Source: Octopus sinensis | Taxonomy: Eukaryota | DNA length: 64,000 nt | Reading direction: 5' to 3' | Assembly (NCBI RefSeq): GCF_006345805.1 | Contig: NC_042997.1 | Coordinates: 211,358,001-211,422,000 of the forward strand | Shown here: piece after piece, positions 1-64,000 of the stretch | How positions within the stretch are numbered: the stretch's first letter is position 1 | Layout: each line of letters opens with the position of its first letter | The notes under the pieces: model-generated | Told to the model about the DNA's origin: nothing | The model's input: only the letters and a program-made list of their open reading frames with translations | Database searches by the model: none | Translations under genes and position numbers: made by a program

Positions 1-295
1 TTCTCCTTCACTTTGTTTATACATACCAAGCTAAATGGAAGTCTTATTTTTTACTTCATATTAATATATTATGTTCAACTGAATAGATTCTAACATGTGA
101 CCAATATTGAAAAGTTTTGCAGCTGAACCAGTGCAAACTTCCTAACAAACATTGGTCTTCTCAAGAATAGTTTGCATTCCGTTGGACAATTTCTACCTCG
201 CTTCTCACTCTTAGGGCTCTTACTTAGCAAGACTGCATGTATCGGACCAGGTCATGAAAGTTACAGAGAGGGTCAAAATAAACCCTTGTATTTGG

Positions 296-578
296 CTCTT
301 TTTTTGTTTTACAGGGAGAAAACCTTTGACGGGGTCCCTTACTCCTTTATCTGGTAGGCAATGCAGAAGCTAAAGATGGATGAGTGGTCAGTGAGAGCAG
401 CAACAGCCATGTTCAGGGATGCTGTCTGTAAGGTTGGCAATATGTATAGCAATGAATTTAGTGTATAAGTGGGAGTTCTCCAAGGACTGGTTCTCAACCA
501 CTTCTTGGTTGTCCTCCAGGCCATAACAGAGGAATTTAAGACTGGCTGCCCTTGGGAGCTTCTCTAAGCTGACGACTT
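296..578 (+). mobile_element. RTE-clade LINE reverse transcriptase fragment (decayed)
   Basis: Translation KPFDGVP...VGVLQG...EEFKTGCPWELL*ADDL, a degenerate YADD motif. Confidence 0.85.
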
Positions 579-1558
579 ATGGCTGGGTGCCCTTCATAAC
601 ATCAACCACTCCATCGAGTGGGCTTAGTACTTTTTATGTGGCACCAACACAAGTGAGGTCAGTTTTGGCATGGTATTTACAGCTGGATGCCCTTCCGAAT
701 GCTAATCACTTTACAGTGTGGACTGGATGCTTTTTAAGTGGCACCTGCACTGACAGGGTCACCAAGTAACTTGCAAGACAAGAATCCTGTGAGAAGGGAG
801 GGAGCATTGGAGTAGGGGATCTTGTGTCAAATGATGAAAGGTTATAGTGAGACAGAGAGACAGAAAGAGGTGTTTTGCTGTGGAGGAAGTACATGGCTAC
901 TCAGTCAGAGGGAGAGAGGGAGAGATAGTGAAAGTGCAAGAGAGAGAGTAGGAGAGAGGTGGTGGCAAAGAGCCAGGGAATTTTCACAAGGAATGGGGAT
1001 CAGAATATTAACAGGATGGTTGAGAAGAGCAAAGGACAGATAGATGGTGGCAAAATGCCAGGGCATACCCTCAGGTATGGGGGCCAGAATATAAATGGTA
1101 GGGTATTGCCAAGGTGCATGGGTAGGAAGTAGAGACAACACATGAATGCAAAGAGTGTGGGGGTGGAGAATGGAATGAACCTGGGCATAAGGAGGGGGTG
1201 AGGAACAACAGGATAGCAATGATACAGTGAGCAGGGCAGTGAGGACAGGATTAGGGAGCTAGAGCTAAGCATAAGCATAGTGCATGAAGAAGAGGAAATG
1301 TGAGGAAGAGGAGAGGAGATGCAGTTTGGTTTCTTGGGGTAGGGTGTGCGAAAAGGTTTATTGTTGAAGGTGGCTGACACATATAAGGCATCCAATCCAC
1401 TCTGTAGAGTGGTTGGCATTAAGAAGGGCATCCAGGTGTAGAAACCAAGCCGAAATCAGACTGGAACCTGGTACAGCTCTCCAGTTTACCAGTCCAGTCA
1501 AACTGTCTGACCCATGCCAGCCTGGAAAATGGACGTTAAATGAAGATGATGAAGTTGA

Positions 1559-1603
<45 letters not shown>

Positions 1604-1763
1604 GTTGGAATTTACAAAAAAAAAAAACAACCAAAGACGAAGACTGGTGTGTAAACAATAAACAGATGTATTAGTTTAATGCTTGGGAAGTGAGAAAGTC
1701 TTTTACGTTTGAGCCTACGCTCTTCAACAGAAAGGAACACAGAAAGAAACAGGGAGAGAAAAT

Positions 1764-1842
<79 letters not shown>

Positions 1843-2298
1843 TATTAATCAATGGTTACAGTATCACATATCTATTATGACCAATCTCACCAAATGGCTT
1901 TGCATTAGGAGTTAAGTAACAGTCTGATTATGTAACCCTGCTGCACTCATCAGAGGTGGCCATTATGGAATGAAATATGGCAATTGCTCTCTATTGTTTG
2001 GGATGAATAGACGCATCCAGTTTGTGGTTGCTGTGAAAAATATGATGAAATGAATCAAGCAAGGGAGTGAGTTAAGAGTTATGTCCCTTGATACCAAAAC
2101 CTCGCCACTAGAGGGGGTTACGTTGCAAGTCGGAAAGAGTTCTCTGGAAATGAGTTTGTGGGAAATGTGTGTGTCTTTAAGGTTGGTGTTCTTGTGGAAA
2201 TATATTCACCTCTCATATTTGGGACTTTTTATGATTTATATGTTCAGATTTATGCGTGTGTGTGTTAAAAATATAAAAAATAAGCTTCATTGACTTAC

Positions 2299-2630
2299 TT
2301 TCCTTGAGGAATGGACTGTTGAATGTCTGCAGTCAGTTGAAGAGACGGTGCTGCCAACACGGTAGACTCAATACCTTTTGGTGTCTCATTTAATTTAGGT
2401 TCTTCCAAAGTCGTAACAAGTTTCATTTCTTCACTGTCTCCAAGACATTTATCTTTGGTTTCTATACTTCCCCCCGCAATACAGGCTTTTTTCTTTTCAA
2501 CAGACAATGGCACTGCTGTACTTTCTAAAGATTCTTTCCGCATTTGAAACAATGTCTCTTCTGAGAGTTTTGCAACACTTGCAGCAGCATTTTTCATGTT
2601 GGCATCAACTTTATCTTTTGAAAATGGTTC
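2299..2630 (-). CDS. Exon P (332 nt, phase 0 to 2); the gene probably continues left of the window
   Basis: ttgatag|GAA CCA...GGA AA|gtaagt. Encodes EPFSKDKVDANMKNAAASVAKLSEETLFQMRKESLES...QQSIPQG; 110 open codons in AT-rich context. Confidence 0.72.
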
Positions 2631-2906
2631 CTATCAAAATTAGAGTAATTTTAATATTTCAGAATAAAAACTGAATTCTGGAGAAGTTCTTTGAAGCAAT
2701 ATTTTTTAATTACTCATTTGTGTTCTTCAGTTAATGTTTTATTATATCACAAAACTAGGTTTATATTATTTTATACTATTTGTCAGCCTCATACCATTCT
2801 TCTGACACCAACATTACTGTATACCCATTCACCTTGCACCACTTCTTCATTAGTGTGTACATATACACCCCAGCATGGCCACAGCCTTAGAACATAAACA
2901 TATAAA

Positions 2907-2950
<44 letters not shown>

Positions 2951-3433
2951 ACAAAATAATAAATAAAACATATGCATATATACATACATATATGTACATA
3001 CCTACATATATGAGGTATGTACATATATGTACGTACCTACATCTATATGTATATATACATGCATACAGGACACAAAAAAAATGTAGAACACAATGAGAAA
3101 CAAAAACTTAAAAACAAAAACATGGAAACGGACTTTTTCAAACAACGAAAAAACAGAGTACAAGACATACAACACAAGGAATATTCCCCTTCTTCAGTTG
3201 CCCCTGCTTTGACTACTCCGTGTTTTGAAGATAAGCAGAAATAGTTTGTACTACCACTCCTACAAAAAGAACAACTTCCTCTTTCATCCATTATCCAAAA
3301 ACAAGTGTGTTTGAAAAGATAACTGAAAGCGTTTACACACACTAGAAAGAAACTTTTTCCAAAAAGGTTTTGAGGTTCTCATAAAGAATTTATAACTTTC
3401 TTTAAAAAATTATTTTTAAAAACTATCTTTTTT

Positions 3434-3718
3434 ATCTTTATATATAAAAGTGAGGTTGTGTGAGTGTCTGTCTCCTAAGATTTAGATTCCTAACTACTCC
3501 CACATTTTGCAGTGCAGTTTAACCAAAAGCGGCTATCTTATAGTCGTGATTCATATCGAGCCCTTCTGATGAGTCTATGATTTAAAAAAAAAATTTACCA
3601 TCGTTTTTTCCCATTTTTAATGCATTTTTTGCTATTATATAAGGGAAGTAACTCTCTAAAAATGCTTATATAGTTATTTCCCTTACAAACGCGAGCAACG
3701 CCAGGCGATACTGCTAGT
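3434..3718 (-). mobile_element. Helentron/HINE-like non-autonomous element (also 39641-39949 +, 42013-42387 -, related 4679-5110 +)
   Basis: Three copies begin ACTAGCAGTATCGCC(C/T)GGCGTTGCTCG and end in tatata..agat after a microsatellite. Class assignment rests on the terminal pattern only. Confidence 0.55.
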
Positions 3719-3774
3719 ATTTGATAAGACTGTATCAAGTAATTTTCACAAAAACCTTTAAATGTGTGTGTGTG

Positions 3775-4640
3775 TTGTTCATGCTGGCATGGGTTGGATG
3801 GTTTGACAAGGGCTGGTAAGCTGGAGAGCAGCACCAGACACCAGTCTGATTTGGCATGGTTTTCTACAGCTGGATGCCTTCCCTAATACCAATCACTCCA
3901 AGAGTGCAATGGGTGCTTTTACGTGCCTCTGGCACAGGTGCCAGTTGTGCGACACCAGTATCAGCCACAACAATGATTTCACTTAGGTTGATGGGTCTTC
4001 TCCTCAAGCACAGCATATTGCCAAAGGTCTCAGTCATGTCATTGCTTCCATCAGGCCCAACGGTCAACAGCTGCTTTTTATGTGCCAGCAGCATGGGGGC
4101 CAGATGCCTCAGTGAGGCCCAATGCTCAAAAGATGCTTATTGCATGTCACCAGCATGGGTGACAATTACGTGACACTGGCATCAGCCATGACCAGGATTT
4201 CGCTTAGCTTGATGGGTCTCCTCAAGCACAGCATGTCGCCAAAGGTCTCAGTCACTAGCCATTGCTTCTGTGAGACCCAACATTTGAGGTTCAGGCTTCA
4301 CCACCTCGTCCCATGTCTTCCTGGGTCCACCTCTACCACAGGTTCCTCCACAGTTAGAGATCAGCACTTTTTTTACACAGCTGTCCTCGTCCATATGCAT
4401 CACATGACCAGTGCAGGTGTCGCTCTTGCACACCACATCTGATGCCTCTTATGCACAACGCTCAAGACGCTTACACTTTGTCATGCATGCACACTGACAT
4501 TGCTCATCCAGCAAAGCATACCAGCTTCATTTCTTTCAAGCCTACGCATGTCCTCGGTTGTCACAGCCCTTGTTTCACTGCCATGTAGTATAGCTGTTTG
4601 CACACAGGCATCATACAGTCCACCTTTCAGGAACAATGTG
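3775..4640 (-). mobile_element. RTE LINE 3' end (ORF2 C-terminus, 3'UTR)
   Basis: LYDACVQTAILHGSET...MRRLERNE and GRGGPRKTWDEVVK motifs, followed by the shared 3'UTR. Confidence 0.85.
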
Positions 4641-5061
4641 TGTGTGTGTGTGTATGTATGTATTATACAGATATATATACTAGCTGTTGGACCCGGTGTT
4701 GCTTGTGTTTTCCATGTTGAAGTTAAGCCCAGCTCTGACCTTGAATTGAAATCTTCTACATTCCCTGTGCCAACTATTACCATTGATTTTGTTGAAATTT
4801 TACACGTGAAAAAATGCAAAGGCTGCAGGAAAAAATAACATTGTTATGGGAATTTCCATTCAATCACTCAATTGAGCTCACAAAAATCGATGCCAACTGA
4901 GCATTACCGAGTTTTCAAAAAGTTCTGGCCTTATTTGAACTTAAGGACATGTGATCTACCTATGTGCCAAAAATCATTAAAATCAGTTGGACGATGGGGG
5001 TAGAGTTAGAGTAACCCCAAACACACAGACAGACAGACAGCATTATACATTTATGTACGTG

Positions 5062-5115
<54 letters not shown>

Positions 5116-6099
5116 ACTATGCTGTGACCAATACTTGCTGTCAGATTAGCCCTGGATTCCAGACTAAACCTCAAAGACTAAATCCTTCCCAACCTACATT
5201 CTCAACAGTATCCAAAAATAATTCAATAAATCTTATTACTGTTATCACTTTTGTTTGATTGTTTCAGATTTCAAACACCACTAGAGGGAGACTTTCTCTG
5301 CTAATCGCTTGAATAATCTCAGTTAAAATCTTTAAACTATGTGATAATTTACTGTATTTGAGTAAGTCTTATCATTAAGACAAATCATAAATTTTGAAAC
5401 CTAACATCTTGAGCTAGGTTTTATTTATGAATTGTTGAGGTTTGTAAATAGTTCTTGGAAATTCTTATCTTTTTCATTCAAGACCAAAGTCATGGCCCCT
5501 GGCCTGTTTGAAAGCCTCCAAGATGCCAAACACTTGTAACAAAGTGGGCTCCCCTCAAGGCATTCAGGGCCAAGAATTGGGGAATGTGCAACAAGGTAAG
5601 GGATTAAATCTACTATTTACTGACTTTCAACTTATTTCAACTTTTTTTTTTTATTCTTCATCACCTGAGCCCCTTTATTTTGATGTACCCCAACTGGTAG
5701 GTGACCTGAACTGATTCCCTGTTAGCAATACCCAGCTGTCTTTGACGCTATACAATATCGTATTCCTGCTCTATATTGACCAGTTTTTTAGTATCAGCGA
5801 GAAAGAAGTTAGTCTTCATAGAAGAAGTCTTAAATTCTTGTATTGTTCTCATGATAAATAACTCTGATTCATATTCTTAAACTGGACAGGTCTCTAATCT
5901 CATTCAAAATTCGCACCTGGCCTTTTTACTTTGATTTTTCAGTCTATCATGATTAATGACTAACAAACAAGATGGATGGCATGGAACATTGTTGGAAATG
6001 CTGAAAAATTTTACAAAATATTTTTTAAAAATTAAGGAGGAATTTAATCATGGAAACAAATTCATAAATCAATCAATATTTAGAAACAGGTAACTTTTG

Positions 6100-6275
6100 C
6101 CATTATTTATGATGATGATGATGACAATAATGTGGAGGAGGATAATGATGATGAGGAGGTGGAGGATGACGATGATGATGATGAGAACAATGATGTTGAA
6201 GATTATGACGACAATAACGAAGAGGAGAAGGAGGAAGAAGATAACAAGAGCAATGATGATGATGATAGGATAATG
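6100..6275. repeat. Degenerate (GAT/GAG)n trinucleotide tract; also (CTA)n at ~6617-6657 and many (TA)n tracts
   Basis: Read directly from the sequence. Confidence 0.9.
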
Positions 6276-6615
6276 GAGATTTTTCTGTTTTTAGAATGTT
6301 CAAACATTTTGCTTTTTCAAAAATTAACTGAAATCAACTTTACAATTCTGGATTTCCGTAGATGCAAGATCGATCGAGATTAAACCTGATCGTCGTGTAT
6401 GGAAGCCATATTTTACATTGCATTGTGGCTGAGGCTTTACCGTTTTTCAAACTGATGGGAAGAAATTAAGAAAACTCCTCAAACCAATTCCATCTTCTTC
6501 ATTCCTGAGAAACTGAGGCACAGCAAAAAGACCCCTGTTCCATCACCCGACCCTGCCTCACTCACAAAAGCCAAAGATCTAACGAAGAAAACATTCACAG
6601 TTAAACATACACAGA

Positions 6616-6657
<42 letters not shown>

Positions 6658-7269
6658 AACTGTTACTGCTGTTGTTAATGATGGTTCATGCTGTTTTAAA
6701 ACGTGCACATCACAAAGACATCTTATTAACGACATTATATTTAATGAAGACAAGCAATAAATATTATTAGTAGAAGCTGTGTTTAGTAGAAAGTTTTAAA
6801 AACAGCCATTGTTGGCAAGCATTTACCAGGAATTAAACTTTGATCAGAAGAGAGAATTGTCAAATTGAAAAAAAAAAATATTTTTCTGAAAACACAAACT
6901 TATAAATGGAATGGTACAATGTGAAATGAGGTGCCAGAAGTAATTCTCCAAGACTTTACCAAAAAATCAGAGAAATTTTCTTTCTGTTCTGAAAAATAGT
7001 TTCTCCTTTGTTCAAAAGAAAGCCATTTAAACTTTGGCAGGGGTGTCTTTAAAGATGAGGAGTATCTTAAATATTCTAACCCCTCCATGTATATTTCCAT
7101 CCCTAACTCCAAGGATAATATTAGTTCCAACAAACATCTCACATGTTCTGGGATGCATCATTAATAAGACCCTAGGGTTTTTAAGGGGCTTCAGGTCTTT
7201 CAACATCAGGCTCCCCCACCCTGAGTCATCGTGGATCAAGTCCTAGCTTGCATCTCAGCAGTAACAAAC

Positions 7270-7590
7270 TAAGGGGTCTGCCCCTCTTTATCCAAAGCCA
7301 TCTAATAGCTTTCACTGCGGCTCGGATGATGACGCATACAAACTTCTTTTTTGCTGCATCAGGGACTCCAAGCCCAATCAGAACTTTACACAGTGATCAC
7401 CACCACCACCCAACCCCCTACCCCACCCCCAACCACACCCTAACAGCCTACTTCAGTTGATTCACAGTGTGTTCCCCACGCTTGACTTGTGCGATGCTCG
7501 ACCATCTCTTGGTATTTGGCATACTTTCTCTCATGAACTGCTTCCAGATTACAACCAATTCCTCTCACATCACCACCTGTTCAGGGTGGA
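7270..7590 (-). mobile_element. HERO/NeSL-like non-LTR retrotransposon 3' fragment (restriction-like endonuclease domain)
   Basis: NLEAVHERKYAKYQEMVE...WGTHCESTEVGC*G and AAVKAIRWLWIKR match the RLE C-terminal pattern (HERK..KY, EVGCRG, WLWxKR). Confidence 0.7.
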
Positions 7591-7780
7591 ATCGGTGAAC
7601 AAAATGGATTAATAACAATCTATTCATTTACGTATGAATGTATTCGTAACACAAACAAAATTAAGTTTAGTGTATCATTGGCGTAGGAACAGCTCTGCAG
7701 TCAAGGACTTCTCTTCAAGACATCCTTACAAATACTAGAAATACTCCTTCTAACTAAATATTTCCATTTTCCACATACAT

Positions 7781-7925
7781 ATCACACCTGAATATGACCA
7801 TGACATTATCTGTATACATATTACACCTGTATAGGGAAATGACATTATCTATATATATATTACACCTGTATGTGGAAACGACATTATCTATATGTATATA
7901 TTACACCTGTATAGGGAAATGACAT

Positions 7926-7956
<31 letters not shown>

Positions 7957-7975
7957 TACACCTGTATAACTTCAT
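7781..7975. repeat. Minisatellite, about 4 units of ~40 bp with embedded (TA)n
   Basis: Unit gacattatct[atat..]ttacacctgtatagggaaat, read directly. Confidence 0.85.
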
Positions 7976-8094
7976 GACACTTCCTGCAAACATGTTATAC
8001 TTGCATAGACTGACGACACTACCTGTATAAGTTGATGAGAGCTTTCAGATAAAGTAACAACTTGCTCTGTCATGTGACTAGAAATAACACTCAC

Positions 8095-8217
8095 AACACT
8101 GTTTTCTTCCTCGACAACATTGCCGTCTGAATCGGGTTCATATAAGTAGCTCTGACGCAGTTCACCCATAGATCTTGATAACTGAGAATCTCTCACAAAC
8201 AGGAAGCCCTCATTCAC
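8095..8217 (-). CDS. Exon O (123 nt, phase 0 to 0)
   Basis: cttagcag|GTG AAT...GTT|gtgagt. Encodes VNEGFLFVRDSQLSRSMGELRQSYLYEPDSDGNVVEEENSV. Phase-compatible; no homology recognised. Confidence 0.62.
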
Positions 8218-9083
8218 CTGCTAAGCAAAGATAATCCGTTAAAGGTATTACAGCAAGGTTTCGTATCAAATACATCAGAGAGAGACAATCAGACAGAACT
8301 CACCAGAGCACAAGGTCTAATAACATAATCAACATTAGCACAGGATTTAATTACATTCCACTAAACCATCATCATCATCACCACCATCATCTTAAAATAG
8401 TCTTTTCCATGCTTGCATGGGTTGACTAGCTTTTCAATGGCCGGACGCTCTTCCTGTCACCAATCCTTGTCTGTTTCCGGTGTAGGTACTATTTCCCCAT
8501 GGCCAAACAGGGTGACACGCAACATACCAAATGAACGACACCACTTGTATGAGGGTGACACTTGTTTACAGCAAACACGTGGAAGCAAGTAAAAGAGACA
8601 GTTTCACACACACACAAAAGAAATGGTCATTTACTTATATTTCTTAAACATTAATACTATTGATAGTGATTTCCAAATTTTGGCCAGTGAAGCCATTGTT
8701 GGACTGCAATGGAATTGAAGTTATTCTTGACTTTATATAGTCTCTGCTGAGAGAAAATAAGATTTTAAGATTAACTTCAATGCATTGCAGTCTGCCACTG
8801 GGATTAACTGGTCGACACTTCGAAGTCACTGTCAACAACATTCTTGTTTCAGAATAATAAATCTGTACCCTGCAAATGTATAGAGAAGCCCATCAGATTA
8901 ATGTAAATTATTTTTATTATAACTGAATGTAAAAAACAAACATTAACACACATACACACACACACGTGTGTGCCATTTAAACTTTGGCAGGGGTGTCTTT
9001 AGATTTGTTTAAAGATGAGGAGTATCTTAAATATTCTAACCCCTCCATGTATATTTCCATCCCTAACTCCAAGGATAATATTA

Positions 9084-9318
9084 TATTTCTTTACTACCTA
9101 CAAGGAGCTAAACACAGAAAGGACAAACAAGGACAGACAAATGGATTAAGTCAATTATATCGACCCCAGTGCGTAACTGGTACTTATTTAATCGACCCCG
9201 AAAGGATGAAAGGCAAAGTCGACCTCGGCGGAATTTGAACTCAGAACATAACGGCAGACGAAATACCGCTAAGCATTTTGCCCGACGTGCTAACGTTTCT
9301 GCCAGCTCGCCGCCTTTA
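9084..9318 (-). mobile_element. MetaSINE-like tRNA SINE with 16-bp TSD (other copies near 10275, 27470, 40700, 48960, 52084, 55330, 57000-57970)
   Basis: Core gtcgactttgcctttcatcctttcggggtcgat..taagtaccagt. TSD tccaaggataatatta at 9068-9083 and 9319-9334. Confidence 0.85.
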
Positions 9319-11489
9319 TCCAAGGATAATATTAGTTCCAACATACATCTTACATGTTCTGGGATGCATCATTAATAAGACCCTAGGGTTTTTAAGGGGT
9401 TTCAGGTCTTTCAACATCAGGCTCCCCCACCCTGAGTCATCGTGGATCAAGTCCTAGTAAGTGTGTGTGTGTGTGTGTGTGTGTAATTAGCTGCTTTCAG
9501 TTTCCCCCCTTTCAAATCCACTCACAAAACTCTGATCAGCCTGGGGCTATAGAGGAAGACATTTGCCTAAGGGGCCATGCAGTAGGACCTTAGGCAAGTG
9601 TTTATATTTCCGCTCCATGTTCGTAGCCTTTGATTAAGGCAAGAGAGAGATGATTAGGGGACTTTCATGTGCCCTGCTTTCTTTCATCAGTGTGCCACTC
9701 TGTGCCACCCTAAAACATTGTGTCACCTTGGTTGAATTGTATTCATCAAAGAGGATAAAGCATAATGAGATTGATATCAAAGAGAAACATGTTTAATTCG
9801 TTATAATCACATTGCCTAGATGGGATGGTCATGACTGGATCATCTTTGATAACAGATCTACAGGGTCAGGGCTGAACTGAGAGTAAACAACAATAGTAGG
9901 AATAAGGAAGTTTACAATTTATGTGGAGAGGGAGAAAACTTTAATGTTTCCAATTATCATGGATGAGGAGACAAGCCCATAGCTTGGACACTGCATATCA
10001 TCATCATTTAACGTTCGTTTTCCATGCTGGCATGGGTTGGACGGTTTGACTGAGGACTGGCAAGCCAGATGGCTGCATCAGGCTCCAGTCTGATCTGGCA
10101 GTGTTTCTACAGCTGGATGCCTTTCCTAACACTAACCATTCCAAGAGTGTAGTGGGTGCTTTTACGTGCCACTGGCACGAGGGCCAGTCATGCAATACTG
10201 GCGCCAGCCACGCTCAAATGGTGTTTTTTACATGCCACTTGCACAGGAGCCAGTCCAGCGGCACTGGCAACGATGAGCTGGCAGAACCGTTAGCACACCG
10301 GGCGAAATGCGTAGCCGTATTTCGTCTGCCGTTACGCTCTGAGTTCAAATTCCGCCGAGGTCGACTTAGCCTTTCATCCTTTCGGGGTCGATTAAATAAG
10401 TACCAGTTACGGACTGGAGTCGATATAATCAACTTAATCTGTTTGTCTATCCTTGTTTGTCCCCTCTGTGTTTGGCCCCTTGTGGGTAGTAAAGAAATAT
10501 ATATTTTAATTGTAATTTTCAAGGAAATTTCAAAGGAAGCTGCCAACCACATGGACATGTGTTCCATCTTGCTACAGGCTTTGTGTTACAAAGACAAGGC
10601 ACAAAACTCTGCCTCACTTCCCTCAACCTGGCTGACGATGGGCTTCACTGTTAACTAACCCTTTCATTACCATATTTCCGCTGAAACATACAACCTTTGT
10701 TTCAATTAATTTTTTTTTAAATTAAGAATATGATACAATAATTTTGTCCTTATTAGGCTGGTGCTTGGAAAATTTAGATTGTTTTAGAACAAGATGTTTG
10801 AGTCCAAGAAGCAGGGGTGGTCTCAGGTGGGTGCTATAAAAAGGGTTAATAAGGAACAGATTGGTTGGAATTACTAAATGATTGACAATAACGTCTCTCT
10901 GAAATGCATATGTGTTGGTTTCAATTAGTAAGAATAGCTGCAGCTTTGTGGTAAGAAACTTACTTTCCAACTGCAAAGTTCTGGGTTCAGTCCCACTGTA
11001 TGGTACCTTGGGCAAATGTCTTCTACTATAGCCTCTGTCCAACCAAATCCTTGTGAGTGGATTTGGTAGATGGAAACTGAAAGAAGCCCATTGTATGCAT
11101 GTGTGTCCCCCTACATGGCCTTGCTTTTGCTTTTTGAGCCAAAAAATTAACTTAACTTAACTTATATGTTTGTCCCCCACCGCTCCTTCACAACCGGCAG
11201 TGGTGTGTTTATGTCTCCTAACTTAGCAGTTTAGCAAAAAGAACTGACAAAATAGGTACCAGGCTTTAAAAAAATACTGGGGTCAGTTCATTCAACTAAA
11301 AACTCTTCAAGGCAGTGCCCCAGCATGGCCGCAATCTAATGACTGATACAAGTAAAAGATACAAGAATATAAAGGGGGAAAACATAGAAAGAACAACTGA
11401 ACTTCTCCATATTTCATGACACCACCATATATGCCATGTGGTATGATGGAGAATTGAGGGACAGATGTTGAACAACATTACTCATCAAT

Positions 11490-11780
11490 CATCAGTCATC
11501 GAGATCCCTTAATGGATTCACCCAGTCATTGGGATTCCACTCTCGACACTTTCGTGGTCAGCTGTCACTGCGGGGCCTCTGTTCTCTGTCGTGCAGGGTC
11601 GCAGGGTGAGAGTGTCCAGTCCTTGATGTTGTCAAACCAGCATTTTCTCAGTCTTTCGTCCTTCCTCTGCCCTGAAGAAGGGTTCAGCACAGGAAGTTGT
11701 AGCAGGAGACATGAGCGTACCAGGGCAAGCCCTCGTCTTTTTACCTGCGCAAGGAGCGGTTCCTGTCTGCCAGCCTTATT
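11490..11780 (-). mobile_element. Second RTE-type LINE 3' end (BovB/RTEX-like)
   Basis: Frameshifted match to QEPLLAQVKRR.LAWYAHV...TLLQG...RKCWFDNIKDWT. Confidence 0.65.
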
Positions 11781-12186
11781 TACTCTTTACTCTTTTACTT
11801 GTTTCAGTCATTTGACTGCGGCCATGCTGGAGCACCGCCTTTATTCGAGCAAATCGACCCCGGGACTTATTCTTTGTAAGCCCAGCACTTATTCTATCGG
11901 TCTCTTTTTGCCAAACTGCTAAGTGACAGGAACGTAAACACACCAGCATCGGTTGTTAAGCAATGCTAGGGGGACAAACACAGACACACAAACACATACA
12001 TATATATATATATACATATATACGACAGGCTTCTTCCAGTTTCCGTCTACCAAATCCACTCACAAGGCATTGGTCGGCCCGGGGCTATAGCAGAAGACAC
12101 TTGCCCAAGGTGCCACGCAGTGGGACTGAACCCGGAACCATGTGGTTGGTTAGCAAGCTACTTACCACACAGCCACTCCTGCGCCT
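11780..12186 (-). mobile_element. tRNA-derived SINE with CORE-like ccttgggcaag and (TAAAAGAG)n tail (also 14637-15027, 22030-22607, 10930-11370, 31540-31712, 32355-32520)
   Basis: Multiple near-identical copies: gtggctgtgtggtaag...ggttcagtccc...gtggatttggtagacggaaactg. Confidence 0.9.
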
Positions 12187-12718
12187 ATTTGTTCACTTGC
12201 TGGCCATAACGGACACACAGATATATGATGTCACTGGATCAACCAGACTATCAGATGCTGGTATACACCGCCAGTCACAATGCGCTTCCTTGCATTATTT
12301 CAGCTTTCCTAAGTGAGCAGACCAATGTTCAGCTTAAAAGGAAAAACCAGTTTGCCACAGGGGGCTCCATTTACAGCCGAGTGGACTGGACCGACAGGAA
12401 ACGAAATGTTTCACTTGAGAACACTGCACTGCCAGGCTAAGAATTGAGAACCACAATCTTGTGGTTTTCAGGAGTGCAGTACCCTTACCCCTAGGCTACA
12501 TGCCACTACACACACACACACACACACACAAGTGTTCTTCTTAAATACACAGTAACTCCTGCCGGAATATTGATATTCAGACAATTTTCTTTGTAATGAA
12601 ATTGTTTAAAACATTCTTAAATATTTTGATATTTTTAGTGTTAGCTCAGACCCACCACCACCACCACCACCACCATCAATAGCTGAAAGGAGAGGCTTTT
12701 GGAAGGCAAACAACTCAC

Positions 12719-12812
12719 CTGAGACTCCCCTCCATTATTCTCTTCAACCTCTTCCTCCGTTTCAATTCCAGAACAAACATTGATCAGTTGGTCAATGCAT
12801 TCGGTGACAAAT
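12719..12812 (-). CDS. Exon N, end of the talin R6-like helix followed by an acidic linker (94 nt, phase 2 to 0)
   Basis: gttacag|A TTT GTC...CAG|gtgagt. FVTECIDQLINVCSG matches talin AVTDSINQLITMCTQ, followed by the non-talin IETEEEVEENNGGESQ. Not in the ORF track. Confidence 0.85.
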
Positions 12813-14319
12813 CTGTAACAACAACAACAACAAACTGCAAATCATCATCATCATCATCATTTAACGTCCGCTTTCCATGCTGGCATGGGTTGGACGGTTC
12901 AACTGGGGTCTGGGAAGCCTGAAGGCTGCACCAGGCTCCAGTCTGATCTGGCAGTGTTTCTACAGCTGGATGCCCTTCCTAACGCCAACCACTCCGTGAG
13001 TGTAGCGGGTGCTTTTTACGTGCCACCGGCACAGGGGCCAGGGGAGGCTGGCAAACGGCCACGGTCGGATGGTGCTTTTTACGTGCCACCAGCACGGAGG
13101 CCAGTCGGGCGGCGCTGGCTACGGCCACGTTCGGATGGTTCTCTTACATGCCACCGGCACTGGTATGTGGCAATTATTCAGCAGTCATGATAAAACTCTG
13201 AGTTTTGGATGTTGTGGTGGAAACCCATGCCAGCATCTCTTCAGTTATCGGGCCATTGAAAAAAATTGCTAGGAAAATGACCGTTACAACAAAGGGAAAT
13301 TACTGTGTGATTGACATTATTAAGACAAAAGGGTTATTTGAATGACCACCACATTTTCCCTCTTTGTTTCTCTCTCCTTTCTCCCTCACTTTCCCACTCT
13401 CTTACTCTTCCTTTCTCTCGGACTCTCCCTCACTTTTTCTTACTCTCTATATTTCTCTCTCCCATTTATGAAAGGCAAAAGAACTTGGAGTATGTTGAGA
13501 AAGAAAATATTTTGAAAGATCAATCATAAATATCAGGCAGTGACAACGGAAAGTACCCTTAATTTTTGTACGTGCCACTATCTGAGCAATTAAAAATAAG
13601 GAATAAAAAGATTTCTTTGTTAAATTTAGTACTTATTTGGGGAATTTTTCAACGATTGACCTTGCAAATGAAAGTTCTAAACATGGGCTACATGTAGCTG
13701 TAAATTTCTTTCAGAAAAAATGAAAACTATAAACAATAAAAAATAAAAGGCAAAAATACGTAAAAATGAGAAATTTTTTTCAACTTCAAAAATCTTGCCT
13801 TAATTTTCAAAATTTGGAACCCATTTTCTGCGCTTAAATTACAAATCCTCTTCCACTTTACCGTGTTGAAAATTTACTATCCACAATTTACACATACATC
13901 ATCATCGTTTAACGTCCGCTTTCCAGGCTGGCATGGGTCGGGCGGTTCGACTGGGGTCTGGCAAGCCAGGAGGGTGCACCAGGTTCCAATCTGATCTGAC
14001 AGAGTTTCTACAGCTGGATGCCCTTCCTAACACCAACCACTCCAAGAGTGTAGTGAGTGCTTTTTACGTGCCACTGGCATGGATGGAATCCAGACAAAGC
14101 GGAACAGGTATTGGCCACATTCGGATGGTGCATTTTACATGCTACCAGCACAGGGCTCACACACTACAATACATATAATATATATACGTGCACGTGTATA
14201 TATCATCATCGTCATCATCCTCGTCGTCGTTTAACGTCCACTTTCCATGCTGGCATAGGTCGGACGGTTTGACTGAGGGGTGGTGAGCCAGCAGGCTGCA
14301 CCGGCTCCATACCGATCTG

Positions 14320-14572
14320 GCAATTTCTTTGGACTCCGACTAAACATTTTCCAAAGTTGGTTGATCATCTCTTCCGAAACTCCTGGCTGTCCAGATCCTT
14401 TTTTCCAACACAAACAGCCTTCCTCTTGAAGCTTCTTGTGCCACATCTAAATATACTTCCCTCTTGGTATTTGCTTATGAAATCTAACAAATACACGTTG
14501 CACATTCGCATTTGACGGAGTTTGGGCATGCTTCGATACACAAGACGCCTTTTTTGTTACAGTAAATGGCAT
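14320..14572 (-). mobile_element. Tc1/mariner transposase N-terminal HTH fragment (DUF4817-like), pseudogenised
   Basis: MPFTVTKKASCV...NVQRVFVRF...I*MWHKKLQEEGCLCWKKGSGQPGVSEE...FSRSPKK. Confidence 0.7.
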
Positions 14573-15282
14573 GTCTAATCTTGAAAAGAAAAACCTACAA
14601 AAGATCATATTTTAAAAATGGATTGAATTCTAGACATACTCTTTTACTTGTTTCAGTCATTTGACTGCGGCCATGCTGGAGCACCGCCTTTAGTCGAGCA
14701 AATTGACCCCAGGACTTATTCTTTGTAAGCCCAGTACTTATTCTATTGGTCTCTTTTGCCGAACCGCTAAGTGACGGGGACGTAAACACACCAGCATCGG
14801 TTGTCAAGCAATGCTAAGGAGACAATCACAGACACACAAACATATACATATATATACATATATACAACAGGCTTCTTTCAGTTTCTGTCAACCAAATGCA
14901 CTCACAAGACATTGGTCGGCCCGGGGCTATAGCAGAAGGCACTTGCCCAAGATGCCACGCAGTGGGACTGAACCCGGAACCATGTGGTTGGTTAGCAAGC
15001 TACTTACCACACAGTCACTCCTGCGCCAAATTTGAGACAATTTGGACGAAATGATGTCAAATTTTTGGGGACACATGTATATAGGTGTTAAATGGGCAGT
15101 ATGAGCAATGCTAGTTTATAACTGGTACTTAGTATATTGACCCTGACAGGATGAAAGGTAAAGATGAACTTGGTGGAAACAGAATGCAAAACGTAAAGAC
15201 AGATGGTATGCCACTAAGGTTTTTGGCCCCGAGCGCTAACGATTCTGCCAACTCACTTCCTGAATCATTGTCTTGTGATTGT

Positions 15283-15513
15283 TTAACCCTTTCGTTACCA
15301 ACCTGGCTGAAACCGGCTCTGGCTCTTTAGTAAAAAATGTCTTGTTTTCATAAGTTTTGAATTAAAATCTTCCACCAAACCTTAGTCACAATTTATGTTC
15401 CTGACACTATCTTAATGATGACGAAGTTATTTTACTAAATTCTTTGTTATATCTAAAATTAATTGAAAGAAAAACAGAGCATCTCAAAAGAAATTCGGTA
15501 ACGAAAGGGTTAA
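15283..15513. mobile_element. piggyBac-type MITE with TTAA TSD (also 35955-36182, 59490-59688, 59701-59931; second family 62081-62308)
   Basis: TTAA-CCCTTTCGTTACC...GGTAACGAAAGGG-TTAA terminal inverted repeats. Confidence 0.9.
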
Positions 15514-15579
15514 CATGTGACACATAACGAATTCCACCAAAAGAACAAAATTAACAGTAAAACCAAACTGAATTCCTAC

Positions 15580-15896
15580 CTTGCTGCACCTGAGAGTTTG
15601 TTCTTTGCACTGTGGTCAGTTTGGTCCGTGGAGACAGCATTGGCAACCAGAAGCAAACGGCTCGAGACATCAGAGATGCTGTCCAGTTTCTCCATAATTT
15701 GTGTCTTGGCAGTTAGGTCGGGAGTCATATCAGCAACAAGTCCTACGCTGCTAACAAATTCTTCATAAGCATTCTTGTACAAACCTGATGATTCAATAAG
15801 GTAATCAGACGGTTGGCTGGAACAAGCAATAATTTTACTTGCTGCCATATCCAAGTTCTTTGCTGCCGAGCTCATCCGTCTCAAGGACGACGTTCG
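15580..15896 (-). CDS. Talin rod R6-like exon M within the ANKRD26-like gene (317 nt, phase 0 to 2)
   Basis: tttacag|CGA...GCA AG|gtagga. RMSSAAKNLDMAAS...LDSISDVSSRLLLVANAVSTD...AKNKLSGAAR aligns without gaps to talin-1 RLNEAAAGLNQAAT...LKGISMSSSKLLLAAKALSTD...LKSQLAAAAR (recalled sequence). Confidence 0.85.
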
Positions 15897-16819
15897 CTGT
15901 AAATACTGAAGATTACACACACTTTATCAACACCTTCCATTCATTTCAACATTTAACAAAGCTCTTAAGTAATGGTGGGTGGCAAGGGGTTGTGCTGGTG
16001 GGTGGTGGGGGTGATGGATGATGGGAGGGGGTTGATTGTGGAGACTATTGGGGGTTGGTAGAAGTTTTGGCAGGTGGTGGGGGTTGGTGGAGTTGTTGTG
16101 GTGGTGAGGGTTGATGGTGGTGGGTGATGGTTGTGGTGGTTATGGTGGGAAGAGGATGGAGGGTTGGTGGTGGTTGTGATAGTATGTGGTGGGGGTTGAT
16201 GGGTAGTGGTACCTATTTCATCAGTCCTAATCCATTCCATGGTGCAGTAAATCCATGTTTTAACCTCTTTCACCATTCCACCAATACACAAGGTGATTCA
16301 AAGATCCTTTAACATTGAAATGATATAAATTTCATTCCTTTCTTTCTCACAATTCTATTTCCATATATTTTTAATACTTTCTTCCCTATTTTATCGGAAT
16401 TCCAAGAAACACACAATTCCAAGAAAAAGGGAACGGTTAATGTGGAATCTACAGCTCTTGTACTCTGACTAGAAATTCTCATTTGCACCCAGCATCATAA
16501 ATGCAATAGGATACGTATCTACAGATTTACACCTACAATTACCAGAATTAATATTAAGCATTTAGTGTTTAAACTGGCCGTTTCCGGCCCAAATATTCTA
16601 CATATTTTATATTCAAATGGGCGATACTAGCCTCTCACTCTTAACCTACATTGACATTGAAATCTCAGAGCTATAAGCTAACGCATGATTAATTAAAAAC
16701 AATTTGAGTGAAAATTTATTACATTTAACAGAGTAGTCTGAAAATTAACACTGCGACAGAACTGTTCCCACGATGGGAACAGTTTTACATTTTTCAGATG
16801 CCTTTTAGCTAGGCCGAAA

Positions 16820-17552
16820 TAATGTCTTCACCATTTGACCCTTTCTAACCTCTTCAACTTCACCAAAAGCTAGAATAGAGATAACAAGACCACCAACTAA
16901 ATCTGTTGTTCTCAATGATGTATCTATCCTTCTGGATCCTTATATAAGCAAGCACATCCCAAGCAAAAATCAGTTAGTCACAGTCGTGACGACTCAACGG
17001 AGTTAGTCACTTGTCGACAGCTGAACGAGGCAGCTTGTGACAACTCAATTAGTTAAGGAAAGGACTGCTAGAATCATGATCACAAGGAATGTAGCTACTA
17101 AAGATAATGGTCAGCGAGAGAAATGAAGTTGACTGTCAGACAATATGGCCAGAGGAAAAAGAAAGACAACTTCCCACACTCTCTCACTAGCTCCAATTCT
17201 GTTCTCTTACAACATCAGTCTATCTCTCTCTGTATTTACTACTAATCAATGAAGAGGACACAATCACAAACTTTACTTCACATGCTTTTGGATGTGTCAA
17301 AACCTGCCTGTCGAGGCTAGGTATTGTAACGTAACGGTAAATAAATACTTTCTTAAAACTTCATGCATTGTCCATCTTTCACATCTTACAGTATGCTGTC
17401 ATAACAACAAATAATTATCGTCACAACAGCTCACTCCAACATCATCATCATAATGTTTACCAAACAACTTTTTATCATTACAATTGTTGACTCCAACACC
17501 AATACCATATTGTTTACTAATCAATCTCTGCCATTACAATTGGTGACCCTCG
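16820..17552 (+). mobile_element. Possible Ty3/gypsy LTR with tRNA-Trp-like primer binding site
   Basis: TATATAA at ~16941, AATAAA at ~17340, then ...TTACA-at-TGGTGACCC (17541-17549). The left boundary is a guess and no second LTR was found. Confidence 0.4.
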
Positions 17553-18221
17553 AACGAGAGCATTGCAGCCTTCCTAAGAACCAGCCGTTACGAACTGGCA
17601 ACCCCAATGTTGCACCATAACAAGCTACAAAAACTAAAAACTTTATCGTCACAACTTGGTGAACCCGTGGAAAGAGAATCGCTACCTTCCGATGCTACAT
17701 GCCGCTGCATTTTAACTGATTCGAACTAAAGAACTAGAGTATCAACAGTCGCTGAACCAAAGAAAAAGAATTCGTCACCACCAAGATGCACCCTCCATCG
17801 ACCTACTGCAAAAAGCGCTATATTGCGATGCAATCAATGATGCACTTCACAACAATGCAACACTGCCGACGCACAAGGTATTTGCCGACCATGAAAGCCT
17901 ATACGTGCAACGTTTTCACAGCTTCGTGCCCAGAAACTAACTGGAAGAAATTACGGAAGCCGGCACAAACAACGTTTTCGGCACACTCACGCTTTTCGTC
18001 TCGTCCTGACGTACAAACCCTGCACTGTCTATGAAGCTTCGCTCGTACGTAAACTCTCACATAGACTTTCAACAACTTTTTGTTTGCATGCACATCTTTT
18101 CACTTTCAGCTGTAGACTTTTAACAAAGGACACTATTTCCAGCTAAGTTTGCTATTTTCGCTTTTCTATTGTCGTTTGCACTGCACACTTTCATTTGTCT
18201 ACGAGTCACACGTTCTGCACA

Positions 18222-18600
18222 TGGAAGCACTCCGTCGGTTACGACGACGAGGGTTCCGGTTGATCCGAATCAACGGAACAGCCTGCTCGTGAAATTAACG
18301 TGTAAGTGGCTGAGCACTCCACAGACACGTGTACCCTTAACGTAGTTCTCGGGGATATTCAGCGTGACACAGAGAGTGACAAGGCCGGCCCCTTTGAAAT
18401 ACAGGTACAACAGAAACAGGAAGTAAGAGTGAGAGAAAGTTGTGGTGAAAGAGTACAGCAGGGATCACCACCATCCCCTGCCGGAGCCTCGTGGAGCTTT
18501 AGGTGTTTTCGCTCAATAAACACTCACAACGCCCGGTCTGGGAATCGAAACCGCGATCCTATGACCGCGAGTCCGCTGCCCTAACCACTGGGCCATTGCG
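18222..18600 (-). mobile_element. tRNA-Arg(TCG)-derived SINE, octopus OR1/OR2-like (also 45575-45956 +, 58503-58883 +, 40915-41211 - with a different tail)
   Basis: Head gcaatggcccagtggttagggcagcggacTCGc..gtttcgattccc. TSDs: ctttgagtagc(g/a)ctg around the 45.6 kb copy and aaaattattaatg around the 58.5 kb copy. Confidence 0.9.
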
Positions 18601-19157
18601 CAATGCACAAATTCTGCGACGACTCATTTCACTAAAACAGCTTAATTCATGTGCATATCTTTTTGCATGTACTTTATTATTATTCATATTTTGCATGTAC
18701 TTTATTATTATTCATATTTTGCATGTACTTTTTTTCGTTCTCTTTGAAAATGTTTGTATTGTTGCCTACACCTTTCCTCATAGCCTGGCCTTGCACACGC
18801 ATCTGCACACATTGTTCATATGCATACATGTTGACACAGTCACATTCATGCACCACGCATGCCTATCCTGCTTGTTTTCCATGCTCAATGCACCCTTGTA
18901 GACACAACTCAGAACTGAGAGAAACCTGCAGATTAGGGTCCAGATAATCGTTTGTTCCTCTTATCATATGGGCACCAAGCTATATAACAACAAATTTGTA
19001 TAGAAACAATAAAACTACTTGGATTCCTCAACAAAGAAAAGAGCAGAGAGATTAGCATTTTCCAGATTCAATGGATTGGAACAAAAGGTGAACAGTTATA
19101 AGACAAGTCAGGGATTCTCCATTTGAGGTTCCGGAGCTGAATTCAAGCACACAACAA

Positions 19158-19640
19158 CATCATCATCATCATCATCATCGTTTAGCGTCCGCTTTCCATG
19201 CTAGCATGGGTTGGACGGGTCAACTGGGGTCTGTGAAGCTGGAAGGCTTCGTCAGGCCCAGTCAGATCTGGCAGTGTTTCTACGGCTGGATGCCCTTCCT
19301 AACGCCAACCACTCCGCGAGTGTAGTGGGTGCTTTTTACATGCCACCTGCACAGGTGCCAGACAGAGCTGGCGAACGGCCACGAACGGAGGGTGCTTTTA
19401 CGTGTCACCGGCACAGGGCCAGGCGATGCTGGCAACGGACACGAACGGATGGTGCTTTTACATGCCACCGACACGGGGCCAGACAGAGCTGGCAACCGGC
19501 CACGAACGGACGGTGCTTTTACGTGTCACCGGCACGGGGGCCAGCCGAGGCTGGCAACGGACACGAACGGATGGTGCTTTTACGTGCCACCGACACGGTT
19601 GCCAGACAGAGCTGGCAAACGGCCACGAGCGGACGGTGCT
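19158..19640 (-). mobile_element. 5'-truncated RTE 3'UTR with five ~61-bp internal tandem units; dominant repeat of the window (e.g. 10000, 12840, 23540, 29640, 38170, 51430, 54075, 63320)
   Basis: (GAT)n tail and conserved gtggttggcgttaggaagggcatccagc. The copy at 29640-30200 is joined to the ORF2 end LTEEMT.DRDLWKYAV. Confidence 0.88.
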
Positions 19641-21584
19641 GGAATACATAGACCTACACACACACACGCATTCATATACGTAAAGAAAAGACGAGAGACC
19701 CATTCTTACCCTAAGAATGAGTTAATATAACGGTAATCTTGGTGGCAGGTATACTTAGTTCAGGTGTCCGGCATAGAGACTGGGTGGTGGCTAAAGGAGT
19801 ATGGGAAAGAAGTGGACAAGCTGTCCTGAAATCCCTGTGAAGTTTAATGAATGCAGTAAGGGTGACAGACAGACAGAGATGGCATGCATTAAGCTCAACT
19901 GTTTGCCAGTTTATATAAATGCTAAACAGACTTTTGAATCCTCCACCACCTTGTTCGCAACAACAATAAATCCTGTTTCATAAAAAAAAGAAATGTATAG
20001 AATCAAAGTTAGTTTTACCATTGTCATTAATTAAACATTTAATTTAATAACAATATATAAATGAATCCAGGCAGAGTGCAAGACTAATTAGAAAGTTCAA
20101 TTATTATAGAAACATGTAAAAAAAAAAACAAAAAAAAAGGCAGCTCATTCAATGTTAGTAAAGTTAAAGTTAATTGTTATGGTTTATTGTTTTCAAAAGA
20201 TTTCGGAAATCTTGCACAATGGAACAACATGCAGAACCCAGAAACACATGGAATAAGGGAAATAAATAATAAAAGAAATGGTTGGTTCTTTTATCTGGGA
20301 AATGGTTTAGTCTCAGACAAAATCTTTGTAAATAATTCTGATGACAGGTGAATGGTAATAAACCAGAATTCAAGGTATGAAAGATAACCAAAGCAAAATT
20401 GTGGGAAAAGGAAAATTAAACTATATTAAACATAAAACTTTCAAAATAAGACATAAAAGTAAAAACAAAAAAAAACATTATGAAGTAAAAAGTCTGGAGG
20501 AAATCATCATCATCATCGTTGAAAATCTGTCTTCTTCCATTGTGGCATTGGTTGGATGATCTGACAGATCTGAAGACTACATCATGCTGCAATACCTGCT
20601 TTGGCATCATTTCTATGGCTGGATGCCTTTCCAAATGCCTGCCACTTTACAGAATGGACCGGGTGCTCTTCTTCATGGCACCAGCACTAGTGAGGTCACC
20701 AGGTAATAAGCAGGACTAAGATCTCTTTTAACTGAGAGGGCCAACAGTAGAAAGTAAGGCAGCTTTAGGGTATGAGATGAGGGATTAAAGTGTGTGAAGA
20801 GGGGTCAGAACAGAACAGGGTTCTTGCTGTAGAGGAGGTACATGGCTAGTGACATCGTAGAAGAGTGGGTGGGAATGTCTAGGAATTGTGCTGGAAAGAG
20901 AGATAAAAATAGGGGTGGTGAGGTGTCAGGTTGGACCCTTAAGGTATGAGGTAAATAGATACATGGTGGGTAGCGGTTGCAGGAGTGCATGGGAGGATGA
21001 GAGATAGGGAACGGGTGAGAAGATAAATATACTGAAGGACAAGTGTTGAAGGATGATAAGCAAGGAAGGTAAGGAAAAGGAGGTGACAACTGTAGAGACT
21101 GAGAAGAAGATAGAGGGGTGGATGAGGGGCAGTGGGTAACCAATGACACACATGAGTTGGGGGAGGAGTAGGAGATAAGTGACAGTGCAGAAAAAGGTGT
21201 GGGAGGGTGAGCAGCGGTAGAATTGTAAGAGTGATATGGTGGACAAGGGAAAGATGAGAGAGGATGAGAGTCAGAGAGAGAGAGAGATAATGGTGATGAT
21301 GATGTGAGGTTGAGGGTGATCAATGTAAAATGCAGGTGGAGATGATCATGGTTCGTTCCCATTAATCTTCCCCCCTCTTACTGTATAGCCATACTGTAAT
21401 ATTATTGCCATAATCTGGTTAGAGCCGGTTCTTGGCAGATAGAATGACTTTCATAATTATTACCAGGAACAATTAAGCTTATTAATAAATTCTCTTGAAA
21501 GTTGTAAAAAAAAAAAGAAGAAGATATGAAATAAAACAATAAAAGCTGAACAAAAGAGAAGAAGCAACCTCTTCTTGGACCAAC

Positions 21585-21949
21585 CTCTTCTTGATCGACT
21601 TTTATTGATGTCATATTGGTTGTTGTGGTGTTAAGCCTGGCACCAGTAACATCTGTTTTTGGTAAATTGGTAGAATTAGCAGGGGAATCCCAATCACTAT
21701 CTTCATCACCACTGTCAGACTCTTTATTCAAAGACATTTGACACAAAAAATCTTTGGAATTATGCTGATTAGATTCACTTTTTGGTTGATTCGACTCATT
21801 TTTATGGTGGTTCGACTCATTCGTATCATAATTCGGTGGCGACGATAAACACGAAGAATCCCAATCATTCTTCGTAATCAAAGGTTTGTGAGAGATTAAA
21901 TCCTTATTTTGTTTACAATCACCATTGCTTTCATCCTTCTCTCCAAAAT
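21585..21949 (-). CDS. ANKRD26: ANKRD26-like exon L, acidic low-complexity (365 nt, phase 1 to 0)
   Basis: ttttatag|AT TTT GGA...GAA GAG|gttggt. Encodes FGEKDESNGD...NDWDSS...NESNHHK NESNQPK SESNQHN...EDSDWDSP...KVDQEE. Donor position is less certain (a duplicate donor lies at 21569). Confidence 0.75.
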
Positions 21950-22358
21950 CTATAAAAATATAAAGAAAAAGAGAATTCATGTCAGTTGAAACTTTGTTGA
22001 ACGGTTCTATTGGCTATGGCACAGATTCTTTGCTCTTTTACTTGCTTCAGTCATTTGACTGCAGCCATACTGGAGCACCACCTTTAATCGAACAAACCCA
22101 CACCAGGACTTATTCTTTGTGAGCCCAGCACTTGGAGTCAATGGCTTTATATATAACACCATACTGCAAACATTTTCTCTTTTACTTGTTTCAGTCATTT
22201 GACTGCGGCCATGCTGGAGCACCGCCTTTAGTCAAGCAACTCGTAAGCCCAGTACTTATTCTATCGGTCTCTTTTGCCGAACCGCTAAGTGACGGACACA
22301 TAAACACACCAACATCAGTTGTCAAGTGATGCTAGGGGGACAAACACAAACATACACG

Positions 22359-22416
<58 letters not shown>

Positions 22417-22949
22417 TATATATATATATATACACATATACGACAGGCTTTTTTCAGTTTCCGTCTACCAAATCCACTCACAAGGCTTTGGTCGGCCCGA
22501 GGCTATATAGAAGACACTTGCCCAAGGTGTCAGTCATGCAGTGGGACTGAACCCGGAACCATGTGGTTGGTAGGCAAGCTACTTACCACACAGCCACTCC
22601 TGCGCCTGTAATCACATATAAATATTTAATCACATATAATTATCACCATGGTTTTCAAACTCCTAAAAAGATAATACATACACATAAAAACAAAGAAGGT
22701 AAAAATATATAATTGAATAAAATACAAATAGAACGGCTTATCAAAAATATAAACAACCAAAAAACTAACAGACAAAATATAAAATAAATGTCCAATGACT
22801 AATTATCAAACAATTAAAGATATTTTTTTTAATATTTGAAAAAAGTCTTTTTACTCCCCTCACACAAGTACGTCCAAATAAACAGATTTTCACAGGTCAA
22901 ATTGACACACATTTTGGGAGTTGACCACTGTGTTTCAATTGCACTAAGG

Positions 22950-23290
22950 TGCATCACAGCGATGACCCTCTCATCAAGATGAACATAAAACAGGATAGAC
23001 ACACAGAGCAAAATTTCCACCAGAAGAATGCCTCCAGGGCCCTTTGCCCATTGAACTTGCTTCTATTAACAGATGCAATAATGGAGGCCAAAGATGGCAT
23101 TACTGAGTAAGAGAATCTCATAGAAGACTTATTGCAAATGCTGTAGAATTTATGATTCTTTGGGAAGTTCTCCTTCAGAATCCTAAAAAACACTCAAATT
23201 GACTCGTATTTAATGTTTGTTCTGTAACCAATGCTTCTTTATCTTCGTCTCATTAATATTTGAGCACTTCTTTTGCAGTCCTATAAACCC
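22950..23290 (-). mobile_element. Penelope-like element ORF remnant (RT to GIY-YIG linker)
   Basis: FRILKENFPKNHKFYSICNKSSMRFSYSVMPSLASII matches the PLE motif L..HFP..HKL.KIFN..T.K.SYSCMPN..SII (recalled). Confidence 0.6.
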
Positions 23291-23783
23291 TTTTGTTTTT
23301 GTGGATTTATTGTGTAAGTAAAATTGCATAATTTATTAACAGTGAAACAATTGTCTGGGGTTAATCTATATTTTTCTTATTTTTCATTTGTCCTGCTCGC
23401 TTACATTTCATAGTGTGCTAAATTTTTCTCGAGAACAATTCTTAGTGGTTGAGTCCCTTTGCAGATCTATTTTTAGCATAAGAGCGTCCACATAGTGGAT
23501 TCTCTCTCATATTTGTGTATAAATATATATGTATATATCATCATCATCATCATTTAGCGTCCGCTTTCCATGCTAGCATGGGTTGGACGGTTCAACTGGG
23601 GTCTGTGAAGCCAGAAGGCTGCATCAGGCCCAGTCTGATCTGGCAGTGTTTCTACGGCTGGATGCCCTTCCTAACGCCAACCACTCCGTGAGTGTAGTGG
23701 GTGCTTTTACGTGCCACCCGCACAGGTGCCAGACAGAGCTGGCAAATGGCCACGGACGGATGGTGCTTTTTACGTGCCACCGG

Positions 23784-23833
<50 letters not shown>

Positions 23834-25363
23834 TATATGTATATATATAAATAAATAAATATATATATACACACACACATATATATATATATGATGGGCT
23901 TCTTTCAGTTTCTGGCTACCAAATCCACTCACATGATTTTGGTCAGCCTGAGACTAGAGAAGACAATTGCCCAAGGTATCACACAATGGAACTGAACCCA
24001 GAACCATGTGGTTGGTAAGCAAGCTACTTACCACACAGCCACTCAGGTGCTCTTGTTGCATAAAATAGCAGACAATGATCCTGTTTTACAGCTGACATGA
24101 AACGAACCAAGATGGGTTTCAAAGGGAGCCAAGTGTTAACAAAAGTTCTAGAGAGAAGAGGTAGACACTTATGAAACAATGCAGCAGAGGAATGTTTAGA
24201 AACATTCCGTTGTGTAAACTCAACAAACTCAGAGGCATCTGTGTGCCATATATAATGTACATACACCATTGAAAAGAAAGTGGCTTTAGTTCTTGTTTGA
24301 GATCAAATCTATTTGTAAACAGGTTGTATTACAAGCAGAATATACATCAGAGTGTAAAACCATATTCTAGTAGAAATGGCTCACAAAAATGTCAGATGTA
24401 TTTTTTGAGCTGCCTGGTTCAGGAATCAAACCTACAATCTAATGCTTCATCACCATCATCATTCAATGCCAGTTTTCCCTGCTGGCATGGGTTGGACGGT
24501 TTGACCAGAGCTGGAAATGCCAGAGGTCTGCATCAGGTTCCATTATCTGTATTGGCACATTTCTACAGCTGGATGCCCTTCCTAATGCCAACTACTCTGA
24601 GAGTGTAGTAAGTGAGTTTTACATGTCACTGGCACAGGAGCCAATCAGGCCATGCTCAAATGGTGCTTATTATGTGCCACTGGCATGGGTGTCAGTCAAG
24701 CAGCACAAGCATCAGTCACGCTTGACTGGTGCTTTTCACGTGCTACCAGCACAGGTATCACTGGGTGTGTGTATATAAATATATGACAGACTTCCATACA
24801 ATTTCTATCTACAATTTCACTCACAAGGCCATTGGTCAGGCAGTGCTACAACAGAAAACACCAGCTCATGGTGCCACATTCTGGGACTGAACCCAAAACT
24901 GCAGGACTAAAGAAAAGCAAATCTCTATGCATACAACCAACAAATACTTGTATCAATCAAAATCAAAATGGAAATTGTAGTTGTGGCCAATGCCAGTGCC
25001 ATCTGACTGGCTCCCCGTGCCAGTGACATGTAAAAAGCACCATCCAAACATGGTCGATGCCAGTGCCCCTTGACTGGCCCTCATGCTGGTGGCCTGTAAA
25101 AAGGACCCACAACACTCTAGGAGTGGTTGGCATTAAGAAGGGCATCCAGCTGTAGAAACATTGCCAGATCAGATTGAATCCTGGTGCAGCCTACTGGTTC
25201 GCCAGCCCTCAGTCAAACCGTCCAACCCATGCCAGCATGGAAAGCAGATGTTAAACGATGATGATGATGAATCATGATGAACAATTAATTGTAAACTTTA
25301 TCCATTATTATTCTTAATGCAACAAGATCCATTTCCATGTAGGAATAAGTAAATCTGACTCAC

Positions 25364-25448
25364 AGTTGGTATCGGAATGGAAGAGATTTTGTTGAGGCTT
25401 CGACTGAACCCTTTCATTAAACGCAGCAAAGAGATCTTCGTTGAATAA
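25364..25448 (-). CDS. ANKRD26: ANKRD26-like exon K (85 nt, phase 0 to 1)
   Basis: cacttttcag|TTA TTC...AAC T|gtgagt. Encodes LFNEDLFAAFNERVQSKPQQNLFHSDTN; bridges the phases of J and L. Confidence 0.75.
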
Positions 25449-25594
25449 CTGAAAAGTGAATAAAAAGACATAGTTAATTAACCATTACAATATCTTAGTT
25501 GATTAATCGTTAGAATATTTTAGTTAATTACACATTACATCATCAACATTTTTATTATCTGGATATTATTAACGAAATTAACTATAGTAGTCCA

Positions 25595-26315
25595 TTAACC
25601 CTTTCGTTACCAACCCGGCTGAAATTGAGTACTAGAGTCTTGTTTTCATAAGTTTTGAATTAAAATCTTCCACCAAATCTTAGTCACAATTTATGTTCCT
25701 AACACTAGCTGAATGATGATGAAGTTATTTTACTAAATTCTTTGTTATATATAAAAGTAATTGAAAGAAACACAGAGCATCTCAACAGAAATATGGTAAG
25801 AAAGGAGTTAAAATATATAATAGAGTAACAATTCTTAGCCCTTTTGATACCAACCTGGCTGAAACCGCCTCCAGCTCTGGAGTACTGAAGTCTTGTTTTC
25901 AAAAGTTTTGAATTAAAATCTTCCACCAAAGCTTAGTCACAATTTATGTTCCTGACACTAGCTTAATGATGACTACGTTATTTTACTAAATTCTTTGTTA
26001 TATTTAAAATTAATTGAAAGAAACACAGAGCATCTCAACAGAAATATGCTAAGAAAAGAGTTAAAATATATAACAGAGAAACAATTCTTAACCCTTTTGA
26101 TACCAACACGGCTGAAACCGGCTCTGGCTCTGAGTACAAATGTCTTGTTTTCAAAAGTTTTGAATTAAAATCTTCCACCAAACTTTAGTCACAATTTATG
26201 TTCCTAACACTAGCTTAATGGTAACGAAGTTATTCTACTAAATTCTTTGTTATATTTAAAGTAACTGAAAGAAACACAGAGCATCTCAAAATAAATACAG
26301 TAACGATAGTGTTAA
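25595..26315. repeat. Tandem triplication of the piggyBac MITE with a 23-bp spacer
   Basis: Three MITE units separated by aatatataa(t/c)agag(t/a)aacaattc between TTAA-type sites. Confidence 0.9.
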
Positions 26316-27156
26316 GCTAACATTGTTTTCTCACAGACACCATGAAGATGGCTATATATAAAGCCATGCTTTTATATGCTGTATTCTTTATACTGCGACC
26401 ATTCTGCCAAGATTGCACAAAGCATATAATTCTAACTGCTTCAGTTTATCTGATAGTTAGCAAGTTCCAGCCATATTTCGCAAAAGAATGGTTAGAAGTG
26501 GTAAGAGCTGTAAAAGCAATGGTCATTTGATTTGCAAAAAACAGCAGCTAAGTCTTCCTCAAATTGCAACATGCCATCTTCGAAACAAAAGGGATGGCAC
26601 TTTAAATAATGCAGTCCAAGATACATTATGCACAAGTTGGTGGAATGGCACAATCGTTAGAGCACTGGACAAAACGCTTTGAGATATTTGCTCCTTCTCT
26701 TGATACTCTGAGTTCAAATCTTCCCCTGGTCAACTTTGTCCATTCATTTGTGGTCAATGAAATAAAGTGCTGGCTGCCACAGGGGGTAATAAACAACAAA
26801 AAAAAGAGATTAGAGTTTTCTTCCTTTACATTAGGGAACTCCTCACTTCCTTCAAAATGGATGTCAACAGGGTCAGTACCATTTTTGTGATGTGATGTAT
26901 GTTTCATGACTTGCTGACTGATACAGTTATCATCATCATTTAACATCTCTTTTCCCATGCTGTCATGAGTTGGACAATTTGACAGGAACTGACAAGCCAG
27001 AGGGCTCTGCCAGGTTCTGCATCTGCTTTGGCATCATTCTTACAGCTAAGTGACCTTCCTAACGCCAACCACTTTACAAAGTGTACTTGGTGCTTTTTAC
27101 ACGGCACCAGCCGTCCTGGACATTATTGTGTCTTGGAGGAAGTTAAAGAGTCTCAC

Positions 27157-27323
27157 CTGCTCCTGTTGATCACCTGTCTTTGACGCATCGTCAGCAACAA
27201 CACTATCCCAGTCACTTCCACCATCAAAACCGCTATTTCCAGTTGGTTTGTGATCGAAGGGAGATGGCGCAGGGGCATCGATGAGATCGTCTGAATCACT
27301 CAGCCCTAATTCATCCATAAATG
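27157..27323 (-). CDS. ANKRD26: ANKRD26-like exon J (167 nt, phase 1 to 0)
   Basis: ttttcag|CA TTT...CAG|gtgaga. Encodes FMDELGLSDSDDLIDAPAPSPFDHKPTGNSGFDGGSDWDSVVADDASKTGDQQEQ; MDELGL..D and SDWDS recall the ANKRD26 LMSALGLGQEEDIESPWDS region. Confidence 0.82.
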
Positions 27324-28332
27324 CTGAAAAACACAATTCAAAGAATTCCTTCAACATGTCAACCATTTTTTCAACAAACAAAACTGTGTTGCTGTTAGGA
27401 AGCACTTCTCAACCATTAATTAACAATTTTAGAAGTCATTTCATAACAAATATTAGTTTCAAATTTTGGCACAAGGACAGCAATTTCAGGGAAGGGGCTA
27501 AGTTGATCACACCAACCCCAGTATTCAACTGGTACTTCTTTTATTGACCCCAAAAGGATAAAAGGTAAAGTCAACCTCAACAGAATTTGAACTCAGAATG
27601 TGAAGATAGACGAAATGCCACTAAGCATTTCGTCTGGCATCCTAACAATTCTGCCAGCTCACAGCCTTCGTTTCATAATAAATATTACAAACAAAAAAAA
27701 AACTGCTACAAAATAACATGACTGCCAATACTGAAGACTGTTCCTTCGTTGTGTGTTATCAATATATTATATCTATAGCACTATATGTTTGTAGTGTAAC
27801 ATATAGCATCATATATTTGTAATACTACCATATTTACAGTTACTGTACATCCAGGTTTGACCGAAATTCTTCCAGTTCACCAATGTTGTCCAAGCATCTC
27901 AGCAAATTGGAAATTTCATCCTGATTTTCAGAAATCAGAGAAAATTTTCTTTTCCCTGATTTTCATCCTGGTTTAACAATAAAAGTCTTTAACTAGCTCG
28001 TTATGAAATTATTTTACTGTTGGTAATATAGGGAGATGTGTCTGAGTTTTCTGACCTTTTCTAAAGATGCACAAAGCAGGGAGGGGGAGAGGGTGTTGTT
28101 TTTTTTTTTCCCATTTTTACAGCTCTTTTCTTTAATTATCTTTAAAACACCAAAAGTGTGTGTACATTTACGAAGGAACCTTAAAAAGATTGCCCTTTTC
28201 TAACAAAAAATTTTGTGTGGTACATGATGGCAAGCCAGATATTAATGGCTGTATGCAGTTGTAAAGATACAAAACAAAAAGTCTTCCAGCAAATTCATCA
28301 CAACTAGATACTTTTTTTAAAAGTTGGAAATA

Positions 28333-28555
28333 TTGGGTTGGCGCATAATTATTGTGGCTTTTTGTCAACAAATTTTATTCAACAAAAGCATTAATGTAAC
28401 AAAAACATCTTTAAATGATTATTCCGGAACATATTCACCATCTCCTTCAATTACTGCTTCCCATTTGCTTGGCAGATGATCAGACCGTCATTTAAAGATG
28501 TTTTTGATAAATAAAATTTATTGAAAAAAGTTGCAATAATTATGCACCAACCCAG
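28333..28555 (-). mobile_element. Mariner deletion derivative (MITE) with TA TSD
   Basis: TIRs (T/C)TGGGTTGG(C/T)GCATAATTATTG flanked by TA; interior encodes the transposase C-terminus DHLPSKWEAVIEGDGEYVPE*. Confidence 0.85.
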
Positions 28556-31500
28556 TAATTAAACTTGAGTTTCTCGTTGTCATTAATGAAGTTATCTTTG
28601 CTTTAATAGTTTTGCATAGCTTGAATTTCAAAACATCCAACTGTTTGTCAAAGTTGATCTCAAAACTTGTTGAACCAAAATTTTTGTCTGACATCAACAA
28701 AATGTTAAACCATAATTTTCCATGTAATTATCACAATGGCTAAATATGAAATGACTAAATTCCAAGCAGGGTTAAACTTGTGACAATTTCTACAGAGGCT
28801 TCAAACTAAAAAATATATTAAAGAGATACCTTACATTAGGGTTCAACACTAGATTCTGGCCAAAGAATAACAAGTGAAATTTTGGGGATATATGCAATAT
28901 TTCAGGTAAAATGGTTGAGATTTTGATTAATTCCTTGGTCTCAATCATGGGTTGATGAAAAAAATAATAAAATTTTCTGGAAGACAACTGCAACTTGAAT
29001 TTTGGTAAAACAAAAAGTAACCTATTTAAGCAATTAAAAATCAAACATGGTTAGAAACCTTTGGATGGAATTGGCTTTGATTCACACATTTTGCACAAAT
29101 TCTCTCCAACTGGTTGTTGAAGTTTTTCCATCTAATGCTGGAGTTCTTAATATAAACATTTCCAAATATTTCCAATTATACACCATGCCAACTTTATCAG
29201 AATGAAATTGCTTCTATATGCTAATACCAAAATCTATGATAATACTTAGCAGGAAGTGAAAGAATTCTTCACACTTTTGTTGGCTTTGAAATCCTTCTCT
29301 AAAAACACTGCCTGGGATTAATAAGACAATATTTTTGAAAATGATTCTTGAGACCTGATTGAATAGTTTAGCTTTTCTCAACAAAGCGATTCTAGTCATG
29401 GAGAGGGATGCTGCCATGGACTGGATGGTTTGACAGGAGCTGGCCAGCTGAAGAGCTTTCCAGGCTCCACGTCAGTTTTGGCAGGGTTCCTACACCTTCA
29501 TGCCCTTCCTAATATGCCAGCCACTTTACAGAGTGTACTGGGTGCTTTTATGTGGCACCTTGGTTCCCTGTGTCTTAGAGTTTCACAGACCTCAAACAGA
29601 ATCCCATCTCTTTCATGCATTAGATTATTGATATATAGGTCTCACCGAGGAAATGACTGGAGACCGAGACCTATGGAAGTATGCTGTGTGTGAGAAGACC
29701 CGGCAGAACAAGTGAGGCCATAATCCCGTGGCCTACACCTGCATGCCTTTCCTTCTTGGGACAGAAAACTCCACTTGTGAAGACCTGTTGAGGCAAGTGA
29801 AAATCAAAATCGTAATCTGATACCAGTGCCGGTGGCACGTAAGAGAGCCATCCGAACATTGCCGTAGCCAGTGCCATCTGACTGGCCTCCATGCCGGTGG
29901 CACGTAAAAAGCACCATCCGACCGTGGCCATTGCCAGCTTCATCTGGTCCCCGTGCCGGTGGCATGTAAAAAGCACCATCCAATCGTGGCCGTTTGCCAG
30001 CCTTGTCTGGCACCTGTGCCGGTGGCACGTAAAAAGCACCCACTACACTCACGGAGTGGTTGGCGTTAGGAAGGGTATCCAGCTGTAGAAACACTGCCAG
30101 ATCAGACTGGGCCTGGTGCAGCCTCCTGGCTTCCCAGACCCCATTTGAACCGTCCAACCCATGCTAGCATGGAAAACGGACGTTAAATGATGATGATGAT
30201 GATATATCATCATCATCATCATCGTTTAACGTCCGTTCTCCATGCTAGCATGGGTTGGACGGTTCGACCGGGGATCTGGGAAGCCAGAAGGCTCCAGTCT
30301 TATATATGTATTCACAATTTAGGTTAGTTGAAATATGTTTGAAATATGCGGCAAACATATTCCAACCTAAATTGTGATTATACATTAACTCTGCTTAGCA
30401 CATTTACTCTGATATTTCTCTTGATTGGGCGATCTACTAGTGCAAATCAGTCAATGTGTTGGCTGAATTATATCTAAGCTTATCAGTTCATTCAGGGTTG
30501 CCCCTCTCAGGTACATCTGATTGACAAGAGTCAACAAACTCGAAACATCAATGTCTCAGATTCCCAAGAGAGGGCGACATTGAACAAACAGGCTGTTTTC
30601 ACATCTTTTTAGCATAAGAGAGATTTTTACTCCATGATAAGTGGAGTGTATTTGCCTTTAGCAGTTGAAATAAGTGCTGGCACCTAAAAGCACCCACTAC
30701 ACTCTCGGAGTGGTTGACGTTAGGAAGGGCATCCATCTGTAGAAACTCTGCCAGATCAAGATTGGAGCCTGGTGCAGCCATCTGGTTTGCCAGTCCTTAG
30801 TCAAACTGTCCAACCCATGCTAGCATGGAAAACAGACATTAAACGATGATGATGAATGTATACAGGAGTAGTATGATTGAATTTTGTTAAAATATTTATT
30901 TCACAACCACAAAGTCCCAGGTTCAATTTCAGTGTGTGACATCTGTGGCAAATGTCATTTACTATAACCTTAGACTGACCCCACCCCCAACAAGCCTGTG
31001 GTCATAGCGTGATCTAATAGGAAGTTACCCAGCCAAGGGATGGGAGACGGGTGCAGTGCAGGGGTAAGAAGTTTTGATTGAAGATTTGCATGTGCAACAA
31101 TGAGTGAAGGTTTTGCTGATGTCTACAGACAACAACATGGCTTCTACTGAAACTCTCTTGAGTGACACAAGAGAGTAGAAAGCGAGAGAGAGAGAGAGAG
31201 ACTAGGTATGGGAGAGCATCACAGCTGGTGAGTGTCTCCTCCATTCAGTTATGGAAGTTAGAAACAAATGCAACAAAACAAGTGTTGACTGAATGAGAAG
31301 GGTTGCCCTGCTCTGGAATGCATCATACTGAGGTATACGTCTAAATGTTAGGTTACTTTCTCTCTCTCTCTCTGAGTCTATCTCCATAGAGAGGGAGAGA
31401 TTAAAGAGTTTGGTGAGTTTAGAAGCAAATTCTGGTGACCCTTTATTTCCTTGAAGTAATCAGAGAGATCTCCATATTTGGTGATAAGTGTGTAAATGGG

Positions 31501-32548
31501 ATGTAGAGCCTAATGGAGGGAAAGGGATACATACATACATACATACATATGACATGCTTCTTTCAGCTTTTGTCTGCCAAATCCACAGACAAGGCTTTGG
31601 TGGGCTCAAAGCAATACTAGAAGACACTTGACCAAGGTGCCACACAGTGGGACTGAACCCAGAACCATGTGGTTGGTAAACAAGCTAGTTACCACACAGC
31701 CACTCCTGCGTCTATATTTATGATACTGCTATAAAGTTCATTATATTTTTAATTATGTAAATTAAACTGGCCAGATGTAATTCATAATTATTTTTTATAA
31801 GCTAAAGCCTTTTTCAAATGATCGGCTAAGATTCAGTGGGTGCCCCTTGAAAATCACAACTTCCACTAGTCTTTTGTTTTCTTTCCTTAATTAAGAGGGA
31901 AACTTCAATTAAATAATTTCTTACATAAAGCAATTGATAGTTCACCTTATAATATAACAATATAAATATGTGGTGCAACTAAAAAGAAATATAATGTTGT
32001 TCTTTTAGAGATTTCAGCCATCTGCAAGGACACAGGTGATCCCATTGAACCAGTGTTCCACCTTATTACCCTCAGGCAACTTGGGTGAGAGCAGGATTCA
32101 AAATGTGAAGAACTGTAACCAGATGTGCAAAGGTGTTTTGTCCAAAGTAGCTTTACTGGGTTCTACATTTGAGAGATGAAGAAACATATACATTATTTAC
32201 ATTTGATGGATATTTGTCCTCATCTTGTTTGTTGTTAACACCATGTTTTGGCTGATGTTCTCGCCAGCCTTCATCAGGTGTCCTGGGGAATTTCAAATCT
32301 GGGTTCTCATTCCTAAGGTATTTTTCTGATGGTACTGTTATTATTATTTTTTAGGGCATGGCTGTGTGGTTAGGGAGCTTGCTTCCTAACTACATGGTTT
32401 CGGGTTCAGTCCCACTGCGTGGCACTTTGGGTAGGTGTCTTCCGCTATAGCCCCGAGCCCACCGAAGCTTTGTGATTGAATTCGGTAGGCGGGAGTTACT
32501 GCCATGTGTGTATGTGTGCGTGTAGCTGCTCAGTGCCACTCTGAAAGA

Positions 32549-32742
32549 GATTGAGGTAACTCCTCCAGAAGATATACAGAAGTAAAAAAAAAAAAAAAAA
32601 ACAAGAAGGGAAGAGTGCCATTGTTATCAAGTGAACAATATTTTCGCATCTAGATGCCAAAATATCATGCACTTGATAACAATGGTACTCTTCCTTTTTT
32701 TTTTTGCTTCAGTATACCCCTTCTGGAAGAGTTACCTCAATC
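32549..32742. repeat. Imperfect palindrome of ~190 bp; third arm copy at 32800-32860
   Basis: gattgaggtaac...aagagtgccattgttatcaagtg...gcatct|agatgc...cacttgataacaatggtactctt...gttacctcaatc. Confidence 0.85.
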
Positions 32743-32887
32743 CTATAAGATATTACCAAAAATGAAGTAGATTGATAAGTTTATTATTTGAACCTGTGGA
32801 AAGCACACCGGATGTCAAAATATCGTTCACTTGATAACAATGGCACTCTTCTCTTTTTTGCTACTCTTGTTATTATTATTATCATAT

Positions 32888-33125
32888 GCCCACAGGCATA
32901 TGGCACAGGGGTTAAGAGCACAGGCTATTAACCCCAAGATTCCGAGTGCGATTCCAGGCAGTGACCTGAATATTAATAATAATATCTGAAAAATACCTTA
33001 GGAATGAGAACCCATGTTCGAAATTCCCCCAGGACACCTGATGAAGGCTGGAGAGTGAATCAGCCGAAACGTTATGTTAGCAACAAACAAGATGAGGACA
33101 AATATCTGTCAAAACATGAATAATA
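32888..33125 (+). mobile_element. tRNA-headed SINE-like element carrying a hammerhead ribozyme motif (other copies 32190-32340 -, 41862-42480 -, 44795-45063 -, 45062-45190 +, 45303-45415 +, 47685-47838 -, 47838-48000 +)
   Basis: Consensus of copies gives A box TGGCGTAGTGG, B box GAGTTCGATTCC, an (AAT)n linker, then GACAC-CTGATGA-A-GGCTG-N10-CAGCC-GAAA-CGTT-GTGTT. Confidence 0.8.
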
Positions 33126-34716
33126 TAGCTTTACTGATTCTGCCATCCACCACAACAATGAGTGTAATTCATTTTTAAAATGTAATTAGAGCAAAACAAA
33201 AAAATATTTGGTGATTGAAGTTGTAAAGTGTTGTTATAAAAATATGTTGAAAATGGTTGTGAATGAAAAGAAGGAGTCAGTAATAAAGTAAAATGTTAAA
33301 TTTGATCTAAACAAGGAAAAAGCAGAGGAATTTGTTTAAGATAGAATGAGGAGGAGAATAGTAATTAAGTAGGTTCATCAAGGAAGTGTTAATAAAGAAT
33401 AAAGATTTAAACATAACAAGTTATAATTTGTTTCTAAAATAGAAAACGGAATTTTGTTGAAGCTGGACTAAAAAAGAAATAAAATTGTTAAAAAAACAAA
33501 TTAAGAATAGAAAACCATGCATTGTCACAGAAGCAGCTTCCTGAGTGAATGTTTGCTTCTAATTTGAATGAAAGAAATTCCGTCTTTAATTCTCCAACAA
33601 TTATGACAAATTATGCCTTCAGCTGCAAACTTCAATAATAATACAAATAAACCTAGCTTTTATATTCAATTAATATTTTCCATACAAGGAGACACCAAAG
33701 CTGTTTTCTTCTTCTTCTTCTTCTTCTCGATGTTTGTTTTCTAACATTAAAATGGATGTTAATTCCTCTTCTCTGTATTGTGATCAAGAGGAGATATTAT
33801 CATCAAAAGAAGAATCTCTTCTCTTACTTTGCCATCCCAAGGTAAACATTTCCATTGTTCAAGTTTTTGTAAAAATCCTTCAAAAAGAATTATCTAAAAG
33901 CTTTCGATGAACCTTAAACATTTTTTGACATTCGAGGGAGGCTGTCGGAAGTAAAACAGCATTAAGCAAATTAATTAAAAGTGGTGCCCCTGCATTCACT
34001 GGCAATGCCCCAGCATGGCCATAGCCTTAGGGCTGAAACATATAAAAGAATAAAAGAATACAGAGAATGGCAAAAATAAAAAGAAGAAATCTCAGATTCA
34101 CAGTTCCTGACAAATGCTTCAACAGTAAAGTTAAACAGTCTTTTTAAGTTCCTATCATGGTTTGAACCAGTGAATGGTGTATGTTTGCTGTGGAAACAGC
34201 ACCCAAGAATGGTAAACATATTGCCAGATTATGAAGACTAATGAAATTGTTGATAAGGACACAGAAGTAACTCAAATCAGCAATTGGGACATTGTAGGTG
34301 TGTTCCATTTCCAAGACAGACAGACAGACATCTTCGAATCAGCCAACTTTCTGGGCTTACCATTCTAATATCTTGTGTCTGAAACATGAGAGGAAACGGT
34401 CGAAAAGAAGCATGAAGCCCTCTTCATCATGTTTGAGGAAGACCAAAGCAGTTAGTTGAAGCAATACCATTTTCAGGAATCAGATGGAAGCTATTCTTAA
34501 TATGTCCAAACAACAACGTATCTTACAGTTCTGTTTCAGTGTTAATTCTTGAATCAAGTTCTTAACCATGTTCTTACAGGGTTATTGGCTGGTTTCAGTC
34601 GGTTTTGACTCCCCAAATGTCAATATGGAGACAATGTGGAAGAATTCACTCAGAAAGCTGCAGCTTTTGACAAATATTATGCAAATAACAAATAAAGAAT
34701 TAGAGAAATTAGTTAC

Positions 34717-34734
34717 CAGTTCCATTCTTATCTC
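34717..34734 (-). CDS. Candidate 18-nt frame-preserving microexon (phase 1 to 1)
   Basis: ttattaacag|GAGATAAGAATGGAACTG|gtaact. Would add GDKNGT between exons H and J. Splice signals only. Confidence 0.3.
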
Positions 34735-37009
34735 CTGTTAATAAATAAATAATCATTATTTGTACACAGTCTTAAATAATATAACTATTCTAAATCATAT
34801 CAAATGATAAACTTTTCATTTGTCTACCTTAACGATTATATTTAGCGAACTGTTCTTTTAGAAAGTACTTGGTGTTTTAACATTCCTGTACATCATTTTA
34901 CCACATCTACAAAGGCTCTCTAAGAACCAAACTCTTTGGCAGCATTATTAAAGAGTATCACTCTAAATGAGACCAGATAATGTATAAAAGTGTTATGTTC
35001 CACATAAATATGTTCGGCACTTTCTCCTCTTCACCATCAAACAATACAATCTTACGTTCTGCCTTCAGCTCTAAAAGACACATTTCAAACATAAGTGCCT
35101 GACCAGATAATCCTTTGGAGATTTATACAAAATATCAAATTAGTATCCCAGAGCCATTCAGGTTTATCATTGTTGTCGTTGCAGGATTTCATGCCTATTT
35201 TACCATTGTCTCCCACAACCACCTCTTTCTGCTCACCAAAAACCTTGATCATCTGACATATTCAGCAACAAGAAAACTATTAATCTTTGTGTTGGATGTT
35301 ATGTTTATTGGAATGGTTTTTATGGACAGATACCCATCTTATCACCATGGACTGACAGCTTTCTATATCATGTCCAAACACTAGAAGGGTTGTCCGCAAC
35401 ACCACTAGGCAATTGGTTCTATTCTGAGGCTGTGTTTTGTTTTTTAAAACCATTCTCCTAACACAGATTGCTTGCACTGCATTCTCTCTTTGTTTCTTTT
35501 TCATAATGTTGTGAAATAAAAAAAACCTGATCAGAGCCAAATTGGATAAATTCTAGGCGCTCTGCTAATTAGCCATGGGTATTTTTGTATTCAAGCACCA
35601 TCCGCATGTGGTTGAAGCCAGTGCCCCCTGACTGGCTCCCGTGCTGGTGATACATAAAAAACACCATCCGAACATGATCGGTGCCAAGGCTGCCTGAATG
35701 GCCCCTGTGCTAATGGCAAATAAAAGGTACCCACTACACTCATGGAGTGGTTGGCGTTAGGAAGGGCATCCAGCTGTAGAAACCTTGCCAGATCAGATTG
35801 GATCCTGGTGCAGCCTCCTGGCTTGCCAGTTCTCAGTCAAACCATCCAACCAATGCCAGCATGGACCATAGACATAAAACAATAATGATGATGATGATGA
35901 TGATGATGATTTGACAGAATAATGTGGATGCTGAATGATTAAGCACATCATCATTTAACCCTTTCGATACCAACCCGACTGAAACCGGCTCTGGCTCTGA
36001 GTACAAATATCTTGTTTTCATAAGTTTTGAATTAAAATCTTCCACCAAACCTTAGTCACAATTTATATTCCTAACACTAGCTGAATGATAACCAAGTTCT
36101 TTTACTAAAGTCTTTGTTATATTTAAAGTAATTGAAACAAACACAGAGCATCTCAAAATAAATACGGTAACAAAAGGGTTAATGTCCGCTGTCCATGCTG
36201 GCATGAGTAAGACAGTTTGACTGGGCAGGCATGTTGGAAGGCTGCACCAGACTCCTGTCTGATTTGGCATGGTTTTCTACAGTTGGATGCCCTGCCTAAT
36301 GCCAACCACTCCAAGAGTGTAATGGGTATTTTTATGTGCTACCAGTACAGGTACCAATTTGCATGATGACTGAAATTTTGCTCAGCTTGATGGGTCTTCT
36401 TCTTAAGCACAGTATAATGCTAAAGGTTTTGGTCATTGACTCCATGAGGCCCAACCCTTGAAAGGAACTCAGCCACTTTGCTTTGGTGAAGCTAATGCTA
36501 ATTAGAATCGCCAAAATTAAGTTTGATCTTTTTTATTAAAGTTGATCCAATTAATTTTAACATATTTTGGTAATTAATTTCTATTTCTAAAAGTAAATAA
36601 AACCAAAGAAATTGCTTAACATCAGATCAATCAATTCTGATCCAAAAAGTCTAAGATTAAAGTTGTTCTCTCTGTAACTAGACTTTATTCAGGTACAATG
36701 TACCTAGGAGTACATTATCCATTGCATCCTTCCCTGCTATTTAATGTTAATATCCCTTAATTAATTAATTTTACTAAAGACAGATCAGAAGTGAAAGCAA
36801 TTGTTTCATTTGTTAGTACAAGTGACAGAGGGCAATCATTTACACAGTGATTAGTGCAATTATTAGTATAGTCATTAGTGAAGTCATTAATTACATTCCT
36901 TGATCAAATATATTTCTAATAATGGAGTTTAATGAAGTTATTTTCATAAGAAAATAAATTAAATAAAACTGAAAGTGTTTCATCGAACAGAACCCCAAAC
37001 CTCCAGCAT

Positions 37010-37165
37010 TCTGGATGATGATGATGATGACGGTGGTAGTATTAATGATGATGATGACGGTGGTAGTATTAATGATGATGATGACGGTGGTAGTATTAAT
37101 GATGATGATGACGGTGGTGGTGTTGATGTTGATGATGGAAATGATGTTGATGATGATGGGAAGTA
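37010..37165. repeat. 27-bp tandem repeat in a (GAT)n background
   Basis: aatgatgatgatgacggtggtagtatt, about 3 copies plus a degenerate flank. Confidence 0.85.
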
Positions 37166-37492
37166 TGCCACTGTCCATTATTTTCTTTAAACTACAAAAT
37201 GTATTCAGAATATGTTCCTCTGAAGCCTGGACCGTTTTCATATCAACACCACTACTACCCCACCCCACCCACTGCTTCTATGATATAAATTTGCTGCTTT
37301 GAAGTGATCTAAACTAAAACCTTCCATCAAAATCTCGTGCTCATTCATTTCTCAAAGCACCGTCTTAGTGACGCCAAAACGATTTCACAAAATTCTTCAT
37401 TGTTTTCAAAACAGGCAAACAAGACATTTCTGTAATACTTCAGAATGAGAGAAAATGTCTTTAAACACAACATGAACATCTCTAAGCGTTAC

Positions 37493-37592
37493 CTCGTTGT
37501 TGTTCAACAGTCAATTTTTTGGTTTTATTGACCGTGGCATAAATTGGTTCTGCAGTTCCTTCTTTGGCGGCGGTGTTAAAGTTTTCAGAAGT
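37493..37592 (-). CDS. ANKRD26: ANKRD26-like exon H with EPIYA motif (100 nt, phase 0 to 1)
   Basis: ctttgcag|ACT...CGA G|gtaacg. Encodes TSENFNTAAKEGTAEPIYATVNKTKKLTVEQQR; the other two frames contain stops. Confidence 0.8.
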
Positions 37593-37697
37593 CTGCAAAG
37601 AAAGTTTTATTATCAAAGATCCTTGCATAATAAATTATCAAATTAATTATGTTAATAATAATAAACTTTAAACGTGGCTGTTGTAAGAGATGGTGCC

Positions 37698-37979
37698 GGT
37701 CAAAGGAAATCCGGTTTGGGTCAAGGGAAATCCGGTTCTGATCAAAGGAAATCCAGTTCTAATCAAAAGAAATCCAGTTCTGGTCAAAGGAAATCTGGTT
37801 CTAATCAAAGGAAATCCAGTTCTGATCAAAGGAAATCCATTTCTGGTCAAAGGAAATCCGGTTCTAATCAAAGGAAATCCAGTCCTGATCAAAGGAAATC
37901 CAGTTCTGATCAAAGGAAATCTGGTTCTGATCAAAGGAAATCTGGTTCTGATCAAAGGAAATCCAGTTCTGGTCAAAGG
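37698..37979. repeat. 21-bp minisatellite, about 13 units
   Basis: Unit gatcaaaggaaatcc(a/g)gttct. Confidence 0.95.
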
Positions 37980-38490
37980 TAATAATAGAGAGGAAGTACT
38001 AAACTACCTCTCCATAGAAAACAGGTTCAAATCCTAGTAAACACAACCTACAGTAAATTTAGTTTCTCTTTGACAAATTTTTCTTATCATGAACTAAAGA
38101 CATGCGATGGTATATATCAGTGGTTGTGGACCCCAGGTGGTCTGTAAAGGTAGTACTGGGGGTGGTCTGTGAACATAAAAAGAACCATCCGTAAGTGGCC
38201 GATGCCAGTCCCCCTGCCCTGATTGACTCCTGTGCTAGTGGCATATAAAAAGTACCATCCGAATGTGGCCAATGCCAGCACCGCCTGACTGGCCCTCATG
38301 CTGGTGGCATGTAAAAAGCACCCACTACACTCTCAGAGTGGTGGGTGTAAGGAAGGGCTTCCAGCAGTAGAAACATTGCCAGATCAGATTGGAGCCTGGT
38401 GCAGCCTTCTGGCTTGCCAGCCTTCAGTAAAACTGCTCAATCCATGCCAGCATGGAAAGCAGACGTTAAGCGACGATGATGATGACTTAC

Positions 38491-38645
38491 TGTATTTAAA
38501 ATGTCTGTTATTTGATTGTTTTCCTTGGAAGGAACATTATTTCCTGTTTCAATGGATTCTTCGTTGTCATTGAAAGTTTTTGCAGGAACAAATGTATTTC
38601 CTCTGTTTGAGATATCAATTGTTGAATATGGATTTTCCAGGTTGT
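38491..38645 (-). CDS. ANKRD26: ANKRD26-like exon G (155 nt, phase 1 to 0)
   Basis: ttttgcag|AC AAC...ACA|gtaagt. Encodes NLENPYSTIDISNRGNTFVPAKTFNDNEESIETGNNVPSKENNQITDILNT; phases fit F and H. Confidence 0.8.
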
Positions 38646-38699
38646 CTGCAAAATAAAAGAGAAAAGCTTTAGATTCTATAAACTGCAGAACCAGCTGTG

Positions 38700-40700
38700 G
38701 GTTCTACATAGTGTGCCGGGTGCTTCGTACGGGTCACTGGCACGGGTGCCTTTTATGTGGCACCAGCAGGGTTGCCAGGTCACTTGCAAGGTAAAGGCCT
38801 CTTGGTTGAGAGAGGTAGGAGAATCAAGAGGAGGGGCCGTGTGCCAAACAAGACATCAGAGTATGAGAGAAGGAGAGAGAGTCATGTTGCTATGGAGGGT
38901 TACTCAGCCACCCCAGCAGGACAAGGAAGAAGGGGGTGGCGGAGACAGCCAGAGTGAGTGAGAGAGAGAAATACAGAGCTGGTGTGGGGGATGTACAGGA
39001 AGTCTACCGACAGGGGACAGTGCTGGGGATGGAGAGGGGATGTGCCATGAGAGTGTGAAGGGGATGTTTGGGGATGGGGAAGGCATGACTGTAGCAAGTG
39101 ATGGAGTGATGGGGGAAATTGGAGAGAATTGGAGGGGTGGGGGAGATATGTAAAGACATAAGAGAGTGGAGGGGCCTGCGGTGGTTGAGGCGCATGAGGG
39201 AGAGTGGAAGAGTTTGTTGAGAGTGTTGACAGGGGTCAGATGTGTCTGTGTGAGAGAGAGCAGAAGGGGATAGCCAAAAAGGACATGCATGTATGTGCTG
39301 AAGGCCAGGACCTCACTCAGCTTGATGTGTCTTCTCAAGCACAAACGAACCACCACAAGCTTTGCTCTCTTGTCATCTCCTCTGTGAGGCTCAACAACTG
39401 CAGATCACATTTCACCACTTCACCCCATGTCTTCCTGGGTCTACCACTTCCACACATTCCAACCACAAATAGAACAAAGTCATCAGCATAGAGGAGCTCC
39501 CAAGGGCAACCAGTCTTAAATTTCTCCATTATGGCCAGGAGGATTATGATGGACAAACGGGAGCGGAGAACTGATCTTTGGTGCACTCCTGTGCACTAAA
39601 TTCATTGCTGTACTTGTTGCTGACCTTCACTTTATTAAATACTAGCAGTATCGCCCGGCGTTGCTCGGGTTTGTAAGGGAAATAACTATATAAGCATTTT
39701 TAGAGAGTTACTTCCCTTATATAAACCGAGCAAAACTCATTAGAAATGCGGAAAAATGATGGTAAATTTTTTTTTAAATCGTAGACTCATCGTAGACGCG
39801 CGCTAATACCCAGAAGGGCTCGATATGAATCACGACTATAAGATACCCGAATTTGGTTAAACTGCACCGCAAAATGTGGGAGTAGTTAGGAATGTAAATC
39901 GGAGTAGACAGACTCTCACACACACAACTTTAGTTTTATATATAAAGATAACAAAATGGTTGAAGCGTAAGTCCTTACGCAATGCATAGGCCCCATGGTG
40001 GGCAAGAGGTAGATTAATAAGGCCAGTGGTAGGGGTGGAGTACTGGATATAAGTAAGTCCAATATGGCTCCCTGTTCTATGAAGGGTTTGGTACAATGAC
40101 TAAGCAAGAGAATGAGTGTCAGTCCCCACCCCAGGTGCCATTTTAATGTTCCTTTCCCATACCTGAAGATGTGGGCAGGTCTTTTGTAGCTTTCTGTCAC
40201 CAATTCATCACAGTCCTTTATCTGTAAGGCTCTTCATCCATGTCTTTTGGGGGGGTCTCCCTCTTGCACAAGTTCCATTTGCGCTGAGTACCCAGCACTT
40301 CTCTTTATACAACTAATACCTGCCACAGCCCACCCCATGCCTCGACCAACACAAATCTTTTCTCTTACACGCTACGTCTCTTCTTACATTTTTCTCCCTC
40401 ATTCAGGCACACCGACATTACACATCTAATGCAGCATGCTTACTTTTCTTTCAACACGTCACATATTCTACATTCAGGGCCCACATCCCTTACGATGTAG
40501 TATTGTTGTTTGTACTTGAGTATCATATAATTTGCCTTTTACCGAGAGGGAGACAGACAGAGACCTTTCGTTACTAAGAGAGGTAGTAGCTCTTGGAACT
40601 TATTCCTGCCTATTCTTAATATAGCAACTACACTTTCAGAACATTCCCCTCTGCTGCTAAGATGTTCACCCACATAACAGAGGTTATCAACCACTTTTAT
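38700..40700 (-). mobile_element. Degraded RTE LINE with pyrimidine-rich 3'UTR, interrupted by the Helentron-like element
   Basis: HQRSVL...KFKTGCPWELLYADDF and GRPRKTWGEVVK; further ORF2 fragments at 39960-40700. Confidence 0.75.
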
Positions 40701-40866
40701 TTCTTTATTGCCCACAGGGATCTAAACATAGAGGGTGCAAACAAGGACAAAGGGGTTAAGTCAATTATATCGACCCCAGTGCGTAACTGATACTTATTTA
40801 ATCGACCCCGAAAGGATGAAAAGCAAAGTCGACCTTGGTGGAATTTGAACTCAGAGTGTAAAGACT

Positions 40867-40917
<51 letters not shown>

Positions 40918-43151
40918 ATGACCGACCAGACCATCAGATGTTGTTACACATCGCTGGTCACAATGCGTTTGCATTGTTTTAGCCTTCGAATGACGCCACC
41001 CCGCTGGCTAAGCGAGCAGGCCAACAGAAGAAAGTGTAGGAGAAAGTGTGGTGAAAGAGTACAGCAGGGATCACCACCCCCTGCCGGAGCCTTGTGGAGC
41101 TTTTTAGGTGTTATCGCTCAATAAAAACTCACAACGCCCGGTCTGGGAATCGAAACCGCGATCCTACGACCGCGAGTCCGCTGCCCTAACCACTGGGCCA
41201 TTGCGCCTCCACACACACACACATATATATATATATATAGTCAGAACTCAGACTGTAAAGACAGACGAAATACCACTAAGCAGTTTGCCCGATGTGCTAA
41301 CGATTCTGCCCCCTCCCCCACCTCACCAGGCAGCTGTCAATAGATTTAAGCAAATCTATTTCCCATCAGCTCTTGCAGCTTATTTCCTCTTTATATCTGC
41401 CACATGTAAAGTCTCTTTTCTCTTTAACCTACATGGGATCCCATGACACTACATGCACTCACAGCTTATACTGGCCACACCTTATGGAATTCTTACCTGC
41501 TCCTTTTCTGTATATCAACCATGGTTACTTCTTTAATGGTAGTAGGGCCCCCGCTTTTTTGTTCTATCCACTGTAATGCTGTCAGCATAAATGGTTGGTC
41601 CCTCTATTCGGTCTGTTTAGGGTAGGCCCTCTCAATCCCATGCATTCTCTTTATTCAAAAAAACTCCCATAACAGCACTTCCATACCCCTTTCTTTTCAT
41701 CATCAGTAAGAGCAAATGCCTAACTATTATTCATAATACACTTCACCCCAAAGATGTCAGGATTTTCTTCAACCTACTCTGCCTTGTCATTGGAAACATT
41801 TACATCCCTGATTCTCACATCACAGAAAAGGAAAACCCTCTTCTCTAGTTAACTATACCTGATACATTATTTACATTTGACGGATATTTGTCCTCATCTT
41901 GTTTGTTGTTAACCCAACGTTTTGGCTGATATAACCTCCAGCCTTCATCAGGTGCCTTGGGGAAATTTCGAACCTGGGTTCTCATTCCTAAGGCAGCAAC
42001 ATTATCATTATTATCTCTCTCTATATAAACGGCAGTTTGTCTGTGCGTCTGTTTGCTTGTACCCTCACTCTGACCACGGCTTTCAACCGATTCTGATGAA
42101 ACTTGATACACACATAGCCCAATGTCATAATTCAAAACTAACGCAGCGAAAATTTTGAAAAGTTCCCCCAGTTCAGAAAAAGATCAATAAATTCGACATG
42201 GGGTCGACAATCAGAAACACAAACCACAGATGGTGTAGGGGACGCAACTCGGCCTTTTTAACTATCAAAAAAAATTTACCATCATTTTTTCCCCATTTTT
42301 TTTGCTATTTTTTGGCTATAACTCTCTAAAAGTGCTTTATAGTTATTTCCCTTACAAACCCGAGCAACGCCGGGCGATACTGCTAGTTATTATTATTATT
42401 CAGTTCACTGCCTAGGATCAAACTCGGATCTTGGGGTTAGTAGCCCGTGCTCTTAACCACTATGCCATATGCTTGTGGGCAATTATGGAGTGATGTTTAG
42501 CTTCTCTTCCAGCTGTCTCTTAACCCTTTCTTCTAATCTTTCCAAACCTACCTGATAGCTTTTATGGCTCTTTCAAGTCACCTTTCACCTGACAGACTTT
42601 GCACCAGCCACATATGTGGTCTAATCAAATAAATATTTCAACCCTTTGGCATTTAAACCAGCCATATCTGTTCTACCTTGTTTCATAATCAAAATGATCA
42701 GAGTTGGCCTCTCATACCTATCCTACAATGTCATTCTAAAAATAAACAAATACAAGATAATGGATGATTAGTTCAAAACAATGTGGATAAATAAGTTTTT
42801 GGCATTTGGCAGAAGAATGGAGATGCCAAAGGGTTGACTCATTCCAGTCTGGAAACAGGAATGAGAAATGGAAAGGATTCCAAGAAAGATTTTCACATCA
42901 TAGACTTGTTTCCTTCTCTCAAGTAAAATGCTTATTCCTTAAGAAAATCACAATTATCAAGTTTTCTTGTATTTTGAAGATATTCAGAGTTTACTCTAAA
43001 GACAGTTTCCAGGCTTATTCTGCGAAAGAGAGAGAAAATAAGATTTCCTGGAATCTTTATTATGCTTTCTTCCCTCAAATGAGATAAACTGAAGTAGTGT
43101 TAAAACATGTTTTCTTGGCTGAAATTCAGCAGAGAATACACTGCTACTTAC

Positions 43152-43212
43152 CAAAATCTTCACTGTCTGATGATTTTGGAACCAACTTGGCCAGATTTAC
43201 ACGCATTTGCCC
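43152..43212 (-). CDS. ANKRD26: ANKRD26-like exon F (61 nt, phase 0 to 1)
   Basis: cttttag|GGG CAA...TTT G|gtaagt. Encodes GQMRVNLAKLVPKSSDSEDF; NLAKLV resembles ANKRD26 SLAKLM. Only this frame is open. Confidence 0.82.
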
Positions 43213-44400
43213 CTAAAAGACAAGAAAGGCACAGATTAAATAACAATACTTTTCAGTCTTTCCATTAAATTAAAGAGCAAATAAGTTAGAGATGTGGTTT
43301 CCGACCATTTTTTTTTTGTCTGTGAATCCCTCCAATTCCTGTTTTATTTAAGTGGAACCCCACAGCCATTCAATGTTTAAGAAAAAAAATTCCAATATAT
43401 TTTTCAAATTAAATATTAGGAATTGCATAAGAAAATTAAGATTTTTGGTGTATTGAAGAATTATAAACAATACATTGCACAAAAAGTTTAGCAAACAAAA
43501 AATCTTATGTGGATCCTCAAGGGTCAAACAGAACCCAAATGAGAAGCAAGGAGTTAGAGGTTGATCATCATTTAACATCTGCCTTCCATGCTGGCATGGG
43601 TGGAATGGTTTGACAGGAGCCGGCCAGGCAGAAGCCTGCACCAGACTTCTGTGACTGTTTTGGCTGGAGTTTTATAGCTGGATGCCCTTCCAAATGCCAA
43701 CCACTCAGCAGAATGGACTTAGTGCTTTTTACGTGGCAAAAGCACAGGCGAGGTCAGTTTTGGCAAGGTTTTTACAGCTGGACGCCCTTCTGAACACCAA
43801 CCACTTTACAGTGTGGACTGGGTGCTTTTTAAGTGGCACCTACACTGACAGGGTCACCAAGTAACCTGCAAGACAAAAAAATAAAATTTTGAGAGGAGGA
43901 AGGGGGGCATTGGAGGAGGGGATTTTATGTCAGATGATGAAAAGTTATAGTGAGACAGAGAGTTCGTTTTAAATGTTCAAATGTGAAGACAAACAGTAAT
44001 ATAATTACAAAGGTCTTAAAAAAAAACAAAAGTCAAATAAGTATTTAAAACAAAGGGATAAAACTGCAAGAGAGAAAAAGATTTGCAAAGATGAAATCAT
44101 GGAGAAATATTGTATATTAAAAATATGTCTCCCACAAATACAGACTGTTTAGATGAGCAAGTTTGAAAGGAAGTCAACCATAACATTCAGGTTGGTTTTC
44201 TCTGTTGCTGCATATGTCACAGTGCAGGCATATGACCTAGAGCAGTGATTCTCAAACTGTGGTCCATAGTCCCCTAGCGCAGTGCCTCTCAAACTATCTG
44301 ATGTGGCGTAGTGGCAGTTTCTTTTCTTTTTTTTTTCCCCAATGTGCCAGGCACCAGTAATATTTCTTAGTAATATTAATTTATAACAGAAACAATATAT

Positions 44401-44683
44401 ATAATGTAAAGTATAGAAGCCATCTTATCATGGCTAACCACATTGGGGAGGGGGTGTTACTGTAGCTTTATAGCCCCAAGAGATCTTCGTCTCTAGCTGG
44501 CTTTAGACACAATATCAGTGTCCTTGGAGTATTTTCCCCCTCCCTTTGCAAATACTCCAAAGACACAGATATTGTGTTTAGAGCCAGCTAGAGACGAAGA
44601 TCGCTTGGGGCTATAAAGCTACAGTAACACCCCCTCCCCAATGTGGTTAGCCATGATAAGATGGCTTCTATACTTTACATTAT
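44401..44683. repeat. 283-bp near-perfect palindrome (134-bp arms, 15-nt loop), fold-back MITE-like
   Basis: ataatgtaaagtatagaagcc...ggagtattt [tccccctccctttgc] aaatactcc...ggcttctatactttacattat; only a few mismatches. Confidence 0.95.
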
Positions 44684-45321
44684 CGAGCGATTACTGTTTC
44701 AATCTCATCCTGAGATTTAATTAATATATATAATGAATATAATCAAAGTTGACAATTTTTTTTTTATCTTGTATTTATTTTGTAAACAAATAATACAATA
44801 CAGTTCTATATTCAAGAGATGAGGAATTATGTACTTTATTTGCATTATTTACATTTGACGGATATTTGTTCCTCATCTAGTTTGTTGTTAACATGTTTCG
44901 GCTGATATACGCTCCACCCTTCTTCAGATGTCTTGGGGAAATTTCAAACCTGGCTTCTCATTCCTAAGGTATTTTTCCAATATTATTATTATTATCATTA
45001 TTATTATTCAGGTCACTGCCTGGAATCTTGGGGTTAGTAGCCTGTGCTCTTAACCACTACGCCAAGACACCTGATGAAGGCTTGGAGGGTATATCAGCCG
45101 AAACATGTTACAACAAACAAGATGAGGACAAATATCCGTCAAATGTAAATAATGTACATAATTCCTCATCTCTTAAATACAGAACTGTATCATTTAATCG
45201 GTATGGAGCCGACATTAGACTTCAATGGAGACATATAAGAGAAACTCCATCAAAAACAGGCTCATCTTTCAAACCATCTAACTTTCCTGTGTAGATGTAG
45301 GCAGGTTCGAAATTTCGCCAA

Positions 45322-45367
45322 GACACCTGATGAAGGCTGGAGGGTATATCAGCCGAAATGTTGTGTT
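45322..45367 (+). ncRNA. Minimal type I hammerhead ribozyme motif (best-preserved copy)
   Basis: Stem I GACAC/GTGTT, core CTGATGA and GAAA, stem II GGCTG/CAGCC, 2-bp stem III. This copy has T for C at the CpG. Confidence 0.65.
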
Positions 45368-46129
45368 AACAACAAACAAGGGGAGGACAAATATCCGTCA
45401 ATTGTAAACAATGGAAATAACACAAAGCTGGTAAGTTGCTTCCTGCAGTCCATAAAGTGAAACTACTGAAATTAGGCTGTTGCTTCTTTCTTTTCTGGAA
45501 ACTTGCCATGTACTGGCAGCTGATGGCTTGCAGATCAGTGATGGCCTGTGGACCACTACTTTGAGTAGCGCTGTGGAGGCGCAATGGCCCAGTGGTTAGG
45601 GCAGCGGACTCGCAGTCATAGGATCGCGGTTTCGATTCCCAGACCAGGCGTTGTGAGTGTTTATTGAGCGAAAACACCTAAAGCTCCACGAGGCTCCGGC
45701 AGGGGATGGTGGTGATCCCTGCTGTACTCTTTCACCACAACTTTCTCTCACTCTTACTTCCTGTTTCTGTTGTACCTGTATTTCAAAGGGCCGGCCTTGT
45801 CACTCTCTGTGTCACGCTGAATATCCCCGAGAACTACGTTAAGGGTACACGTGTCTGTGGAGTGCTCAGCCACTTGCACGTTAATTTCATGAGCAGGCTG
45901 TTCTGTTGATCGGATCAACCGGAACCCTCGTCGTCGTAACTGACGGAGTGCTTCCACTTTGAGTAGCACTGCCCTATGGGACCGTGAAGTGATTTTAGGG
46001 GGTACACAAAAGGACACTGGAGTATCATGAAAACAGGGTAGCTCGAGACAGTTAAGTTTTAAAATTTCAAGACTTTCAATTTTTCGCATGCTACCAAAGT
46101 CTTAATAAGTAGGAAAGCAGGCAAACCAC

Positions 46130-46510
46130 AAATCCCTTCAGGTAGATGGCCCTGCTCGATCTGTAGTAGAGGTGTAGGTAGAAACTCTATAAGATGTGCC
46201 AGTGTAAGCTATGGACCCATAAGAGGTGCAGCAATGTCAAAGGAAGGCTAACTGGGAAGATAGTTTTTGTATGTGGCAGATGCTCAGGAGTAATAAACAA
46301 TGAAAATGAACAGGAAACAGCTTCTGTCACATTCCAGGGAGAAAAACTAGAAGTAGTTGATAGCTTCTGTTACCTAGGCGACGAAGTTAGTAGCAGGGTC
46401 GGATGCTCTGAGAGTGTAGCTGCTAGAAAAAGAATAGCCTGGGCAAAGTCCAGAGAGCTCCTACCTCTGCTGGTGACAAAGGGCCTCTTGCTCAGAGTAA
46501 AAAGCCATGT
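46130..46510 (+). mobile_element. RTE LINE ORF2 fragment with a Cys/His finger
   Basis: WPCSICSRGVGRNSIRC(fs)QCKLWTHKRCS...FVCGRC...LEVVDSFCYLGD...AWAKSRELLPLL. Confidence 0.85.
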
Positions 46511-47519
46511 GCTATTGGTATCTCATTTCTCATTTGTTTTGTAACTAATTCATCAACTGATTCCGCATATTTTCATGTGCTTTTATTGTATCCTAATAAG
46601 GCATTGCCTGGATTAAGATGTGGTTTTTCGGGGTTGCAGGTCTATGGGCAGGGTGTTTAATAGTCTGAAAATTATGGTGCATGAATGTATGTAATTGTTT
46701 TCCGTGTTGATTATCCTGCATTTTGTTGGCATGCTGGACGAAATGCTTGGCGGTATTTTGCCCATCGCTGCGTTCAAGTTCCACTGAGGTCGACTTTGCT
46801 TTTCATCCTTTTGGGGTGATAAACTAAATACCAGTAAAATTCTGGGGTTGTTGTAATCGACTCGTCCCTACCCTAAAAAACTTCAGGCCTTGTGCCTACA
46901 ATAGAAAGGATTATCCTGCATTTTATAGGGGACTACAAATCATAGGAAGAAACTGTAAGGGGACTGGCACGTAAAAGGTTTTGAAAAGCTTGAGAACCAC
47001 TGACCTAGGGTGTGGCACTCAAGATTGTATGATTGTGGTTTCAATTCCTGGACAGGGCAGTGTATTGTGTTCTTAAAACACTTCATTTCATGTACCCCCA
47101 ATCCACCCAGGTGTAAATGAGTAACAACCCTGCAACAGATTGGTTCCCCATTCAAGGGGAATGTTGTGGGTCTCAGTTGTGTGTATGCTGCATATGTCAC
47201 ATGACAAAAACCTTTAATGAAGCAAAAAGACATCATCATCATCATCATCATCATCATTGTCCATGCTGACATGGGTTGGACAGTTTGACCAGGGCTGGCA
47301 TGCTGGAAGGCTGCACCAGACTCCAGTCTGATTCAGCATCGTTTTCTACAGCCGGATGCCTATGCTGGTGCTAGTTTTTGTTGTTTATAGCTCCAAGAAG
47401 ACATCTCTTGATGATAATTCTCGCTGGCTCAGGGACCATTTTGGGAATAGAAAGGAAATGGTGTGCAAGTTTGAAACACCTCAGTTTCCACTCAACAGAA
47501 CTTTGAAAGTGGAACTTAC

Positions 47520-47641
47520 TTTGTTGTTCTTGTCGTCAGTTGTAAGACTGATGTCCGTATCATCTCCCCAACAGTCAGAACCGGTGTCCTTTGTTTGACT
47601 GTAATGGCTTGAAAGAGTTCCCGTTTCCTCAGCAGAATCAT
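47520..47641 (-). CDS. ANKRD26: ANKRD26-like exon E (122 nt, phase 1 to 0)
   Basis: tttccag|AT GAT...AAA|gtaagt. Encodes DSAEETGTLSSHYSQTKDTGSDCWGDDTDISLTTDDKNNK, similar to the human ANKRD26 DSWPTSDDEDLNFDTK segment (recalled). Confidence 0.85.
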
Positions 47642-48031
47642 CTGGAAAGATGAAAAGATCCAAAATTAAACACTTTACTACAGTTCTATATTTAAGAGAC
47701 GACGAATTATTTACATTATTTACATTTGACAGATATTTACATTTGTCCTCATCTTGTTTGTTGCTAACACAACATTTCAGCTGATATACCCTCCAGCCTT
47801 CATCAGGTGTCTTGGGAAAATTTTGAACCTGGGTTCTGAGTTTGATTCCAAACAGTGACCTGAACAACAACAACAACATCGAAAAATACCTTAGGAATGA
47901 GAACCCAGATTCGAAATTTCCCCAAAACACCTGAAGGGTATATTAGCTGAAATTTGTTAACAACAAACAAGATGAGGACAAATATCCATCAATTGTAAAT
48001 AACAAACACTTCACTACCAGAAAAAAAGGGG

Positions 48032-48075
<44 letters not shown>

Positions 48076-49272
48076 TATAGACAAAGCAAGGAGTAATAAA
48101 AGAGTCGTTTTCTGAGAGAATAGGAAAGACAGACATCATCAGTGTCATCGTCATCATCGTTTAACACCCGTTTCCCCTGCTAGCTTGAGTTGGACGGTTT
48201 AACAGAGCTGGCAAGCCTGGAGAGCCACACCAGGTTCTAAAGTCTATTTTGGCATGGTTTCCACATCTGGAGAGCCTTCTTAATGCCAACCACTTTACAG
48301 ACTGTGCAGGCTGCTCTTTTACGTGGCACCGGCACAGCTGCTTTTTACATGGAACCCCTGTGTCAATCTGTATGTCTGAGCTGAAGTTCTATTTTCTGGA
48401 CAACTAGCAGTAAAACACAACTATGTCTATCTTTTATCTTATTCCAAGGTAATATCTCTATTAATTGAAACACCTGAGTCTGTCAGGACACCCACCCCTG
48501 ACCCTCTATACTGCTAATCTCTCAACTGGCACAAAGCCAACCCTACACCATCATTATTACTCTCACCTCCCGGCTGAGGGGACTTTGTCTTGCAAGTTAT
48601 TTGGTGACCCTGTTGGTGCTGGTGCCATGTAAAAGACACTGGTGAAGGAGGGGGGGGGGTATGGGATGTATAATTAGAAATGAAACTTCTTTCCAAAACC
48701 CAGTAAGATGATGATAACTGAAAAAGTAATGAAATTCCTCCTGACACCATGCCAGGCTCATAAGGGCCACTTTCCCGGGTTCCATGGCATATATATTCCC
48801 CCACCTGGACAGGACGTCGGTCTGCTGCAGAGTTACTCATTTTCGCCAGCTGAGAGCAGACTGGAGCAATGTGAAATGAAGTGTCTTGCTCAAGGGCACA
48901 ATGCATTGCCCAGTTCAGGGACTGAAACTACAATCTTACGATCATCAGTCCAACACCCTAACCTATTTCTTTATTACCCACAAGGGGCTAAACATAGAGG
49001 GAACAAACATGGACAGACATAGGTATAAAGTCGATTATATCGACCCCAGTACATAACTGGTACTTAATTTATCGACCCTGAAAGGATGAAAGGCAAAGTC
49101 GACCTTGGCGGAATTTGAACTCACAACGTAACGGCAGCCAAAATACCGCAAAGCATTTCGCCCAACGTGCTAATGATTCTGCCAGCTCACCGCCTTTTAT
49201 TCAGTCCAACACCCTAACCACTAAGCAACGCACTCCCACAATTAAAATAGCTGTGAATCAAATGTTACTCAC

Positions 49273-49506
49273 CCATATTTTCTGACTGTTTTGGGATGGG
49301 AACAGGTTGATGGGCAGGACTCATGCTGACTCGTCTTTTTGCTAATCCATGGCTCGACTGTTTCAGCCTGCTACTAGCGGCAGGACTCTCATCCAAATCA
49401 ATGGAGTCTTCTGAAAACTGTAACTTCTGTGATTTCTGATAACTTTCAAGCAACTGAACACAAGCATTGTAGCCTTTTATAAGTGCATGATCACTGGCTG
49501 TCCAAC
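49273..49506 (-). CDS. ANKRD26: ANKRD26-like exon D, last ankyrin repeat and linker (234 nt, phase 1 to 1)
   Basis: ttttag|GT TGG ACA...ATG G|gtgagt. Encodes WTASDHALIKGYNACVQLLESYQKSQKLQFSEDSIDLDESPAASS...QSENM. Confidence 0.88.
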
Positions 49507-52500
49507 CTAAAACAGAGAATGGCTTATATACAAATACATAAGTGAATACAAAGAAATCTAGGAGCAGCCATATACATCATCAACATCGTCGTTTAACATC
49601 CATTTTCCATGCTGGCATGGGTTGAACGGTTTGACTGAGGACCGGCGACCCAGATGGCTGCACCAGGCTCCAATCTGATCTATTAATGTTTCTACAGTTG
49701 GATGCTCTTCCTAACGCCATCCACTCCAAGAGTGTAGTGGGTCCTTTTTACATGTCACTGGCACGGGAGCCAGTCAGGTGGCACTGGCATCAACCACGTT
49801 CAAACGGTGCCTTTTTTTATGTGCCACCAGCATTGATGCCAGTCAGGCGGCATTGGCATCCACTCTGACTACGATTTTGCTTGACTCAACATATCTCAAG
49901 CACAGCATGTCTCCAAAGATCCGTCACTTGTCATTGCCTTTGTGAAGCCCAACGGTCAAAGGTTGTGCTTCCCCAACCCATCTCATGTCTTTCTGGGTCT
50001 ACTTCTCCCACAGGTTCCTTCCACAGCTGTCCTCATCCGTATGCAATACATGCCCATACCAGCAAAGTCATCTCTCTTACACACATACACACACAGTTAA
50101 TATCATTTGTTCCTACATATGTTTCACCATTGTGGATGGAATCTCTGCACTGGATATTCCAAATGCACCTGGATGCTTAGCCATGACTGTCATGAAAATT
50201 AAATTCAAACACTTGAATGTCAGGCCCCACAGGGGCAAAGTGACTGAGTTCCTTTCAAGCAATGGGCCTCATGGAGGCAAAGTGGCCGAGCTCCTGGTCT
50301 GCATGGAGGCAAAGTGGGTGAGTTCCTTTTGAATGGGCCTCACGGAGGTGAAGTGACTGAGTTCCTTTCAAGCAATGGGCCTCATGGAGGCAAAGTGGCC
50401 GAGTTCCTTTCAAGGGTTGGGCCTCACGGAGGCAATGGCTGAGACCTTTGGCATTATGTCATGCTTGAGAAGATCCATCAAGCTGAGCAAAATTGCAGTC
50501 ATGGCAGATACCAGTGTCATGCAAATTGCACCTATGCCGGTGACACGTAAAACCACCCATAGAAAACCATGCCAAATCAGACTGGATCCTGGTGCAACCT
50601 TCCAGCTTGCCAGCCCAGTCAAACCATCCAACTCATGCCAGCATGGACAACAGATGTAAAATGATGACGACGACCTGAATTTCAGTTTATATGTTATTTC
50701 ACAAACGCACAAACCCTAAAACTACTTTTATTTTGACAAATAATATAACTTTTTTTGAAATGTAAATTTTTCAGCAAAAAAAAAAAAAGGTTTATGTATT
50801 TATTTGTATGTTTTATTTCATATTTAATACTTGGGGTCGCGAAAAATCTCACAATGAAAAAAGTTTAAGAAGCGCTGCCTTATATATCAAAGTTGGCCTG
50901 AGGCTAAACACCAACAGCAATTAATTTGACTACAGATGAGAATACTCTGAGTACAAGAGTCCATCTCAGAAATCTTTGCCCACCAGCTCTGTTCACATAC
51001 TCTTCAGTTAAGTCTGCAGGTCTGATCAGCATCCTTTGTATTTTATTTACTCTCTATTTCCGTTTAGCCATAACAAGTCATCATTATCATTTAACATCCA
51101 TTTTCCATGCTGGCATGGGTTGGATAGTTTAACAGGAGTTGGCTAGGCTCCATTTGTCTGTTTTGGCATGGCTTCTACAGATGGATGCCCTTCCTAACAC
51201 CAACCACTTTACAGAGTGTACTAGGTGCTTTTACATGGCACCGGCATAAGTGATTGCACTGGTAGCATGCAGAAAACACTGGTGCTAATGCAATGTAAAA
51301 AGCACCCAGTACACTCTAGAAAATGGTTGTCGTTGGGAGGGGCAACCAGCTGCAGAAACCATGCCAAAACAGACAAGTGGGGCCCTTCTTTGGTGACAAT
51401 ATTTCAATGGTTCAATAGCTGTTGTTATTGATTCACCTCACATGAGCAGTGAAAGCACCATCCATTCGTGGCCGTTGCCAGAGCCACTCAGACTGGCCTC
51501 GTGCCGGTGGCACAAGCACCATCCATTCGTGGCCGTTGCCAGCCTCACCTGGCCCCCGTGCCGGTGGCAAGTAAAAAGCACCATCCGTTCGTGGCCATTG
51601 CCAACCTCGCCTGGCCCCCATGCCGGTGGCACATAAAAAGCACCATCCGATCGTGGCCGTTTGCCAGACTCGTCTGGCACCTGTGCTGGTGGCACATAAA
51701 AAGCACCCACTACACTCATGGAGTGGTTGGCGTTAGGAAGGGCATCCAGCTGTAGAAACACTGCCAGATCTGACTGGCCTGGTGCAGCCTTCGGGCTTCC
51801 CAGACCCCAGTTGAACCGTCCAACCCATGCTAGCATGGAAAGCGGACGTTAAACGATGATGATGATGAGGAGGAAGAGGAGCAACAAGCTGTACAGTCCA
51901 GTCCAAGTGATGTGTCCAGCTGTACCTTGGAGAATGGCCAGCAACACTTGCTGCAACAGCCAGTCCACCTCACAGGAGTCATTTCTCAAACAGACCACTG
52001 TCATCCTGATTTTACAGAGGAAATCAGCAGAACAGCATCTGAGAACATCAGAGACTTTGGTGGTGACCAGAATGAATAGGTAGACGGCGGCAGGAGCTGG
52101 CAGAATCGTTGGCACGCCGGGCGAAATGCTTAGCAGTATTTCGTCTGCCATTATGTTCTGAGTTCAAATTCCGTCGAGGTCGACTTTGCCTTTCATCCTT
52201 TTGTGGTCGATAAATTAAGTACCAGTTACGCACTGGAGTCGATATAATCGACTTAATCCGTTTGTTTGTCCTCTCTGTGTTTAGCCCCTTGTTGGTAATA
52301 AAGAAATAGGTGTGAATAGGTAGTAGTTAGTCAGACTCCAGTATTTGGTTATCTTCCTCTTCTCCACAATACCAGGGTTTGTGGCCAAAGCAAGCAAGAT
52401 TGGAGAGGGAGACCGGTGGCCTCAGGATCCATTCCTGCTTCAGATGTGGTACTGCTCGCTTATCTTCCCTCAATCTCAGGCCCCACAGGGGCAAAGTGAC

Positions 52501-53130
52501 TGAGTTCCTTTCAAGCAATGGGTCTCAGATTTACCTCCCTTGTATTTACCTCCAAGATTTACCTCCCTTGTATCAGAAAAGGGTGATTCCATCAGTGTTG
52601 ATAATTTTTACAGCCAAGGCCTGTTGGTGACAGGAAGTCAGCCACATGGAGGCCCCTTCTGACAATACCTTTCAGAGAAGTGTCAGGTGAACCAGTCCAC
52701 ACTATGGCTGCTGGCTGAATTCCTCAACTACAGCTGCACAATGGCTCGCATATGTGTTGGCCACTCTGCTAAGAGTGCACTCAACATCAAGAAGGACAAC
52801 AAATCGAGTCAGACACTGCTGTTAAGGCTGCCAAGGAGAATGGAGACAAGCGAGTCTCAATCTGTCAGAAGAAGTAGATTTCCATTTGATAGCATCCCAA
52901 TTATGTCAGGCATTTGCATCCGGAGAGATGGTGAGGCCTTCAACAGTCCAATCAGCCTGAGCTGACTCCAGTTTCTGGACCACATCAGCTTCGGCTATCC
53001 TGTGGAGTACCTTGCTGAAGAGAGTGTTGCTGGAGGAGATTGAGGGAAGATAAGCCAGCAGTACCACATCTGAAGCTGGAATGGATGCTGAGGCCACCGA
53101 ATTTCAGATAAAGTTGTAGTGATGCTACTG

Positions 53131-53532
53131 TGTAAGGTTCAGCGCGCATGCGTAGAATGGGACTACTTCCGGGTGGCCACCGGAAGTCTTCCCCATGCGC
53201 ATGTGCGGGAAACTGACCCCTAAGGCCCAGTCAACTCGATCACTCTCTCTGGCCATTTCAGCCCTCGTGAACAGACGTGCATTTGGTAGTCTCTGATAAC
53301 TATACTGACTTAGCCGCGGACGACATCGAATCACTTCAACCAACCAACAAGAAGCTGTACAACAGATTCGGCTGTCGTTTCCCCTCAGAAATACGTACAC
53401 CATCACGAATAATAAACAACACTGCTGTCTTTCCCAGATAACCTGACTTCGTCTGTTATATCTAACTAAATTGAATGTGACGGGATCGGATCGGACACCC
53501 CTCCAGTGATACCGATTCCAGATCCTGTTACA
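53131..53532 (+). mobile_element. LTR-like segment (TGTAA...TTACA), CpG-rich
   Basis: Terminal 5-bp inverted repeat and AATAAA at ~53411. No TSD seen. Confidence 0.4.
53144..53206. promoter_or_regulatory. Dyad-symmetric NRF1-ETS-ETS-NRF1 motif cluster
   Basis: GCGCATGCGT (53144), ACTTCCGG-GTGGCCAC-CGGAAGT (53165-53187), TGCGCATGTGC (53196). Motif match only. Confidence 0.4.
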
Positions 53533-54479
53533 AAGTCTTGTTTTCATCTTCATTTAACGTCCGTTTTTTTCAAGTTGGTATGGGTTGGACAGTTTGACTG
53601 AAAAACTGGTGGGTAGGGGAGCTCCACCAGGTTTCAAGTCTGGTTTGGCATGGTTTCTACAGCTGATGCCCTTCCTTACACCAACTACTCCGAGAGTGGT
53701 CACGCGGTCGGTGCTTTTTGTGTGCCACTGACGTGACACCAGCATTAGCCACACACTCAAGTGATGTTTTTTACATGTCACTGCCACAGGTGCCCCTGAT
53801 GTGAAACCAGCACTGGCCACATATTTGAACTGTTTTTTTATTACAAGCCACCAGTGTGGGTGGGGTGCCAGTCAACCAACACTGGCATCAACCACAGCTA
53901 CAATCACCCTTGGCTTGACAGGCCTTCTCAAGCACTGCACAACACCTGACATCTGGGGCATGGTTTTACATCACATGCCAGTTACACAACACTGGCATCG
54001 GCAAAAATTTTATGAAGGCCGTGAATAGTGCTCCTGAGAGGGATTGAACCTTGCTCAGGATGTATAATATTATCATCATCGTTTAACGTCCACTTTCTAT
54101 GCTAGCATAGGTTGGACGATTTGACAGAGGGCTGGCAAACCTGATGGCTGCACCAGACTCCAATCTTGATCTGGCAGAGTTTCTACAGCTGGATGACCTT
54201 CCTAACGCCAACCACTCCGAGAGTGTAGTGGGTGCTTTTACGTACCACCGGCATGGGGGCCAGTCAGGCGGTACTGGCAATGACCTTGCTCGAATCTTTT
54301 TACACATAACACCGGCACAGGTGCCAGTAAGGCAACGTTGGTAACGATCATGCTCGAATAGTGCCCTTTCACGTGCCACCGGCACGGAGGCCAGATAGCT
54401 GCTCGCAATTACCCACAAGACCATGAAGACAAGAATTAAGACATTTGGTAATTATAGAATTGAAACAAAGAAAATTTAC

Positions 54480-54574
54480 CATTTGCATCTTTAACATGGA
54501 CGGCTGCTTGAAACCTCAACAGAAGGGAGACCATATTATCATTTCCCACTTGACAAGCTAACATCAAAGCTGTT
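54480..54574 (-). CDS. ANKRD26: ANKRD26-like ankyrin exon C (95 nt, phase 2 to 1)
   Basis: ttatag|A ACA GCT...AAT G|gtaaat. Encodes TALMLACQVGNDNMVSLLLRFQAAVHVKDAN(G). Confidence 0.9.
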
Positions 54575-55589
54575 CTATAATAAACAGAATAAGATAAATT
54601 AATAGCAATAGAAGCAGAATTAATACCAAAATGTAATATTCGTATCTAACTAAATGTGGGTGTTGTGTTAGAACACTGAACCCTGCAAAAGTTGCCATGA
54701 GAGAACCTCTGATATGTGCTCAATCACCATCATCATCATCATCGTTTAATGTCCACTTTCCATACGGGCATGGGTTAGACAGTTTGACTGAAAACTGGTA
54801 AGCCGGGGAGCTGCACTGGGTTCCAATCTGATTTGGCAAGGTCTCTACGGCTGGATGCCCTTCCTAATGCCAACCACTCCGAGAGCGTAGTGGGTGCTTT
54901 TCACCTGCCATTGACCTGATACTCAAATTGGCCACAACTACAGTCTCACTTGGCTTGACAGATCAACACAAGCACGGTCTATTGCCAAAGGTCTTGGTCA
55001 CCTGTCATTGACTCCATGAGGTAAAAATACTCGAATGGTGCTTTTTATGTGCCACCAGCATGGGTGCCAGTCAGACGGCACTGGCATCAACCACAACTAC
55101 GATTTCACTTAGTTCAACAGGTCTTAAATGGGATATGAATCATCACCATCACTGGTTATGGTGATGGTTTATATCCTGTTAGTGATGTGAACCAGAGTGC
55201 TTATATGCACCAAAAGAGCACAGGAGAGGTTCTCTCGTGGTAAATATCACAGTATTCTGTGTTCTCACACAACATCCTCTTTTAAGTGGGGACAAATAAA
55301 AGAAATTAGTTCAATGATAATAATAATGGTTTCAAATTTTGCCACAAGGGCAGCAATTTTGTGGGGTGGGGGTGAGTCAATCATATCCCTGTAACTGGTA
55401 CTTAATTTATCAACCCCGAAAGGATGAAAGGCAAAGTCAACTATGACAGAATTTGAACTCAGAACATAGTCACAGGCAAAATATTGCCAAGCATTTCATC
55501 CTGCATGCTAACAATAATAATAATAATGAAATTATTGTATACAGTAATGGCGGTGCCCCAGCATGGCCACAGCTCGTGAGCTGAAACTA

Positions 55590-56060
55590 GATAAAATAAA
55601 ATAAAATAAAAAGTGCTCAGGTGCACGTGTCACAAGAGCGTATAAAGCATATGCAGTAGTGTACAAATGTCTGGGAAGTGAACAGATACATGCTTGCGTG
55701 TGTATGGAGGGGAGAAAATCAGGTGTAGTGTTGGCGAATCTCAGGAAGCATGGAAGTTTTGATGGATGCAGTGCTCCGACAACTAACAACTGATGCCGGC
55801 AGTTTGTTCCATACTTCAGCAACTCTTAGCATGAAAAAATGTTTTCGAAAGTCATGGGAGCTGTGCTGTTTTCTGACTTTGTAAACATGTCCACAGGTGT
55901 TAGACAGGTGGGGTTTGAAAAAGTGCTCAGAGTTATTGTTTGTAAGATGGTTAATAATTTTATGCGTGTCTGCCAAGTTAGCTGCCAGACGTCAGAGTTT
56001 CAATGTATCCATGCCCAGGGAAGCAAGGCGTTCAGAATATGGCAAATGCCTGATGGAGGG
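55590..56060 (-). mobile_element. CR1-clade LINE 3' end
   Basis: TCGHVYKVRKQHSSHDFRKHFFMLRVAEVWNKLPASVV, followed by a (TTTTA)n tail. Confidence 0.8.
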
Positions 56061-57197
56061 TAATTCTCTTGGTTATACGTCACTGAACAGCTTCCAGACG
56101 ATTAATATCCTGGGCAAATAATAATAAGAGAGGAGGTGTAGAAGTTAAAAAGATTGCTTTCTTTGGTATAATTTCCAGAGAAAGAAAAAAAAGATAGAAG
56201 AGTTAGGTAGCTATAATACTGCAGAGAGTCAAACAATTTTAATTGAAAAAAACTGTTCTAAGTGACATTGGCTGGTTTTAAGGATAAAGCCAGACCCAAC
56301 CAGACTAGACAAGACAGGTTGGTCACATTCTAAGTAATGACATTACAAGAGAAGATATAGGAGGGTGCCCAGTAAGGCTCTGTGTTCAGCCTCCTGCTTT
56401 TATTACAGTTTTTGAGACAATAACATTGGAGTTAAGGAATAAATGTCTTTAAGAACTATTCTAAGTAAATGATTTCTTAAAGGTGGCGAGCTGGCAGAAA
56501 CGTTAGCACGCTGGGCGAAATGTTGATCTTATAGTAAGAAAGTGAAAGACCTTGCAAGTGGGGCCCAGTTAGAATTTTCTTCTGGTTGAGTAACCCATCC
56601 CACTCAAAAGGTCCCTGAAAAAGAGTTGTTTAAGGATGTTGAACAAAACAACAATGTTTCCAGAGGTGAATTATCCAAACCTCCAAGAATTCCTTTCAAC
56701 ACATGGCTATGATGCTCCCCAACTACTTCTGCTCGTGATCAGAGATGCACATATCGTCAGCCACTAAGGGACTTGCTCAACTGGTTAAGGTCCAACAACT
56801 GACAAGCAAATCTGTGGTATTGAGCAGAATGTTTGCTGTAGCCCATCTTTTATACCAAGACAAAACAATGTACATGATAACACTTCCAATCAGTTAAGAT
56901 CAGAAGCCATGAGAGCCACTGCCTGGTACTGCATCAGGGCATTTATTATTATCATCATCATCATCATTAGTAGCAGTAGTAGTAAGGCAGTGAACTGATA
57001 GAATCATGAGCTCACCGGGCAAAATGCTTGGTGGTATTTCATCTGTTGCTATGTTCTGAGTTCAAATTCCACTGAGGTCAACTTTGCCTTTCATACTTTC
57101 AGGGTTGATAAATTAAGTACCAGTGAAACACTGGGGTCAATGTAGTCACCCAATCCCCTGCCCACACATTTCAGGCCTTGTGCCTTTAGTAGAAAGG

Positions 57198-57229
<32 letters not shown>

Positions 57230-58111
57230 AGGTGGCTAGCTGGTGTGAATCATTAGCATGCTGGACGAAATGCTTAGCTATGTTCTCAGTTCAAATTCCG
57301 CCTGGGGTCGATGCGATTGACTTACCCCTCCCCACAAATTTCAGGCCTTGTGCCTATAGTAGAAAGGATTATTATTATTATTATTATTAGCATTACTAAA
57401 AGTGGAAAGCTGGCAGAATCATTAGCACACTGGGCGAAACGCTTAGCAGTATTTTGTCCGTCTTTACATTCTGAGTTCAAATTCTCCCAAAATTTCAGGC
57501 CTTGTGCCAAGAGCAGAAGGATTATAATTATTATTATAGTTATCGTTAAGGTGATGAGCTGACAGAATCGTCAGCAGTAGTTCATCTATCTCTACGTTCT
57601 GAGTTCAAATTTTGCTGAAGTCGATTTGACCTTTCATCCTTTTGGGGTCAATAATGTAAGTGCTGGTCAAGCACTGGGCTGTAAGTAACTGACTGGCCCC
57701 TTCCCCTGAAAAACTTCACACCTTGTGCCAATAGTGGAAAGGATTATTAATATTATAATTGTTATGAATGAGGGGCAGGGTTATTATCATCATTATAATT
57801 TTCTACGGTAGGCACAGGACCCTAGTACACAACTGGTACTTAATTTATCGACCCTGAAAGGATGAAAGGCAAAGTCAACCTCGGCAGAATTTGAACTCAG
57901 AACATAATGGCAGACGAAATACCGCTAAGCACCCAGTGTGTTAAAGTTTCTGCCAGCTCGCTGCCTTTCCATATCCATATAATATGTGAACAAAACAATA
58001 TCAGTGACAGAGTTTGAACTTGTGATCTTCGAATCAGCATGAGGAGATGAAACCACTTTACCATCCACCAACACAAAAAGTCTTTCTACAAATTAATCCA
58101 AAGCTACTTAC

Positions 58112-58218
58112 TTGTGATCATTGTCAATGCTATTTACATCAGCTCTGTTCTGAAGAAGGGACATAGCAATTTTAATCTTGTCTTCTATCACAGCATAGTG
58201 CAACGGTGTTTTACCAGC
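58112..58218 (-). CDS. ANKRD26: ANKRD26-like ankyrin exon B (107 nt, phase 0 to 2)
   Basis: ggacag|GCT...CAC AA|gtaagt. Encodes AGKTPLHYAVIEDKIKIAMSLLQNRADVNSIDNDH(K), a canonical TPLH ankyrin repeat. Not in the ORF track; phase fits exon A. Confidence 0.9.
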
Positions 58219-59244
58219 CTGTCCAATAAAAATAAGCAAACACATCATCATCATCATCATCACCCTCGTTTAACGTCCGTTTTCCATGCTGGCATGGGTT
58301 GGACGGATTGACTGAGGACTGGCAAGCCAGGAGGCTGCACCAAACCCTAGTCTGATTTTGTAAGGTTTCTACAGTTGGACGCCCTTCCTAATGCCAACCA
58401 CTCTGAGAATGTAGTGAGTGTTTATGTGCCAGTAAGGCAGCACTGGCATCAACCACGCTCGAATGGTGCTTTTTTCCATGCCACCATCAAAATTATTAAT
58501 GGGGAGACGCAATGGCCCAGTGGTTAGGGCAGCGGACTCGCAGTTGGAGGATCGCGGTTTCGATTCCCAGACCGGGCATTGTGAGTGTTTATTGAGCGAA
58601 AACACCTAAAGCTCCACGAGGCTCCGGCAGGGATGGTGGTGATCCCTGCTGTACTCTTTCACTACAGCTTTCTCTCACCCTTTCTTCCTGTTTCTGTTGT
58701 ACCTGTATTTCAAAGGGCCGGCCTTGACACTCTCTGTGTCATGCTGAATATCCCCGAGAACTACGTTAAGGGTACACGTGTCTGTGGAGTGCTCAGCCAC
58801 TTACATGTTAATTTCACGCGCAGGCTGTTCCGTTGATTGGATCAACCGGAACCCTCGTTGTCGTAACCGACGGAGTGCTTCCAAAAAATTATTAATGCAA
58901 AAACTAGGCTGGATGGGCACAAAATGAATATTGTGTAAGGGACACCACATTACAGTTCAAATCAGAATGAAGGGACCATATGTAGGGATGTCTAATGTAT
59001 GTAAATGTGTGTATCAACATCATCATCAATTAACATCTGCTTTTCCATGCTGGCATGGGTTGGACGGTTTGACTGAGGATTGGTGAGCCAGGAGGCTGCA
59101 CCAGGCTCCAATCTCCATCTGTATGAATGTATATGCCTGTATGTGAGGAGACTGTATGGAAGACCATTGTGTGTGTGTGGTGTCCCAGCATGGCCACGGT
59201 CCACTGGCTGCAACAACCTAAAAGGGAAACAAAATGAAACGTAC

Positions 59245-59418
59245 CATATTTTTAAGATTTGCATTTGTCCGAGCATTGAGCATGGCATCGAGAATCTCCA
59301 GGTGAGCGTATTGGACGGCAAGGTGCAAACAGGTGTTTCCATCGCTGTCCCGAGCCTCTGCATCCACTTTGTAACTGAGCAGGACTTCAACAACATCACA
59401 ATGGCCACATTGTACAGC
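59245..59418 (-). CDS. ANKRD26: ANKRD26-like gene, ankyrin-repeat exon A (174 nt, phase 0 to 0)
   Basis: ttcag|GCT...ATG|gtacgt. Encodes AVQCGHCDVVEVLLSYKVDAEARDSDGNTCLHLAVQYAHLEILDAMLNARTNANLKNM, matching the ANKRD26/POTE pattern AVQCQEE..ILL..GAD.N..D..GNTALHYAV (recalled sequence). Confidence 0.9.
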
Positions 59419-60199
59419 CTGAAGCAAAACAAATATTGAAAGCAGGAAAATTAATTGCTCTACAATGAATTTATTAACCGTCTCATTACTATATGTATTT
59501 CTGTTGAGATGATTTCAATTAATTTTAAATATAACAAAGAATTTAGTAAAATAGCTTAGTTATCATTAAGCTAGTGTTAGGAACATAAATTGTGACTAAG
59601 GTTTGGTGGAAGATTTTCATTTTAAAAACAAGACATTTGTACTCGGAGCCAGAGGTGGATTTAGTCAGGTCAATATGAAAAGGGTTAAATTAATCATTTG
59701 TTAACCCTTTTTCTTACCATATTTCTATAGAGATGCTCTGTGTTTCTTTCAATTAATTTTAAATATACCAAAGAATTTAGTAAAATAACTTAGTTATCAT
59801 TTAAGCTAGTGTTAGGAACATAAATTGTGACTAAGGTTTGGTGGAAGATTTTCATTCAGAACTTATGAAAACAAGACATTTGGACTCAGAGCCAGAGCCG
59901 GTTTCAGCCGGGTTGGTAACGAAAGGGTTAAACTGCAGCATTTCATTGTATACACATCATCATCATGTAACACTTGTTTCCCATGCTGACATGGGTTGGA
60001 TGATGGAAGAGCTGCCTGGGCTCCATGTCCGTTTTGCCATGGTATCTACAGCCGGATGCCCTTCCTAACATGCCAAACACTTTACAGAGTGGCACTGGAT
60101 GTTTTTATACAGCACTGGCACAGGTGCTTTTCTTCGGTACCAGCACTGGTGCTTTTTACATGGCACCGGCACCCACAAACCCACAAGATTAGGATCAAT

Positions 60200-63000
60200 C
60201 AGCGAGAAAGGGATGCAGGGGACATGTCTATATGCAAGGACAACCACAATTTTACTTCGCTTGACATGTTTACTCAAGCACAGCAAACCCCCAGAAGTCT
60301 TGGTACCCTGTCATCCGCTCTGTGAGGCCCAACATCTGAAGATCTTTTCTCAACACTTGATCCCACGTCTTCCTGGGACAATTACTTCCACATGTTCCCT
60401 CCACAATATGAGATTGGGACTTTTTGATGAAGCTGTCTATATTTGATGCCCTGAATACCCAATTTTTCTTTCAAATCACTTACACTCTCTTGTATATACA
60501 CATTGACATTACCCATCCAGCTAACCACACTGGCTTCCTTTCTTTCAAACCTTCACATGTCCTCAATAGTCACAGCCCATGCCTCTTTGCCACGTAGCAT
60601 AGCTGTTCATACAATCTGCCTTTCACTCCAAGAGAGAGGCCCTTTGTTACCAACAGAGGTAGTAGTTCTCTAACCTCTGCCCAGCCTGTTCTCATTCTAG
60701 CACCTATGCTTTCAGAACAACCTCCATCTCTGCTAACCTGGTCACCTAAGTAACAAACTCTCTACCACTTCCGAGGATACACTCTGACATTTGAGGGAGG
60801 CTGTTTTTTGTGTATTCCAGGTGTTTAATGGAGCTGCACATCTGCCACATGTAAGGACTACTTTCTCTGTTAGTCACCCAGTGATACCACTGCACCTGTT
60901 ATGTGCCCATAGCTTGCACTTGGTACACCGTATGGAGTTTCTCCCGACACCTTTTCTACACATCAAGCAGAGGCATCAGCCTGAAGGGATCAGTGATTTG
61001 TCTGCTCTCTTATTTATTAAGGTTTTGGTCTTTGCTAAATTAACTCTAACTCCCTTTGATTTCTGTCCATGCTTCCATACCTGAAATTTCTTCTCTAGTT
61101 CTGGTGGTGATTCAGCAGTAAGAACAAGGTCATTGGCATAGAGGAGCTCCCAAGAACAGCCAGCCTTAAATTCTTCCGTTATAACTTGGAGGATCATGAT
61201 AAACAAGAGGGGGCTGAGAACTGATCCTTGGTGGACTCCTACTTGTACACTTAATTCCTTGCTATGCTCATTGGTGACTTTCACCTTACTGACATCATCC
61301 CTGTACATGGCTTGTACAGTCCTCACCAACCACGCATCTATCCCTAGCTTCCACATTGCCTACCAGATAAGGGAGTGGGCAACCCTGTCAAAAGGTACAG
61401 GGGTTTATTCTTGGCCAAGTACTTCTGCAGTTGTCTCACCAGGAAGATAGCATCAGTGGTGCTTCTCCCTGGCACAAATCCAAACTGCATCTCATCTAGA
61501 CTAACTCACTTCCTAATTGAGTTATGACCCTTTCTGTAACTTTCATCACCTGGTCCAGCAATTTGATACCTTGTAATTATACCTATCTAAGGCATCACCT
61601 TTGCCTTTGCAACAGCTGACTATAATGCTGCTACACCAATCATTGGCTGTGACTCCCTCATAGACAACCTGATCAACTCTATGGGTGACTAAACCGCATC
61701 CTACTCAACCAAATATTTCAAGCATCTCAGCAGTGACCCCTGATAGACCAGGGGGCATTTCCCTGACTTCATATCCTTAATTGTTTTATCAACTTTTCAT
61801 AGTAACACTTTGAACCCTCCTTCTTTGCAGAATCATTAAATACAAGTGAATCACCATCCATGCAAACACACTTGTCTCAAATATAATCATAGAATCAGTT
61901 TATCACCAACAAAAAATCTTTCCAAGGAAAGTTCATTTTTAACCCTGAAGAAGGGACTTGTATGTGCCGGAATATTCGATACATATACGACCAAATATTA
62001 CCAGGTAACTTACTTTTACTTTACGTTACCTCATCTTAAAATCTATTTCTCAGTTAGGGGGTCCATAAATCTCTGACCATTTAACCCTTTAGTGTTCAAA
62101 CCGGTCATACCATCCCAAAATTGTCTTCCTGTTATATGCTCAAACCAGCCAGCTCTGACCTCTCACACCTACCCTACAAAGTCATTCTAAAAATAAACAG
62201 GGACATCATCAAAATCTCAGAGTTACAAGATGCTGTACAATTAATTTTAAACAATGTGATTAAACAGGTTTTACATTTGACAGAGTAATCTGAATGCTAA
62301 AGGGTTAAAGGATTTTTAAGCTTCCAAATCCTTCTTTTCCAGATTGGTCTGCTTCTTGGCATCCTTCTGGCCTAAAGTCACTAATGACTAGTCTCTGCTG
62401 GCGAGTACATTCTTCATGAGGGAAGGTTTTTGCATCTATGAGCATCCATACATCTCGCTGTCTGGTGAGAATGGAATCAGGTTAGTGTAGTCACTTGATT
62501 GATAGGTTATCAGGTGATTGGCTGGCTTCCTGAAGTTGGTGTTGCAGATTAATAGGTTATTTGAATCACAGAACTCCAGTTGCCTTGTTCCCTCTTCGTT
62601 TCAGGAACCAATGCCATGGGACCCATGTACATTATGGAAGATACCCGGCTGCTACCCAACATGTCCATTGAAATCACCAACCACAAAGACGAGGTCATTG
62701 TCATTAGTCTTTGAGGGAGCTTGCAAAAGACTATCATACAAGCAGCCCTTTCGTTCATTTAGCAGCCCTGCTTGAGGGACACAGGCAGAGATAATTGTTG
62801 CTGTAATACTCTGCAAAACTAGCCAAAGCTTAAGTACTCTATTGCACATTCTGACTACCTTAATTACCTTATCCACCCATTTCTCTGCTAGAGGTATGCC
62901 TTCATACCCTACCCCAATGCTGTTAGCTTCCCAGAAGATTCCATACTTATACTTCTTGCCCGTAAGGAACCTGGCTGAAGCTCCCCTTCACTTTACTTCT
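60200..63000 (-). mobile_element. Long degraded RTE LINE ORF2 (APE endonuclease, RT, C-terminus) with nested insertions
   Basis: EKWVDKVI.VVR.C.RVLKL (APE), IKLLDQVMKVTERV, VGVHQGSVLSPLLF...WELLYANDL. Confidence 0.85.
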
Positions 63001-64000
63001 TGAATGTAACACACATCAACATACCTCTCTTCAAGCATTTCAACAATCTCAACAATAATGTACAATACCTTCATTATCATCGTTTAATATACGTCTTCCA
63101 TGCTGACAGGAGCTGGCAAGCCAGAGAGCCGCATTGGGCTCCAATTGCCTGTCCTGGCATGATTTCTATGACTGGACATCCAACCACTTTGCAGAGTTCT
63201 TTTTTATGTGACGTCAGCATGGAAGCATTTTTATGCGGTGCCAGCAGAAGTACTTTTAACATGGCACCAGCACAGCAAGTAAAAAGCACCTGCGCTTTTA
63301 TATCATGTACATATAATCATCATCATCATCATCATCGTTTAGCATCCGTTTTCCATGCTAGCAGGGGTTGGACGGTTCAAATGGGGTCTGTGAAGCCAGA
63401 AGGCTGCATCAGGCCCAGTCTGATTTGGCAGTGTTTCTATGGCTGGATGCCCTTCCTAACGCCAACCACACCATGAGTGTAGTGGGTGCTTTTTACGTGC
63501 CACCCGCACAGGTGCCAGACGGATTTGGCAAACGGCCACGGATGGATGGTGCTTTTTACGTGCCACCGGCACAGGGGCCAGACGAAGCTGGCAACGGACA
63601 CGAACGGATGGTGCTTTTTACGTGCCACCGGCACGGGGGCCCGACGAAGCTGGCAACGGACACGAACGGATGGTGCTTTTACATGCCACCGGCACAGAGG
63701 CCAGTCGGGGCGGTGCTGGCAACGGCCACGATCGGATGGTTCGCTTACTTGTCCCCGGCACTGGTACCACAGCTGCAATTTCCATTGATGTTGATCGACT
63801 TCGATTTTGGTTCTGCTTTCTGATATCGGATTTGATTTGGTTTGATTTTGATTTTGTTACAATGAGTATAAACCATACATGTACACATCAGGTTTGCAGC
63901 CAGAAAAAAAGGGAACAGCTGTTCATGCATGTTTCAACCCCAGTTGCCATCACTGTCAACAACTGTGCACCCTCTTTCGCTATCCAAACACACTGTTTAT

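Follow-up and report, generated by a model that had tools for sequence, protein, structure and literature searches.

A probable exonised fragment of talin R6 on the strand of an ankyrin-repeat gene

The R6 domain of the talin rod (talin-1 residues 1206-1357, PDB 2L10) is a bundle of five helices, and its single vinculin-binding site (VBS) is helix 27. Talin rod bundles are known outside talin in TLNRD1, which has been described as R7R8-like (bioRxiv 10.1101/2020.05.19.103606). A cytoskeletal module has also been gained in frame by an ankyrin scaffold gene of the ANKRD26 lineage, in the POTE-actin chimeras of primates (PMC7073761). In the POTE case a whole, intronless beta-actin retrogene was gained at the 3' end, through an RNA intermediate. 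Textbook exon shuffling, by comparison, mostly concerns 1-1 modules that encode extracellular domains.

The locus described here consists of two exons, M and N, on the minus strand of a 64-kb window (the whole stretch of DNA that was analysed, 64,000 nucleotides). They resemble talin R6 in sequence, predicted fold, VBS pattern, and exon-intron structure, and differ from it in lacking helix 23 (leaving four helices), in lying outside any talin, and in carrying an acidic run in place of the R6-R7 linker. TLNRD1, with about 22% identity to R7R8, is a gene in its own right, whereas M/N has R6 as its source, spans two exons, sits inside another gene, and contains a talin intron; the match of M+N is to R6 and not to R7R8, with TLNRD1 only a weak neighbor in fold. 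The POTE-actin chimeras would be a precedent if the host here is truly ANKRD26-like, although M/N is an internal two-exon fragment with an intron and would have been moved as DNA. In common with classical exon shuffling, a 0-0 module stands in a phase-0 host intron with the donor intron position retained; unlike it, the module is a fragment of an intracellular helical bundle that is smaller than its structural domain. From its sequence, M/N is a probable exonised talin fragment.

Table 1. Features of the window, in positions of the whole stretch (a slash marks a splice junction or a split codon).
Feature	Position	Strand	Remarks
Four ankyrin-repeat exons	59418-59245, 58218-58112, 54574-54480, 49506-49273	minus	Pfam Ank_2 1.8e-25
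Acidic linker exons	47641-47520, 38645-38491 (candidate), 27323-27157	minus	
Small connecting exons (candidates)	43212-43152, 37592-37493, 25448-25364	minus	would restore frame
Host exon G (exon L of the earlier note)	21585..21949	minus	acidic, Ser/Asn-rich linker, DWDS motifs
Exon M	15896..15580	minus	317 nt; acceptor ttacag/CGA; donor AAG/gtagga
5' part of VBS-like helix, LSGAA	15582-15596	minus	exon M; AG at 15580-15581 begins Arg codon
M-N intron	15579..12813	minus	2767 nt; phase 2; splits Arg codon AG/A of 'AAR'
Exon N	12812..12719	minus	94 nt; acceptor ttgttacag/A; donor CAG/gtgagt
3' part of VBS-like helix, (R)FVTECIDQLINVC	12773..12812	minus	exon N
Host exon O	8024..8217	minus	phase-0 start; acceptor 98th percentile; not talin-like
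Host exon P	2299..2630	minus	phase-0 start, 2-nt end overhang

In a phmmer search against PDB sequences, residues 6-120 of the M+N translation aligned to talin-1 residues 1240-1354 (R6, 2L10; E=1.8e-14) in a gapless stretch of 115 residues, and the other talin rod bundles gave insignificant stretches only. Pfam assigned M+N to the family Talin_IBS2B (3.2e-6; 27.5 bits, with the threshold at 27). When 1.84 billion representative proteins were scanned in full with HMMER, 37 matched, the nearest of them 43% identical; all that were inspected or scanned for domains proved to be talins or pieces of talin, with the exception of one low-complexity false match (P0004), and the six long matches that were domain-scanned had talin domains only. 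R6 is incomplete in M+N, since of the 158 residues in the 2L10 chain the first to be aligned is residue 41: exon M covers helices 24-26 and the beginning of helix 27, which is completed by codons 1-14 of exon N. An earlier note on this DNA had proposed about 120 amino acids aligning without gaps to talin-1 and corresponding to R6 helices 24-27 with the first helix missing, and had expected talin as the result of a peptide search; the alignments confirm the former, and the searches bear out the latter.

Similarity to talin sets in about five residues past the M acceptor and ends at codon 14 of exon N, and the boundaries are those that had been read from the DNA (a start near the M acceptor, an end mid-exon N, and acidic sequence thereafter). 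Within exon N, identity to a mollusc-like talin is 57% in codons 1-14 and 12% in the last 17 codons, where the acidic run GIETEEEVEENNGGESQ stands in place of talin sequence. The description of exon N as partly talin thus holds for its similarity, which ends mid-exon, but not for the exon itself, which corresponds to the 94-nt talin exon in its full length, the 3' half having been overwritten.

The window is not a talin gene, because only M and N were matched when whole talins were searched against it with tblastn, and likewise when a profile of eight long talins was compared with all six-frame pieces of the window (M at 8e-19, and N), in which talin profile positions 1227-1340 alone were covered. 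A whole talin combines a FERM head, 13 rod bundles, and a C-terminal I/LWEQ domain; neither the tblastn search nor the talin profile found a FERM head, other rod bundles, an I/LWEQ domain, or the talin exon encoding helix 23 in the 64 kb. Since neighboring talin exons have left no trace, M and N have been differentially preserved, and we infer that such neighbors, if ever copied, vanished while M and N stayed intact.

The exon structure points to the route by which the fragment arrived. In a mollusc-like talin gene (L002), the corresponding exons are 338 and 94 nt long and are separated by a phase-2 intron inside an AG/A Arg codon; in the window they are 317 and exactly 94 nt, with phases and split codon identical. 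The intron interrupts the Arg of the AAR motif in both invertebrate talin genes compared (CG/gtcagt in L001, AG/gtaagt...ag/A in L002) and in the window (AG/gtagga...ag/A). The earlier note had described talin as also having a phase-2 intron in this codon, and it is indeed present at the same position and phase in L001 and L002; its inference of capture by DNA-level duplication is supported by the retention of this shared intron. Three of the four splice sites of M/N stand at their ancestral positions, whereas the ancestral M acceptor is gone, and its in-frame replacement is located 21 nt (seven codons) further in than the acceptor of the 338-nt talin exon. Exon M opens in phase 0 and leaves a 2-nt overhang (AG) at its end, and exon N comprises 1 nt plus 31 codons and ends in phase 0, so that M+N amounts to 137 codons (411 nt) with no stops. 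The retained intron position and phase, the exon lengths, and the 0-0 symmetry together support capture at the DNA level, and from this sequence evidence M/N is very probably derived from talin by that route.

We propose that a segment of DNA spanning two adjacent exons of the talin gene of the host lineage itself, and the intron that separates them, was duplicated, and that the copy was inserted into a phase-0 intron of a gene whose product begins with ankyrin repeats and continues into an acidic, serine-rich linker. The first exon would then have lost its original acceptor and gained an in-frame one 21 nt downstream, and the former R6-R7 linker rewritten into an acidic stretch resembling the host linker. 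The resulting cassette would encode R6 minus helix 23, a four-helix bundle with the VBS pattern kept in its last helix. Because M/N is a 0-0 unit of 137 codons, splicing it in would leave the host reading frame unbroken. We regard this capture of two talin exons into a phase-0 intron of an ankyrin gene as somewhat probable as an overall explanation, and inclusion of M/N in the mRNA of the ankyrin gene is, on balance, predicted from the sequence.

The proposed host is represented upstream on the same strand by ankyrin-repeat exons and acidic linker exons, as the earlier note had reported. The ankyrin exons chain in phase (0/0, 2+1, 1+2), and an N-terminal ankyrin block followed by acidic Ser-rich exons is the layout of the ANKRD26 family, but is generic rather than specific to ANKRD26. 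The label 'ANKRD26-like' is tentative: with the ankyrin part as query, a word-indexed search (247 aa) returned generic ankyrin proteins at no more than 42% identity and none named ANKRD26, comparison with the PDB gave generic ankyrin proteins only, and the end of the gene where the C-terminal coiled coil of the family (CCDC144C-like, DUF3496 region) would be encoded lies outside the window. The literature retrieved for ANKRD26 with talin consisted of platelet and adhesion papers only, in which each is mentioned separately. A Pfam scan found no domains in linker exons G, O, P, and F.

On both sides, M and N were found to be in phase with their neighbors, as had been claimed: exon G ends and exon O begins in phase 0, so that the 0-0 cassette fits between them. 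The donor of exon G (GAG/gttggt) is modest, at the 95th percentile. Exon O has two in-phase candidate donors (ending at 8095 or 8024), and beyond exon P the host gene leaves the window at its low end. Competing well-scored 0-0 exons number none between G and M, and one, of 24 nt, between N and O.

A separate transcription unit, in which a truncated talin-derived gene lies within the ankyrin gene or downstream of it and perhaps includes G, O, and P, would account for the 33 kb between the ankyrin exons and M. The acidic linker exons and exon G each have a 2-nt start overhang and a phase-0 end, and with first-choice splice sites the upstream linker exons fall out of phase, an in-phase chain requiring the three small candidate exons; the linker-exon chain is a heuristic model only. 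Continuity of the 'ANKRD26-like' gene is suggested only by strand, order, and a shared acidic, DWDS-type composition. Nevertheless, we consider a separate unit quite improbable: exon M opens at an acceptor and has no start context of its own, the linker exons on either side of M/N resemble the ankyrin-adjacent exons in composition and motifs, the three small candidates are well scored and give a continuous frame, and the window holds no further talin-like exon from which a talin-like gene could be built.

A more serious alternative to splicing of M/N into the ankyrin gene, although still a doubtful one, is that M/N is a silent relic, a scrap of talin in a long intron that is left unspliced and in which a stop or frameshift has yet to arise. 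Database searches found no annotated or assembled protein with the M/N junctions. Neither the word-indexed search, nor the scan of 1.84 billion representatives, nor a profile search found a protein joining ankyrin repeats to the M+N module or an orthologue of the locus; with M+N as the query, the word-indexed search gave no matches, and the profile search gave short talin exon fragments only. The loss of the ancestral M acceptor, together with the loss of talin likeness in the 3' half of exon N, is also what a decaying fragment would show. Using simple splice scores, expressed as percentiles among all AG or GT dinucleotides on the minus strand of the window, the replacement M acceptor is moderate (90th percentile). 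By the same measure the three ancestral sites, which remain intact, are strong (M donor 99th, N acceptor 98th, and N donor 100th percentile), and the last of these is a perfect CAG/GTGAGT. The hydrophobic pattern and VBS positions that are retained, the differential preservation of M and N, and a fold confidently predicted even from the single sequence (see below) likewise argue against a relic.

The claim in the earlier note that the intact frame implies purifying selection proved weaker than stated. In neutral simulations with substitutions only, exon M remained free of stops in 10-16% of cases, which a relic could well have done. The observed M+N profile score was reached by 2.3% of neutrally decayed copies at 45% identity to the ancestor and by 65% at 55%, and this comparison thus depends on the ancestor assumed. 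Indel:substitution ratios in neutral DNA are roughly 1:5 to 1:20, and seven or more indels would be expected over 411 nt at about 50% nucleotide identity; M/N has no indels and no stops over this length and identity, and its alignment is gapless over the 115 residues, which speaks against a relic and suggests selection on M/N.

If the cassette is translated, it would encode a compact bundle. With a talin alignment, AlphaFold predicted four helices at a pLDDT of about 90, a model that is partly circular given the alignment on which it was built; without an alignment, the single sequence also gave four helices, at a mean pLDDT of 75.7 and a pTM of 0.62. The top Foldseek match of the predicted bundle was talin R6 itself (2L10, rmsd 1.0 Å over 119 columns), and the list also included the FAT domains of p130Cas and Pyk2/FAK with paxillin LD peptides and the four-helix bundle of TLNRD1 (6XZ3, 6XZ4); these four-helix LD-motif binders and TLNRD1 had target-normalised TM values of 0.75-0.80. 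A fifth helix contributed by the flanking exons was considered and rejected, as the flanks had pLDDT below 50-65 and were undocked in a composite AlphaFold model.

The VBS-type helix is the most conserved part of M+N. Joined across the intron it reads LSGAARFVTECIDQLINVC, which matches the VBS consensus used here (LxxAAxxVAxxVxxLIxxA) wherever talin-1 helix 27 does: L, AA, V, and LI are kept, and the substitutions T, I, and C are identical to those of talin-1 LAAAARAVTDSINQLITMC. At the level of sequence, then, the counterpart of the helix-27 VBS that the earlier note had recognized is present with its consensus positions retained. We infer that the module most likely serves as a small helical docking unit in a scaffold protein, for which two options may be considered. 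In the first, the vinculin head would dock through the helix-27-like helix; from the sequence pattern, M+N is tentatively a putative vinculin binder. In the second, an amphipathic helix would be taken up in the groove emptied by the missing helix 23.

Under the second option, an expressed cassette would serve as an adaptor that binds a helix, and would not function as an exposed vinculin site. LD-motif-like amphipathic helices are taken up by talin R8 and by FAT domains, and the loss of helix 23 would leave a hydrophobic groove into which such a helix could fit, in cis or in trans; the LD-motif-binding bundles among the Foldseek matches are consistent with this. Furthermore, the confident prediction of a compact bundle speaks against a VBS that is constitutively unfolded and exposed. 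No helix was identified as a candidate partner, however, the flanking exons do not dock onto the bundle, and the VBS-type helix is the part best conserved, so that we consider an adaptor function unlikely. It is less likely again that an ankyrin scaffold (possibly an ANKRD26 orthologue) domesticated a truncated R6 in the mollusc lineage, with its vinculin helix available without force. If this were true, vinculin or another helix-binding partner would be recruited to the location of the scaffold independently of force, and the module would be the first derived from talin R6 to function outside talin. The easier exposure of the vinculin site and the link from a centriolar scaffold to adhesion that the earlier note had suggested are speculative.

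The significance of M/N depends on expression. If expressed, it would be an unusually clean and datable example of intracellular exon shuffling, in which the mechanism of capture can be read directly from the DNA because the donor intron and exon lengths are preserved. It would also be a natural experiment in talin mechanobiology, in that an R6 without helix 23, off the force-bearing chain, would probe whether the cryptic vinculin-binding helix becomes constitutively available. If not expressed, M/N is an ordinary gene fragment in an intron.

The surroundings of M/N are rich in repeats, with several SINE-like and other repeat copies in the M-N intron and abundant copies in both flanks. A 2.85-kb tandem duplication around exon N was rejected, as the signal consists of two repeat-element pairs at that offset with unrelated sequence between them. 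Such repeats, including the two pairs, could in principle have mis-joined a talin fragment into the contig during assembly. We regard this as very improbable: at only about 45% identity to the nearest talin the fragment has diverged far too much for a stray part of the real talin gene, the acidic tail of exon N is host-like, and the phases fit the host exons.

With regard to ancestry, M+N is closest to mollusc-type talins. Its identity is 45% to the nearest talin (L002) and 29-34% to the four talins furthest from it in the comparison, a vertebrate-like talin among them, and its divergence from mollusc-type talin is about double that of vertebrate talin. Alternatively, M/N may have been copied recently from a talin paralogue of the host that had itself already diverged. 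M+N also shares the motif QLINVC with an oyster talin-2-like protein.

The minus-strand exons M and N lie exactly where the earlier note had placed them, and together encode 137 stop-free codons, RTSSLRRMSS...LSGAAR/FVTECIDQLINVCSGIETEEEVEENNGGESQ (slashes denote splice boundaries). By sequence comparison, the joined peptide (M+N) is talin R6 sequence: residues 6-120 align without gaps to residues 1240-1354 of talin-1 (R6, PDB entry 2L10; E=1.8e-14 against all PDB sequences). Within the 158-residue 2L10 chain the match starts only at residue 41, and the first of the five R6 helices (helix 23) is therefore absent from M+N. In Pfam, Talin_IBS2B is matched barely over the cut-off. When 1.84 billion representative proteins were scanned with HMMER without filtering, 37 matched, the nearest with 43% identity to M+N; every one inspected or domain-scanned is a talin or a talin fragment the size of an exon, with the exception of a single low-complexity false match. 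This protein (P0004; 6382 aa, Pro/Gly/Thr-rich, 2e-10 against M+N) was rejected as a talin relative, its score arising from repeat bias and a short "TTECIEQWIKVC" stretch. That the window itself represents a talin gene is ruled out, as tblastn with seven talin proteins or fragments (three of at least 2,000 aa; permissive settings) matched nothing beyond exon M and the opening 14-15 codons of exon N, and a profile HMM of eight long talins, searched against all six-frame open pieces of the window, gave the same outcome (M at 8e-19, then N).

Coordinates of exons and repeats in the window
Feature	Position	Strand	Remarks
Retrotransposon fragment (non-LTR)	60979-61359; neighboring ORFs 61347-61505, 62655-62987	minus	First ORF: Pfam RVT_1 (reverse transcriptase), 1.8e-11
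Ankyrin-repeat exons (four)	59418-59245, 58218-58112, 54574-54480, 49506-49273	minus	Chain in phase; Pfam Ank_2, 1.8e-25
Acidic, serine-rich linker exons	47641-47520, 38645-38491, 27323-27157, 21949-21585 (G)	minus	After ankyrin exons; several with DWDS-type (D/S-W-D-S) motifs
Small well-scored candidate exons	43212-43152, 37592-37493, 25448-25364	minus	Phase-0 start, 1-nt end overhang
Exon M	15896-15580	minus	317 nt; acceptor ttacag/CGA, phase-0 start; donor AAG/gtagga, 2-base overhang AG
Exon N	12812-12719	minus	94 nt; acceptor ttgttacag/A; donor CAG/gtgagt, phase-0 end
Exon O	8217-8095 or 8217-8024	minus	Downstream of N; in-phase candidate donors of similar strength, GTT/gtgagt (8095) and CAG/gtagtg (8024)
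Exon P	2630-2299	minus	Downstream of N; gene then leaves window
SINE-like copies	9989-10272, 12842-13160, 13890-14154, 14212-14322, 19163-19351		
Tandem 61-nt units	19354-19662		

The origin of the two exons was examined by comparison with talin genes, including L002, a 220-kb invertebrate contig with ∼15 talin exons and mollusc-like sequence. The L002 counterpart of M (338 nt; phase-0 start) ends GCC AG/gtaagt; it is followed by an intron of 2927 nt (2767 nt between M and N) and an exon of exactly 94 nt (ag/A GGA GTA ... ATA CAG/gtaaag) that ends in phase 0. The Arg codon is split alike (AG/A), the phases are equal, and the second exon ends CAG/gt in both. Because the second-exon length, phases and split codon match, M and N represent two whole consecutive talin exons plus their intron, which supports the earlier proposal of capture at the DNA rather than the RNA level. 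The one boundary that has shifted is the 5′ end of exon M, whose ancestral acceptor 21 nt further upstream was lost; an in-frame acceptor is now found at 15896. A second in-frame acceptor (cttcag/TATTTACAG/CGA) occurs 9 nt upstream, at 15905 on the minus strand; it is the weaker of the two (73rd percentile; 15896 is at the 90th), and its use would add YLQ to the peptide. The mid-N halt in talin similarity, noted earlier, is not the end of the talin exon; it is where the 3′ half of N (17 codons, 12% identity) has been rewritten into an acidic stretch.

In a second talin gene fragment, L001, the homologous exon ends GCC CG/gtcagt, a phase-2 intron within the Arg codon of "AAR." Many exon-sized database talin fragments, lophotrochozoan-like and some vertebrate-like (P0097, P0100), stop directly after AAR, whereas arthropod-like fragments (e.g., P0007) read through this position, which indicates an old intron that some lineages have lost. 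These fragments, which come from public assemblies, also include P0002, P0010, P0013, P0016, and others. In several of the fragments a further break follows 31 residues on, after "..IE" or "..IQ," with Val (GTN) read-through; this break corresponds to the 3′ end of the 94-nt exon. M+N is 45% identical to L002 and 38% to P0005, both mollusc-type talins (76% identical to each other), and 29-34% identical to the four remotest talins in the comparison (one vertebrate-like); QLINVC is common to M+N and an oyster "talin-2-like" protein. Since mollusc-type talins are nearest, the copy appears to derive from the talin of the host lineage itself, with strong divergence since. Overall, we regard a talin origin with DNA-level capture of M and N as very probable.

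Purifying selection had been deduced from the intact reading frame. The frame is indeed intact, but the deduction is less secure than was implied, given that 10-16% of runs were stop-free in a neutral simulation in which a talin exon decayed, by substitutions only, to 43-50% amino-acid identity. M+N scores 71 bits with a talin R6 profile from which it had been left out; stop-free neutral decays of L002 to 45% identity score 50±10 bits (2.3% reach 71), and decays to 55% score 74 bits, such that the outcome hinges on the assumed identity to the true ancestor. Identity to L002 at codon positions 1, 2, and 3 (57, 70, and 30%) is a pattern suggestive of selection at most. A stronger, albeit indirect, case than the simulations comes from the lack of indels, the kept splice sites and the vanished neighboring exons. 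At neutral rates several indels would be expected over 411 nt at such divergence, and M+N has none at ∼50% nucleotide identity. Three ancestral splice sites are intact and strong, and the replacement acceptor of M is in frame. Neighboring talin exons, which sit within ∼1 kb in L002, left no trace in the window in the six-frame talin profile search.

Ankyrin-repeat exons lie upstream of M and N on the same strand, followed by linker exons of which G lies nearest M. G ends, M starts, N ends, and O starts in phase 0; this makes the 411-nt M+N a phase-symmetric (0-0) cassette within a host intron of phase 0, as exon shuffling classically requires. Between G and M there is no competing 0-0 exon with a good score; between N and O there is a single one, of 24 nt. 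In its longer form, exon O gains a predicted helix, VVSVISSHMTEQVVTLSESSHQLIQ. Each of the four linker exons has a 2-nt overhang at its start and a phase-0 end, so none can chain directly to another; either the three small candidate exons would restore the linker frame, according to a heuristic model, or the linker exons may serve as mutually alternative exons after the last ankyrin exon. Inclusion of M+N in the mRNA of the ankyrin gene is predicted with odds slightly better than even. No protein with the M/N junctions is present in the protein collections, which return no self-hit and apparently lack this genome, so this absence says nothing about expression. An orthologous locus was likewise not found in the protein collections searched.

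The proposed label "ANKRD26-like" is at best provisional, as the gene yields only generic ankyrin matches and the diagnostic coiled-coil end would lie beyond the window. With a 247-aa stretch of the ankyrin region as query, generic ankyrin proteins alone were retrieved (at most 42% identity), PDB and Pfam searches of this region were similarly generic, and the linker exons have no family match in Pfam. ANKRD26 recruits PIDD1 to distal appendages (PMC7883297); carrying this role over to the window gene is unsupported.

The tail of exon G, M+N, exon O, and the first part of exon P were modeled as one chain in AlphaFold with a talin alignment supplied. This composite model has four helices (pLDDT ∼90) precisely over the talin-like part, flanks with pLDDT below 50-65, and no fifth helix docking on the bundle. 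Its top Foldseek match is 2L10 (rmsd 1.0 Å, 119 columns). Modeled without an alignment, the 137-residue peptide also forms four long helices (mean pLDDT 75.7, pTM 0.62). The single vinculin-binding site (VBS) of R6 is helix 27 (bioRxiv 10.1101/2021.04.26.441533), and the VBS consensus is LxxAAxxVAxxVxxLIxxA (PMC6001692, PMC2242828). The window's LSGAARFVTECIDQLINVC keeps the L, AA, V, and LI of this consensus, with T, I, and C as in talin-1 helix 27; conservation in M+N is highest in this VBS-like helix and in the SS(K/R)LLL stretch before it. Any functional role of M+N is one that we infer, and vinculin binding is a tentative prediction that we consider rather unlikely to hold. The suggestion that a four-helix form exposes the VBS more readily is speculation, and the models instead favor a compact bundle. 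Fold neighbors from Foldseek include four-helix LD-motif binders (FAT domains, TLNRD1), so M+N might alternatively take a helix into the groove vacated by helix 23.

Events of this kind are already known. TLNRD1 is a talin rod bundle outside talin (bioRxiv 10.1101/2020.05.19.103606), and the ANKRD26-derived POTE family captured an actin retrogene (PMC7073761). However, TLNRD1 is R7R8-like and POTE acquired its cytoskeletal sequence as a retrogene, whereas what sets the window case apart from both is that two internal exons, encoding less than the full R6 domain, were captured together with their intron.

The window DNA is eukaryotic, with long, repeat-rich introns. Two unrelated repeat pairs at a ∼2.85-kb offset, 11788-12185 with 14637-15027 (92% identical) and 9997-10272 with 12850-13123 (83% identical), gave the appearance of exon N lying within a tandem duplication; the intervening sequence is not homologous, and we read the pairs as coincidental copies of repeat elements. 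The retrotransposon fragment, upstream of the first ankyrin exon in the window, presumably belongs to an intron of the host gene or to its flank. Copies of the SINE-like family open with TTTAACGTCCGCTTTCCATGCTGGCATGGGT, preceded by a (TCA)n tract. The intron between M and N contains three of them, and an array of ∼61-nt sub-repeats is carried by one copy. Translated "ORFs" of this family recur throughout the window.
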